Below the pieces are notes generated by a model. The model worked only from the letters and a program-made list of their open reading frames with translations. It did no database searches and was not told the DNA's origin. Position numbers and translations under genes: made by a program. This document shows, piece after piece, positions 1-64,000 of a DNA stretch of 64,000 bases. Source of the DNA: Eledone cirrhosa (lineage: Eukaryota); NCBI GenBank assembly GCA_964016885.1, contig OZ024743.1, positions 6,820,001-6,884,000 on the forward strand. Reading direction: 5' to 3'. The first letter of the stretch is position 1; each line of letters starts with the position of its first letter.

Positions 1-148
1 CTTCTCTACAAAGTTGTGATACAAGATACAAAAAGATACATTCATTTAATAAAAGATAAGAAATTAGATAAAACTATACTTATTCTAATTATTAAAAATG
101 GAGGTAAGATTAAAATGAATCTCTTAAAGAAAAAATATTAAAACTTAC

Positions 149-236
149 TTAGTTTTACAAAAGATTTTCTTAATATGTTCATGAATTTCTTCTTGTTCTT
201 TGTTGTAAACATCCATAATAACTTTTTCACCAGAAT
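149..236 (-). CDS. MRPS25: MRPS25 coding exon 3 (gene continues beyond window start)
   Basis: CAG acceptor, (D)SGEKVIMDVYNKEQEEIHEHIKKIFCKT, GTAAGT donor. Similar to mS25 [28 protein letters not shown]. Confidence 0.92.
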
Positions 237-755
237 CTGTAAGAGTAAAACATTTGCGTTAAGTTAATTCTAAGATAAAACCTTTCAAAATAAGGGACTA
301 AAATAATGTTGAGGACATGATGAAAGATTTGTTTTTTTTATAAGAGAAAGTAATAATATAAAGCTTAAATGCTTGCACAAAGTTGTACATAGAGTTGTAG
401 CTGGTGCACATATACTGATCTTGGTAAATGAGAAGATAAAGCAATGTAAGCTAAGAGTAAAGAAAACAAATCTGAAAAATAAAATATGTTTACCATTGGT
501 TTTATTCTTTGCAATATTTCTTGTTCAGTATTGTTGCTTTATTCCATAATTATACAAAAGACTTCACAAACATCATCAATATTAATGTTGTCTGCTTTTT
601 CAGTCATGTATGCTTACTCCCACAATCCCTCTAATATCTTTTCCTCTTTCACTATATATATTTGGCTACTGCATTCAAATAATAATGATAATAATAATGA
701 AAATTATTGTGTACAATGCTCAGGTACACTACAACACATCAAAGGTGCATGTATA

Positions 756-1037
756 TCATCATCATCATCATTTTATGTCCGCTTTTCCCTGCTTGCAAAG
801 GTGGGACGGGAACTGATTCTGGCTTGATTTCTACAGATGGATGCCCTTCCTAACACCAACCTCATTTACAGTGAGTGCTGGGTGCTTTTTTGCCATGGCA
901 CCTCCACGACCACTTTGCAGTGGAATTATAGGGACCCCAGTCCCTATCATCTCATTTCTACAGCTGAGTAAACTGGAGCAATGTGAAATAAAGTGTCTTG
1001 CTCAAGGAAACAACACATCACCCGGTCTGAGAATTGA
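756..1037 (-). mobile_element. SINE family B copy (5'-truncated), nested in a CR1 3'-end fragment spanning ~678-1240
   Basis: Reverse complement of the family B body. Flanks match the CR1 3' end at 52858-53020 and 51803-51935. Confidence 0.8.
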
Positions 1038-1559
1038 AGGGTGATGTGTATAGTACATAGTATAATGTAGAAATGTCAGGAAAGTGAACAGTGTACGAGT
1101 CATGATATATACACAGATACACCCACATATGCATATTTGTGTATACAGGGGGAATATTAGGCGTAGTGTTGGCAAATTTCAGTTAAGCATGGAAGTTTTT
1201 GAAGGATGCAGAGTCCCAACACTTCAATCATTTCCCAAAGCTTTCAGATTTCGTTATACATACCTTGAAAGTTAGATAATTATGATCATACAACATGAAT
1301 TACGTATTTAGTAGGATCAATAATCTACATGAAAGAATCACTGATCATGTGGCCAACACTCAGTTACTATGTACTATGTTTTTATGGTTGCATGCCCTTC
1401 CTAATGCCAACCACTTTAGTGTATACTGGGAGCATTTTATCGCGAGTTCAGCACTATCACCTTATAGAGTAGACTAGATGCTTTTTATCTTGGCAATCAT
1501 TATCTTCTACTAAAATACTGGCAACTGCAACATTTCCCAAGTAATAGAATTTAGCAATT

Positions 1560-1773
1560 TTAACCCTTCAGCATTTAAACTGGCCATATCCAGTCAGAAT
1601 TATCTTACCTCCTTTTGTTCAAACTGGCTGTAACCGGCCACTCATAAGGTATTGTTCTCGAAATAAATATCACAATCTCATAGATTCGATATGTGAGATA
1701 ATTATGTAAGATAAAGCCTTTACCGCGAAAATACAAAAGTAAATATAGAATAATGTAAATGCCAAAGGATTAA
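1560..1773. mobile_element. piggyBac-type MITE (~200 bp, TTAA-flanked)
   Basis: TTAA-CCCTTCAGCATTT ... AAATGCCAAAGGA-TTAA; internal sequence shared with seven other copies. Confidence 0.75.
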
Positions 1774-2083
1774 ACTATCAAAACATTTCATACTCTTTAT
1801 TAATATATTTGGTTTGCTAAATAGATTACTTGCTATCAGCAGAACTCAGGTCCACTATACTTTCACCTGTTGTACTAACCTCATAGTATTGAGTTCCAGC
1901 ATACATATTTCTTACATAGTTCTTTTCACATTATGTTTTGGGGCTTAGGTTACTAACTAAAACCTGAATCTTGACCACATTTACTTGCATGTATACTGGC
2001 TCAAGTAACTCACTTCCAGGTTTATATTTAACAAAATCAATAATAAAGAAAAGAAATATTTTAGAGTTCGATTTTCATGCATA

Positions 2084-4780
2084 AGGCAGTGAATTAGCAG
2101 AGTTGTTAGAACATCCGATAGAACGTTTTATTGCATTCGTTCCGGCTCTCTGCTCTCTGAGTTCAAATCCCGCCGAGGCCAACTTTGCCTTTCATCCTTT
2201 CGAGGTCGATAAAAAAAGTACCAGTCTAGTACTGGGGTCGATTCTTCCTCTATATCTCTTTCTCACTCCCATTCTCTCACCCTCTCTATCTCTTTCTCAC
2301 TCCCATTCTCTCACCCTCTCTATCTCTTTCTCACTCCCATTCTCTCACCCTCTCTATCTCTTTCTCACTCCCATTCTCTCACTCTCTTTATCTCTTTCTC
2401 ACTCCCATTCTCTCTATCTCTTTCTCACTCCCATTCTCTCACTCTCTCTATCTCACTCCCATTCTCTCACCCTCTCTATCTCTTTCTCACTCCCATTCTC
2501 TCACTCTCTTTATCTCTTTCTCACTCCCATTCTCTCTATCTCTTTCTCACTCCCATTCTCTCACTCTATCTCTTTCTCACTCCCATTCTCTCACCCTCTC
2601 TATCTCTTTCTCACTCCCATTCTCTCACCCTCTCTATCTCTTTCTCACTCCCATTCTCTCACCCTCTCTATCTCTTTCTCACTCCCATTCTCTCACTCTC
2701 TTTATCTCTTTCTCACTCCCATTCTCTCTATCTCTTTCTCACTCCCATTCTCTCACTCTCTCTATCTCACTCCCATTCTCTCACCCTCTCTATCTCTTTC
2801 TCACTCCCATTCTCTCACTCTCTTTATCTCTTTCTCACTCCCATTCTCTCTATCTCTTTCTCACTCCCATTCTCTCACTCTATCTCTTTCTCACTCCCAT
2901 TCTCTCACCCTCTCTATCTCTTTCTCACTCCCATTCTCTCAGTCTCTCTATCTCTTTCTCACTCCCATTCTCTCACCCTCTCTATCTCTTTCTCACTCCC
3001 ATTCTCTCACCCTCTCTATCTCTTTCTCACTCCCATTCTCTCACCCTCTCTATCTCTTTCTCACTCCCATTCTCTCTATCTCTTTCTCACTCCCATTCTC
3101 TCAGTCTCTCTATCTCTTTCTCACTCCCATTCTCTCACCCTCTCTATCTCTTTCTCACTCCCATTCTCTCACCCTCTCTATCTCTTTCTCACTCCCATTC
3201 TCTCACCCTCTCTATCTCTTTCTCACTCCCATTCTCTCACTCTCTTTATCTCTTTCTCACTCCCATTCTCTCTATCTCTTTCTCACTCCCATTCTCTCAC
3301 TCTCTCTATCTCTTTCTCACTCCCATTCTCTCACCCTCTCTATCTCTTTCTCACTCCCATTCTCTCACCCTCTCTATCTCTTTCTCACTCCCATTCTCTC
3401 TATCTCTTTCTCACTCCCATTCTCTCACTCTATCTCTTTCTCACTCCCATTCTCTCTATCTCTTTCTCACTCCCATTCTCTCTATCTCTTTCTCACTCCC
3501 ATTCTCTCACCCTCTCTATCTCTTTCTCACTCCCATTCTCTCACCCTCTCTATCTCTTTCTCACTCCCATTCTCTCTATCTCTTTCTCACTCCCATTCTC
3601 TCACTCTCTCTATCTCTTTCTCACTCCCATTCTCTCACCCTCTCTATCTCTTTCTCACTCCCATTCTCTCACCCTCTCTATCTCTTTCTCACTCCCATTC
3701 TCTCTATCTCTTTCTCACTCCCATTCTCTCTATCTCTTTCTCACTCCCATTCTCTCACTCTCTCTATCTCTTTCTCACTCCCATTCTCTCACCCTCTCTA
3801 TCTCTTTCTCACTCCCATTCTCTCACCCTCTCTATCTCTTTCTCACTCCCATTCTCTCACCCTCTCTATCTCTTTCTCACTCCCATTCTCTCACCCTCTC
3901 TATCTCTTTCTCACTCCCATTCTCTCACCCTCTCTATCTCTTTCTCACTCCCATTCTCTCTATCTCTTTCTCACTCCCATTCTCTCACTCTATCTCTTTC
4001 TCACTCCCATTCTCTCACCCTCTCTATCTCTTTCTCACTCCCATTCTCTCACCCTCTCTATCTCTTTCTCACTCCCATTCTCTCAGTCTCTCTATCTCTT
4101 TCTCACTCCCATTCTCTCTATCTCTTTCTCACTCCCATTCTCTCACTCTATCTCTTTCTCACTCCCATTCTCTCACCCTCTCTATCTCTTTCTCACTCCC
4201 ATTCTCTCACCCTCTCTATCTCTTTCTCACTCCCATTCTCTCAGTCTCTCTATCTCTTTCTCACTCCCATTCTCTCTATCTCTTTCTCACTCCCATTCTC
4301 TCACTCTATCTCTTTCTCACTCCCATTCTCTCACCCTCTCTATCTCTTTCTCACTCCCATTCTCTCACCCTCTCTATCTCTTTCTCACTCCCATTCTCTC
4401 AGTCTCTCTATCTCTTTCTCACTCCCATTCTCTCTATCTCTTTCTCACTCCCATTCTCTCAGTCTCTCTATCTCTTTCTCACTCCCATTCTCTCACCCTC
4501 TCTATCTCTTTCTCACTCCCATTCTCTCACCCTCTCTATCTCTTTCTCACTCCCATTCTCTCACCCTCTCTATCTCTTTCTCACTCCCATTCTCTCACCC
4601 TCTCTATCTCTTTCTCACTCCCATTCTCTCTATCTCTTTCTCACTCCCATTCTCTCAGTCTCTCTATCTCTTTCTCACTCCCATTCTCTCACCCTCTCTA
4701 TCTCTTTCTCACTCCCATTCTCTCACCCTCTCTATTCTTCTCTGGAAGAAAACTGTGGTATATCAAACCTGTATGTCAAT
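2084..4780 (+). mobile_element. tRNA-derived SINE (family A) with an internally expanded minisatellite
   Basis: GAGTTCAAATCC B-box and aactttgcctttcatcctttcg body; both flanks of the array match the unexpanded copy at 62100-62321. Confidence 0.8.
2248..4735. repeat. 2.5 kb pyrimidine-rich minisatellite, 34 bp unit with 26/30 bp variants
   Basis: Unit tctctcaccctctctatctctttctcactcccat, roughly 75-80 copies. Confidence 0.97.
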
Positions 4781-4881
4781 AAGACACTCCTACAACTCCC
4801 TCGGAGGAGTTCCAGGACAATAGATACATACATTCATGCATAATTTAATATAACAAACCAATTTAGGATAACAAATCTTAC

Positions 4882-4988
4882 CTAAAATGAACTGGATAAA
4901 AGGTGTTGGTGTCATATTCTTCATAGTAAGTATTTGTACATTGGGATTTTTATACTGAATTTGTGGAATGTGCCAGAATTGGAAGTTA
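4882..4988 (-). CDS. MRPS25: MRPS25 coding exon 2
   Basis: AG acceptor, (Y)[41 protein letters not shown] donor. Contains the hallmark IPQIQYKNP and KNMTP motifs; phases fit exons 1 and 3. Confidence 0.95.
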
Positions 4989-5494
4989 CTTTCAATAAAA
5001 AAGAAAAAAGAAGAATATTATTTTCATCTAACCCATGCCAGTATGGACAAATAGATGTTAAACGGTGATGATGATTATTAAAAACTATTTAATAAAATTA
5101 TTAAAGCTTTTCTTTTAGTTTTGCATATATTTGATAATATATATGAAGAAAATGATCAATAATAGTTATATGTAACCACTGACCAAACTTGCTGAGCAAA
5201 ACATGTTAAAATATTTACACAATGTTGAATATAGTCAGTAACATAATGATACCAGTAAAACATTTTTCAGATAACTAATCAGAACTTATGTATAGCTTTT
5301 AAGCTTCAATATTATGTTTATTTATTATATTATTATAACCAGCTGAATTTATTTACACAATGCTTCAACCATCACTTAGAAAAATTTGATAAATCACAAG
5401 TTTGCATTATCCAAGCAAATTTTTACCTTTTAATGTGGTTCCATATTTGAACCAAATTTGAGTTTTTAATATTGCTGCAGAGAAAGCAGTATCA

Positions 5495-6390
5495 TAAACC
5501 AAGAAACATAAAATGGTGTCATACCCAATGACTAGCATGGTAGCATTAAATATGACACCACCTGCTACAAGGACAAAGGAGATGCATTAGACAGAAGAAA
5601 CTATAAAGATATTGAGTTGACGGGCCAGGTCATGAAAGTTATAGAAAGAGTTATTGCACAGCTGATTGGGGATCAAATTAACCTAGATGAGATGCAGTTC
5701 AGATTTGTACTGGATAAAAGTACCACTAATGCTCTCTTCCTTGTATGGCAACTTCAGAAGTACCTAGCTAAAAGTAAGTCCCCTGCTCCATAATCTGGTG
5801 GGCTCTTAGAAGACTAGCAGGTAGATGAGTGGATTGTGAGGGAAGTACAAACCATATACAGAATAGCAGTCAGCAAGGTTAGAGTTAACAATGATTATAG
5901 TGAGGAATTTAGTGTCCAATTTGGCATCCATCAGTTGATGAAAGCTATGGAAGAAGAAGATCTAGGAAAGCTTGGGATGAAGTGAAAAAAGCTGACCTTA
6001 CACAATTAAACCTCTCAAAGGGGATGTCACAGGATCGAGATCTCTGGTGTTATGCAAAAGATTCATGTAGTATATAAACATGTAGAGGACACTAGTCTGC
6101 ACCAATCTTCTCGCTACTCCTTCCCAGCCTAAATACCCCACCCGCACCAACTAAATATCTCATTCACATCGTCCATGTCCAACTTGCATACTCATTTTGG
6201 TGCCGCAATAAAAAGCACCCAGTCCAAACTGTTAACATGGTTGAGGTTAGGAAAGGCATCTAGCTGTAGAAACAAAGCCAAAATACAAATCCGAATAAGC
6301 AAGATGTGGTCACCTGGTCTGACTTGTCTCAATATGTGACAACACATTTAACTCATGTAAGCATGGAAAATGGACATTAAATGTTATGAT
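5495..6390 (+). mobile_element. Degraded RTE LINE fragments with 3' tail
   Basis: gatgagatgcagttc RT region and RTE-type tail, similar to 16340-17662. Confidence 0.7.
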
Positions 6391-6877
6391 AAATAGATTT
6401 CAAACCAGGATGACCTTGTTGGCATAAGTAACTGACATCTATATATTATACATATGTCGATACACTAAATGTTAATGGAACAATCTTTGAATGCACTGAA
6501 AATAATGTATTATCTTTATTACATCATTTCAATAATTTTATGTAAACTATCAGAACTTGAAATTGTTCCGTTTGATTTTTTCCTCTATCCATTTTATAAT
6601 CAACTGTACTCACAGATCTTAAATGATTTGGTGCGATTTTAATATTTTTTGTGTAGATTTAAGCAGAACTAATAAAATGTAGAAGTCCTTTCTTTTTCAT
6701 TGATTTGCAAGGGCCGTAACTCTATGCGTCAAAGCATGGCGTCTGACCCTCTACCGATACTGCCAGAGATAATGATCTCTAGATACTAATTGATCAGTTC
6801 TCCAAAGCAAATATCAATATATTATTTTCATTGTAGGAACACTAAATTGCAATCATGCCTTGATTGCAATACATATA

Positions 6878-7213
6878 CAGTGGCACCTTAGTTCATGAAC
6901 TTAATTTGTTGCTGAAGACCATTTGTTACCCAAAATGCTCGTTAACCGAAACTATTTTCCCACACAAAATGTTGAGAGAGAAATACAGTGAGAGAGAGAG
7001 AGAAAGATTGTGTATGAAAAACAAATAGATATCACCATAGTAACTAACTACACAGCAAGTGACGTTTTCCCGCCAATATTCCAAGATTGTTGCCAACTGA
7101 ACTGTTGTTGCCGGCTTTCATGTTTGTTACTCGAGATACTGTTTGTGAACCAAGACGTTTTATATTCGGAAAAATTGTTTGTGATGAGGTGATTGTGAAT
7201 TGAGGTGCCATTG
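6878..7213. mobile_element. Tc1/pogo(Tigger)-type MITE
   Basis: TA-CAGTGGCACCTTAGTTCA ... TGAATTGAGGTGCCATTG-TA, imperfect TIRs. Confidence 0.7.
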
Positions 7214-8664
7214 TATTCAATTACTCAGATCTATAAGAATGTTTGCATATTTTAAGTGAAATCAAGTCACCAGACAAGGAAAGAACTGTGGTGGTATGTT
7301 GAATTATATCCATAATCATAAATAAACATGCTACCAAATCTCTTTAGTTCTTTACATATTTTGACAAAGAGATATTTCCTGAAATATGAAGAACACATAT
7401 ATATTCAAGGTAACATTTCAACACCTTTGTTATTTTAATATTTAATGTTCTATTTTCATTGCTGTAGACTTTTAAAATACTGTTTTCTATACTTTTCAGT
7501 GTTTCAAGGAAACTACACCACTCTTCTATCAAAGAGTCGATTCTTTTAAAAAATGAAATGAAAACAATGAATTCCCCTTACATGGGACTGATTTGATAAA
7601 AATCAAACTGCTGTCAGATGACACTGGAAATCCCAATATTTGATTGACTGTACCCTTCTAAATTCTTCTTTCTGCAATATACATACCTCATCCGTATTTC
7701 AATGTTTTCACATTGAATGCCATAACTTCTAACATATTACAATGGGATATTTTTTCAATATTCATATTGAAATAGCTCACTGCTTTCAAATCTTAAATCT
7801 TGGGAACGACTGTGTGTTTTCTTCTTCTGTGAAGTGCAATATTACATAATAGAAAAGCATGGGCAGAGTGCAGAGAATGTGCAAAAGCTGGAATGAAATG
7901 AAGCAAGCATACTCATCATGTGAATCTTCAGTTAGTACTGACCCTCAATTTACTAAACTTCTTTTAAGTGAATAGCAGACACCTGTATTAGGATTGTTGC
8001 TCACATTCTTGCCTGTTGCTTACGTTCTTGCCTCCCTTGTTTATTGAGAGTTTCGTGGCTACCTTTGAGATGGGATGTAACTCCGATTAAAGACTATCAA
8101 ATTGTACGGTGAATGTCACAGGATTTTCTAATTCTGAAATGTTAATAAACCTTCAAGATGCAAATATAGTCACTATTTCTATTTTAAAACGCCCCATAAC
8201 AGAATTATAAACAAGGAGAGTTTTGTGACTTCTGAGTATGATAGAGAACACACCAAAAATATGTATTATACTCATGTAAAATACATATTGGAGAATGTAT
8301 GGGCTCTGCTTGGTTTAAAATACCCAAGACATGCCGGATGTCACTAAGGCACCCTGCAACTTCATCAGAAGTTACGGCCATACACATTTATACATAAACC
8401 TCAATTCAAAATAAATGGTACGTTTACAATGTACCATTTATTTTGATTTGTGATTTAGAGGGGCTAAGTCGCATGCTAGTTTTTCAAGTATTTTCGCTGA
8501 AAAATGCACGACACGAGTATATACAGTACTTGTATAAAGGAGAAATTTAAAGAAAATATGGGGGGGGGGGGCTGTTCACATTGTGTTCCAATGAAACAAA
8601 AATAAAATGGGTTTTGTTTTCGGCTGATTGTCAGTTTAGTGTGTATATATACCAAAATCAGCTC

Positions 8665-9188
8665 AATAAAAATTGAATTGCAGGAGGTGGTTCAGTAATG
8701 CGCCTGCTTCAGCATTAGGTGTAAAAGCCAAACTTAGTTATCTTCAATTCAGTATTCGTGCCAACCCTTATCTATGATCATGAATCTTGGATAATGACCG
8801 AAATACTATCGCGAATACAAGCGGCCGAAATGAGGCCCCCCGAAGGGTCTGTTGAGTAACGTTACTCGACAGAGTGTGTAGCTCGGAGATCAGAGTCACT
8901 CCAGGTAAAGCCGCTACTTCTCTGAATTGAGAGATCACAGCTCCGATACTACAACCATGTGGTTATAATGTCTTAGGAAAGAATCGCTGGACAGATTTTA
9001 CGGGCAAAACCAATTGGGAGGATAGCCAAGACTAGACCTCGAGCAAGATGGTTGGATAACATTCATGAGCTTGGCTGGTCTCGCTTGAGGACCCAGCTGG
9101 ATCAGTTGGAGACGGTTGCTTCAGACAGGACCTGCTGAAAGGAGTGTTTGAGGACTCGGGAATAAGTGAGCGAAGAAGAATGAGTGGA
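8665..9188 (+). mobile_element. RTE LINE 3' fragment (second RTE family) between ~90 bp direct repeats
   Basis: Encodes ..ERSQLRYY..RPRARWLDNI..; homologous to 34880-35090 (+) and 60223-60368 (-). Confidence 0.7.
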
Positions 9189-9636
9189 GCTCGTGTTCAG
9201 TGTTCCAATGAAACAAAAATAAAATGGTTTTTCTTTTCGACAGATCATCAGTTTAGTGTGTACATATACCAAAAATCAACTTCATTTAACGTAAACATTT
9301 TAAAAATTGATTTTTACAAATATTTTCATCTAATATTAATAATTTATGAGTTTCGACGATATTTGGATGTAGTACGCAATAATTTTCATAATTATTTTTT
9401 TATTATATGAATTTAACTCGACAAAGTTATGACCTCTTACATACTTGTCTTTAAACATATACGATATGCCTCTCGGAAACAGTAAACCAAACTTAATAAT
9501 TATAATTGGAACAATATTGTAACCTGCATTATCGCAAATATTAGTAGACGAAACAGATTATGCGAAAATAAAAGGCTTCAATAAATAAAGAAATTAGTAG
9601 TCATTGATTTAATACCGCAACAACAAAAACACTTAC

Positions 9637-9773
9637 TAGGTTCCTTTACTTGCACGATGTCCAGTGTTATAGTTGATAATCATTACTTGAATATCTTTCT
9701 TGAAAGTAAGTGCACCATTTTTAAGATATTGTAAAGTCCTACGAATAGGTGCACGACCTTTCATAAAAGGCAT
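9637..9773 (-). CDS. MRPS25: Mitochondrial ribosomal protein S25, coding exon 1
   Basis: Manual translation MPFMKGRAPIRRTLQYLKNGALTFKKDIQVMIINYNTGHRASKGT matches the mS25 N-terminus (MPMKGRFPIRRTLQYL...). Donor GTAAGT, phase 2. Confidence 0.93.
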
Positions 9774-10010
9774 GTTTCTAAGATGTTGTACTTAGTCCAA
9801 GCAATAACCTCGAGATGTGTATGTTATCGCAAATAGGTAAACTGTTGCAAATTTTAAACGGATCTAGTAAAGAATATAATAATAACTAGGAAAAAATTAT
9901 TATATTAATTTATAAGTCTGCAGAATATACATGAAATTATTTTTTTTCAATCAGTTTACTCTTGTATTACGACAATTATCGTAAAGCAATTGATTCATGC
10001 AGACGAAAGA
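9774..10010. promoter_or_regulatory. Putative bidirectional promoter shared by MRPS25 and the ARMC10-like gene
   Basis: Only 237 bp separate the divergent ATGs (9773 on -, 10011 on +). Locally more CpG than the flanking DNA. Confidence 0.75.
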
Positions 10011-10134
10011 ATGGCGACTAAGGTACCACTATCGCATCAAGGTCGAATGGTGCTGATTGCAGCATTGGCTGGGGGCTTATTCATTCTTGGATTTATTTTC
10101 AGTAAAAAATATTTCAGAAACAAAAATAAACTAC
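10011..10134 (+). CDS. ARMC10: ARMC10/Armcx-like armadillo-repeat protein, exon 1 (N-terminal signal-anchor TM)
   Basis: MATKVPLSHQGRMVLIAALAGGLFILGFIFSKKYFRNKNKL: hydrophobic helix followed by basic residues. GTAAGT donor, phase 1, matches the exon at 19072. Confidence 0.75.
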
Positions 10135-13100
10135 GTAAGTCATTTTTATACTTTTATGTTAAAATATTTAAATCTTGTATTGTAAAAATTGTTTGTGAAA
10201 AGTTTATATCTAACAGTTAGTAGTCTTATTATCAATCGACTAACAATGATCACTTTATAATGAAATTTTAGTTTTCAACTTAACTGAATAAAAATGATTT
10301 TTCCCTTTGCTATAGGGCCACAATTTTTTATGAGTTAAGATATAATTTATAAACAAAAGTCAGTAACTGTAAATTCCAGTTTTTTTATTGACCTCGCATG
10401 TAAGTAAAGCAACATTGAAACTTGTGGCTTTTTAGCTTACAACATAGACACACACAAAACTAGTCGGTCTCTCACCCGATTTAAATAGAAGTAAGGATGT
10501 CTTAAAATGACGGAAGGCCTGAAATTTGGAAAAGTGGACGTGATGATTGGATCGACCCAGTACTTTATGGGTAATTATTTTATCGAGCCCCATAAGAGTA
10601 AAAGGCAAAACTCAACCTCGCTAGAATTTGAACGAAATAGAGATTAGAGATTAACTTCAATAAATACTCCAAGATATTTAGTCCACCAGTATAATGTGTC
10701 TGTCATTTAGACTATTAATAATGTTAATTTTTTTCCCGGCACAGGCCACAAAATAGGAGTTGGGGGAGGTTAATTCGACCTCAGTACTTGACTGGTACTC
10801 ATTTTATCAACACTGAAGAGAGCTATTATAGTCAAACACAAAGTAAGACTTGACTGACATGGTCACTCTAATTTGCATAATTAACTAAATAATAAATATT
10901 TATGCACAGCATATAAAATATTTCAGATAAATTTAACGTAAGTATAACTACAGTTTATAAGACTCATTGTGAAAATTTAAGTAGCATTTGGCTATAGTTC
11001 TCTTTGTAGCCAGAATTATAGATGTACTTATCTACTGATAAACAGCCAATTAATCATGAAACATGTATAGGCAATCACATGTTTTTCTCTGTATAAAAAC
11101 AATAACAGAATGTTTAAATATGCTCAGTGAGGCTTATAAACCTATATTAAATTTATCTTAACAACTTAAGCTCTATATATACTATTATATTTTCATGGTA
11201 AAGGCTTTACCTCACATAATTATCTCACATGATATCAAATCAATGAAATTTTGATGATATTTATTTTGAGAACAATACCTTAACATCAGTATGAGTGGCT
11301 GGTTTGAATAGAAAGAGGGGAGAAAATTCTGGCTGGATATGGCCAGTTTAAATTCTAAAGGGTTAAATATATAAAGGACTGCAATAACTGGTAACATGAG
11401 GTGCTGGTGATGACCTGTCCACTAGTATAAGCAAAGCATTCAATATTAACTCCACCCTTTCTACTATCCTATTCGCTAAACCCTTATACTTTTTTCACCT
11501 ATCTGTTTTAACCTCCATGCCACTAATGTGTGGTAGGATGTGACATTTAGCCCATTCATACTCAGTCTCTTTACCATCACTCTTTATTATCAATTTCACC
11601 ATCCTTTACCTCTTCCATCATCACATGCTTAGTCTTACTCATAAGGGATGTCTAACCTGTCCACATTCAGTACCCTGACCATCCTCCTCTATTCTTAAAC
11701 CATGTTGCCACCATTCTTATTCATAGATAATATTTACCACTCACCATTATTCATCCCTGTTGTTATCCATCCTCCAGACTTCCCTCTTTACACTCCTCTT
11801 GCAGTTGTCTATTCATCCTCCTACCAATAACCAACCACACAGCCACTAATCACACTCTTCTACATTTCTTCTTCCCTTACCATCACATCATTCACTCTGT
11901 TTCACCTCATCACACTTGTCATACATCTATGATCCCCCTTAACTGCACCTCCTTTAATTCTCACTCTCATATGCATTTTCCTTGGAAAATGGCAACCTCT
12001 CTAGAGTTGGTGCAACTATAAATTGTACTTAATACATTCTGTAGCATGGGTTGGATGGCCTGTTAAAGTGTGAGTCAGTTCTTATTTGGAGTTACTGCTC
12101 TCCTAGATGTGTCAAATACCCTGTCACATTCTAAATTATAGCATGGTTTCTGCAGCTGAATACTTTCCCTAACACAAACCACTCAACGGAGTGTACTGGA
12201 TGCATTTTACCATAGTACCAGCACTAGAGAGACTGTCATGACCTCAACATGACTAAAGAGTTCTTTTCATTCAATCATCAACCACTTTACAGAATGTATT
12301 TAGATCATTTTACAGTGGATTAACACCAGAGAGATTGTTTTGTCTACTACATTACTTAGGGGACATCTCCACTCCATACTATGTCCATTCTTTTAGAGCA
12401 AATGGGACTAAGAGGGCGATAACCAAGAGATGAAAGAGAAGAGAGGGAGAGGGACTGGTTTTAGGATAAAGAGGGAAACAGAGTGATGATTTGGTAGGAA
12501 GGAGAGTGAATGTGATGGGTTGGTGTTTCAGTAGACTAGCATGAACAATATAGAATACCAGTAGTGATGCCATGGTATGAGAGAGTTAGTAATGGGAACC
12601 ACAGAGAAGAGAGAATAGTAAATGTTGTTTGAGAATCTCACATAGGAAAGACAGATAGAAATGGCATTGAATCTGGGTGTAAGTGATGTAATATCATCAG
12701 AGAAAGGTGATGATAAGTGGGGGGAGGTAATATCAACAAGGAGACTTATAGTAGAGAATGATGTGAATATGGTCAAACCTGGTGACCATATTCACATAAA
12801 AAATCAAGGATTTTTGTCTCTGAGATTTCTTTATGTCCTCCATAAACAATATGACCTGTAGTATGGTGGTTTGACAAATGCCAGTGGTATATATGCCATT
12901 CTTAGAATAAAATATCAGTTGGCATCAAGAAAATCTGCCTCAAAAAATTTCATCCCAAACTATGCTAGCATGAGAAAAGTAGACATAAAAATGATGATTG
13001 ATGATAATGATAATAAACATGTGTGCATGCTCTTTCACTTTTTGTGGAAAAGATGCATTCCACTGGTTAGGCAGTACATTTGCTGCCAACATCTTTGAAT

Positions 13101-13824
13101 GGAGGGCTTGGCATGACGTGGCTATTGATATATAGGCATAAAGTGAGGCTACGGCATTTGCAAATGTTCTTAAATGGGAAATAGGTGTGGTTGCCCATTG
13201 TCAGGCACATTTTTCTGCAGCACATCTCTTTGAGCAGCAGCCTTGGATCAAGTAAAGACCAAGACCAGTTGCCTTGCATCTGGAATGTTGTCAAAAAATT
13301 AATGGTGAGTAAGAGCTACAACATTCTAAGGGAAACTCTGGTCATCAACCAAAATGAACTGACCAGTTTGTTACAAAAGATTTTCGGTTCACAGACTATG
13401 GACAGTTTCAAGAAATCCTTCACCTGGCAGTCCTACCAGGAGGTACTGCTGGTTTGAGATCTTTGTGCTCACACACATCCAGTATCCATGTATTGCTGAC
13501 TTGTGGAGTTTTGTCAAACAGTTGTTGTTGCATGTAGGAGTGATCCGGTTATTGGCCTACTCCATCATGTAAATTGACCTACTACTTTCTTTTCGCCAAG
13601 AAAAATAGGCAATTTTCCTCTGCTTCGTGGCTATAATGAAAGAGGTTGTGTGGTGAATAAGCTGTTATCATCGCAGTACCTTCCAACAGCTACTAAGAGA
13701 CCTATGACTGGTTTTGGGGGGGGGGGGTGAAACTGGGTAGAGTAGGGGTGGTTAATGATGCTCAGAATAGTTATAGTGATAATGAGAATAGCTACTAAGG
13801 GGTGGTAGTGGGAGAGCATACATG

Positions 13825-15125
13825 GATGGGCTAGGCCAGGTTATGTACAGTACAGCATGTCACTAATCCTCTTGGTCCTTTGTCATCTCTATTACAGTCA
13901 GCCCAAACTATCTTACCCAATGTCTTCCTGGGTCTGCCTCTTCCATGAGTTCCATCCACTGATATTTCTCTGCTCTTCTTTATACAGCTGTCATTTTCCA
14001 TATGCATCACATGCCCATACCAATGTAGTCTTCTCTCTTGCACACTCCATCCAATTCCCCTTATGCCAAGTTTTTCTCTCAACTTACTTATGCTACATTG
14101 TTCATGCACACAACATTACACATCCAAGGAAATATACTTGCTTCATTTCTTTCTAGCCTTCTTATATCTTCTGCAGTCAAGGCCCATGTAGCATCACAAT
14201 TCACACGCAGGCAAAGAGTCTACCCTTCACTCTGTGTGAGAAGCCTTTTGTTGTTGTCAACAGAAGCATTTTTCCAGCTTGTTCTTGTTCTTAACCTGGC
14301 TAGAAGTCTTCTAGAGTATCCTCACCCACTGCTAATTAGGTCACCTAAGTAACAAAAGCTGTCAACAACTTCTAGGGAACCTCCTTTGCAACTGCAGGAA
14401 TCAATTTCATGTGTACTCTTTGTGCTTACTTCTGTGCATCTACCTCAAACAAAGTCTATCTTCCCCATTAACCTCCCTATAACACCACTACATCTCTTGT
14501 CAACTATTGATTACACAGTGTGCACCTTATGGAAATATCTGCCCACCTATTTTCAGCACATCAAGCAAGGCCACTTCCTTGACAGTATCAGCTTACTGTC
14601 CTCTTTCTTACTTCAGACTTAGCTTTGTCTTTACTAAATCCAAATTCAGGTCTTTCAACAATAAGTTTTTCTTTCGTGCTTGGAATTTTCCCTCTAACTC
14701 TCCCATGGATTCAGTTATAAGGACTAGATCAACAGTTTACAGGAGTTCCAATGAAGTGCCAGTTTTAAACTCCTCTGTAATGGCTTGAAGGACAATGATA
14801 AATTGAAGTTGGCTGAGGATTGAGCCCTGATGGATCCCCACCAGCACTTCAAATTCAGCACTGTACTCACTGCCAATTCTCACCTTGCTGTTTGCACATC
14901 TATACATGGCTTACATGTCCCTCACAAGCCATGCATCTACCCCTAACTTCCTTAGTGCCCACCAGATTACATAGTGAGCAACTCTGTCAAAAGTTTTCTC
15001 CAGATCCACAGAAACCAGATATAGTGTTTTAATCTTAACCCAGTACTTCTCCTGTAGTTGTTTCATTAGAAAGAAGGCATCAGTTGTACCGCTACCTGAC
15101 ATAAAGCCAAACTGCATCTCTTCAG
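13825..15125 (-). mobile_element. Degraded RTE LINE (RT to C-terminus)
   Basis: ORF pieces MQFGFM..VDLEKTFDRV and RRLHWYGHV..GRPRKT. Confidence 0.85.
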
Positions 15126-15252
15126 TTATCACATGAATGACAATGAAAAAAGAAAATGGACTAAAGACTGAGCATCTACACTTCAAATATAACAATATCG
15201 GTTTCAACACACGTTTTCAGATAAAGAATCTTGCTAAACAAATTCAGAAATA

Positions 15253-15592
15253 GAGGCAGATGACTTAGTGGTTAGAGCATTGGCCTTGCAATCAAAAGGT
15301 TGTGAGTTCAATTCTCAGACCGGGTGATGTGTTGTTTCCTTTATCAAGACACTTTATTTCACATTGCTCCATTTTACTCAACTGTAGAAATGAGATGATA
15401 GGGACTGGGGTCCCTATCATTCCACTGCAAAGTGGTTGTGGAGGTGCCACAGTAAAAAAGCACCCAGCACTCGCTGTAAATGAGGTTGGTGTTAGGAAGG
15501 GCATCCAGCTGTAGAAATCAAGCCAGAATCAGTTTCTGTCCCACCCTTGCAAGCAGGGAAAAAGTGGACGTAAAAATGAAATGATGATGATG
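15253..15592 (+). mobile_element. SINE family B copy
   Basis: High similarity to 51163-51558. Confidence 0.85.
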
Positions 15593-15649
15593 AAATGATA
15601 TATATACCACTTTTTCATCTCTTTGATTGTTTGTTTGTTTTTTTATCCT

Positions 15650-16300
15650 ATAACTGCCAATTTCAATAGCTGGTCCCTCTGTTGGTGATGCAAAGTGCAC
15701 AGGTGTCATTTTGAACTCACTTTTTCCCAACAATATCCTGATTCACAGACACACTTGCCTTGCAATGCAGAACACTTCATGACTCTGATCTTTATGTCGC
15801 AGGCCATTGGTAAACCTCCTTCTTTCAGCCTTTTTTCATGCTATGTATACCTATCATCTAACCTCTTTTTTATCTACCTTTTTACTGGTCTCTACTACCC
15901 CCATTTTTCCAGTCTTTCCATGCCTGTCTCTTAGCTTTAATGGCTCTGTCTACTATGCTGTTCCACCACCAAGTCACCCTCTGTCTGTCTGGCTGGTGCT
16001 TTGTTCCAGTCACATATCTCATCAGTAATCTGTAGTAAGTTGTTGCGTAGGAACTTCTAATTGTCCTCTATGTCATGTCGTTTGTGTCATATGACTCACG
16101 TAAAGCTTTCCTGAAATTATACTTAACAGAAAGGGTTTTTAGCTTCCAAAGTCCCCTCCTCCAGGTGTTTCTGTGTTTCCTCTTCTGTTTTGTGCTTATT
16201 CTGATGTCACTAATAACTAAATTATGTTGGGCAGTGCATTCTTCTCTGGGGAAAGTCTTAAGCCATAGGACTGTCTGAGATAGTTGCTGACATGCTGAAA
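15650..16300 (-). mobile_element. Degraded RTE LINE (end of endonuclease and tether)
   Basis: TFPREECTAQHNLVISD..WKLK; similar to 58300-59045 and 27650-28440. Confidence 0.7.
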
Positions 16301-16339
16301 GCATCTGGGGAAGTAACAGTTGAACTAGTCACCCACATA

Positions 16340-17662
16340 GTCAAACGGACCAAGTTATGAAAGTGACAGAAAGAGTTCTAGCATAACTAATTATGGAAAA
16401 GTCAAATTAGATGAGATGCAGTTCAGTTTTATGCCAGGAGGGAGCACTACAGATTCCCTCTTTTTAGTAAAACAACTACAAGGGTTCAAAGCTATGAGTA
16501 AGCTGCTATATCTAGCCTTTGTTGATCTAGAGAAAGCCTTTGACAAAGTATCCTGATCTGTCATCTGGTGGTCTTTAAGGAAACTAGGTGTAGAAGAATG
16601 ACCTTTGAGAGCAGTGCAAGCCATGTACAGAGGAGAGATTAGTAAAGTGAGTGTAGGGAGTAATTCTATTGAGGAATTCAAGGTACAGGTAGGAGTGCAT
16701 GAGTATTCAGTTCCCAGCCCACATTTAATTATCATAGTTCCCCAGGCCATAACAGAGGAGTTTAAGACAGGTTGCCCATGGGAACTTTTGTACACCAGTG
16801 ATCTGGTCTTCATAGCTGAATCTGTAGAACTAGAGAATAAATTTCAGCTGTGGAATCAGAACTTAGAATCAAATGGGCTGAGAGTAAACCAAAGTGTTAA
16901 CAAATAGGAAAAAAGATAAGGCCATGATCTCATCTTGGAAGTAGCCCTGTTCGTTATGCAAAAAAGGAGTAGGCAGAAGCTCTATATGATGTACACAATC
17001 TTTGGTACACAAGAGGTGTAATGCATTAGCAGGTAGACTAACAGAAAAAGAAAACTTCATATGTACTAGATATACAGGTGTAATTTTGATAGGAAGAGTG
17101 TCAGTGATAAAACCTTTTCCAATCACATGAAGGATCCATAGAAATGGTTGATAGCTTATGCTACCTAGATGATATAATTATCAGTGGAGAAGGGTGCACT
17201 GAAAGTATAGTAGCTAGAATAAGGACAGGATTGAAGAAGTTTACAGAGCTACTACTTCTGTTGACAACAAAAGTTTTCTCCCTATGAATGAAAGGTCAGC
17301 TGTATGACACCTCTGTGTGAAGTGCAATGCTGCATGGTAGTGAGACATGGGCAGTGAATGCAAAAGATATGTAAAGGCTAGAAAAAAATGAAGCAAGCAT
17401 ACTTCAATGGATGTGCAATGTTAATGTGCAGAAATGACAAAGCATGGATGAACTGTGAGAGAAACTGGGTAAAGAAAAATCAGATGGAGAGTCCAAAAGA
17501 TGAGACTGTGATGGTATGGACATGTGATCCACATGGATGATGATCACTGGAGAAGAAGTTCCAAGAAATCACAAACATTCACTATGGAATGTATGAGCAA
17601 GACATGGTTATTCAACCTGTCCAACCCATGCTAACATGGAATTAATTTAAAACGATGATGAT
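16340..17662 (+). mobile_element. Degraded RTE LINE (RT, PHD remnant, 3' tail)
   Basis: ORF 16605-16907 (VQVGVH..CPWELLYTSDL); (GAT)n tail. Confidence 0.85.
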
Positions 17663-19071
17663 ACAAGGCATTTGGTCTCTGCATTAGCCTGCCCCATAAA
17701 ATGCATACATGAAACCATCCATCTTTGTTGAAACAGCACAATGACAATTAGTAAAGCTGTTCCTGCTCATTTGATAGTAAAATATCTCTAAGTCTTCAGA
17801 AAGTACCTGATCCCTTGAGATCTCTCAAGACTTATATCTGGTCCCAACTTATCATAAGGTTACCAAAAGTTGCTTGTATTTTGACCTCTTTTCTTTGCCC
17901 ATGTGAGACAGGGCTCCTTTACAAGCTTCATATAAAAAAATATGTAATGCCTTCATCAGAAATGTTTAAGATATTCTATGAACATCAGTTGGTTCATGTG
18001 GGCTCCAGACAGAGAGAGTTTTAAGGAAACCAAAGTCTTGAGCATTGAGACAATGGTACACTGTTTAAGTTTCACCAGAGAACCCTAAAGTAGATGCTGT
18101 ATGGTGAGCTTGTGTATGGAAAGTACCCTCAGCACAAACATTTTAAATTAGTGAAGTTAAGAAATGATTTTGATTGATACAATGGAGAAAACAGGTAAAA
18201 AATTATATAGATGTTTTTGAAAACCTTGATATAACATTTCTCATTCAGTATGTTATTTACATCAATATCTAATTTTTTTCTTATTTGATTAGTTAATATA
18301 AGTGTATTATTTAAATTTGGCAATAGTTATCTCATGTTGAATATTACTTAGTCAATATTTTTGTGTTACATCATCATCATCATCATCGTTTAACATCTAT
18401 CTTCCACGCTAGCATGGGTTTACATTTGCTTTTACTTGTTTACATTTCATATACTATACTCGTATGTATTTCTCAGCTGTAAATAAGTCACACCCACGTT
18501 GTCTGTATATTTTGGATTCAGTATTTGAACTGTAAGTCACATGTTGTTTTTCATAAACACTGTTTGCAACTTCGCTTGTGGTTGTGATAAATAAATAGAA
18601 AACGTTTAGTTTAAATACTTGCCAATACAGTCTAGGAAAGTTGCAGAACAATATAATAACTTAACAATGTATTTTATATGCCTAGAACAGGTAGATTAGT
18701 CAGTGCTTTTAAATTTCAACTCCTAATAGACATCTAATGCACTACATCACATAGATTACAGTTGGCCAATAGAAAACTATGCATATGTTTCACATACAAG
18801 GAAATTATTTTTGCTTTTGTGCAAGACATCATCAATGTATATTTGTTTATAATGCTGATATTCATATAGAATCAACATTTGAATATTTACATGACCAAAC
18901 TGTCTTACATACTTAATCATTTGCCTCTGTGTATGTTTTGGTGAGTGCTGCAAATTTCAAGTTCTGAGCAAAGTTTGGTAGATAAGTCACACTTCACTTT
19001 TCTATGATAATATATGGCATCTAATTAATTGATTTTATAATTGTCACCTCTTTAACATTGTCTTTTTGAAG

Positions 19072-19718
19072 CTAAAGAAGAAAAGGAAACTGTCAAAGAA
19101 GATTGCAAAATGCTGATAGAGGAGTTAACTAACGGTGTAGACTCAAATATTCTAGAAAATACAAAATCTGAAGTACAACTTCCAGAAGCCACAAAATTAA
19201 AGGAAACATCAGTAATATTACAATCTGTTGCTACAAATGAATCATCAGAATGTGAGACCTTTACTCCAAGCTCTGCTATCAGTGAACAAACACAAGAATC
19301 TGAAAATTCAGTAATCACTGGCCAATACGAAGATGCTGAAGAATTTTTTAAAACTGTGGAACATGATATTAATTCTGATTCATCATTTGATTTCTTTGAT
19401 TTGGCTACTAGTCCCAATGATTTCAAACCAACCTTTGAATTTGTTGATCCAACTGAAAATTTAAATAGGTTAAAGAGAACTGAAAAATCAGATAAAATTA
19501 ATGATATTGCAAAAATATCTCAAAGTGAACAACCAAGTAACCAAGTTTCTTCACAAGAAGATATTACTAGAGCTTTGGATTCAGCAATCAATAATTCTGA
19601 TTCTATAGGAAGCAGTGAATTGAAAATTTTGGTCTCACTTTTACTTTCAAAGGATGTTGATATTCAAGAAGCAGCTATAAATGGGATTGTTAATTGTGCT
19701 GCATTTACAGATCACCAG
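19072..19718 (+). CDS. ARMC10: ARMC10-like exon 2 (acidic Ser/Glu linker and start of ARM region)
   Basis: ORF 19110-19733. Pyrimidine tract plus AG acceptor; CAG|GTAAG donor; ends ELKILVSLLLSKDVDIQEAAINGIVNCAAFTDHQ. Confidence 0.8.
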
Positions 19719-20016
19719 GTAAGATATGCATAAATTTTGAAACTATTACACTGGTCAACAAAATTTTGCTTTTTTTCTGCTGATCTAAGTTTAAGACCTG
19801 TTGTTGAGTAACTTGGGACCACACAGTTTTAAAATGGCAATACTTTTTTTTCTATCACATCAAGTTTTTACTTGGCCAATGAGGAGAGTATACAAAATAT
19901 CCATGTTTCTTGTGTTTATGAGCTAACCGAGTGAAAGACAAACATGAAAATATCAGCACCTCAAAATTAGCTAAAAACAACAACTAAGTCAGCAAAAAGT
20001 GTGTTGACCAGTGTTA

Positions 20017-21105
20017 TCTATATATATAAAACAGATGTCTGTCTGTAAATCCCTAAACCTCGAGAAGTACCTGACCAATTTTTTTTAAACTTTACACATG
20101 CGTTACTTATATTTCTTGAAGTGCAATGGGCTAAAATTTAATTTTTTCTGCCCTAGGGCCAGCATGAGACGTAACTTAAAGATAATCCAGCCGATTTCCT
20201 CAAAATTTGCAGCACACATTAGTTAGTCCCCTCGCATTGCTGTGGACAAAAACAATTTCCGTTTCCATTAATGGTTTCTAGGAAATTTACTAATTAGCAT
20301 TGGGCATTACATGCCATTTTCATTTTCAATATAAATGCTATTTAAACATTGTAAGTAGCGTATAATATTTCACTAAAAATTTGGTTTATTTAACAGAGGA
20401 CACAACACCATTTTCGGGAGGTTGAGGAAATGAGGAGGACCTTGAAATTTTTGTCGGTGCCCTGTTGACGTTTCATGCTTTCATCACGCACAAATCCGGG
20501 CCCTGTGTATGTTGCCGTGTTATTGACACCGTAAAACTCACGTCTGTGCTACTTCTACTAAGACCCCTTTTGTTGCACCTACACCGCAGTATGAACGCCC
20601 TGTGCAGTTACTCCCGAACAGTGGTTGTGCTAATTCCTTTTGTCGCACCTTTGTTGCTGTGTAAATGCAGTGCAACCAGTGCCACCCAGCATTTGTGCTA
20701 ATTGCACTATGACCCCCTTTTTCTGCAGCTGCGTTGCCACGCTGATTTCGTCATTTCAATATCCCTACTTAAACGTACATCCCTACTTGGTTTTCACACA
20801 ATTGACTACGTCGCTCCTTCAGACTGACGTGTGTTCCCCATCCGTTACGTAATTTGTGAACAGACTTACGACATACATCGCCCCACAACACTTACTCCTT
20901 TCACATACAGGATTTCTGCAATCAGCCCACTGACACTGCTACTACTATATTCGGCCTGCTGATGTTCTACGTTTCCAGTAGATGACCTATCATTCCCTGA
21001 GAATAAGGCAATTCAAAAAGTACATAGCTACATTGCTCAATCTTTGCATATGCGTGTTGCTATTTCACGTTTCCTACCCCGTGCAACGCCGGGTCCTGCT
21101 GCTAG
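20017..21105 (+). mobile_element. Non-autonomous Helitron
   Basis: A|TCTATATATATAAAA 5' end; subterminal GC hairpin CCCGTGCAACGCCGGG; CTAG|T 3' end; no TSD. Confidence 0.8.
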
Positions 21106-21337
21106 TTTGATATAATTATCCCTACTTCTTAATTCAATAATTAGCTTTTAGAAGGATATCTAGTAATAACAACAATACAGATTATGTAGAATCTAACTCA
21201 CCTATGCTAGCATGAGAAAATGTAAGCAATAAAATAGGTGTAAATACTTGCTAATAAATATACTTAAATGGAAATAAAAATGTTGTGGAGATACTGGAAA
21301 TTCATTTTATTGAAAATATACTTTTTTTTTTTTTCAG

Positions 21338-21502
21338 AATTCATTACGAGAGTTGGGTTGTATAGATAAACTTAATATTCTATTAAAATCCTGTGTCACA
21401 TCGTTAAAAGTTGGATATGATATTTCTCCAGTTCTTATTACATCAGTTGCTAATGCAATTTCAAATATGTCTGTCAATGAAAGCAATCAAGTTATGCTAA
21501 AG
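21338..21502 (+). CDS. ARMC10: ARMC10-like exon 3
   Basis: T-run+CAG acceptor, NSLRELGCIDKLNILLK...VANAISNMSVNESNQVMLK, AAG|GTAAGT donor. ARM-repeat pattern. Confidence 0.85.
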
Positions 21503-24500
21503 GTAAGTAAGGTCTATTTTTAAATATGCAAAACCATTTTCTACATAATCACAATTGAAAGACATAATTGCACACATTCCTCAAGTATTATCTATTAACT
21601 TAAATTAACAAAAATCGAATATATCATATATCTAGTGGGTAATATTTTTTATATTAATTTTTAAAAACATTAAATGCATATAATCAAGAAAACAGATAAT
21701 AACCATTTGAAAAGGAATTCCTGAACTACTAAAGAATACCACAAATAATTCTGAAAGAATTGCAACAGAAATATTCTTCAGGTTGAATATCATATGCAAT
21801 GGCCTTTTACATTCTGAATTCAAATTTTATAAGTGTATTTTGATTTTAATACTTCAAGGATAAATAAAATGCATTACTGTCAAGTGCCAGGGTGGATTTT
21901 ATGTTCCAATAAAATATTTTCAATGTGAATGGAAGTATAATAGAAGACTATCAAGTATCTTATCTAAGCCTAAGTCTTTGAAGCTGTAATGAACACCATA
22001 GGGGAGGAAGTAGCCTTCTAGGGTATTAATTTAAAATACAGCTTTAAATGAATCCTTAGCTGAAGTCCTTTCATTTCAATAATATTTTTGACAAATGAGA
22101 TAAATGCTGCAACATCCTATTTTTACTTTCACTAAAGTGTACGCTCCACTAACTTTGCAGAATCTCCTACCTGTTATTCTTCAAATAGGATGATTCTGTA
22201 AGCTTCTTGTAGATAAAGCCAACACATTTTCTGCTCGATTATTTTGTTTCGAACTCCACATTGCACAAACAACAAAATCACTCCCAAGCCTTCTACTCCA
22301 TCTGTCCCACATAGTGACCAAATACAAAACCTCTGTTTGCTTCAACCCAACACAGTATTGCTTCTACTACCCTCAAACAGTGTGCTCCAGAACTAGCTTA
22401 CATGCCAAACTCCTCGATCTTTCTTTCTCTACAAAGATCTACTTATATATTCTTATATAAGAGTGTGTCAAACCCAAGAAAAGCATCCTCTTCAACTGAT
22501 TCTACCAACTACTAATGTATTGTTCCTATTTTCAACATCATACATAACAGAAGCCCCATTATCAACTACCACCTCTTTCATCACCTTCAATATATGCTCT
22601 TTTCAGTGGCCATAAGTGTAGATTATAAATAGCCAGTTTTACCAAAGATTTGCTCTCCTATGTTACACACCATTGGTTTCTTGTCCTTGAGAATATCTTT
22701 TGCGTAGTGTTGTTATATCAATAAAGCCCTTCAATTGTGCCTTATATGAAAAGCTCTGAGTTTGGTGACATCTATGAACTTTATATATTTTTCACTTTAA
22801 GGCTTAAAACAGTGCAAAAATTATGTACACAAAAGGTGCAATGAAATTTCACATAGACCAATAAGAAAAAATAACTTTAGATACACCTTATACACAAGAG
22901 TTGATAACTTGTTAAAAGTTGTAGTTAGATTCTGTGTCATTGCTGGATAGTATAAGGATTAAAGTGTTACGGGCTTGTTTGAACAGGGGAAATAACAACT
23001 ATGTTTGGAAACCAAAGCTTTATCTCTATATATAAATGTAAAAGCTTTATGCAATTAATATGATACATTGGTAAAATATATGTATAAAATGCAATGGTTG
23101 GACTATTCAGTAAGGTTTGCTGTGTAAAATTGCAAGAAATATGATTTAAGAAAAATTACTAGATATGAAAAATGTTTTTCAATTTATGCAGGAAAGCCAA
23201 CCAGGATAAAATGGGCATATGAAAATGGGTGTTACATGCTATGTAAAAACTGCCATAGTTGATGTTGAAATCTACTCACAGCCAAAGGAGGTTTTAAGAG
23301 AACTAATTAAACAGAACTAAGTATTTATGGTTAAAATACATGAAAAGATACAATTACAAAATTGTCTAAAACATGATAAAATGGGAAAACAAGCATAAAA
23401 ATTATGATGGTGAAAACTAGAACAATGAAGACCACAATGACATTAATCATGGTAATATATTTATTTATGTGTGACAATTAGTTTAGCCATTCTTTTCTTC
23501 AGGTTTCATGCATTGGGCAAATAATTGCAATATGGAATCTAGGATTCAGTATTAATTATTTTATTCACAGTTGTATAAAAATATAATAATATAATGTTTA
23601 CAAAACGAAAACACAAACACATATGATATATACAAATATAAATGCATAAAAGAGAGATAAAATAAAAACATAAAAAAAGAAGAAAAGTGGGGAGGTGGCA
23701 ATTCACCACCAAGTGCAACAATCAGCCGCACATCACATCTTAGGGGTTAACTAAATACTTTGAGGCAAGCCAATACGCTGGATATAATGTAATTACAGAT
23801 GAATTTATCATATATTTTGATTACTTAGTGTATAATTTAATATATACTAAAACTAACAACCAACATAAACACTAATACTGTGCTAATTGGTACCTCCCAT
23901 TTCATTGTTACTGCTACATTTGGTAGGCTGTAAAACCCTTTAGTATTTATATTACTCTATATATACTATTGTATTTTAGTGGTAAAGGCTTTACCTCACA
24001 TATCAAATCGATGAGGTTTTGATATAATCTATTTTGAGAACAATACCTTAACATCAGTATGAGCTGCCAGTTATGGCCGGTTTGAACAGAAAGAGGTGAG
24101 AGAATTCTGGCTGGATATAGCCAGTTTAAATGCTGGTGATATAGATATCCTCTGGTGAAAATTAATTAAGGATGTTCGTCATTTTTCCAATTTACAGGGA
24201 AATACATACATTTGACATGTTGACATGTCTAAATACTCAATGTGTATATTTATATATACATTGATACAGTCTCAGTTAATCCTGTACTGTATGTGTACAT
24301 ATATGTATTTGTGTGTCTGTGTGTGTGTGTGTGTAGTATACCCATTGTATGTGTAAATATACTGTATTTTTAAATAGATATGCATAGTTAGTTTATTACT
24401 AATTCACACCAATATTGATATTTTCATTTTAAAAAGACAACTATTTACATTACTCCCTACTTCTCAAAAGAATTATAGATTATAGATGTGGGTGAAAATA

Positions 24501-25942
24501 GTTGTAAATATATGATAATTGCTGTTAAATATGATGCAAAATGACTTTCAATTTTAGATCTACCTCAATGAAGGGAGCAAGATAATGTATTTTTCTTCCT
24601 TTTTGGTGTGGAAGATATGAGGTGTTGAAACAAGGACAAACACATAAAAAAATAACAACATTTACATTGTAAACATCACTTCAATACATTTGTATGATTG
24701 TTTGTAATGCTGTTAATGGTTGATGCTACAGAATGTTCATATCAAATAATTGTGGTTGTGTGTGTGTGCAGTAAGATATTTTTTGTCTGAGATGGTTTTT
24801 CAAAAGTGACATAGCAATGAGTGCCCACTTTACCATATCACAAAAAAAGGCTAACTGCACATACACACAACCACACATATTTTGTATATAGCCGTCACTG
24901 TACAGTAGTCATGTATGTGACAAGACAAAAGCGCCCCCGTCCACACTGTAATGTGGTCATGTAGCAGTCACAACAAAAAGCGCCCAGTCCACCCGGTAAA
25001 GTGGTCGTGTAGGTGACACAACAAAAAGCATTCAGCACACACTGTAAATGTGGTTGGAGTCAGGAAGGACATCTAGCTGAATAAACCAAGCCGAAATCAG
25101 CCCTGAGTGAGCGAAAAATAGTCCACTGACCTGATTCTCTCCCAAATGGTCAGCCCGTCCTACCCATGCTACTGTGGAAAATGGACGTTAAACGATGATG
25201 ATGATTCTATAGCATCAACTATCGACACCATTACTATTCAGAGGAATCATATTTATTTATTGCAAGCAGGGAAAAGCGGACATAAAATGATAAAATGAAA
25301 ATGATGAAATGATAAATGTTTACAATATAAATGAAGTGTTGTTATTTTTTATATATTTGCCTTTCCTTCAACTCTTCATACCTTCCACACCAACACAGAT
25401 TTAATTTCACTTCAATTGGCCTAACATGATAATTTCATTGCATTACTTCTCAGTCTAGATTACTGAGAAAATAATGTAGCTTGATAGCTGATGTGTATGT
25501 CCCAGTGAATCGGGAAAGTTTGAACTATTTTAAAGTTTAGCAGTAGTCATATGCCTGCAACTGCATTAGCAAGTGTATCTGCAATATGCTAGGTTGTGAG
25601 TCGACATGGATCTGGATGGTTGTGTGAGCCAACAGCTAATCCGTACTTCAAAAAGCTAGTTGAAGGTTGAGAGAAGAGAGAAGAATATCTCATGAAATCA
25701 CAGATAGATTAATCACAGACATGTGTTTGTAGAAATGTGTGTAAAATGTTGAAAAGAATGTTGTGTTTGCATGTGTGTGTAGACATTTAAAACAGTAAAT
25801 TCATTGAAAGTTAAATAGGACAGAAAGAAATCGAAACTGGTAAACAGGGTTATGAAAAGTACAAAAAAAAACTGTCAAAACAATGTAAAATTATCAAATT
25901 GACATACAAATGAGAAAACATTATAAATAATAATTAATTGTC

Positions 25943-26140
25943 CACCCAGCCCACACTGTAAAGTGGACGTGTAGGCGCCACGGAAAAGAAGCACCCAGCA
26001 CTCGCTGTAAATGAGGTTGGTGTTAGGAAGGGCATCCAGCTGTAGATATCAAGCTGAAATCAGTTCCTGTCCCACCCTTGCAAGCAGGGAAAAGCGGACG
26101 TAAAATGATGATGGTGGTGGTGGTGGTGGTGATGGTGATG
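25943..26140 (+). mobile_element. SINE family B 3' half; related RTE-type tail at ~24890-25205
   Basis: Matches 51372-51558. Confidence 0.75.
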
Positions 26141-26569
26141 ACAATAGTTCAATCACAATTATGTTCATTTTCATCTTGTGTGTTTCCATGATGTTGAATA
26201 CATGGGTTGTAATTTGGTTGTTGGTTTGGATGTTGTTGCAACCATTGCTGGTGATGTTGTTATAGCAGGCATAATTGTAAACATAGTTTTGGGTTATTTT
26301 TTTAATAGGAAATTTTTGTTTACTGTAGAAAGAGCTGTATAGGAAATTGCCAGTCTTGTTTGTTGGAGGGATTCTAAAAGTTAATGTTATCCATATCATG
26401 TGCTGTTGACTGAACAATTTTAGTTGCATTACTAAATCTTTTCAAATTTTTGAATAATTGATAATCATAGTCTTTCATTAGAAATATAGTAATGAAAGGG
26501 TTAAAGCTCACTAGACATAAAAAATAAAGAAAAAAGCTTATGAATTAGCTGTTACTCCCAGGGTTGAAC

Positions 26570-27121
26570 AAGTCAATTGCAACCTCTGTGTTTCTATTAA
26601 TTAGCCCATTAAAACATTCATGAGAGAACAATGGAACAATTGTATACAGCAGGTGGATATTGCTATAAAACCTATTGACTGAAGGAAAATATCAACATTT
26701 GCTCAAATGTGCAGTTGGGTGAATAATTCATGGAAAAAGTAAGAAATAACATAATGATAAAGGTGTTTTTAAAAAGCAACATCAACACAATGGATGGTGG
26801 GCATTCTCTTCAAGAATGATAGTGCATTCAATGATGAAATTTCAGATTCTTTTCCAAGTGATAATGAAGGCAATGAGGATTTTGTAAGATTTGATGTTAT
26901 CTAAGTAAAACTTTTACTAAGTTAAGAATTTCTTTATTTCAATGTTTTGAGCTTTTTGTGTTTAGGACTATTCTTTTTTTCAATATCAGGTTGAAATTTT
27001 GTTCAATGAAAATCTTTTAAATACTATATAAATACTACTATAACTTTTTTCCTAAACCTTTTCTTCAAAATAAGGGTGCATCTTATATACTGGTGAGTTT
27101 TATAACCTGAAAAATACGGTA
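26570..27121. mobile_element. pogo/mariner-like DNA transposon right-end remnant
   Basis: Ends in TATAACCTGAAAAATACGG-TA, a typical CCGTATTTTTC-type TIR. Left boundary is uncertain. Confidence 0.4.
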
Positions 27122-28440
27122 AGTACTTCTCCTGTAGTTGCCTCAGTAGGAAGATGGCATCAGTAGTACCTCTCCCCAGCACAAAATTGAACTGCATCTC
27201 ATCAAATCTAATTCTTCTTCTAATTAATTGTACTATAACTCTTTATAACCTGGTCCAACAACTTGATGCCTTTGTAATTGCCTTCCTCTACTGCATTGCA
27301 TTTGCCTTTGAAGTAGCTAACAATGATGCTTGTCATTGTGTGTATGATGCCTTCCTGTAATACCTGATTAGCTATGGGAGTGACTAGCCAGATAATTTAG
27401 TCATCTCAGCAAATTTCCCTAATGGGGTGGTTACCTTAACCCTTTCAATACCATATTTCAAATGAACTACACAGTATTTGAATTATGTTAATGAAGAATT
27501 TGGATGAATTTACTCAGATTATTAATTATTTCATCAAGATGGTATTTGTAACATAACTTAACAAAAGATATATCTTTTAAAGGTTTTAACTTTAAAATGG
27601 GTGGTTTTGTTTCATAAAACTGAAGGCATTTTGGTGTGGAATAATCAAAAGTGGTAATGACCTTAATTGCACTAGCTACCATACTACTGTCAACAGTAGT
27701 GGCTAGTCCCTCTGTTGAGTCTACTTGGGGTAGGCCTTCACACACCTATGCATTCTCTTCATTTGGCAACCTTTCATAATAGCACTGCTATTCCCCTTTC
27801 TCTTCTGCATCAGTAAGAGTAAGTGTGCCACTGTCATTCCGTACACACCTCTATCCCATGACATCTTGGTTTTCTCTGGTACACTGCTTTGCAATTCAAC
27901 ACACCTCACACCTATGAGCCTTATGCAAAAATTCTTACTTCCTGTCTCCCCTCATGCTAAGTAAACCTGACATCTAACTTTTCTTCTAACTACTTGGCAT
28001 TGTTCCTTGCCTTCCACACTTTCAAAACCTGTCTTTTATCTCTTATCTATAGCCCTCAAAAGGTTGTCTTCGAGGAGTTTTCAGTTGCCCTCTGTGTTAT
28101 AAGGTTCTAAGTTATCCTTCGTGTCAAAGGCTTCAATTAGTATGTCTCAAAACCTACAGTTGTTTGATAGATCTTTAAACTTTCATATCCTCATTCTCCA
28201 AAACTGTCATGTATGTTCTATATACATCTAACTTTTACTCTAAAGTCACTAATCACTAAACTAAGTTGGATAGCACATTCTTTACCATGGAGAGACTTAG
28301 AATTTACCTTTCTATTTTCCTGGTAAGGATAAAGTCTATTTGGCTTGTGTGTTCACCTGGTTGATAGGTGATTAGATGGCTGGTCATTTTCCTGAAGCTA
28401 GTGTTGCAAACTCTTAAGTCATTTGCTTCACAGAACTTTG
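27120..28440 (-). mobile_element. Degraded RTE LINE fragments
   Basis: FCEANDLRVCNTSFRK..SQIDFIL endonuclease motif; RT start near 27120-27330. Confidence 0.7.
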
Positions 28441-30577
28441 CCAAAGCCATTTTCACTGTGGATTCTGTCTTCATGCTACCCAACAAGCACACAGAAACCT
28501 CTCTAGTGTTGGTGCCATGATAAAATGCACCTAATACATTCTGTAATACTAAACAGTGATTAGTGTTAGGAAGGGAATCCAGCTGTATGAGTTAGATGTG
28601 ATCCTCAGACCCATCTAGGAGTCCAAATAAGGACTCAGTCCATAACAAACCATCCAATCCATGCTAGTATAAAAAACAGACATAAAATGAAGCTGATAAT
28701 ATATATGTATGTGAGTGTGTTTATATATATATATGCTATACCACCATGGAAAATCAGATGTTAAATGCTGATGATGATGATGATATATGCATAGGGTAGC
28801 TTTATAAAATCTATAATAACTGTAATAAATGTTGAAGAATTTCAGAGAATAGCTTTTGTTTTCATACAAAAGGCAATCTGTATGATGCATATATAAGAAA
28901 TATAATGCTACACAGCTGTATGAAATAGGGATTGACTCTAGAGAACCTATAGAAACTAGAAAGATAAATAGATTTATCTTGATCTGTTGCATGTGTAATG
29001 TTAACCTGCATGAAAAGCAAAACACAGGCCAGCTGAGAGAGAGACTTAGCATTAAAAGTATCATCTGGTGTATCCAGAGTGAGTAACTCAAATAGTATGG
29101 TCATATATATATATAGATAAATAGTGTTGAGTTAAGAGTAGATGTTGGAAAAAGTGGTGAAGTCAGATTTCAAGATGATTAACCTTACAAGTGAGATCAC
29201 AAAAAACTCAGTTAAATGACAGCATTTTATTTGGCAGACCCAATAAATTCCTGCCAACATAGATAGACGAGATTGATCTTGTCCCAGTGATCATTTTTCA
29301 CTGTATTTAATTGTATTTTTACTTTAGTTTTTATGTCTTCCAAATATTGTAAGAAATTCAGTAAATTGTTGCCAAGGAATTTGACTGTTTCGTCTGTCAT
29401 ACATTCTGTTGGGTGTGAATTCATTTGCCTCTAATAGAGTGCTACCAATATAAGTATGACAACTAAACTATCTAAAATAGATATGCAATAATCACATAAC
29501 ATTCTGGGGTGCATTTAACTAAAAGTCATTCAACTCATAGACATGAATTCATTCAACAACTCACTACAACCACTTCCAGATACACTGTCTCTGTCTCAGT
29601 TCTATTACTAGTCTGGTCAAATAGATTCTCCTGCTAACCTGAAAACTGTATCTTACTTTGCCAAACAAATTCAATGCATCTGCCTCTCCTTTCATTATTC
29701 CTACTGCCCACTTACTGATCCCCACCACCATCCACCACCCTGTATTCAGTTCTTCCTCTACACAGCTTCAACCTTTCTGAAATGTTTTGCTAACCAAAGG
29801 TTTTTTCCCCAAACAGCAATGTGCAGAAATTCAAGGTGAACATCAGCTGTTCAGATCTCACCAGTGTATGTGTAGGCTTGATATTTTATCCAAAATAGAA
29901 ACTCAATGTGCTGATCTATGGTTCATTGAAACTCGGAGATAGCAAATGAAATGAGACATTTATGGATCTATCTCTTGAATATTTAGATTCCATTGTAAGA
30001 TATGTTAATTCCAACTACAGTTTTCTGAAGCATTCTTCTAATTCTTGATGGCAAAATGTAAAATCCTTCTAATCTGACTATAAATGTTGGTATTATATAT
30101 AAGTATGGCAAGCACAGCAATAAAGGAGGTAGATTTGAGCAACTGCTCTGTGCTCTAGTGAGCTTTGACTTATGTCCATCTTATAATGTAATTATATCTA
30201 CTACTACTTCTTATATAACCTGATGGCGGTGAGTTTTCTAGCTGTCTCCGATTTATTTACTACAATGTTTCCAAATGCCTCAAAAATATGTAATGAATTA
30301 TTTATAAAAAGAAAGCAAGTGGAAAAGATGCTGCTGGTTTAAATGTGATCAAGGTAAAAAATTTTACTCGTGAATAAATGTTTCAGTTATGAATTTAACA
30401 AAATTAAAAGAATTCACAATTTAATACATTTTTCCTAGCCATGTTAAACTTATTTTAATAATAATAATTTGCAGAACTGAGAACCTCTAGTAGTAAGTTA
30501 TACACTTTTGCTATATTAGGATTTTCTTTTGAATTTTTGTATTTATATATTTATAATAAATATATTTCAATTTACAG

Positions 30578-30826
30578 GATTCAGTGCCTTTATTGGTGGA
30601 TCTCATACTTGGTGACCATATCAAAGAAAATGCATTGCTAGCAACATTAAGAGCCCTTACCAACTTATCTACTACAGAGAAACACCATGGTCACTACACA
30701 CAATTAGTTGAACATCTTTATCAATTGATAGATGGTGACAATACAACTATCAAACTACAAGCATTGAAAGTGCTAGTCAATCTTTCCTGTAGCTCTGAAA
30801 TGGTTCGACACTTACTTGCAGCTAAG
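30578..30826 (+). CDS. ARMC10: ARMC10-like exon 4
   Basis: DSVPLLVDL...LRALTNLST...KLQALKVLVNLSCSSEMVRHLLAAK, typical of the Arm_2 region of ARMC10/ARMCX. Phase 0 at both ends. Confidence 0.88.
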
Positions 30827-31863
30827 GTATATATACACAACAGATTTATTTCTAAATTCTAATTACACTACTGATTAGTTTTAGTTTTGTCAGAGTCAGG
30901 GTAGTGGGTTAAAGCTACCTAATTAGTAGAGGTAGGTGAGTTATGAAGAAGGGTTAAGCTTGAAAAGTTATTTATTAACTCTTTCCCTCTTCTCTTGTTT
31001 CTTTTTGTTTTTTTGTTCCCTATATATATGTATATATATCGTATTAGCTGGCCTATTAGACACCCTTTCATATAAGATGCCCCCTGGCTTTGCAAGGACA
31101 TTTTGAGAAAAAAAAATGTTAATACATTTCTTCATATATTTATTTATTTTAAAATCTTGTCATTGTTTTTCGATATCATTTTGCTTATATAAATATTACT
31201 GTGTTAATAATAGGAACTAAATGTTTTAAACCCTGATTCTCCTCACCCTTTGTTTGGCCTCCCATCAGTGACACAGTTATATTAGACACAGAAAATTTGT
31301 TTTTGTGTGTCCAATATGTCAGCAAGTACGATATATATGGCAAGCAACCATGGAGAGGGCTTCTCATTCATTCATTATTAGATGAAAGAGGTGAATGGTG
31401 AGCAGAATAAATTCTACATACATGTGAACACTGTACTTTACAACAAAGTTTGAGAAACAAATAAAAAGTAGAATTTGAATGATTTGGAAAGAAATCAACA
31501 TTTTTGTAGATCTTAAGATTTGAAAAGTTTTAATATAAAAAAAGTATTTTACGATTGATATTTTATTTATGAAAGCAAGTAAAATTTGCTGTATATATTT
31601 TCTTTTTAAATAAATATTATCTTATAGTGCCTTTACAGGGTCACCTTTCAGCTTTCACAATCTCTCCCTTCTTCCATCCATGATTCATCTTTCTTCTTTG
31701 TAGCTTCTGGGAAATGTCATAAATTTTTCAGACAATATTTCTAGTATTTAGATGATTTACTTGATTTATTTTCCTTAAATGTCTATATTTTATAAGATTT
31801 TTTTAAGCTCTTTGTTTATGTGATACAAAATAATGGTATTTGTGTTTACTTTAATGTTTTTAG

Positions 31864-32151
31864 GCTCCACAATCCCTACTGGCTTTATTGCATCAAGATG
31901 TTGAAGAAGCAATTGTGTTACGATGGACAACTCTACTTGCTAACATTGTTCACACAGTTAAAGAATACAAAATAAAACAGTCATCTCTACCTTATACAGA
32001 CAAAGCTGCTTCTCCTGAGACAATGTATACAGCTCTTTATGGTGTCCAAATGATAAGAGATCTTAAATGCAAAGTTTTCTTACTAAGTAAACATAAGAAT
32101 GAAGATATACGTTACCAAGCTGCACGTATATACAGTGGATTGCTCAAATAA
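31864..32151 (+). CDS. ARMC10: ARMC10-like exon 5 (terminal, TAA stop); full CDS 1473 nt, 490 aa
   Basis: TAG acceptor, APQSLLALLHQDVEEAIVLRWTTLLANI...HKNEDIRYQAARIYSGLLK*. Confidence 0.85.
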   Translation, partial: APQSLLALLHQDVEEAIVLRWTTLLANIVHTVKEYKIKQSSLPYTDKAASPETMYTALYGVQMIRDLKCKVFLLSKHKNEDIRYQAARIYSGLLK

Positions 32152-33998
32152 AATCATTAAGGGTAAAATGATAGTTACTGTTTCGGAAATTTTGGAATCT
32201 CTTGATTAAAGTGTTTGAAGATGTGTTGTGGCCTGGAAATCTTATGATGTGTTTTTAATGAAAGCAAATATTTAAATTTTACTTTGGTTGAAACTAAAAA
32301 TTTTGATGAAAGTTATTTCAAAGGATTAAACATTTTCTGGTTTTAACAGTACTGTATAGATTATTTGTTTAAACTATTTAGAAGAAAAGAATTGTGATTT
32401 TTTTTTTTTTTTCGCATATAGTATTGCTTTTAAAAACAACTACAATATGTATTTACTAATAATGAACAATTATAATTACAGATACATTATGTTTATTTAA
32501 TTTCCTGGTTCTATCAAGTATTAAATATGTTGGTGGAAATATTCAACTGAAAAAAGAATTCTAAAGAGTTTGTTAAATTGTGATCATGACACACTGTGAA
32601 AATGATAGCAATATATAAAAAGTAGGGCGGTGGATTAGCAGTATCAGTAGAGCATCAGACAACATGCTTTGTGGCCCTTTGCGTGCTGAGTTCAAATTCT
32701 GCCATGATTAGCTTTACCTTTCATCCTTACAGGCTGGCTAAAATAAAGCATCAGTAATGCACTGAGGTCGATTTAATCAACTTTTCCCTCCCCACAAAAT
32801 TGTTGGCCTAAATCAGAAACCGCTATATAAAGAGTATTGAGTATGTTAAAGAGTGGGTAGTATATATGTGGCAAGTTTGAAAGAAGCTGAAACCATTATA
32901 GTAGCTAAAGAAAAAGCATTGTGGAGTATATGTGTGCCTTTGCAATGGGTTAGCAACACAGAAGAATTATGTATTCTTTTGCTCAAAAGAGTAAACAGTT
33001 TTGTTATGTTTTTTTCCTGGAATTTTGGTTGTTTGTGGAAAATGTTTTTAATGAATGTTTTGAATGAGATATACACAGCATAACTTAATATAAGTGTATG
33101 TATGCATGCATATATGCATATATATATATATATATGTGTATGTTTGTATGTATGTATGTTCCATGTTGATCACAGTTTGCATATATGTTGTTAAAATTTT
33201 GCAGAGGGGCACACCTTTCCAATGACAAAACTATAGGCTCTGTAATTTTCTCTGAAATTTGTTCTATTTTGCTCCAAGCTGAAAAACAGAATAATGCGTA
33301 CCACTAAGCACTGCAATAGATATTGTAAAAAGTTACTTGTCAGAAAAATAATCCATTTATAGTAATTACATAAATTAGTACATGTTGAAAAAAATCATGT
33401 TTTCCAGGAACATGAAAAAAAAATATAACAAAAATTTTATTTTAGGTTCTACATTTATTTTATTTTTATTTTTTATTTTTGGCACATTTTCATCTAAGTT
33501 ATCCAAATGGATAGCTTGGATGCAACTATTCTGAGTGAATTAACATCTCCACATAAAGTCTGAGGATTGTCAGCAAAGTAATTTATCCAAACTATAATGA
33601 ATTCATATGAATACATTTGTTTGGGGTAAATAAATCTTGGCATGGTTGGGTATGGCTGCGAGTATATGAGAATTCTTCTTTCTTTGATATTAACAAAATT
33701 GTTTCAGCATTTTCTTAGAATATTAACATAAAATAAATATAATTAACTGGAAAGTTTTTATCTTTGAATTTAAGAAACAAAAATGTTTTTAAAATCAAGT
33801 ATCCATTGATGAAATGCTATGTGTTGCAGTACTAAAATCTCTAGAGATCTGTCAAACTTTGGAAACTAAATACAACTGAGCTTTATAAAATCTTTAATTG
33901 TAAATAAAACGCAAAATATTTTGAACACAAAAGAATAATTTTAAAATCATTGCAATCATCATCATCACCATCACCACTATCATCATCATCATCATGTA

Positions 33999-34215
33999 TT
34001 AACCTTTTAGCATTTAAACCAGTCATATCTGGCCAGAATTCTCTCACCTCTTTCTGTTCAAACTGGCCACTCATACTGACGTTAAGGTATTGTTCTCAAA
34101 ATAAATAATATCAAAATCTTGTGGATTCGAAATTATGAGATAAATATGTGAGGTAAAGTCTTTACCACAAAAATACAATAGTATATATAAAGTAATGTAA
34201 ATGCTAAAGGGTTAA
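33999..34215. mobile_element. piggyBac-type MITE
   Basis: TTAA-CCTTTTAGCATTTA ... TAAATGCTAAAGGG-TTAA. Confidence 0.85.
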
Positions 34216-35176
34216 AAGCAGTGCATTCAGCATACATACAAATTCTACACAGCAACAGCTTATAAGAATTAGCTGCCCTTTCATTCAGCAATAGAATACA
34301 GGTACTCACATGCCATTAAGTTGAGAATGCTTTCTACTATATCAAAATTGGCTGACCTTATAACATTTTCACCTCAACCTACTTGATGCTTCCATTTCTA
34401 GTTAATTTCACCTCCCAACTTAGTACTTGGTCCAATCCTTCTCACCAGAACTGCTGCCCCATCAATATTTTTATTCATACAGCTATTCAAACTGGACATA
34501 ATACACAGTCTTCCCTAATTCTCTGTACCCTTCAAGTAAAGAAGGCCTAAAAATGGTGATTTGCACAAACACAGCTTCCTAAACTAATAAATTAAAAATA
34601 ATTCAGTATGATTTTCATTTATTATCATTTTTGCCTCTTTCATAGTGTAGGGCGTAGCTAAGGTTTTGTTTTCTTGTTGCTCATGTCACTCTGCTGCCTC
34701 TTTCAATAAGGTCTTGATGACCTTTTGTTGTAGATATACTACTGCAGATGTGCATGACCGAATGGTGAAGAAGTTCACTTCACAAACATTTGTTCCCGAA
34801 TTTGATCCCACTGCTTGGCATTTTGGGCAAGTGTCATTTACCATAGCCTTGAGTTGACTCATGCCTTGTGAATGAAACAGAGATCAGAGAGTTGCTACTT
34901 CTCTGAATTAAGAGATCACAGATCTGATACCATTGATATGTGATTAGAATGTCTAAGGAAAGAATCACTGAACAAATTTTACAGGCAAAACCATCCAGCA
35001 GGAGTAGACTACAAGCAAGATGGTTGGATAACATCTATGAGCTTGGTTGGGGATCCAGCTGGATCAATTGGAGATGGTTGCTTCTGATAGGAAAGAGAAG
35101 AACTCTCTTTTGATACCAGCCATTTTAAAGGGTTCCTATTTAAATTAAAATCTTTCAACATAATTTTGTATAAGAA

Positions 35177-36435
35177 CATCATCATCATCGTCGTTTTTAC
35201 ACCCGCTTTTCCATGCTTGCATGAGTTGGATGGATCCTTTTCAGCAGAGCATATCTCCACTTGTCGCATTTCTTCATCATCTCCTCTGCGAGTTTCAGCG
35301 ATTTGAGAGCAGCTTTCACCACCTCCACCCAGGTCTTTCTTTGTTTACCCCTACTGCCGCTTCCTTCTACTGGGATTTTCTGGCACTTTTTCACCCAGCA
35401 ATCATCCATGCACATCACATGTTCATACCAAAGTAGTCTTCTCTCTTGCACACCACTTCTGATTCCTCTTAAACCCAGTTTCTCTCTGTTCATCCATGCT
35501 CTGCCGTTCTCACACATTAACATTGCATATCCATCGAAGCATGGTTGATTCATTTCTCTCCAGCCTACACATGTCACTGCCCATGTTTCACTACCATGTT
35601 GCATCACACTTCACACATAGGCTTCATACAGCTGTCCTTACATTTGTAAGAAGAAATCTTTTATTGTCAAAGGGGAGTAGCTCTAAACTTCTTCCATCCT
35701 CTCCTTATTCTAGCTATTATGCTCTATGCTACCACTTCTATAGATCCTTCATATGACTGGAAAAGGTTTATATCACTGATGCTCTTCCTATCAATTAGCC
35801 ATGTGCATCTAGTACATATGAAGTCTTCCTGTTAATTTGCCTGCAGTACAAAGTAAATCTTGTGTACATCATATAGTGTTTCTGCATATCAAACAGGGCC
35901 ACTTCTCTATTGGGATCAGGGTCTTATCTTCTTTCCTATTTACTAGCACTATAGTTTTGGCTAAGTTTACTTTCAGACCTTTTGATTCCAAATTCTGTTT
36001 CAATAGTCGGAACTTATTCTCTAGTTCTTTTATAGATTCAGCTATAGCGACCAGATCATCTGCATAAAGAAGTTCCCACAGGCAATCATCTTAAACTCTG
36101 TTATGGCCTGGAGATATATGATGAATAGCAGTGGGCTAAAAACCGAACCCTGATGAACTTCTACCTGTACCTTGAATTCCTCACTAAACTCACTCCTACT
36201 CTCACTTTACTGACAGCTCCTCTATACATGGCTTGCATTGCTTTCACAAGCCATTCGTCTACATCTAATTTCCTTAAGGACCACCAAATGACAAATCAAG
36301 ATACTCTGTCAAAGGCCTTTTCTAGATCAAGAAAAGTTAAATATAGTGGTTTATTGTTGGCTAGGAACTTCTCTTGTAATTGTCTCACTAAGAGGGCATC
36401 TGTAGTATTTTTCCCAGGCACAAATCCTCTCATAG
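35177..36435 (-). mobile_element. Degraded RTE LINE (RT to 3' tail)
   Basis: GFVPGKNTTDAL..DLEKAFDRV, HGSETW, RRLLWY, RKTW; (GAT)n tail. Confidence 0.85.
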
Positions 36436-36674
36436 TAATATTTCCAGGCATCTTTCTTTTGAGCACCAATGGAGCTAAGTGCAAATTATAATAGTTTTTC
36501 AAAATTTGTCATTAATTAATTGAAATAGAGTGTATTTCATTAGAAACACGGGGAAAAAAAGTTAAAACTACTATAATGGAAAAGTAGCAACGAATATTAA
36601 AATAAAAAAACAGAAATGTAATGAAAAAAAATTCTGAAGTTAGATTAGGCATTTATTGAAAGAACCTTGAAATT

Positions 36675-37182
36675 TTATTCATTTTGTTTATTATATTCAA
36701 GTTGAAGTTCATTTAAATTTTGCTCCAACATTTCAACTTCATCAAACTTTTGGGCTTGTTTTGCTTGTTTAATATATCCACGAATTATTTCTATTTGCTG
36801 CAACATGGGATCATTTGTATTCTGTGAATAAGAAGAAATCTCTGATGGTTTCCAGCCTTTACCAATATTACCGTTAGTTTCAGTTCTGGAGTCATCCTCC
36901 TGAGATGGAGAAGGAAGTGGTCGATGCTGAGAATGAGAACTGCTTGATGAATCAATAGAAGTTCTTTGTTGTTCTTGTCGTTCCAGAGCTAATTTTTGTT
37001 GCATTTCTACAGCATGAGAGTCTTTCATCTTTTCGTATTCTTCTTGAGATGGAAGTTGTTGAATTCCACTCAAGTTCTCTTTCAAAAAGTTACTAGAAAA
37101 AGTACGTATTGCCCTTTGCAAGTATAGTTGCCTTACAGGTGGAGAAGTTTCATTGTTTAAACCCAGTGTCAAAATTTTTTTA
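36675..37182 (-). CDS. RBSN: Rabenosyn-5 coding exon 8 (terminal; Rab-binding helical hairpin); full CDS 1455 nt, 484 aa
   Basis: ORF 36675-37172. DPMLQQIEIIRGYIKQAKQAQKFDEVEMLEQNLNELQ is the Rbsn Rab-binding motif. Confidence 0.93.
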
Positions 37183-37783
37183 CTGTGAAGAAAAATAAAA
37201 TAGTTTGTAATTTCAACAATAAATCTTATACAGTTTGATTCCTATAACAATATTTCAATTGTATCAAATAAAAAAGAAGCTGATCATCAGATCAGACCAA
37301 GGAAATATTGTTTCCATTAGTCTTTTCATTGCTGATACTATCTGCTGGTTGCAACTCCTAAAAGAAGGAGATAGAATTTGAACCGAGAATGTGCAGATGC
37401 AGAATTTGAGCTCAGAATGTGTAGAAGCAGATCAGATATTGCAATGCATCATGTCTGACTCTTTAACAATTCTGCTAATCTACCACACCTGGACTGGTAC
37501 TTTAACCTTTGACCCTGAAAGGATGAAAGGCAAAGTCAACCTCAGCAGGATTTGAACTCAAAGCAGTGAGCTGGTACAAATACTGAGGTATTTAATCTGA
37601 CACTCTGACAACTGGCACTTAGAATCATATATATATAACAAAAAAACTGCAATTTAAAAACATTAAAGTGCACATGTTCTTTAACAGAAAACTTTTTTTT
37701 AATCTATCATCACAACCTCTCTCTTCGATGCAATGCATAATCTGAAAAACTACAAACTTCACTTAACGTAACATTTCATATAT

Positions 37784-38012
37784 TTAACCCTTTAGCATTT
37801 ACATTACTCTATATTTACTATCGCATTTTTACAGAAAAGGCTTTATCTTACATAATTACCTTACATAATATCAAATATACGAGATTTTGATATTATTTAT
37901 TTTGAGAACAATACCTTAATGTAGGTATGAGCAGCCAATTACAGCTGGTTTCAACAGAAAGAAGTGAAAGAGTTCTGGCTGGATACATCCGGTTTAAATG
38001 ATAAAGGGTTAA
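37784..38012. mobile_element. piggyBac-type MITE
   Basis: TTAA-CCCTTTAGCATTTA ... TAAATGATAAAGGG-TTAA. Confidence 0.85.
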
Positions 38013-38262
38013 TCAACTTTGTTCTTCTCCCAGCAAAAGTCCCAATACTTGACTGGTAGCTTATTTTATTGACCCCAGAAAGATGACAGGCTAATTTGAC
38101 CCCAGTAGGATTTGATTGCAGAATGTAAATAGCCAGAACAAATAGCACAATGGCATTTTATCCTATGCTTTACCAATTCTGCAAAACCACTGCCCTACTC
38201 TAAGATAAAATACAAATTAACAACAGAGCCAGTACTAAAAGTAATAAGTAAAATTATCATAC

Positions 38263-38349
38263 CTTATTATATCAATATATTCATAGAGTTTTAATAGTTG
38301 GCAACGCAACTGATTGGCTTCGTTTAAACTGTAAGTTGACTCACCATTA
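38263..38349 (-). CDS. RBSN: Rabenosyn-5 coding exon 7
   Basis: NGESTYSLNEANQLRCQLLKLYEYIDII; phase 2-2. Confidence 0.88.
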
Positions 38350-38446
38350 CTGAAAAGTATAAAAATAGATTTTAAGTTTATAAATATCATTAAAGCAGCT
38401 AATCTTTCAATTTTATTCTTATTATAATAGAATTTATTATATTTAC

Positions 38447-38517
38447 CTCAAAGACTCAACCATTGGTAAAAATCTGGGAAGTTGTTGTTCTGCTTCTTCA
38501 ATACAAGTCCTTAGTTT
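38447..38517 (-). CDS. RBSN: Rabenosyn-5 coding exon 6
   Basis: KLRTCIEEAEQQLPRFLPMVESL; phase 0-2. Confidence 0.88.
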
Positions 38518-38718
38518 CTATTATGGAAAAATATCAAGGAGATAAAAAAATTTCCATGAAAAATATGCAACCTAAACTGAAATAAATACATAAAGCCTCT
38601 CATCCCCACAAGAAATTCAGTAACATTAATTGTAATATGCATAATATTTCTATATAATGGATTACACTGGTTATAGAAAATATTGAAACTAAATTAGAGT
38701 TATCTTATACAAACATTA

Positions 38719-38907
38719 TTAACCCTTTAGCATTTAAACCAGCCAGAATTTTCTCTCCTCATTCTGTTCAAAGTGACTGTAACCGACCACTCATACTGAT
38801 GTTAAGGTATTCTTCTCAAAATAATAATGTCAAAATCTCGTAGATACGATATTATATTATGAAAATACAATAGTATATATAGAGTATTGTATATGCTAAA
38901 GGGTTAA
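38719..38907. mobile_element. piggyBac-type MITE
   Basis: TTAA-CCCTTTAGCAT ... ATGCTAAAGGG-TTAA. Confidence 0.85.
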
Positions 38908-38956
38908 GGGTTATATAGAAACATTTTAAACATTATTAGTTTTAATAGAATTTTAC

Positions 38957-39162
38957 TTCATATAGTTGGACAATGACGGGCTTTAAATTTCTTTGTTCAA
39001 CCAAGTTATCACGTCTTTCCAGAAGCCGTCGACAATCAAGACAAGTACGGATGTGTTGTTCACCATCAGCACTAAACATGGAATTGAGACTTGTATCACT
39101 TCCAGAGCGCTTTAAAAATCCACTTTCTTTGTGAAAGTTAAAAGCAGGATCTGTTAATTTTT
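38957..39162 (-). CDS. RBSN: Rabenosyn-5 coding exon 5 (FYVE insertion and final CxxC)
   Basis: KLTDPAF...EQHIRTCLDCRRLLERRD...PVIVQLYE; canonical splice sites. Confidence 0.92.
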
Positions 39163-39503
39163 CTGAAAAATGGAAATGGTTTGAATATTACAAAATAATA
39201 CAAAATAAAACAAGTTTAATAAACAAGACATATATAAAAAATTATTGAAAAAGCAAACATTTTTTCTTTTAAAACCTTTTTTCATAAACATAACAAAATT
39301 GAATTATTCATAAACAAGTTACAATTCTTTTGAGTTGTTTATAAAATATTTATAAAGTGTGGATTATTGACAATGAATTCTTTATTTGTAATATAATTAA
39401 ACAGTCATTAAACATATAACATCAATATACAAATGTGCAAGCATACACATATAAATATAGATATGTCTATATCACTAAATAAATACCATAAACCAGTACA
39501 TAC

Positions 39504-39665
39504 TTGCAAATGAAAATGACATAAAATGAGAGCATCTATCACAGACAATTCCTCCACATAATCGACAATGGTGTCGGCGACGGGTGACCATAAATGTTCT
39601 AGCACAGGAAGGACACATGGGCACATCTGCATCATTTACCCAAGGAACCACAGTTTTTTCAAATA
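39504..39665 (-). CDS. RBSN: Rabenosyn-5 coding exon 4 (FYVE domain)
   Basis: EKTVVPWVNDADVPMCPSCARTFMVTRRRHHCRLCGGIVCDRCS contains the WxxD and RRHHCR FYVE motifs. Confidence 0.96.
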
Positions 39666-40252
39666 CTGAAAAAAACAAAAAGATTATATATTTTAGTATT
39701 TACAATCTAAAAAGTAATACTAAACAAAACTAATAAGAAAATATTTACATTGTAACAGTTCCAGAAAATACAAATATCCGTAATGGAAACATGTTGCCAC
39801 GATGAAATGCACCTAGTACACTCTGTAAAGTGGCAATGCTGGTGCTATGATAGAATGAATCCAGTACATTCTGTAAGGTGGTGGTGCTGGTGCCATAAGA
39901 ATGCACCCAGTACACTCATGTAAAGTGGTAGGTGTCAGGAAAAGCATGCAGCTGTAGAAACTATGCCAAAAGTGGAATGTATGAGCAAGATATGTTTTTT
40001 TAACTTGTCTCGTCTTGGACTGTAATGACCCATCCAACCTTTGACAGCATTGAAAAACAGACATATGATGATGATTATATATATATATATATATATATAT
40101 AGTTATCGTCATATGTCAGAAAGTCCTATACAAACGAGACACGGTTACCCAACCAAACTTGCCTCAAATGGGACAAACCCGTCTAACCCATGCTAGCATG
40201 AAAGATAGACATTAAATGATGATAATGATGATGATATATATATATATATAGA

Positions 40253-40316
40253 CAGTGTGTCCACAAAGTCACTAGACAATTTTATATATATATTTAGTGA
40301 CTTTTGGGACACACTG
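40253..40316. mobile_element. Collapsed 64 bp Tc1/mariner-type MITE (essentially TIRs only)
   Basis: CAGTGTGTCCACAAAGTCACTA / TAGTGACTTTTGGGACACACTG, 22 bp inverted repeat with 2 mismatches, inside (TA)n. Confidence 0.7.
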
Positions 40317-40340
40317 TATATATATATATATATATATATA

Positions 40341-40802
40341 TAAGATCAAAATACTTGAGTGTGTTAGAGTTAAACACACTCGTCGTATTGGAGAAATGAC
40401 AGTATAAGATATAGCTCAATGTAATCCAACAGAGCTGAAAAATTATAAAAAAATAAACAAAGAAGCCTTCAATACATCAAAAATCTTTATTAGCCGACAA
40501 TGTTTCGTCCCATTAATAAGAACTCATCAGGGCAAGCAAAGAGACAAGAAGCATTAATGGCCAAAACAAGCCAAAACTCAGAAGAACAGGGAATTTATAT
40601 CTATGAAAACTTAGGAAAGACATCATGGAAAGACATGCTAAAGTTAAAAGTGAGCATTTGCAAATATAGACTATAGGGCTAGAGAGCAAGTAATATGTCA
40701 AACCCATGTTGAAAGAACAATATAAGACAAATACATGAAATACAACATGGTAATACAATATGAGAATTATAATATGATATAGAAAACTATAATGGATAAT
40801 AA
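40341..40802. repeat. PLE pseudo-LTR, direct repeat of 45979-46441 (~460 bp)
   Basis: Both begin taagatcaaaatacttgagtgtg and end aatggataataa, with only a handful of differences. Confidence 0.95.
40485..40541 (-). ncRNA. Type I hammerhead ribozyme motif, copy 1 (3' pseudo-LTR)
   Basis: Exact reverse complement of 48340-48396; predicted cut after 40496. Confidence 0.88.
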
Positions 40803-40820
40803 GAAATAAAAAGCTTAATA

Positions 40821-40857
<37 letters not shown>

Positions 40858-41981
40858 TTACACAAACACATACTAACACTTGTTTAAATATTTAAATATA
40901 ATAATCATTATAATAGCATATCACCTGACGGTGTGCATAAACAATATCAAAAACAATGGAATAATATACTGACATAAAAAATATATAAAACTACATCATA
41001 CGTATCATTTAAGGTCAACAAATTGTATATAAAGTTTTTCACAGGGTAAGAAAAAATATATAAAAATAAAGTATAGTGAAAGAATATATATAACTATATA
41101 GAATATTGACAATAAATATCCAGAGGTATATGCAGTTCAAATTCATAAAATATTACAAAACACTACCTCAATAACGGACATGTATATATAATTCAATTCC
41201 ATAAAAATAATAATGTTAATATTACAATAGCAGACAGACAGAATCAATGGAAAATGCTTAAGACATATTTACGCGATGCATACAAATAGACATATGAGGA
41301 GACAATAACAAATAATAGGAGAACAGACAGCATGTGGTAGTAAAAAAAAAAATAAAAGAAAACGAAGAACAAAAACAAAAACAAGCACAGACGTTACAAG
41401 TCCTTAGGTAAATATAGATAATATTACTATTCTGGATCAAAGAATTAAATTGAAAACCTTATTAAATTAATTAGTACTAAAACTGTTTAAAAGACATTAT
41501 GGGTCACTTCATATGGAATAAAGTTTAAGTCATCAAAGTCAAATAAAATTAAGATATTTCAATAAGAAAGCTAAAATATCTATCAAGATTTATTACGATA
41601 CATCCAGACTAATTACGATATCAAGGAAAAAAACTCCAAATAAAACTCTGGTAGACCAATGGGAACATAAAGAAGTAGAACTATGGAGGGTAGGAAGGAG
41701 CATAAAGGTAAAAATTTATATATAATCAATATAAATTGACCATATATAAATTTATATATAATATTAAATATAATATTATTTTCATCCCAACCAGGGATGA
41801 AAATAAAGATAGAAACTTATAAGGCGACAATGGTGAATAAAAATGTAATAATGGTAAAGATGATAGAAAGGGTAGGATAGCTAGAGAGACTATGAAAACT
41901 AAAACTAAATTGAAAAACCGTAGAAAACCAATAATGGTAATAATAATGAACTAAAACCAAAGAGATAAGGAAATATAGCAG

Positions 41982-42648
41982 CTAAAGGATACGGTTTAAA
42001 CTACCGGAGCTTTTAGGTCTATAATAGAAGAAGGAATTAGAAATAGCATGCGGACAGGAAGAAAAAATTTCAGATTTTCTATTAAGTAATACGTTCCTAG
42101 AGAAAATTATAGAGTGGGTCTCTAGGATACAAAGATTACAGAATTTAGCGTGTGTTGAGAGGTGATTAGAGTGTGCTACTATACGCCAATTTAGGCTATA
42201 TGGTATACCAGCCCCTTTTAAATCCCAGATATGGTGTGCTAAAGAAGTAGAGTTCTTAAACTTGATATACTTAAAATTAGAAATATGTGAATTAAACCTA
42301 GTTTTAAAAGTATTAGATGTGGAGCCTATATATGTTCTACAAGAAGAATTAGTCTTAACTTCACATGCATAAACAATATTCCTAGAGAGGCAGTGACCAT
42401 TTAAAGGGGCAGTTATTACTTAATCTACAGTTACACTTCCGGGTATTAGTGACTAGCTGATTACGCGATGCATTATTCCTAGAGTTATTAGAAGATAAGA
42501 TCTGCTCGGGTGGTAAGTTGTTGATAGAGCTATCTAGATTAGTGGTACGCAAAGAGCAGTAGCTGTCCCTAATTTTCCTATTATTAGTGCTAGCTAGATG
42601 AGAATTAATATTAGGGGTGGTAGAGAAGTAGAGTTTAATTACATTCTT
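41982..42648 (-). pseudogene. PLE ORF, C-terminal part (linker, Cys motif, GIY-YIG) with a +1 frameshift near 42404
   Basis: Resumes in frame (SIFN|KNVIKLYFSTTPNI) once the RTE is removed. Reads CCCTTTAAATGG versus CCCTTGAATGG in the inverted copy. Confidence 0.88.
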
Positions 42649-42650
42649 AT

Positions 42651-43997
42651 CTCTAGTTTGTAGGAAAGAAAATATGGCGGCAGTCCCATCTGGAAAATGG
42701 CCATGCTCAGTGTGTAGGAAAGGCGTAGGTAGAAACTCCATTTTATGTCCCAAATGCAAAGTATGGGTGCATAAAAGATGTAGTGGGATCACAGGTAAGC
42801 TAACTAAGAACATAGATTTTACATGTGGCCGGTGCTCTGGTGCAATAAGTAGCAGCAAGTGCCCACAAAATACTAGCTCCTTCAACTGCGCAGAGGGTTC
42901 TATAGAAATAGTGGACAGCTTCCGTTACCTGGGTGACAAAATCAGCAATGGGGGAGGGTGCTCTGAAAGTACAGTAGCTAGGGTCAGAACTGGATGGAAA
43001 AAGTTCAGAGAGCTTATACCACTATTAGCCGCTAGAGGGTTCTCCCTAAAAATGAAAGGCAGGTTATACGATGCCTGCATACGAACAGCAATGCTGCATG
43101 GCAGTGAGACCTGGGCATTGTGTGCAGAGGATATACGCAGACTAGAGAGGAACGAAGCTTGCATGCTCCGCTGGATGTGCAATAGTAATATACGTGAACG
43201 GCAAAGCATAAACGAACTAAGGAAAAAATTAGAAATAAGAGGGATCAGATGTTGTTTACTCGAGAGAAGGCTACGTTGGTACGGTCACGTGATGCGCATG
43301 AAAGACGACAGCTGTATAACAAAGTGCAGGGCAATAAAGATAGACGGTAGCCACGGAGTAGGCAGACCCAGAAAAACATGGGACGAGCTGATAAATTCCG
43401 ACCTCACACGCTTACACCTCTCCAAGACAATGTCACTGGACCGAGACCTTTGGCGGTACTCAGTAATAGAGAAGACCCGCCTTACCTAAATACAAAGTAA
43501 AAACCTACTACAGTCAGTAGGCATCTCTATCAAAACACCCCCCGTCCCACCACCTCTACCCCATCCACACCGCCCCTTTCAATGTACAGTTATGTTGGTC
43601 CCACAACATCCAGGCCGAAACAAATGAGATCGTGTAGGTGTCACGACAAAAAACACACAGTCCACGCTGTAAATGTGGCCGTGTAGGTAACACGGTAAAA
43701 ACCTCCCAGCCCCACACTGTAAATGTGGTTGGTGTTAGGAAGGGCATCCAGCTGTAGAAAACCCGCCAGACAGTCCACGCTGTAATGTGGCCGTGTAGGC
43801 AACACGGTAAAAACCTCCCAGCCCCACACTGTAAATGTGGTTGGTGTTAGGAAGGGCATCCAACTGTAGAAAACCCACCAGACAGTCCTATGCGAGCAAG
43901 ACAACCACTCTTGCCTCAAGTGGGAAAACCCCCGTCCAAACCCATGCAAGCGTGGAACACGGACGCTAAACCTGATGATGATGATGATGATGATGAT
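42651..43997 (+). mobile_element. 5'-truncated RTE-clade LINE with PHD-like finger, nested in the PLE ORF
   Basis: ORF 42674-43489: C4HC3 finger, FRYLG, MLHGSETW, RRLRWYGHV, GRPRKTW. 3' UTR with a duplicated ~112 bp block and a (GAT)n tail. Only AT is shared at the two junctions. Confidence 0.92.
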
Positions 43998-45909
43998 TAA
44001 AGATACTATGGTATTTATTAGTAGGAGGGAAATTTTTCTCTAAAATAGAAAAGAAAGATCTAGGGATATTAGTTAATACTTCATGATTATAAGGTGGGTT
44101 AAAGTAAGTATTGAGCCTCCTCCTATTCTTACCTTTACTATTTCTATTTCTATCCCGTATCGTATTAATAGGATTAGGGTTAATACTAGGACCAGTTGAA
44201 TCAACATTATTAGAAGCCGTTAAAACATCACCACTGGGTGAACGTTCAGAGCGCCTATCCTGTTCACTAGAACTAATCTCAAAAAGTGCACCATTAGACT
44301 CACTATTACGATTATTATTGTGGTAGTTATACATATGGTTCGGTTTGGATGAACCAATAAAATTTCTATGATTCCTAGATTTTCTTCTCCCATTCAAGGC
44401 CATGTTATGGGATATTACGTTATTATTGGTAAACGGAGTCATTCCAAGGTAGTTATCTTTATAGTGTATTCTACCTGAGTAACCAGAGTTAGCTAGGGCA
44501 TTATTATAATACTCAGCATGTGAATTAAATATTCCTATGTCTTTAAAGAGTGTGGAGATTCTATTAGATACACCATTAATAATAGAACTAATCATAGATT
44601 TAGGGTGGTTAGAATTAGGATTAACGTAAGAGAGTGTCTCATTAGGCTTGTGGAAGGGTTTATAATTATTAGTGACCAAGTCCAATGTCACATCTAAAAA
44701 GTTAACAGCTCTATCATTCCTATCAATCGTGATCGAAAAGTTAAAATTAAAAAAAAATTTATACAACTTCTTCCTATTATGTTCAATGCTATTAGTACTA
44801 GAGTTTATTACAAATAATGCATCGTCACGATAAAGTCCACCTTTAAGGTGCGGAAAGCTAACATAAAGTTCGTTCAAGAGGTACAGCCCAACAAGATCAG
44901 TTACCTGCGCAGAATCACTCGAACCCATGGTAACGTCAAAGTTGTTGGGTGTGTTTTTACGCATCCAAAGTGTATCCTCGAATTTGATGATAGTCTTACG
45001 GGCGGCTAGTATAACATCAATCTGGGGACGCGTAAGACTAGACATTCGCATGGCTATAATTAGGGCTTTATTAAGGAGGATAGGTGAAATCGACGTGTAA
45101 TAGGCGTCTATATCAAACTGGATAAACCTACTAGACTTAAGCTTATTTATACCAGAGAACCAATCAATAACATCCATAGTGTTCCCCCATAGATTAAAAT
45201 TAACCTTTTCTCTAACGGTGGGTATAATCAGGTCAAGAATTTTCTTACTAATTATAGCTATATCAGACTTAGAAGAACTGATAAGTCTAGCAGTAGGATT
45301 ACTTAAGAAGTCCACCTTATGATCCTTAAGTATGAATCTCAGTTCCCTAGGGTAATAAGGTTGGGTATACTTATCAAGACCCAGATCCGAAACTATCTTG
45401 AGGCCCTCATTATTAATTTGATCTAAATTATCTTGCGTTGTCTTTTTGTAATTTTTATACAACTCCTTATAAATAAAATTACGGTAGGCAATGTAATCCA
45501 TAGAGTAAAGATTCTTAGTCTTGTCAGCTGGGACAAGAATAGACCTATTCCCTTTAAAATCCCTAACAATATTCTTAAGTTTAGACTGGAACTTGTCAAA
45601 TTTATTATAGTTCCCATATTTATTATGCGGCTTATATTTAATATTTTTGACAAGGGAAAGTAAATCGTTCTCAAAACTATCTAATAGAACATTATGCGGT
45701 GGACTTATATAAGTCTTGAAGCCAAAGTTATTGAATGGAGTCTTACTACTGGGGTTATTCCTATTCCTATTACTATCAAAGTGGAAAGCACGCCATCTAA
45801 TCCGTTTTACGAATGAGTTAACGTTAGCAATCAAGAGTTTTTCATAAGTATTTCTAGAAGGGATGGGAATATTCTTCAGAGATAAAGGCAAGTAGCTCTT
45901 TGTTAGCAT
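43996..45909 (-). pseudogene. PLE ORF, N-terminal 638 codons (reverse transcriptase and thumb), interrupted by an RTE insertion
   Basis: ORF 43966-45909: SLKNIPIPS...FVKRIRWRAFHF, PADKT, FIQFDIDAYYTSI, FDVTMGSSD, GLYRDD, FLDVTLDL, YFNPPY. The His run at the ORF end is the RTE (CAT)n tail. Confidence 0.92.
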
Positions 45910-46121
45910 ACTGTCAGATGTATATAAAGGCCAAAATACCAGTATATAGGATAAAGCTCAACCAATCGGGAGCCGTAATAAGATCAAAATACTTGAGTGT
46001 GTTAGAGTTAAACACACTCGTTGTATTGGAGAAATGACAGTATAAGATATAGCTCAATGTAATCCAACAGAGCCGAAAAATTATAAAAAATAAACAAAGA
46101 AGCCTTCAATACATCAAAAGT

Positions 46122-46178
46122 CTTTATTAGCCGACAATGTTTCGTCCCATTAATAAGAACTCATCAGGGCAAGCAAAG
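46122..46178 (-). ncRNA. Type I hammerhead ribozyme motif, copy 2 (5' pseudo-LTR)
   Basis: Exact reverse complement of 48340-48396; predicted cut after 46133. Confidence 0.88.
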
Positions 46179-46440
46179 AGACAAGAAGCATTAACGGCCA
46201 AAACAAGCCAAAACTCAGAAGAACAGGGAATTTATATCTATGAAAACTTAGGAAAGACATCATGGAAAGACATGCTAAAGTTAAAAGTGAGCATTTGCAA
46301 ATATAGACTATAGGGCTAGAGAGCAAGTAATATGTCAAACCCATGTTGAAAGAACAATATAAGACAAATACATGAAATACAACATGGTAATACAATATGA
46401 GAATTATAATATGATATAGAAAACAATATAATGGATAATA

Positions 46441-46911
46441 ATGGATAATACCCGGAAGTGTAACTGTAGATTAAGTAATAACTGCCCCTTGAATGGCCAC
46501 TGCCTCTCTAGGAATATTGTTTATGCATGTGAAGTTAAGACTAATTCTTCTTGTAGAACATATATAGGCTCCACATCTAATACTTTTAAAACTAGGTTTA
46601 ATTCACATATTTCTAATTTTAAGCATATCAAGTTTAAGAACTCTACTTCTTTAGCACACCATATCTGGGATTTAAAAGGGGCTGGTATACCATATAGCCT
46701 AAATTGGCGTATAGTAGCACACTCTAATCACCTCTCAACACACGCTAAATTCTGTAATCTTTGTATCCTAGAGACCCACTCTATAATTTTCTCTAGGAAC
46801 GTATTACTTAATAGAAAATCTGAAATTTTTTCTTCCTGTCCGCATGCTATTTCTAATTCCTTCTTCTATTATAGACCTAAAAGCTCCGGTAGTTTAAACC
46901 GTATCCTTTAG
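46441..46911 (+). CDS. Stand-alone, uninterrupted GIY-YIG endonuclease ORF (156 aa) in the inverted PLE copy
   Basis: CNCRLSNNCPLNGHC, IVY...YIG, FKTRFNSH, SLAHHIW, CNLCILE, LNRKSE. The ATG lies in the junction duplication. Expression unknown. Confidence 0.6.
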   Translation: MDNTRKCNCRLSNNCPLNGHCLSRNIVYACEVKTNSSCRTYIGSTSNTFKTRFNSHISNFKHIKFKNSTSLAHHIWDLKGAGIPYSLNWRIVAHSNHLSTHAKFCNLCILETHSIIFSRNVLLNRKSEIFSSCPHAISNSFFYYRPKSSGSLNRIL

Positions 46912-48441
46912 CTGCTATATTTCTTTATCTCTTTGGTTTTAGTTCATTATTATTACCATTATTGGTTTTCTACGGTTTTTCAATTTAGTTTTAGTTTTCA
47001 TAGTCTCTCTAGCTATCCTACCCTTTCTATCATCTTTACCATTATTACATTTTTATTCACCATTGTCGCCTTATAAGTTTCTATCTTTATTTTCATCCCT
47101 GGTTGGGATGAAAATAATATTATATTTAATATTATATATAAATTTATATATGGTCAATTTATATTGATTATATATAAATGTTTACCTTTATGCTCCTTCC
47201 TACCCTCCATAGTTCTACTTCTTTATGTTCCCATTGGTCTACCAGAGTTTTATTTGGAGTTTTTTTCCTTGATATCGTAATTAGTCTGGATGTATCGTAA
47301 TAAATCTTGATAGATATTTTAGCTTTCTTATTGAAATATCTTAATTTTATTTGACTTTGATGACTTAAACTTTATTCCATATGAAGTGACCCATAATGTC
47401 TTTTAAACAGTTTTAGTACTAATTAATTTAATAAGGTTTTCAATTTAATTCTTTGATCCAGAATAGTAATATTATCTATATTTACCTAAGGACTTGTAAC
47501 GTCTGTGCTTGTTTTTGTTTTTGTTCTTCGTTTTCTTTTATTTTTTTTTTTACTACCACATGCTGTCTGTTCTCCTATTATTTGTTATTGTCTCCTCATA
47601 TGTCTATTTGTATGCATCGCGTAAATATGTCTTAAGCATTTTCCATTGATTCTGTCTGTCTGCTATTGTAATATTAACATTATTATTTTTATGGAATTGA
47701 ATTATATATACATGTCCGTTATTGAGGTAGTGTTTTGTAATATTTTATGAATTTGAACTGCATATACCTCTGGATATTTATTGTCAATATTCTATATAGT
47801 TATATATATTCTTTCACTATACTTTATTTTTATATATTTTTTCTTACCCTGTGAAAAACTTTATATACAATTTGTTGACCTTAAATGATACGTATGATGT
47901 AGTTTTATATATTTTTTATGTCAGTATATTATTCCATTGTTTTTGATATTGTTTATGCACACCGTCAGGTGATATGCTATTATAATGATTATTATATTTA
48001 AATATTTAAACAAGTGTTAGTATGTGTTTGTGTAAATGTGTATATATATATACATATATATTAAGCTTTTTATTTCTTATTATCCATTATATTGTTTTCT
48101 ATATCATATTATAATTCTCATATTGTATTACCATGTTGTGTTTCATGTATTTGTCTTATATTGTTCTTTCAACGTGGGTTTGACATATTACTTGCTCTCT
48201 AGCCCTATAGTCTATATTTGCAAATGCTTACTTTTAACTTTAGCATGTCTTTCCATGATGTCTTTCCTAAGTTTTCATAGATATAAATTCCCTGTTCTTC
48301 TGAGTTTTGGCTTGTTTTGGCCATTAATGCTTCTTGTCTCTTTGCTTGCCCTGATGAGTTCTTATTAATGGGACGAAACATTGTCGGCTAATAAAGACTT
48401 TTGATGTATTGAAGGCTTCTTTGTTTATTTTTTATCATTTT

Positions 48442-48442
<1 letters not shown>
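46446..48442 (+). repeat. ~2 kb inverted duplicate of 40438-42448
   Basis: Reverse-complement match by eye with few differences. The ORF track shows mirrored ORFs (41258-41440 - and 47453-47635 +). Confidence 0.95.
48340..48396 (+). ncRNA. Type I hammerhead ribozyme motif (PLE pseudo-LTR), copy 3
   Basis: ctttgcttgcc CTGATGA gttcttattaatgggac GAAA cattGTC ggctaataaag. Perfect core; stem I gcc/ggc extended by ctttg/taaag; stem II GUUCU/GGGAC; minimal palindromic stem III; predicted cut after C48385. Confidence 0.88.
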
Positions 48443-48483
<41 letters not shown>

Positions 48484-49438
48484 GACTGTAAAATCAGTCA
48501 TGTACAATAGGTTTTTTATATGAATCTATTATGGAACTTCTATCTCAAAACTATTCTAATTACATATAAAATCAGTGAAATCACATGTTATCATTAACTT
48601 AGCAACATGATTCCTGTCTGTATTTTATTTTAGATATGAATAGGTAAATCCAGGTAGTTATGGGTGATTTGATAACATACAACCACAAGCAGTTTACAGT
48701 ATTTTTAGTAATGAAAGGGCTAACATGGTTTAATACATACATATTCATAGACATGTATAAATACATATCCACATATACACAATCTTAAGTCTGTATAAGA
48801 ATTTCATTGTAACAATGTTTGGCTTTATTGAATACTTTTAAATGATCCAACTAAATCTGAGTTTGGCAAAAGTAAGATCTAAACACGATATTTTCTATAT
48901 TGCAAGGCTATCTTAACAGCATTAGATGCAGATGGGAACATTCAACAATGTACAAGACATCAGGAATAACAACACCATAGATAGTTTAAGTGAAGGGATA
49001 CCTAATCTGGACAGATCACACAGAATATTATAATAAAATAGTCGATCAACAAGATCCCAGGCCTCATTCGCTTAACGAGTGGGATGGAGCTCGTCAAATC
49101 GGACCGAGGAGACAATGTTTCCATTGGTCTTTTCAATTGCTAATACTATCTATCAGTCGCAAATCCAGGTAGAAGGAGCAATGTGAAATAAAGTGTCTTG
49201 CTCAAGGACATACCACATTGCCCAGTCTGGATATCGAACTCCCAACCTCACAATTGCGAATCCAATTCTCTAACCACTCAGCCATGTGCCTACACAGAAT
49301 ATATACACACAGAATATATACACACAGAATATATACACACAAAAAAATTGAAAACAAAAGAAATACATTTATCAGAATGTAAGAAAAAGAAATAAGAAAA
49401 ACTAAAATATTTTAAAAGAAAAAAAACATTGAAAATAC

Positions 49439-49582
49439 CTTTTCGTTTATTTGGATCAGTTGGTGCCTCAGGACTTATTAGCTTATCAAGTCTAATAAGT
49501 AGCTTGTTAGTTTCTATCACAAATCTATCCACCCGGGCATCTCGAATTGATTTAAAGTTTTCTGTGTGACTTCGAAAGGTTC
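49439..49582 (-). CDS. RBSN: Rabenosyn-5 coding exon 3
   Basis: TFRSHTENFKSIRDARVDRFVIETNKLLIRLDKL... is the conserved rabenosyn block; phase 1-1. Confidence 0.93.
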
Positions 49583-49741
49583 CTGCAAATATATTTATTA
49601 ATATTTATGCAAATTCAACAACCACATGAAATATTTTCCTCTTTCTTTCTACCTACATAGACATTTAGTGGTGTTATGAAATGTAAACATTCATTTACAA
49701 ATTTCATAATTATTTCATTGTATATACAATACATTATGGTT

Positions 49742-49947
49742 TTAACCCTTTAGCATTTATATAACTCTATATTTACTATTATATTTTCACTGTAAAGGCT
49801 TTACCTCACATATCGAATCTATGAGATTTTGATGTTATTTATATTGAGAATACTTTAACGTTGGAATGGTCAGTTACGTTTGGTTTCAAAAGAAAGAGAT
49901 GAGAGAATTCTGGCCGGATATGGCCGGTTTAAATGCTAAAGGGTTAA
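49742..49947. mobile_element. piggyBac-type MITE (partial copies also at ~11171-11366, ~23933-24134, ~52455-52598)
   Basis: Perfect 14 bp TIR CCCTTTAGCATTTA with TTAA on both sides. Confidence 0.88.
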
Positions 49948-50220
49948 GGCATGAAAAGAAATGGTAGCAAATACATAGAAATATATGTATTTATTAAAAT
50001 GTACATTATTGTATCCCAGTTTTTAGAACAGATATACTGTCATAAGAGGCAACTAAAAGATACCGTTTGTATCCCGTTTTTTAGAATAAATACAACACAT
50101 GCTTGCGTGTTGTAAGAGGCAACTAAAAGGGTTGTCAAGAAGGCCATTTGGCTATAAAACACTGCCACAAAACATCCTGTCCAATCTATGCCAGTATGGA
50201 ATAGTGGACATAAATACAAT

Positions 50221-51033
<813 letters not shown>

Positions 51034-51083
51034 TATATATATAATCACAGCTTTTAACATCCATTTCTCCACACTAGCATGGG

Positions 51084-51152
<69 letters not shown>

Positions 51153-51162
51153 GGGCTCTATA

Positions 51163-51558
51163 GAGGCACATGGCCTAGTGGTTAAAGCATTGGCCTTGCA
51201 ATCGAAAGGTTGTAAGTTCAATTCTCAGATCGGGTGATGTGTTGTTTCCTTGATCAAGACACTTTATTTCACATTGTCCCAGTTTACTCAGCTGTAGAAA
51301 TGAGATGATAGGGACTGGGGTCCCTATCATTCCACTGCAAAGTGGTTGTGGAGGTACCACGGCAAAAAAAGCACCCAGCCCACACTGTAAAGTGGACGTG
51401 TCGGCGCCACAGAAAAAAGCACCCACCACTCACTGTAAATGAGATTGGTGTTAGGAAGGACATCCAGCTGTAGAAATCAAGCCAGAATCAGTTCCTGTCC
51501 CACCCTTGCAAGCAGAGAAAAGCAGACGTAAAATTATGATGATGACGATGATGATGAT
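51163..51558 (+). mobile_element. tRNA-derived SINE (family B) with an RTE-type 3' tail
   Basis: TGGCCTAGTGG A-box, GTTCAATTC B-box; tail ttaggaagg.catccagctgtagaaa...(GAT)n shared with the RTE 3' UTR. Confidence 0.85.
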
Positions 51559-52212
51559 ACCAATTCTGTAGATGTATAGTCAACTGTTAAATATGGCTTT
51601 TCATGTAATTGTAGTTTGAGATCTAAAACAATATTTCCTCGGATTTGAATTAAAACAATCCTTAAAAAACTTTTAATTTTTGTTAATGATTTTATGTTAG
51701 TGTCAACTGCAAACCCTAGCTGTTTTTTTTTTTAAACTTTATTGTTATATGTGGTTCATCATTTGTAAAATTGAATTAATTTTCAGTAGCCATCTCTTCA
51801 TATAATAATAATAATGATAATAATGAAAATTATTGTGTACAGCGCTCAGGTGCAATACAACTCATCAAAAGTGCATGTGTAATACATAGAATATGTACAA
51901 AAGTCAGGAAAGTGAACAGTGTATGAGTCATGATACACACAACACACACACACAAACACACATGTGTGCATGTGTATGTTCAATATCTTTTACTTGATGA
52001 CATAATTGTTTTAAGATAAAATAATTAAGTTCAGATAAAGTTATCTCAAAATACTCTATATTATTGTATCAAGTACACTTCTTTATTTAACATCACCTTT
52101 TATTTTTACACACTTTCATAGGTTAGTTACTTACTTTAGATAAGTGTAGTCCTTGTTTTGGTAATTAATTTGCAGGAAATATGCTTACAAAATGGTTTAA
52201 AATTTAACTCAC

Positions 52213-52353
52213 CAATTTCCTGAGGCTCCCAGAAAAAATGACAAAGTCCAGGGATGAGTGTATTTGTACTTGAATGATCTCTGTCGTCAAAAGAATCTTC
52301 TTTATCCCCAAGCATATCACCCAACAGTCGTTTTTTGGCCTTTTCAAATAAAC
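52213..52353 (-). CDS. RBSN: Rabenosyn-5 coding exon 2
   Basis: GLFEKAKKRLLG...FFWEPQEIG; TAG acceptor, GTGAGT donor, phase 1-1. Confidence 0.9.
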
Positions 52354-52857
52354 CTAACATAAAACAAAAGAATCAAAATGAGTAAAAGAATTAAATTGAT
52401 CCACCAATATTGTACATTTTCAATGCAAAATGTCAGCAAGATTTATTTGATCAAGGCCGCAGATAACTGGCTACTCATACTGATGTTAAGGTATTTTTCT
52501 CAAAATAAATATCAAAGTCTTGTAGATTATGTGAGATAAAGTGTTTACCATGAAAATACGGTAGTAAATATAGAGTAATGCAAATGCTAGAGGGTTAAAT
52601 CAACTTTTCTGTGTCTTATCCCATTGATATTTCTTTCTAATCATAATGCTAATTAATAAATAAACTGAATTCACTAGTACTAAATGTTTATATAATAAGA
52701 ATGATTATCATGTAAAAGCAACTGTATTAATTAGAGAAGCCTAACTCCTTTCAATAAAAATTATAATGCTTTCCTTTTATTTATGATTTGGCTAGAAGAG
52801 AAAACAGTGTCTTTGATGTTAACAGACCCTCCCAGAAAATTTATGTAGCTGATGTTT

Positions 52858-55760
52858 ATAATAATAATGAAATTATTGTGTAAAGTGCTAAGGTGCACTA
52901 CAACTCGTCAATATAGTACATAGAATAATACACAAATGTCAGGGAAGTACATGTGTGTATGTGTTAGCTGTAGTGTTGGCGGATCTCGGGAAGCATGGAG
53001 GCCTTAAAGGATGCAGTGTCTCGACAGCTAACAACTGATGCAGGTAGTTTGTTCCATGCTTCAGCAACTCTGAGCATGAAAAAATGTTTCAGAAAGTCAT
53101 GGGAACTGTGCTGTTTTCTGACTTTGTGGGCATGTCCACGTGTGTTAGACACATGGAAATCGAAAAGGTACTCAGGGTTGTTGTTGGCAACATGGTTAAC
53201 AATTTTGTGGGTGTTTACCAAGTCAGTTGCCAGGCATCGGAGCTTCAATGAATCCATGCCCAGGGAAGCAAGGCGCTCAGAGTATGGTAGATGCCTGATG
53301 GAGGGTATTCGCTTGGTTGCACGTCTCTGAACAGTTTCCAGGCGGTCAATGTCCTGAGCAAGATAGGGGTTCCAGACTGGTGATGCAAATTCTAAGTGTG
53401 GTCGCACCATAGCTGTATACAGCCTTAAATAGATATCTGGAGAGCGGCTGACAAAGGTCTTGCTGAGTGATGCTAAGACACCCTCGGCCCTCTTGACAAT
53501 TTTAGAGACGTGCCTCGTCCAACGCAAATCGCTGCTGACCGTAATGCCCAGGTCACGTTCACAGGAAGACTTCTTGATATTAGTGCTGTGGAGGGAGTAT
53601 GTGGACGCTGGGTTTTTACTCCCAAAATGCATGGTGGTGCACTTGTCCACAGCTAGCTTGAGTTGCCAGTCTGAGATCCATTGTTGCATTGTGTCCAGGT
53701 CAGACTGCAAGCAAGATCTAGAGTGTTCAGGATCTGTCCTTTTTATTTCAAGGTACAGCTTGATGTCGTCTGCATACTTTAGTACTGTGGCATTCCTTAA
53801 GTTGGCATCTATGTCATTAATATATGCCACAAACAAAAGGGGGCCAAGAACAGATCCCTGTGGTACACCAGATGACATCTCATATGATGAGGAATGCTGT
53901 CCCAGAACCGTGACTACCTCTCTTCGACTGAGAATGAAGGACTTCAACCAGTTAAAAAGATCATCCTTCACACCCATTGCAGAGAGTTTTGCCATAAGCC
54001 TTTTGTGTGGCACAGAATTGAAGGCCTTCGCAAAGTCAAGGTAAACAACATCCACCCATGAGCCGCCATCAGTGATCCGGGTGATGTCCTCAAGAAACTC
54101 TATAAGTTGATCACAGCAGCTGGAGTTGGGGATAAATCCAAATTGCGAGGGCCGGATAAGACTGTGAGCTCCAGAAGTTCCAGAGTCTTTCTCTGACACA
54201 GGATTCCATCAGTTTGGCGATGCAACTAGTAAGACTGACTGGATGATAGTTCACAGGTGATGTGCGGTCACCCTTTTTGAACAGAGGAATGACACTGGCA
54301 GTTTTCCACTGTTCTGGAGTAGCACTGTTGTTCAGACAGAATTGGAAGAAGCGTGATAACTGGTGTAGAAGGAAGTACCCACCACGTTTAAGAAGCAGGT
54401 ACGTAATACCATCAAGACCAGGAGAGGCATGGTTGCGTTTATTTTTTAGGTGACGTCGCAGCATTGCAGGTGTAAATTCCATGGTTGTAATAGAGTCCGG
54501 TGTCATAGGTGGTGGAGATGGTACACTCTGGTTCTCAATAGTGAAAATGCCTGCATAGCATTCAGCAATGAGCTCTGCGCATTCCTTGGGGTCGTCAGTA
54601 ACCTGGCTTGTGTGGGGATTGCGAAGAGGACCAACTGAAGAGTGAGGCCTCTGCTTTGAGTGAACATACTTCCAGAACACCTTACTGTCAGGGCTGGTTG
54701 CTATGCGCTGCTCAAATTGAAGCACTGCCTTTTTTGTCACCTGTTTAAGGTGGTTGGACGATCTATTTCGCCTCTTCCTATTAATGTTTGATTTGTGAAG
54801 TTTGTACTCACGTTCAGCATTGCGCCGTTCTTTTCTGGCAAGACGGACTGCTGCAGTCTCCCAAATTGCGCTTTTAGGATGTTTTTTCCGCTTACGTGAC
54901 ACCGATGCTGTCCATATTGAGCTCAGGATGTTCTGGAGTACAGTGTTGACATCTCCAGAGTCGTAGAACTCAAGCCAGTTTGGCCGTTGCAACTCGGTGC
55001 AGTAACAGTTCCAGTCTGCTTTATTCCAGTCAAAGTGAGCAGTTTGGAGATGGTTGTGGTTCTTGTTACTGCCCATGAGGGATAGATTGGCAATGATCAT
55101 AGCATGATCAGAGTCACCTAAAGGTTCCTCAGCAGTAACACTAATGACCGTTTCAGGAGTAGTGGTGAAGAGTAGGTCCAAAGTGTTGTCACCTCTCGTT
55201 GGGGAGGTGACCACCTGGGACCAACTCGAGTCCAGCACCAGCTCAAGGAAGTCATTTGCACTTGGCGGCCAACGAAAGGTCTCCCAGTCAATCTCAGGGT
55301 GATTGAAGTCACCTCCAATGAAAACATAAGTGGCTGTCTTCCTGGCAGCAGCTCTGAGGATATCACAAAGTTGAGTGTCCTGATGGTAATTTGGGGGGTG
55401 GTAAACGACTCCAAGTAGCAGTGTTGACATGGTCATATGTATATCGCAGAAAAAAACTTCCTGCTGTGATTGATTCAAATCAGCACAAGGAATTGCCGAC
55501 AGATTTGACCGAACGTAGACCATTACACCACCACCACCACGATTAATGCGGTCTTTACAAAACAGGTTGTAGCCAGTCATGCTGAAAACCCCATCACAGA
55601 GTAAGGGATGTGCCCAAGTTTCCGTGACTGTAATGAAGTCCGGGTTGATACTTTTGACGTAGGAGTCAAAAAGATGAATCTTATTGCATAGACTACGTGC
55701 ATTCAAGGACAACAATTTGTACTTTGATTCCAGTCTATGATTATGTGCAGGGGATTTTTG
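52858..55760 (-). mobile_element. CR1-group LINE, nearly complete ORF2 (APE endonuclease plus RT) with one frameshift near 54165
   Basis: ORFs 54111-55715 (NARS, TETW, GDFN, SDH) and 52964-54199 (QFGF, LDFAKAF, GVPQGSVLGP, YADD, TRGH, WNKLP); (ATT)n 3' tail. Confidence 0.93.
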
Positions 55761-56774
55761 GACATTTGTAGATTAACATTTCCAGGAAAATTATAGGCAG
55801 GGAACGAATTCACAAATTGCAGTTCATAGGAAGTAGGATTGACAAAGGATTTAGACTGTGTTATCCTCAATAGCCCACACATGGAGGGGCTCTACTGGGC
55901 TGGGTTTGCCAAATATATATTGCAAAGCAGCACTCCCATAACGCTGGATGGTCAAGGGAAGAGTGAAGTTTTCATTGGTCCAAATGCTTGTAAAAGTGTA
56001 ATGATGCTACAGACATATCAACCAAAATATTAATATAAATAAACTGTCTTTTGTTGAAACAAACTATACCAATAATGAAACTTACCAGTAAGGAAAAAAA
56101 CCTGTATGCAGAAATTATATATGGGTAGAAGGAAAAATATATAGACTATGTTAGATACTTGTGTTTGATTTTGTGGAAGTTTTCATTGAAATATTCCTTG
56201 CACTAATATTGTCATTGATCCAAAAGAGACTACTATTCTGTCAATGATGACATCATTTTCCACACATAAATTATCCTTTAATAACTTTAATGTGTTTCTC
56301 ATCAAAAAAATTAGTACAACAGACAAATGGTAACAACAACAAAAAACACAATATGTGCAGTGCATCCAACAGACATTTTTCCAAAAAAGATTTAATATGA
56401 AGTAGAAAAATTAAACTTGAGAAGATTAAGCTCTGCAAAAGAACTGAAAAGACTGGACAAGATTGTTGGAAAGATGTTGTGAAAATGACTTACTCAAGCT
56501 ATATTTGCATAAAAGATGTTTTATGTGTGTGGGAGTATATGTGTCCTTGGTTGAACAAGTGACTAGAAAGCCTATTAAACAATTTAATTTTGGACAGTTC
56601 ACATTCTCTAACAGCCTATATTATTAATATAAGAAAGTATATAATTCATTTCTTATGATTCCAACACCACAAGGACCACAGTGAAAATGGGGGGAGGGAG
56701 GTTTAAATAGAATGATTGAAAGAAAATTAATATTGATGGGTGGATATGCTCCTAACACAGCACATTGTTAAAAT

Positions 56775-57599
56775 TGAAATTACGGGATCTTGGTAGTGAA
56801 AATATAATATATATATTTAACGAAGGGTATAATAAGTAGAAATTAGTTAGAAGGATTTAACATAATTGTTAGATGTGGTAACAAGTATAATAAGAATAGG
56901 TGTAATAACGAGAATATAAAGAATAAATGATTTGGTTTATATATGGTTTACTTCACGTGAATCAATTAAAAAGTACATATAAAAAAGTTACCAAGAGTTG
57001 TTAATTTTGTTATTGTTGTTGATGGGAAAACAGATAATGTTGTTGTTGTTATTTGGAGTCCGTGGTAGTAATTCTGAGACTGTAGTGAGTAAGAGAGAGT
57101 AATGGTTTGTATACCTCTGTTATGGTCTGTAATTGGTTGTAGACCACTGTGGCTTGTACATGGTCTGTAGTAGTAGGGCTCCAATCTCTCTGTGTGTATC
57201 TGTAGACCTCATGGGGTCTGTTGATAATGGTGAATCTTTCGCATAGCTTGTTCTGTAGTGAGGTGCTCCGATGTCTCTATCTCTGTAGACCACTGGGGTC
57301 TGTTGATAGCAGTGAATCCTTACATAGTTAGTTGCTAGCGTAATGCTCTGATGTCTCTGGCTGTAGACCACTGGGGTCTATAGATAGCAGTGAATCCTTA
57401 CATAGTTGTTATAGGTGTAATGCTCCGATGTATCTATCTAAAGTAGGATGGTACAGGCTCTATATATAGCTGTCACTTCCTGTCCCCCAACCTGAGGGGA
57501 CAGCCCACGCATGAACTTGATCACACCAAAAGGGTGTTGACCTAGAATTTGATCTTTAGGTGTCACTCAAGGTTCAAGGCGCGGATAGATTTCGCTCCA
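56775..57599 (-). mobile_element. Possible solo LTR containing ~80 bp tandem repeats
   Basis: TG...CA ends, TATA-like box at ~57460-57468, three ~80 bp repeats at 57199-57438. No convincing TSD. Confidence 0.35.
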
Positions 57600-57663
57600 T
57601 ATATATGTGTAGGTGCTCATACACACATACATACTACTACACAGATGGACAAATAACAATATA

Positions 57664-57856
57664 CAGTCTGTTCTCTTTTTAAGCGAACTTGAAGTACACG
57701 AATTTGCTTTAACGCCTCTTGCAAAAATATTCACTTTGCTTGAATAACATGCTATAACGAATGTGATTTTTAATTAAATATAATATTTGAATTATGCGAA
57801 TTTACTTTACGCGCCGTGTTCACAAACACATCTTCACATAAAAAGAGAACTGAATA
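57664..57856. mobile_element. pogo/Tigger-type MITE
   Basis: TA-CAGTCTGTTCTCTTTTTA ... TAAAAAGAGAACTGA, degenerate TIRs. Confidence 0.55.
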
Positions 57857-57913
57857 TGAAACATATTTAAAATTTGTTATATACAATTCATTTCAAATAC
57901 AAAGTACTTTTAC

Positions 57914-58049
57914 CTTTAAGTTGCTGTGAAACAGCTTTCTCTTCGGTTGTGTGTGCATCTTCAAAATGTGTTTGCAATTGTGTTACAGAAGAATAATCTC
58001 TTAGACAGATGGGACAAATGAATCCTTCTCGAATATCAGTGCTTGTCAT
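57914..58049 (-). CDS. RBSN: Rabenosyn-5 coding exon 1 (C2H2 zinc finger)
   Basis: MTSTDIREGFICPICLRDYSSVTQLQTHFEDAHTTEEKAVSQQLK. An acceptor just upstream of the ATG implies a non-coding 5' exon further right. Confidence 0.92.
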
Positions 58050-58299
58050 CTTCAAAAATATCTAAATTAAAAATATATATAATATACATATAATTCGACA
58101 TATAAAAAACAATTTAATATTGATTTTATATTATAAAGTCAACATTTTGTGTAAAACCAGACATAGTTCATAATGATCATATGCAAAACATTTCCCCTAA
58201 AATGCACTCAATACACTTTGTAAAGTGGTTGGAGATCCAACAGAAACAGTGTAAGTTAAAGGAGACACTTCAGTTTGTCATTTCGGTTATCATTCAGCA

Positions 58300-59045
58300 T
58301 ATGTTACCAGAAGTCAAGACGGACTTACATTCTTTTAAATATATACACACTACCATGCAATGCAGAACACCTCACATCTCTGATCCTCATGTTGTAAGAT
58401 ATTGACAGACCTTCTTTCAGCCTCTTTCTGAGCTATGCATACCTGTCTTCTAGCTTCTCTCTTAGGTACCTGTTACTGGTCACTGCTGGCCCCATTTTGC
58501 CAGGCTTTCCACACCTGTCTTTTGGCCTTAATGGCTCTATCTACTCTGCTTTTCCACCACCAGGTCACCCCCTATGTGGCTAGTGCTTTGATCCAGTCAC
58601 ATATCTCATCAGTAGTTTGCAGTAGGCTGTTGTGCAAGAATTTCCAATTGTCCTCTATGTGAAATGTATCCAGTTTGTTTCCTTTCTCATCATATGCATC
58701 CCGTAGAGCCTCTCTAAACCTTCCATACTCTCCATCTCCATATATTCCTGCATGTCTTCTGCTTATTCTGATGTCACTAATAACTCATTTGTGTTGCGCA
58801 TTGCATTCGTCACGAGGGAATGTCTTAACGTTTATGACCATCTGTCTATCTCATTGTCTTAAGTAAGAAGTCAATCTACCTTGTGTGTTCGCCTGATTGG
58901 TAAGTAATTAGATGGCTGGTAGATTTCCTGAAGTTAGTGTTGCAAATTCACTTGTGTCACAGATTCTAGAAGCCTCATTCCCTTTTCATTTCTCTGGCTA
59001 TATCCATATCCACCATGTACTCCAGGGAATCCATCCTGGTGATGC
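58300..59045 (-). mobile_element. Degraded RTE LINE (endonuclease and tether)
   Basis: GVHGGYGYSQRNEKGMRLLE motif; similar to 15650-16300. Confidence 0.75.
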
Positions 59046-60222
59046 TCAAGGCAGTGGTAATGGGGTATGGTGACAGATCGGACAGGTCGCAAAGGCAAGG
59101 GGAAAGTAACATTTATGATCAAATGAAGATTGACTGAGAAAAATAGACAAAGAGAATGGAAAATAATAATATAAGTGGTTAGCTTTGTTAGAGTTTTGAA
59201 TTCATTCAAATTTGACTTGCATGTAGTAAAAGCTCAATAGGACAAACAGGTTGTTTGAGAAGATGAAGTGAGGGAGGTGAATATATATATATATGTGTGT
59301 GTAATCATCAGTTTTACACCCTTTTATTCCATATTACCATGGGGTGGATGAGAAATTTTGTGGCTGAATTCTATGGCCTGATGCCAACATTTATTTGATT
59401 TATTTTCTAAGATACAGATCTTTGCATATCTAACCAATGAGCAGCTAAATGTAAATAAATATTAGACTTGTGATGTCAAATGGGAAAATAAGAAATAAAC
59501 AAATATACAGGCACACATGACCAAACCTATAGTGATGTGTGAGAGAGAGAGAGAGTCCAAAAACAACACAGGCGACAAATAAAGGATACTAAAAAACTTG
59601 GAGCAGACGGACAAATGGAAATTTCCCACCCAGCCATCACCTGGGTGTTTTTGTGGTACACAGACATTACCACTCTTCCCAGTGCACTAATGGCTACTCA
59701 GAAAAGAGAGCTATTGGGGATTAAAATGCAATGAATACAAGACAAGACAACAAAACAATACAGGTCAGAGTCTTTCAACTCAACTGATAGGGAAACAAGC
59801 CGTATGGGACATGCACAACTGTCTTCTACAATTAACCATGAGTTAACCAATGCCTTGTGAGTGAAATTTGGTAGGCAGTAACTGTGTAGAAGTCTGTTGT
59901 GTATGTGCAAGTGCGTATGTATCTGTGTTTACCTTTACTATTTATGCCCTATAACTTAGCAATTCAACAAAACACAATTAAGAAAAAAAAACGTACCAGG
60001 CTTTAAAAAAATGTCCTGGGGAATATGATAAACTAAATCCCTTGAAGGCAGTGTCACAGCATTGCTGTGGACAAATGGTTGAAACCAGTAAAAATATAAA
60101 AGAATATATATTATATACAATCATCATCATAATTTAATGTCAGTTTTACATAGTAGCATGAATTAGATGGAGCATCACAGCCCAAGTCAGTATTTAATCA
60201 GAGCTACTGTACTCACAGACAC

Positions 60223-60368
60223 TTCTTCACCCACTTATTCCCGAGAGGGTCGTGGGGGCAGAGTCGTCAAACACTCCTTCCAGCGGGTCCTGTCAGAAGC
60301 AACCATCTCCAACTGATCTGACTGGATCCCCAAGCAAGACTAACCAAGCTCATGGATGTTATCCAACC
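60223..60368 (-). mobile_element. RTE 3' fragment (second family) between 84 bp direct repeats
   Basis: Reverse complement of 9047-9180; repeats at 60139-60222 and 60372-60455. Confidence 0.78.
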
Positions 60369-60486
60369 AACGTCAGTTTTACATACAAGCATAAGTTGGA
60401 TGGATCATCACTGACCAAATCAGTATTTAATCAGAGCTACTGTACTTACAGACACAACAGATTTTTTTTCTTTAGAAATGTAAATT

Positions 60487-60670
60487 CATTTGGACATCTG
60501 TTTCCAAAATAGGCCTATCATCATTTAAAATTTGTTCCAGCGTATATCCTTCTTCATCAATAATATTTTTCAATAAAGCTGGAAAAGCAGCTGTGGCTTC
60601 TTTTTCGGTACTTGCCAGCTCACCTGTTATCTGTACAGCATACAATTGAATCTATATACATTTAGCCATT
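60487..60670 (-). mobile_element. Tigger/pogo transposase fragment
   Basis: Manual translation ITGELASTEKEATAAFPALLKNIIDEEGYTLEQILNDD..LFWKQM resembles Tigger GEAASAD...YTPEQVFNADETGLFWKRMP. Confidence 0.75.
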
Positions 60671-62099
60671 GATACAGGGATAAATCAAGGAATAAATATC
60701 TGTAATTGAAAACCAAACAATAACAAAAACCTACTAGTATTGAATTTAGCAGCCCATACATTCACAGCATTGCAACGGGTGATAGCGAGTCTAAAACACT
60801 GGAATAACCAAGTACCCTTGTGAACACTACCTCATGTCAACAAGGCAAACCACCAACAATTACAAGAACCTCCGTGTCGGCGGTCCAGTTCACCCAAACG
60901 TCTCAAACACTACAGGCTTTAAAAAAAATATATTTTGCCGATAATTCCTTCAATTTTAGAATTTTATTCTGTTCAACTACAGATGCAGTGACCCTCACCT
61001 TCACCGTAACATCCAGGATGAGGGAAAGAGCAAAAGAGTACATAACTGTGGGGCCCAAATGAAACATCTACTTCAAACCCAAGGGTAAAGGATGAAATGA
61101 TCTGGCCTTTTCCAATCAACCCTGGACAATCTAGCTGGCTCCAAAATTGTGGGGATATTGACTTGAACCAGGGTCCACTTGATTAGTTATATTTCATATT
61201 TATGAAGTAAACGTTAGATATATATCTTAGGTGACGATTGTAAAAGAGGTTGAATAGTCCGTATTTGTAATTCCAAATGAGCTCGTCATTTCAAAGTGAA
61301 ATTAAAGATTTCAAAATGAGATTGTGATTTGAAAATGTGAATAACGAGTTAAACAGAAAAAGCTTTATTCAATAGAAAATATAACATCAAAGCACCTTAA
61401 CGTTATCTATAATTGCCTAGTTAATTATATTTTCATTAGCCTAGCAGCTAGGCAAAATACTCATTTAATCTTTTGAAAATTGATTAATATATGGTACAAA
61501 TAAGCAACCGTCTCATTTTATCTCTCACCTTTGGGTAATGCTTCTCGTTTTTCTGTCTCTATATTGTCTAAAATTATTATTATTTACAACCTTGGAATTA
61601 ATGCCTATGGATCGAGAAAAGTCCTTGTAGCTCGATCCACGATCATAGTATATGAGCTACCCATAAACGACGTTAGACAATGGCATCTGTGTTTCACCTC
61701 CATTTGATACTGCTTGTCTAAGTATTACAAAAACATTTTAGAGAATAAATAGTTTAACTTTTAAACAATTCCGTGCTGCACTGTACATTAAAAACCCTTT
61801 GTACAACGATGTCAGACACTCCGTCAGATGTAATCAACACAAACCTCGACAGAAGACAAACTACATAGGGGATATAACTCTTTGCATTACTGTGATTAAA
61901 AAAGGCAAGTGTTTGTTTTTTGTTTATACTATCATAGCATTACATTTCTCCGACTGATAAAGTCTTCCTTGCTATATACAACTTCTCTATGTGAAGATAC
62001 ATTGCATCCCGTAACTCTTCGGGAAGTCGTAGTGTTGTCGTATTAACATACGGCATTTCTGGGGCATTTTAAAACCAGGCGGAGCCCATCCCTCTCCAT

Positions 62100-62321
62100 G
62101 TTTAAACACAGCAAATTTCTTCCAGAGAAGGATAGAGAGAGTAAGAGAATGAAAGAGATATAGAGGAAGAATCAACCCTTATTAGACTGGTACTATTTTA
62201 TCGACCGCGAATGGATGAAAGGCAAAGTTGATCTCAGAGGGATTTGAACTCAAAGAACAGAGCAGAAACGAATACCGCAAATCATTCTATCCAACGTTTT
62301 AACGACTCTGCCAATTCGCCC
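62100..62321 (-). mobile_element. SINE family A, unexpanded copy
   Basis: Reverse complement matches 2084-2260 and 4725-4760. More degraded copies near 10515-10700, 32624-32815, 37380-37620 and 38030-38190. Confidence 0.8.
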
Positions 62322-63090
62322 CCTGGAAATACATTACTTTTGGCTAATTAAATTAAGTTTAAGCTTTGTTTAAGTAAAATGTGTTCACTTTGAAATCGCT
62401 ATTATCACTTAAATCTCATAAAACGAATCTCATATGTGCCTGCAAATACTGAATCTTCATTCATCAGTGTTTTGTTGTTTGTTTTTTTATTTCGTTTTAC
62501 TGAATTGAAAGGTTACAAAAGAAAGAAAAGAAAACAAACAAAAACATTAGTATGAGAGACATACCCTTAACGAATTTTAATTTTAATTTTATAATATTGT
62601 TTGATTTTATTTCTCATTAACGTTTTAACAAAATGACGTTAAGTGAGGGCTGCTTATATTATAGTTTCCACTGTAGGGACATTCCCAACATAAACTTTTG
62701 ACTAAAGACCATAACAATTTAGGTGCCTTCTCACAATAACATTCTAACCAGCAATACAGAGCAGCGTTAATGCTAGCAAGGAATATCTGAGTTCTTTTGG
62801 TCTACATTAAATCACCTTTTCCGTCATCCAAGCAACCGCCACCACAAGCTGGGTGTAGCTGTAATCACTTCAATAATCTAATTACGAGTTTGTTTGCTAC
62901 TCGCTAAGACTTTATTTTTTTCTCTTTTTCTGCCTTTCTCTTACATGTCATATGCGCGATGAAACATTTTCTGCTTCCCTCTCCAGTTCACGACTCACTC
63001 CTCCAGTTAGGGCATCGTGGATCTAGCTACAAATCTGCAACATCCCACCTCCTAACTCACACAATTCCCTAAGTCCTTCATATTTTAGGC

Positions 63091-63121
<31 letters not shown>

Positions 63122-63143
63122 TATTAAGGCTGAATAGTGAGTC

Positions 63144-63189
63144 TTGTTACACTGGAATTTCGCCTGTTTATCACAGGGTCATCAGACAA
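63144..63189 (-). ncRNA. Degenerate hammerhead ribozyme motif of a different family, embedded in (TA)n
   Basis: ttgt CTGATGA c cctgt gataa acagg c GAAA ttccagt GTA acaa. Stem I 4 bp; stem II 5 bp with a C-C mismatch at its base; weak stem III. Confidence 0.55.
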
Positions 63190-63887
63190 TATATATATAT
63201 ATATATGCTACTAGTTAAAATGAGTAAGACCATTATTCAAGTACTCTATATTTAAGTAGAGTGTAAATATTTCTATACGAATTCTTGGCCCGACGTGAAG
63301 CTAAAACCGTTTCGATATATATTTTACATACAAGTGTATGTGTTTTCCTTCAATTATCCGATCTATTGAAAGAAAATGGGATGGGTGGATTTAAAAGCAA
63401 TATTGACAGTTCTATGATATTTCTTTTTTTTTTTGTGAATCGTATAAGAACCCGCATGCCTTAGAAAGAAGCATAAATATATATATTAGAAATCGTATAA
63501 CAAAACTAAATTGATGGTAAATAATGACAAAATATTTCATTCATGCTGTCAACAATAAAAATATATACATATATATGACTAACCAGATATCACGATCTTA
63601 AACTCCTTATATTTCTGTGCTTATTCGACGAAAGCTGACCGAAGTTGAATCACACCATGTTCAAAAGACAATTAAGTTAAATTGAAAGATGAAAAATAGG
63701 TCACCATAATCAAATATTATAGAGTAAATAAATAGATCTAAAATAGTATATCATTTTATTACTGGGTTAAATGTAATGTAGTAAGTCAAATGGTTGCTGC
63801 TCATCTACTATATTCAGTGCGGACTTGTGAGAAAAGAGTAATTATAACTATGGATAACCAAAATTGACATTAGCATATATGTATATA

Positions 63888-63936
<49 letters not shown>

Positions 63937-63941
63937 ATGTA

Positions 63942-64000
63942 CTAGCAGTAGTACCCGACGCTGCTCGGGGGAAAATGACTCAGTTGGAGGACAATTTCTT
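63942..64000 (-). mobile_element. Helitron 3' end (extends beyond the window)
   Basis: Minus strand reads CCCGAGCAGCGTCGGG tactactg CTAG|T, the same architecture as 21078-21105. Confidence 0.7.

Follow-up and report, generated by a model that had tools for sequence, protein, structure and literature searches.

Penelope-like elements (PLEs) are the sister group of telomerase reverse transcriptases (RTs). In L1, twin priming, reportedly described by Ostertag and Kazazian in 2001, is said to involve priming by the second target strand inside the RNA, leading to a 5' inversion with a microhomology join. Pseudo-LTRs (pLTRs), inverted copies, and two RT start sites are all published features of PLEs. 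The direct-plus-inverted layout is already standard for these elements (PMC8557442, Fig. 2 legend; Penelope-13_HM, File S1), and Craig et al. 2021 (PMC8557442) describe the way in which tandem and inverted PLE insertions form as an unsettled question. That study characterizes the Hydra clade, represented by 27 families in its File S1 and already catalogued in Octopus bimaculoides as Hydra-1_Obim, by DKT (in place of DKG) and RW[RK] motifs, a C-terminal endonuclease (EN) without CCHH, a CxCx5C linker, C-terminal CxxC and CxH, a divergent RT4(B) with no IFD, an N-terminal GxKF/Y motif that is not conserved, hammerheads, and (TA)n targets, and Naiads by an N-terminal EN, DKA, and no canonical hammerhead. 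[quoted passage not shown] 2024, PMC11167929). As far as the available text of that report goes, the two start sites were shown in vitro for one Poseidon element, not for their use within one integration.

We analyzed a 64,000-nt stretch of Eledone cirrhosa DNA (contig OZ024743.1, 6,820,001-6,884,000, forward strand), hereafter the window, to which all positions refer. The element's ends are denoted L, the long terminus, and S, the short terminus about 100 nt inside L. A preliminary description had proposed a pLTR, an RT-GIY-YIG ORF, a second pLTR, and an inverted copy, all within (TA)n. Self-BLAST of the window confirmed this layout as a direct repeat (40340-40802 versus 45978-46441, 98.5%) and an inverted repeat (40438-42448 versus 46446-48442, 98.6%), with 10 substitutions and 4 indel events between the inverted-repeat arms, and (TA)n was present at both ends (40317-40342 and 48445-48480). 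The outer end of the inverted arm is S, plus one extra (T)nATAAT-like unit. The features are as follows.

39504-39665, minus strand: RBSN exon with FYVE, on the downstream side of the host intron, from Pfam and GT/AG bounds
40317-40342, no strand: (TA)n target, left flank
40341-40802, minus strand: 3' pLTR, with terminus L at 40341
40341-40440, minus strand: tail of ~100 nt with terminal hairpin, part of the 3' pLTR
40341-41981, minus strand: AT-rich long 3' UTR, about 1.64 kb
40493-40533, minus strand: minimal type I hammerhead, predicted to be dimer dependent
41982-42648, minus strand: ORF C-terminal part, with linker, CxCx5C, GIY-YIG endonuclease, CxxC, and CxH
42652-43995, plus strand: RTE-type LINE, 5'-truncated, with (TGA)n tail, a later insertion
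43996-45909, minus strand: ORF N-terminal 638 codons, with RWR, DKT, RT core (YRDD), thumb, and Asn/Ser-rich spacer
45979-46441, minus strand: 5' pLTR, 463 nt copied from the 3' end, its hammerhead core spanning 46140-46167
46432-46450, no strand: head-to-head junction, with a short AT-rich word duplicated and microhomology, read from the sequence
46446-48442, plus strand: inverted arm, a copy of 40438-42448, with hammerhead core at 48351-48378
48445-48480, no strand: (TA)n target, right flank
49439-49582, minus strand: RBSN exon, upstream of the host intron, from GT/AG bounds

The suspected host site, an RBSN intron, was borne out by Pfam matches to FYVE (39505-39663) and Rbsn (36678-37241) and by two GT/AG-bounded exons (49439-49582 and 39504-39665) that join in frame around the intron holding the element, which is oriented along the RBSN sense strand. 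The 859-aa ORF expected after removal of the RTE and one base also holds: Met at 45909 up to the RTE junction gives 638 codons, and the 664 nt from 42648 to 41985 give 221 codons plus 1 nt. The extra base that frameshifts the C-terminal part lies near 42401-42409, and the EN frame is intact in the inverted arm (46432-46911). The RTE LINE has about 40 near-full-length matches at 96-99% identity and is a young insertion, whose site shows a duplication or microhomology of no more than 2 nt (AT). The window copy is dead, damaged later by the RTE and the frameshift; the divergence between its arms is about 0.5%, and its age is roughly 0.7 My. By itself, this copy is ordinary.

The identification as a PLE was supported, and membership of the element in the Hydra clade is almost certain. 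Open frames of at least 840 aa occurred at 28 of 49 loci (24 distinct insertions). All 28 of these intact ORFs contained DKT (ADKTKN in the window copy), and none contained [AP]DK[GA], the Naiad motif DKA, or Y[VI]DD. RW[RK] near the N terminus was found in 23/28 (RWR in the window copy). [quoted passage not shown] The EN is C-terminal, with a GIY-YIG Pfam match of E=0.001 that falls below Pfam's cut-off, and lacks CCHH: between the equivalents of GIY and YIG, 26/28 ORFs have a single Cys and one has two, the remaining ORF being unparsed. A CxCx5-6C linker was present in 27/28 and CxLC in 26/28, the window copy having the linker CNCRLSNNC and a C-terminal CNLC and CPH, in a comparison with the Fig. 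S7 text of PMC8557442. The divergent RT4(B) sequence, FDVTMGSSDSAQVTDLVG, agrees by eye with the rows for Hydra in Fig. S7 but with none of those for Penelope, Nematis, or Neptune, and its pattern recurs in 26/28. Insertion into (TA)n across family loci is a further trait shared with the Hydra clade. Unit lengths of 4301 and 4842 nt, compared with "generally" <3 kb for Hydra, were taken as a variant trait. In a quick tree that had no outgroup clades, the family formed one clade (SH-aLRT 97) among Hydra-like matches. Pfam gave no match for the RT and none on the 860-aa ORF, and a PDB sequence search gave no match at E up to 1.

The identity of RW[RK], DKT, GLYRDD, C-terminal GIY-YIG without CCHH, CxCx5C linker, CxxC and CxH, (TA)n target, and sense hammerhead with near-palindromic stem III extends to Hydra-1_Obim, Penelope-13_HM, and the Hydra clade (PMC8557442), and Penelope-13_HM also has a 5' inverted copy as in the window copy. 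Membership in Penelope/Poseidon, Neptune, or Nematis was rejected, as these carry DKG and CCHH, which this family lacks. The preliminary description had instead suggested Naiad and gave DKT and CxC-x5-C as Naiad motifs, but Craig et al. 2021 (PMC8557442) assign DKT and CxCX5C to Hydra. Naiads are likewise PLEs with pLTRs, inverted copies, and a (TA)n preference, and they occur in cephalopods. However, with an N-terminal EN, DKA, IFD, CCHH, and no canonical hammerhead, they are the opposite of this family in EN position, DK motif, CCHH, and hammerhead.

The family looks uncatalogued, as had been surmised, with best identities of 43% and 46% among the matches listed. In contrast to Hydra-1_Obim (<3 kb, 709 aa), it has a unit of 4.3-4.8 kb and an ORF of about 860-900 aa from Met, with the extra length in a 105-142-aa Asn/Ser-rich spacer and a 1.6-kb 3' UTR. 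It also differs in its pLTRs, its ~100-nt tail, and its many intact copies, and its hammerhead and protein are clearly unlike those of Hydra-1_Obim in a by-eye comparison. Uninterrupted copies were found when sought, including a relative of 876 aa stop-to-stop (L005) and a 915-aa open frame with 1 mismatch in 1371 nt between its pLTRs (L113). Sister copies are intact and younger than the window copy. The suggestion of a still-active family thus stood in part, with recent activity for the family but a dead copy in the window. Selenocysteine recoding of the ORF was set aside, since in-frame stops are missing from many copies and, where present, are a mixture of TAA, TAG, and TGA. The Hydra clade is thinly sampled, and this family adds to it a longer lineage of high copy number and recent activity that Pfam misses.

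Three identical hammerheads had been reported, and their cores at 40503-40530 (minus), 46140-46167 (minus), and 48351-48378 (plus) were the sole matches to the hammerhead pattern in the 64-kb window, with their type I assignment supported. Across the family, the core was intact in 117/129 pattern matches (4 of the 129 on the wrong strand), stem I was GCC/GGC in 80 and GCT/AGC in 28, and stems were 97-99% paired. The family carries the canonical sense hammerhead near its 3' end, as in the Hydra clade. Its predicted cleavage point in the window copy follows 40496, at distances of 155 nt to L and about 54 nt to S. Rfam at E up to 1 gave no hammerhead match and only chance miRNA matches on (TA)n, and single-strand folding was no better than shuffles (z 0.06); the modeled dimer reached -8.1 kcal/mol compared with +0.8 for the monomer. 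We rejected hammerhead cleavage as the cDNA start, as the two ends are found about 54 and 155 nt past the cleavage site and no peak at 155 is seen among 5' pLTR lengths (46 to about 1400 nt). In the tail hairpin, pairing was kept mostly through wobble changes; two-sided changes were absent and 9/25 rows had one pair broken, making support for the hairpin weak. ADAR editing of templates was not supported (private A>G in 23/88 A columns versus T>C in 36/193 T columns, p=0.21).

What is new here is a family-wide footprint of paired L and S ends from 96 loci, a census of top-scoring matches rather than a random sample. Among 130 TA-flanked ends, 69 were at L, 56 at S, and 5 elsewhere, placing 125/130 at two sites separated by about 100 nt. 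Head-to-head insertions whose ends were both canonical (n=35) comprised 34 L+S, no L+L, and one S+S (L084), an L+S excess of p about 1e-9 against a 0.5 expectation; L037, L051, and L079 each had one non-canonical end. Loci from protein queries, which are blind to ends, were L+S in 17/18 when tallied by hand. A sister subfamily (71-79% aa identity) obeyed the termini rule, with hammerhead-to-TA distances mostly of 153 or 50-54 nt. Since the full body terminates at S in five loci (L090, L111, L114, L119, and L126), the long arm is primable from either site. By lengths read by hand, 9/38 L arms were 96-115 nt long and therefore stop at S, and 9/16 arms of <=400 nt end at S (p 7e-8).

The two arms of an insertion behaved as sisters: in 16/21 inverted pairs, each arm had its partner as the first- or second-ranked match in a set of about 90 copies, and a private allele was common to both arms in 11/21 inverted pairs versus 43/4726 cross-locus pairs. 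Gene conversion could be a source of sister-like arms. The clade marks, the fixed termini L and S, the use of one of each per inverted insertion, and the sister arms are all seen in the sequence. Extra (T)nATAAT-like units occurred at 20/49 S ends, two or more in 6, with one unit partly templated, and at 0/10 S ends in the sister subfamily. Many direct copies were without a second arm of at least 28 nt. The three pLTR copies in the window carry incompatible variants, 40558 grouping the 3' with the inverted copy and 40707 the 3' with the 5' copy.

We consider coupled twin priming the probable origin of the insertion. [quoted passage not shown] Two RT active sites, perhaps of a dimer, would start at L and S and travel in the same direction along the template. 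The trailing L-primed enzyme may stall at the S primer, giving tail-only arms, or displace or bypass the S cDNA, giving overlapping arms such as those of the window copy. A cDNA passing the ORF start would re-enter the 3' end on a circular, tandem, or jumped template to form the 5' pLTR, and the two cDNA 3' ends would then be joined via microhomology. Should one arm have near-zero length, the product would be a plain truncated copy with L or S as its end. The 2-kb arm overlap in the window would need either displacement of a strand or another RNA of the same locus, which the sequence cannot separate. Also weighing against the model are L047, whose arms are 15% apart, the S+S locus L084, the three loci with a non-canonical end, the incompatible pLTR variants, and the direct copies lacking a second arm; Poseidon PAc is a precedent in its favor.

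The preliminary description had invoked template switching; the 2-kb inverted arm is real, but second priming at a fixed site appears to explain it better than switching alone. Nearest to that reading and to Arkhipova et al. 2013 is fold-back or self-priming, in which a single RT switches to its own cDNA, or self-primes on antisense template, copies towards the 3' end, and halts about 100 nt short. Sister arms follow directly from such a process, junctions at L054, L058, and L125 are palindromic, and a self-priming proposal is in print (PMC3846280, in its available part). We nevertheless regard it as unlikely, considering that most junctions are not palindromic, that the window junction joins element positions 1.65 kb apart, that repeated S units resemble initiation rather than termination, and that the internal (TA)n at 40818-40852 would be passed without a stop. 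Furthermore, the S arm frequently reaches well past the L arm (the tail-only class; L090, L111, L114, L119, and L126) and is therefore not obtainable by copying L cDNA. A variant of coupled twin priming with separate templates would place two RNAs in each particle, with a dimeric complex priming on two transcripts, mostly of the same locus, at L and S, and the dimeric hammerhead perhaps holding the RNAs together. It would yield overlapping arms without strand displacement and accommodates both the hammerhead that is stable only as a modeled dimer and L047, which joins arms from different subfamilies that are 15% apart, but it leaves unexplained the pile-up of L arms at S and the fact that in L054 and L058 both arms end at one template position, and we hold it to be rather doubtful.

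Two independent insertions into one (TA)n, or an assembly artifact, would be a very improbable source of the structure. (TA)n is a hot target, and L047 may be one case of independent insertion; no read or contig spans the central junction among those on 45700-47000, pieces too fragmented to judge. However, the junction has no TA spacer, and the arms share 12 private variants, absent from 13/13 close relatives, yet differ at 10-11 sites. These shared variants support the single integration proposed earlier. From independent events, 34/35 L+S would not be expected, and misassembly, previously named as what could overturn the inversion, is unlikely because the arms differ and share the 12 private variants, and because the layout is found again at 34 other loci.

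Coupled twin priming as proposed here differs from that of L1, where the second site varies and overlap between the arms is slight, in its fixed site and an overlap of up to kilobases. We give even chances to the broader idea that all PLE insertions arise by obligately coupled twin priming, with one complex, two strands, and two fixed, unequal RNA start sites, and layouts differing in arm length only. If so, plain truncated, partial tandem, inverted, and one-end-tail layouts would be the same reaction, and the octopod Hydra family, with its 100-nt tail, many copies, and intact ORFs, would be a natural read-out and test substrate. The L+S pairing pattern likely records how PLEs copy themselves by starting simultaneously at two points. 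Both the one-long-one-short rule and the arm pile-up at S are quantitative predictions directly testable in vitro, and the E. cirrhosa genome contains intact ORFs for such an assay. In mostly open-access literature, judged by titles and the openings of abstracts, we found no paper on the PLE mechanism and twin priming, a model that may be in print, and no PLE structure paper.

Poseidon PAc (PMC11167929, in its available text) resembles this family in having two RT start sites that bound an optional tail, an AT-rich target with both strands cut and extended, and a hammerhead away from the cDNA start. It belongs to a different clade, and its tail is 30-40 nt within the ORF start versus about 100 nt of UTR here. 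The same text mentions neither a rule of pairing one of each nor a stall at the second site, and on our analysis its strand result would neither show nor exclude pairing. Penelope families of Adineta vaga, in the available part of PMC3846280, have a pair of direct pLTRs plus a single inverted one with a tail on one inverted end, as here. The Asn-rich families described there are other PLE families, and their in-frame insert is longer and about 30% Asn, versus about 16% here.

The dead Penelope-like element (PLE) in the RBSN intron has the structure that the preliminary description had given it, with its repeats, split ORF, three hammerheads, (TA)n and host gene all recovered. The direct and inverted repeats are enclosed by (TA)n runs, and the three hammerhead cores are identical and all in the element's sense. 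Exons on either side were identified as RBSN by Pfam FYVE and Rbsn, and they splice in frame around the insertion.

Features of the window copy
40340-40802 / 45978-46441: direct repeat, 98.5%, by self-comparison of the window (pseudo-LTRs, pLTRs)
40438-42448 / 46446-48442: inverted repeat, 98.6%, 10 substitutions and 4 indel events, by self-comparison
Met 45909 to the RTE junction, minus strand: first part of the ORF, 638 codons
Beyond the RTE, minus strand: remainder of the ORF, 664 nt (221 codons + 1)
42652-43995: inserted RTE LINE interrupting the PLE ORF, ~40 near-full matches at 96-99%

The element very probably belongs to the Hydra clade. Motifs that had been attributed to the Naiad group (DKT, CxC-x5-C) belong to the Hydra definition in Craig et al. 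2021 (PMC8557442), where Naiads are given an N-terminal endonuclease (EN) and DKA, without a canonical hammerhead, and Hydra a C-terminal EN without CCHH, RWK, DKT, CxCX5C, CxxC/CxH, hammerheads and (TA)n targets. Open frames of at least 840 aa at 28 of 49 loci, representing 24 distinct insertions, all carry DKT and YRDD; RW[RK] is found in 23 of the 28, CxCx5-6C in 27 and a single Cys between GIY and YIG in 26. The RT4(B) and thumb blocks also agree, compared by eye, with the Hydra rows of Fig. S7 in that paper. File S1 of PMC8557442 already catalogues Hydra-1_Obim (2507 bp, 709 aa) for Octopus bimaculoides and records a 5' inverted copy for Penelope-13_HM. The Fig. 2 legend describes the typical PLE layout as a pLTR accompanied by an inverted copy, the 30-40-bp tail frequently being confined to one end; therefore, clade, host group and layout are all known. 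The feature is real, of a known clade and with a known layout. A 2026 retrozyme preprint (10.64898/2026.07.22.740005) reports Hydra only in one coral among its 35 species.

We fetched 100 genomic stretches of up to 10 kb each and dropped five (L056, a duplicate of L055, and the extensions L080-L083), leaving 96 loci with the window. Among 130 TA-followed ends, 69 lie at a long terminus (L) and 56 at a short terminus (S) ~100 nt upstream, the stretch between being the tail. Near S, reads of two other samples also show loose ends flanked by TA. Among 35 head-to-head insertions whose ends are both canonical, 34 were L+S and one S+S, with no L+L. Thirteen of the 35 were retrieved by a tail-containing query, which cannot conceal L+L insertions, and L+S was found in 17/18 of those retrieved with protein queries. 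Outside this count are L037, L051 and L079 (one odd end each), several insertions whose far end lies beyond the stretch, and arms <28 nt; by eye, L085 and L088 have tiny arms of opposite type.

The long arm can begin at either site. Of 38 L arms, nine measure 96-115 nt and end at the S site, and these nine make up 9 of the 16 arms of up to 400 nt (p 7e-8). Four other L arms of 194-222 nt (L075, L076, L114, L126) end at the hammerhead 5' edge, possibly an RT pause site. Extra (T)nATAAT-like units are present on 20/49 S ends (two or more on 6) and on 0/10 in the sister subfamily. At L058:5207-7822, the arms end at one shared element position and flank a second inversion, whose halves also begin at one position.

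The arms of an insertion mutually rank 1-2 in 16/21 pairs, and private alleles are held in common by 11/21 arm pairs versus 43/4726 cross-locus pairs, indicating that the two arms are sisters. A clear exception is L047:4341-7666, with an L+S inverted layout and arms 15% apart, which may reflect either two templates from different subfamilies or two insertions. In the window, 12 variants common to body and inverted arm are absent from 13 close relatives, and the two differ at 10-11 of ~2000 sites; because of these private variants and few differences, we regard them as one event, which bears out the single integration proposed earlier. The three window pLTRs carry mutually incompatible variants, which may reflect conversion, template mosaics or recurrent change. 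One insertion is found twice in opposite orientation ~470 kb apart on C2 (L055/L056), which may be a duplicate in the assembly or a segmental duplication in inverted orientation; comparable pairs with equal scores are found on C4 (78.64/78.94 Mb) and C3 (161.45/161.87 Mb).

Biochemical work on a Poseidon protein (Frangieh et al. 2024, PMC11167929) reports that it nicks and extends both strands and starts at two internal sites that bound the tail, with the hammerhead dispensable in vitro and the protein modelled as a dimer. Beyond this, the genomic footprint suggests that each insertion uses L once and S once, with frequent stalling of the L product at S. These genomic copies are most simply read as the outcome of coupled twin priming, in which both target strands would prime on one template in one event, one at L and one at S; overlapping arms would involve strand displacement, and the arms would lastly be joined by microhomology. 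Two templates from one locus are possible. Fold-back or self-priming could make the inverted arm and fits in part: it accounts for three palindromic junctions and for the arms being sisters. It does not fit S arms that exceed L arms in length or the repeated units at S. The one-ended tail is already published in qualitative form (PMC8557442); we came across no description of PLE twin priming in the searched literature, older subscription papers lying outside that search. Interest attaches to the family-wide pairing rule, which makes an open question of mechanism directly testable.

The hammerhead is of the minimal type I class, with the core intact in 117/129 matches and C, U or A as cleavage base in 127/129. 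Stem I shows a two-sided change (GCC/GGC in 80, GCT/AGC in 28), possibly from one event. The monomer is predicted to be unstable (+0.8 kcal/mol) and the dimer favourable (-8.1 kcal/mol). We considered the predicted cleavage site as a terminus, and neither L nor S coincides with it. The RBSN sense strand carries two hammerhead copies plus an antisense arm with which they could pair. Directly 3' of a hammerhead, contig word depth at 46096-46139 is ~100-fold over the rest of the element (run X1), suggesting that this segment is shared with a family that is much more abundant and perhaps non-autonomous. Unrelated hammerheads in retrozyme-like tandem units of ~310-450 nt occur at L118:562-1408, L130:8718-9170, L121:7943-8255, L120:9018 and L112:1367.

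The family looks new, judged from its best listed database matches, unit length and spacer. The closest matches, among the best 120 of 356 and of 218, have 43% and 46% identity, and the only cephalopod-named match among those listed has 34%. Units are 4.3-4.8 kb, and an Asn/Ser-rich spacer of 105-142 aa follows the thumb, giving a median SNHP-to-FNPP distance of 206 aa versus 69 in database matches; such inserts are also described in Adineta (PMC3846280). For O. vulgaris, 31 recently active, unclassified PLE families are reported (PMC13282606). The 3.0-Gb genome contains at least 69 long RT matches (70-100%) and at least 150 EN matches (84-100%). Its size and the style of its repeats suggest an octopod host. 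With a borrowed calibration (JC 0.09 = 25 My; PMC13282606), the 0.5% between arms would date the window insertion very roughly to ~0.7 My. Each of its three nearest full-length relatives has a stop. The sister subfamily is largely intact with copies up to 98.6% identical in amino acids, and the pLTRs of L113 differ by 1 mismatch in 1371 nt; the family was recently active.

The RTE family, in which ~40 copies at 96-99% point to a recent burst, has a PHD finger (Pfam E 8e-6) within the RT region immediately before the FRYLG motif (window 42652-43489; L132, L133). Another LINE, with frameshift-split AP-endonuclease and RT frames, lies at 52964-55772 (minus strand). A small TA-flanked MITE-like element with 41-nt inverted arms (93%) adjoins the left side of the PLE insertion at 40234-40335, and a 2.5-kb pyrimidine-rich minisatellite of period 34 at 2247-4739 has three frames open.
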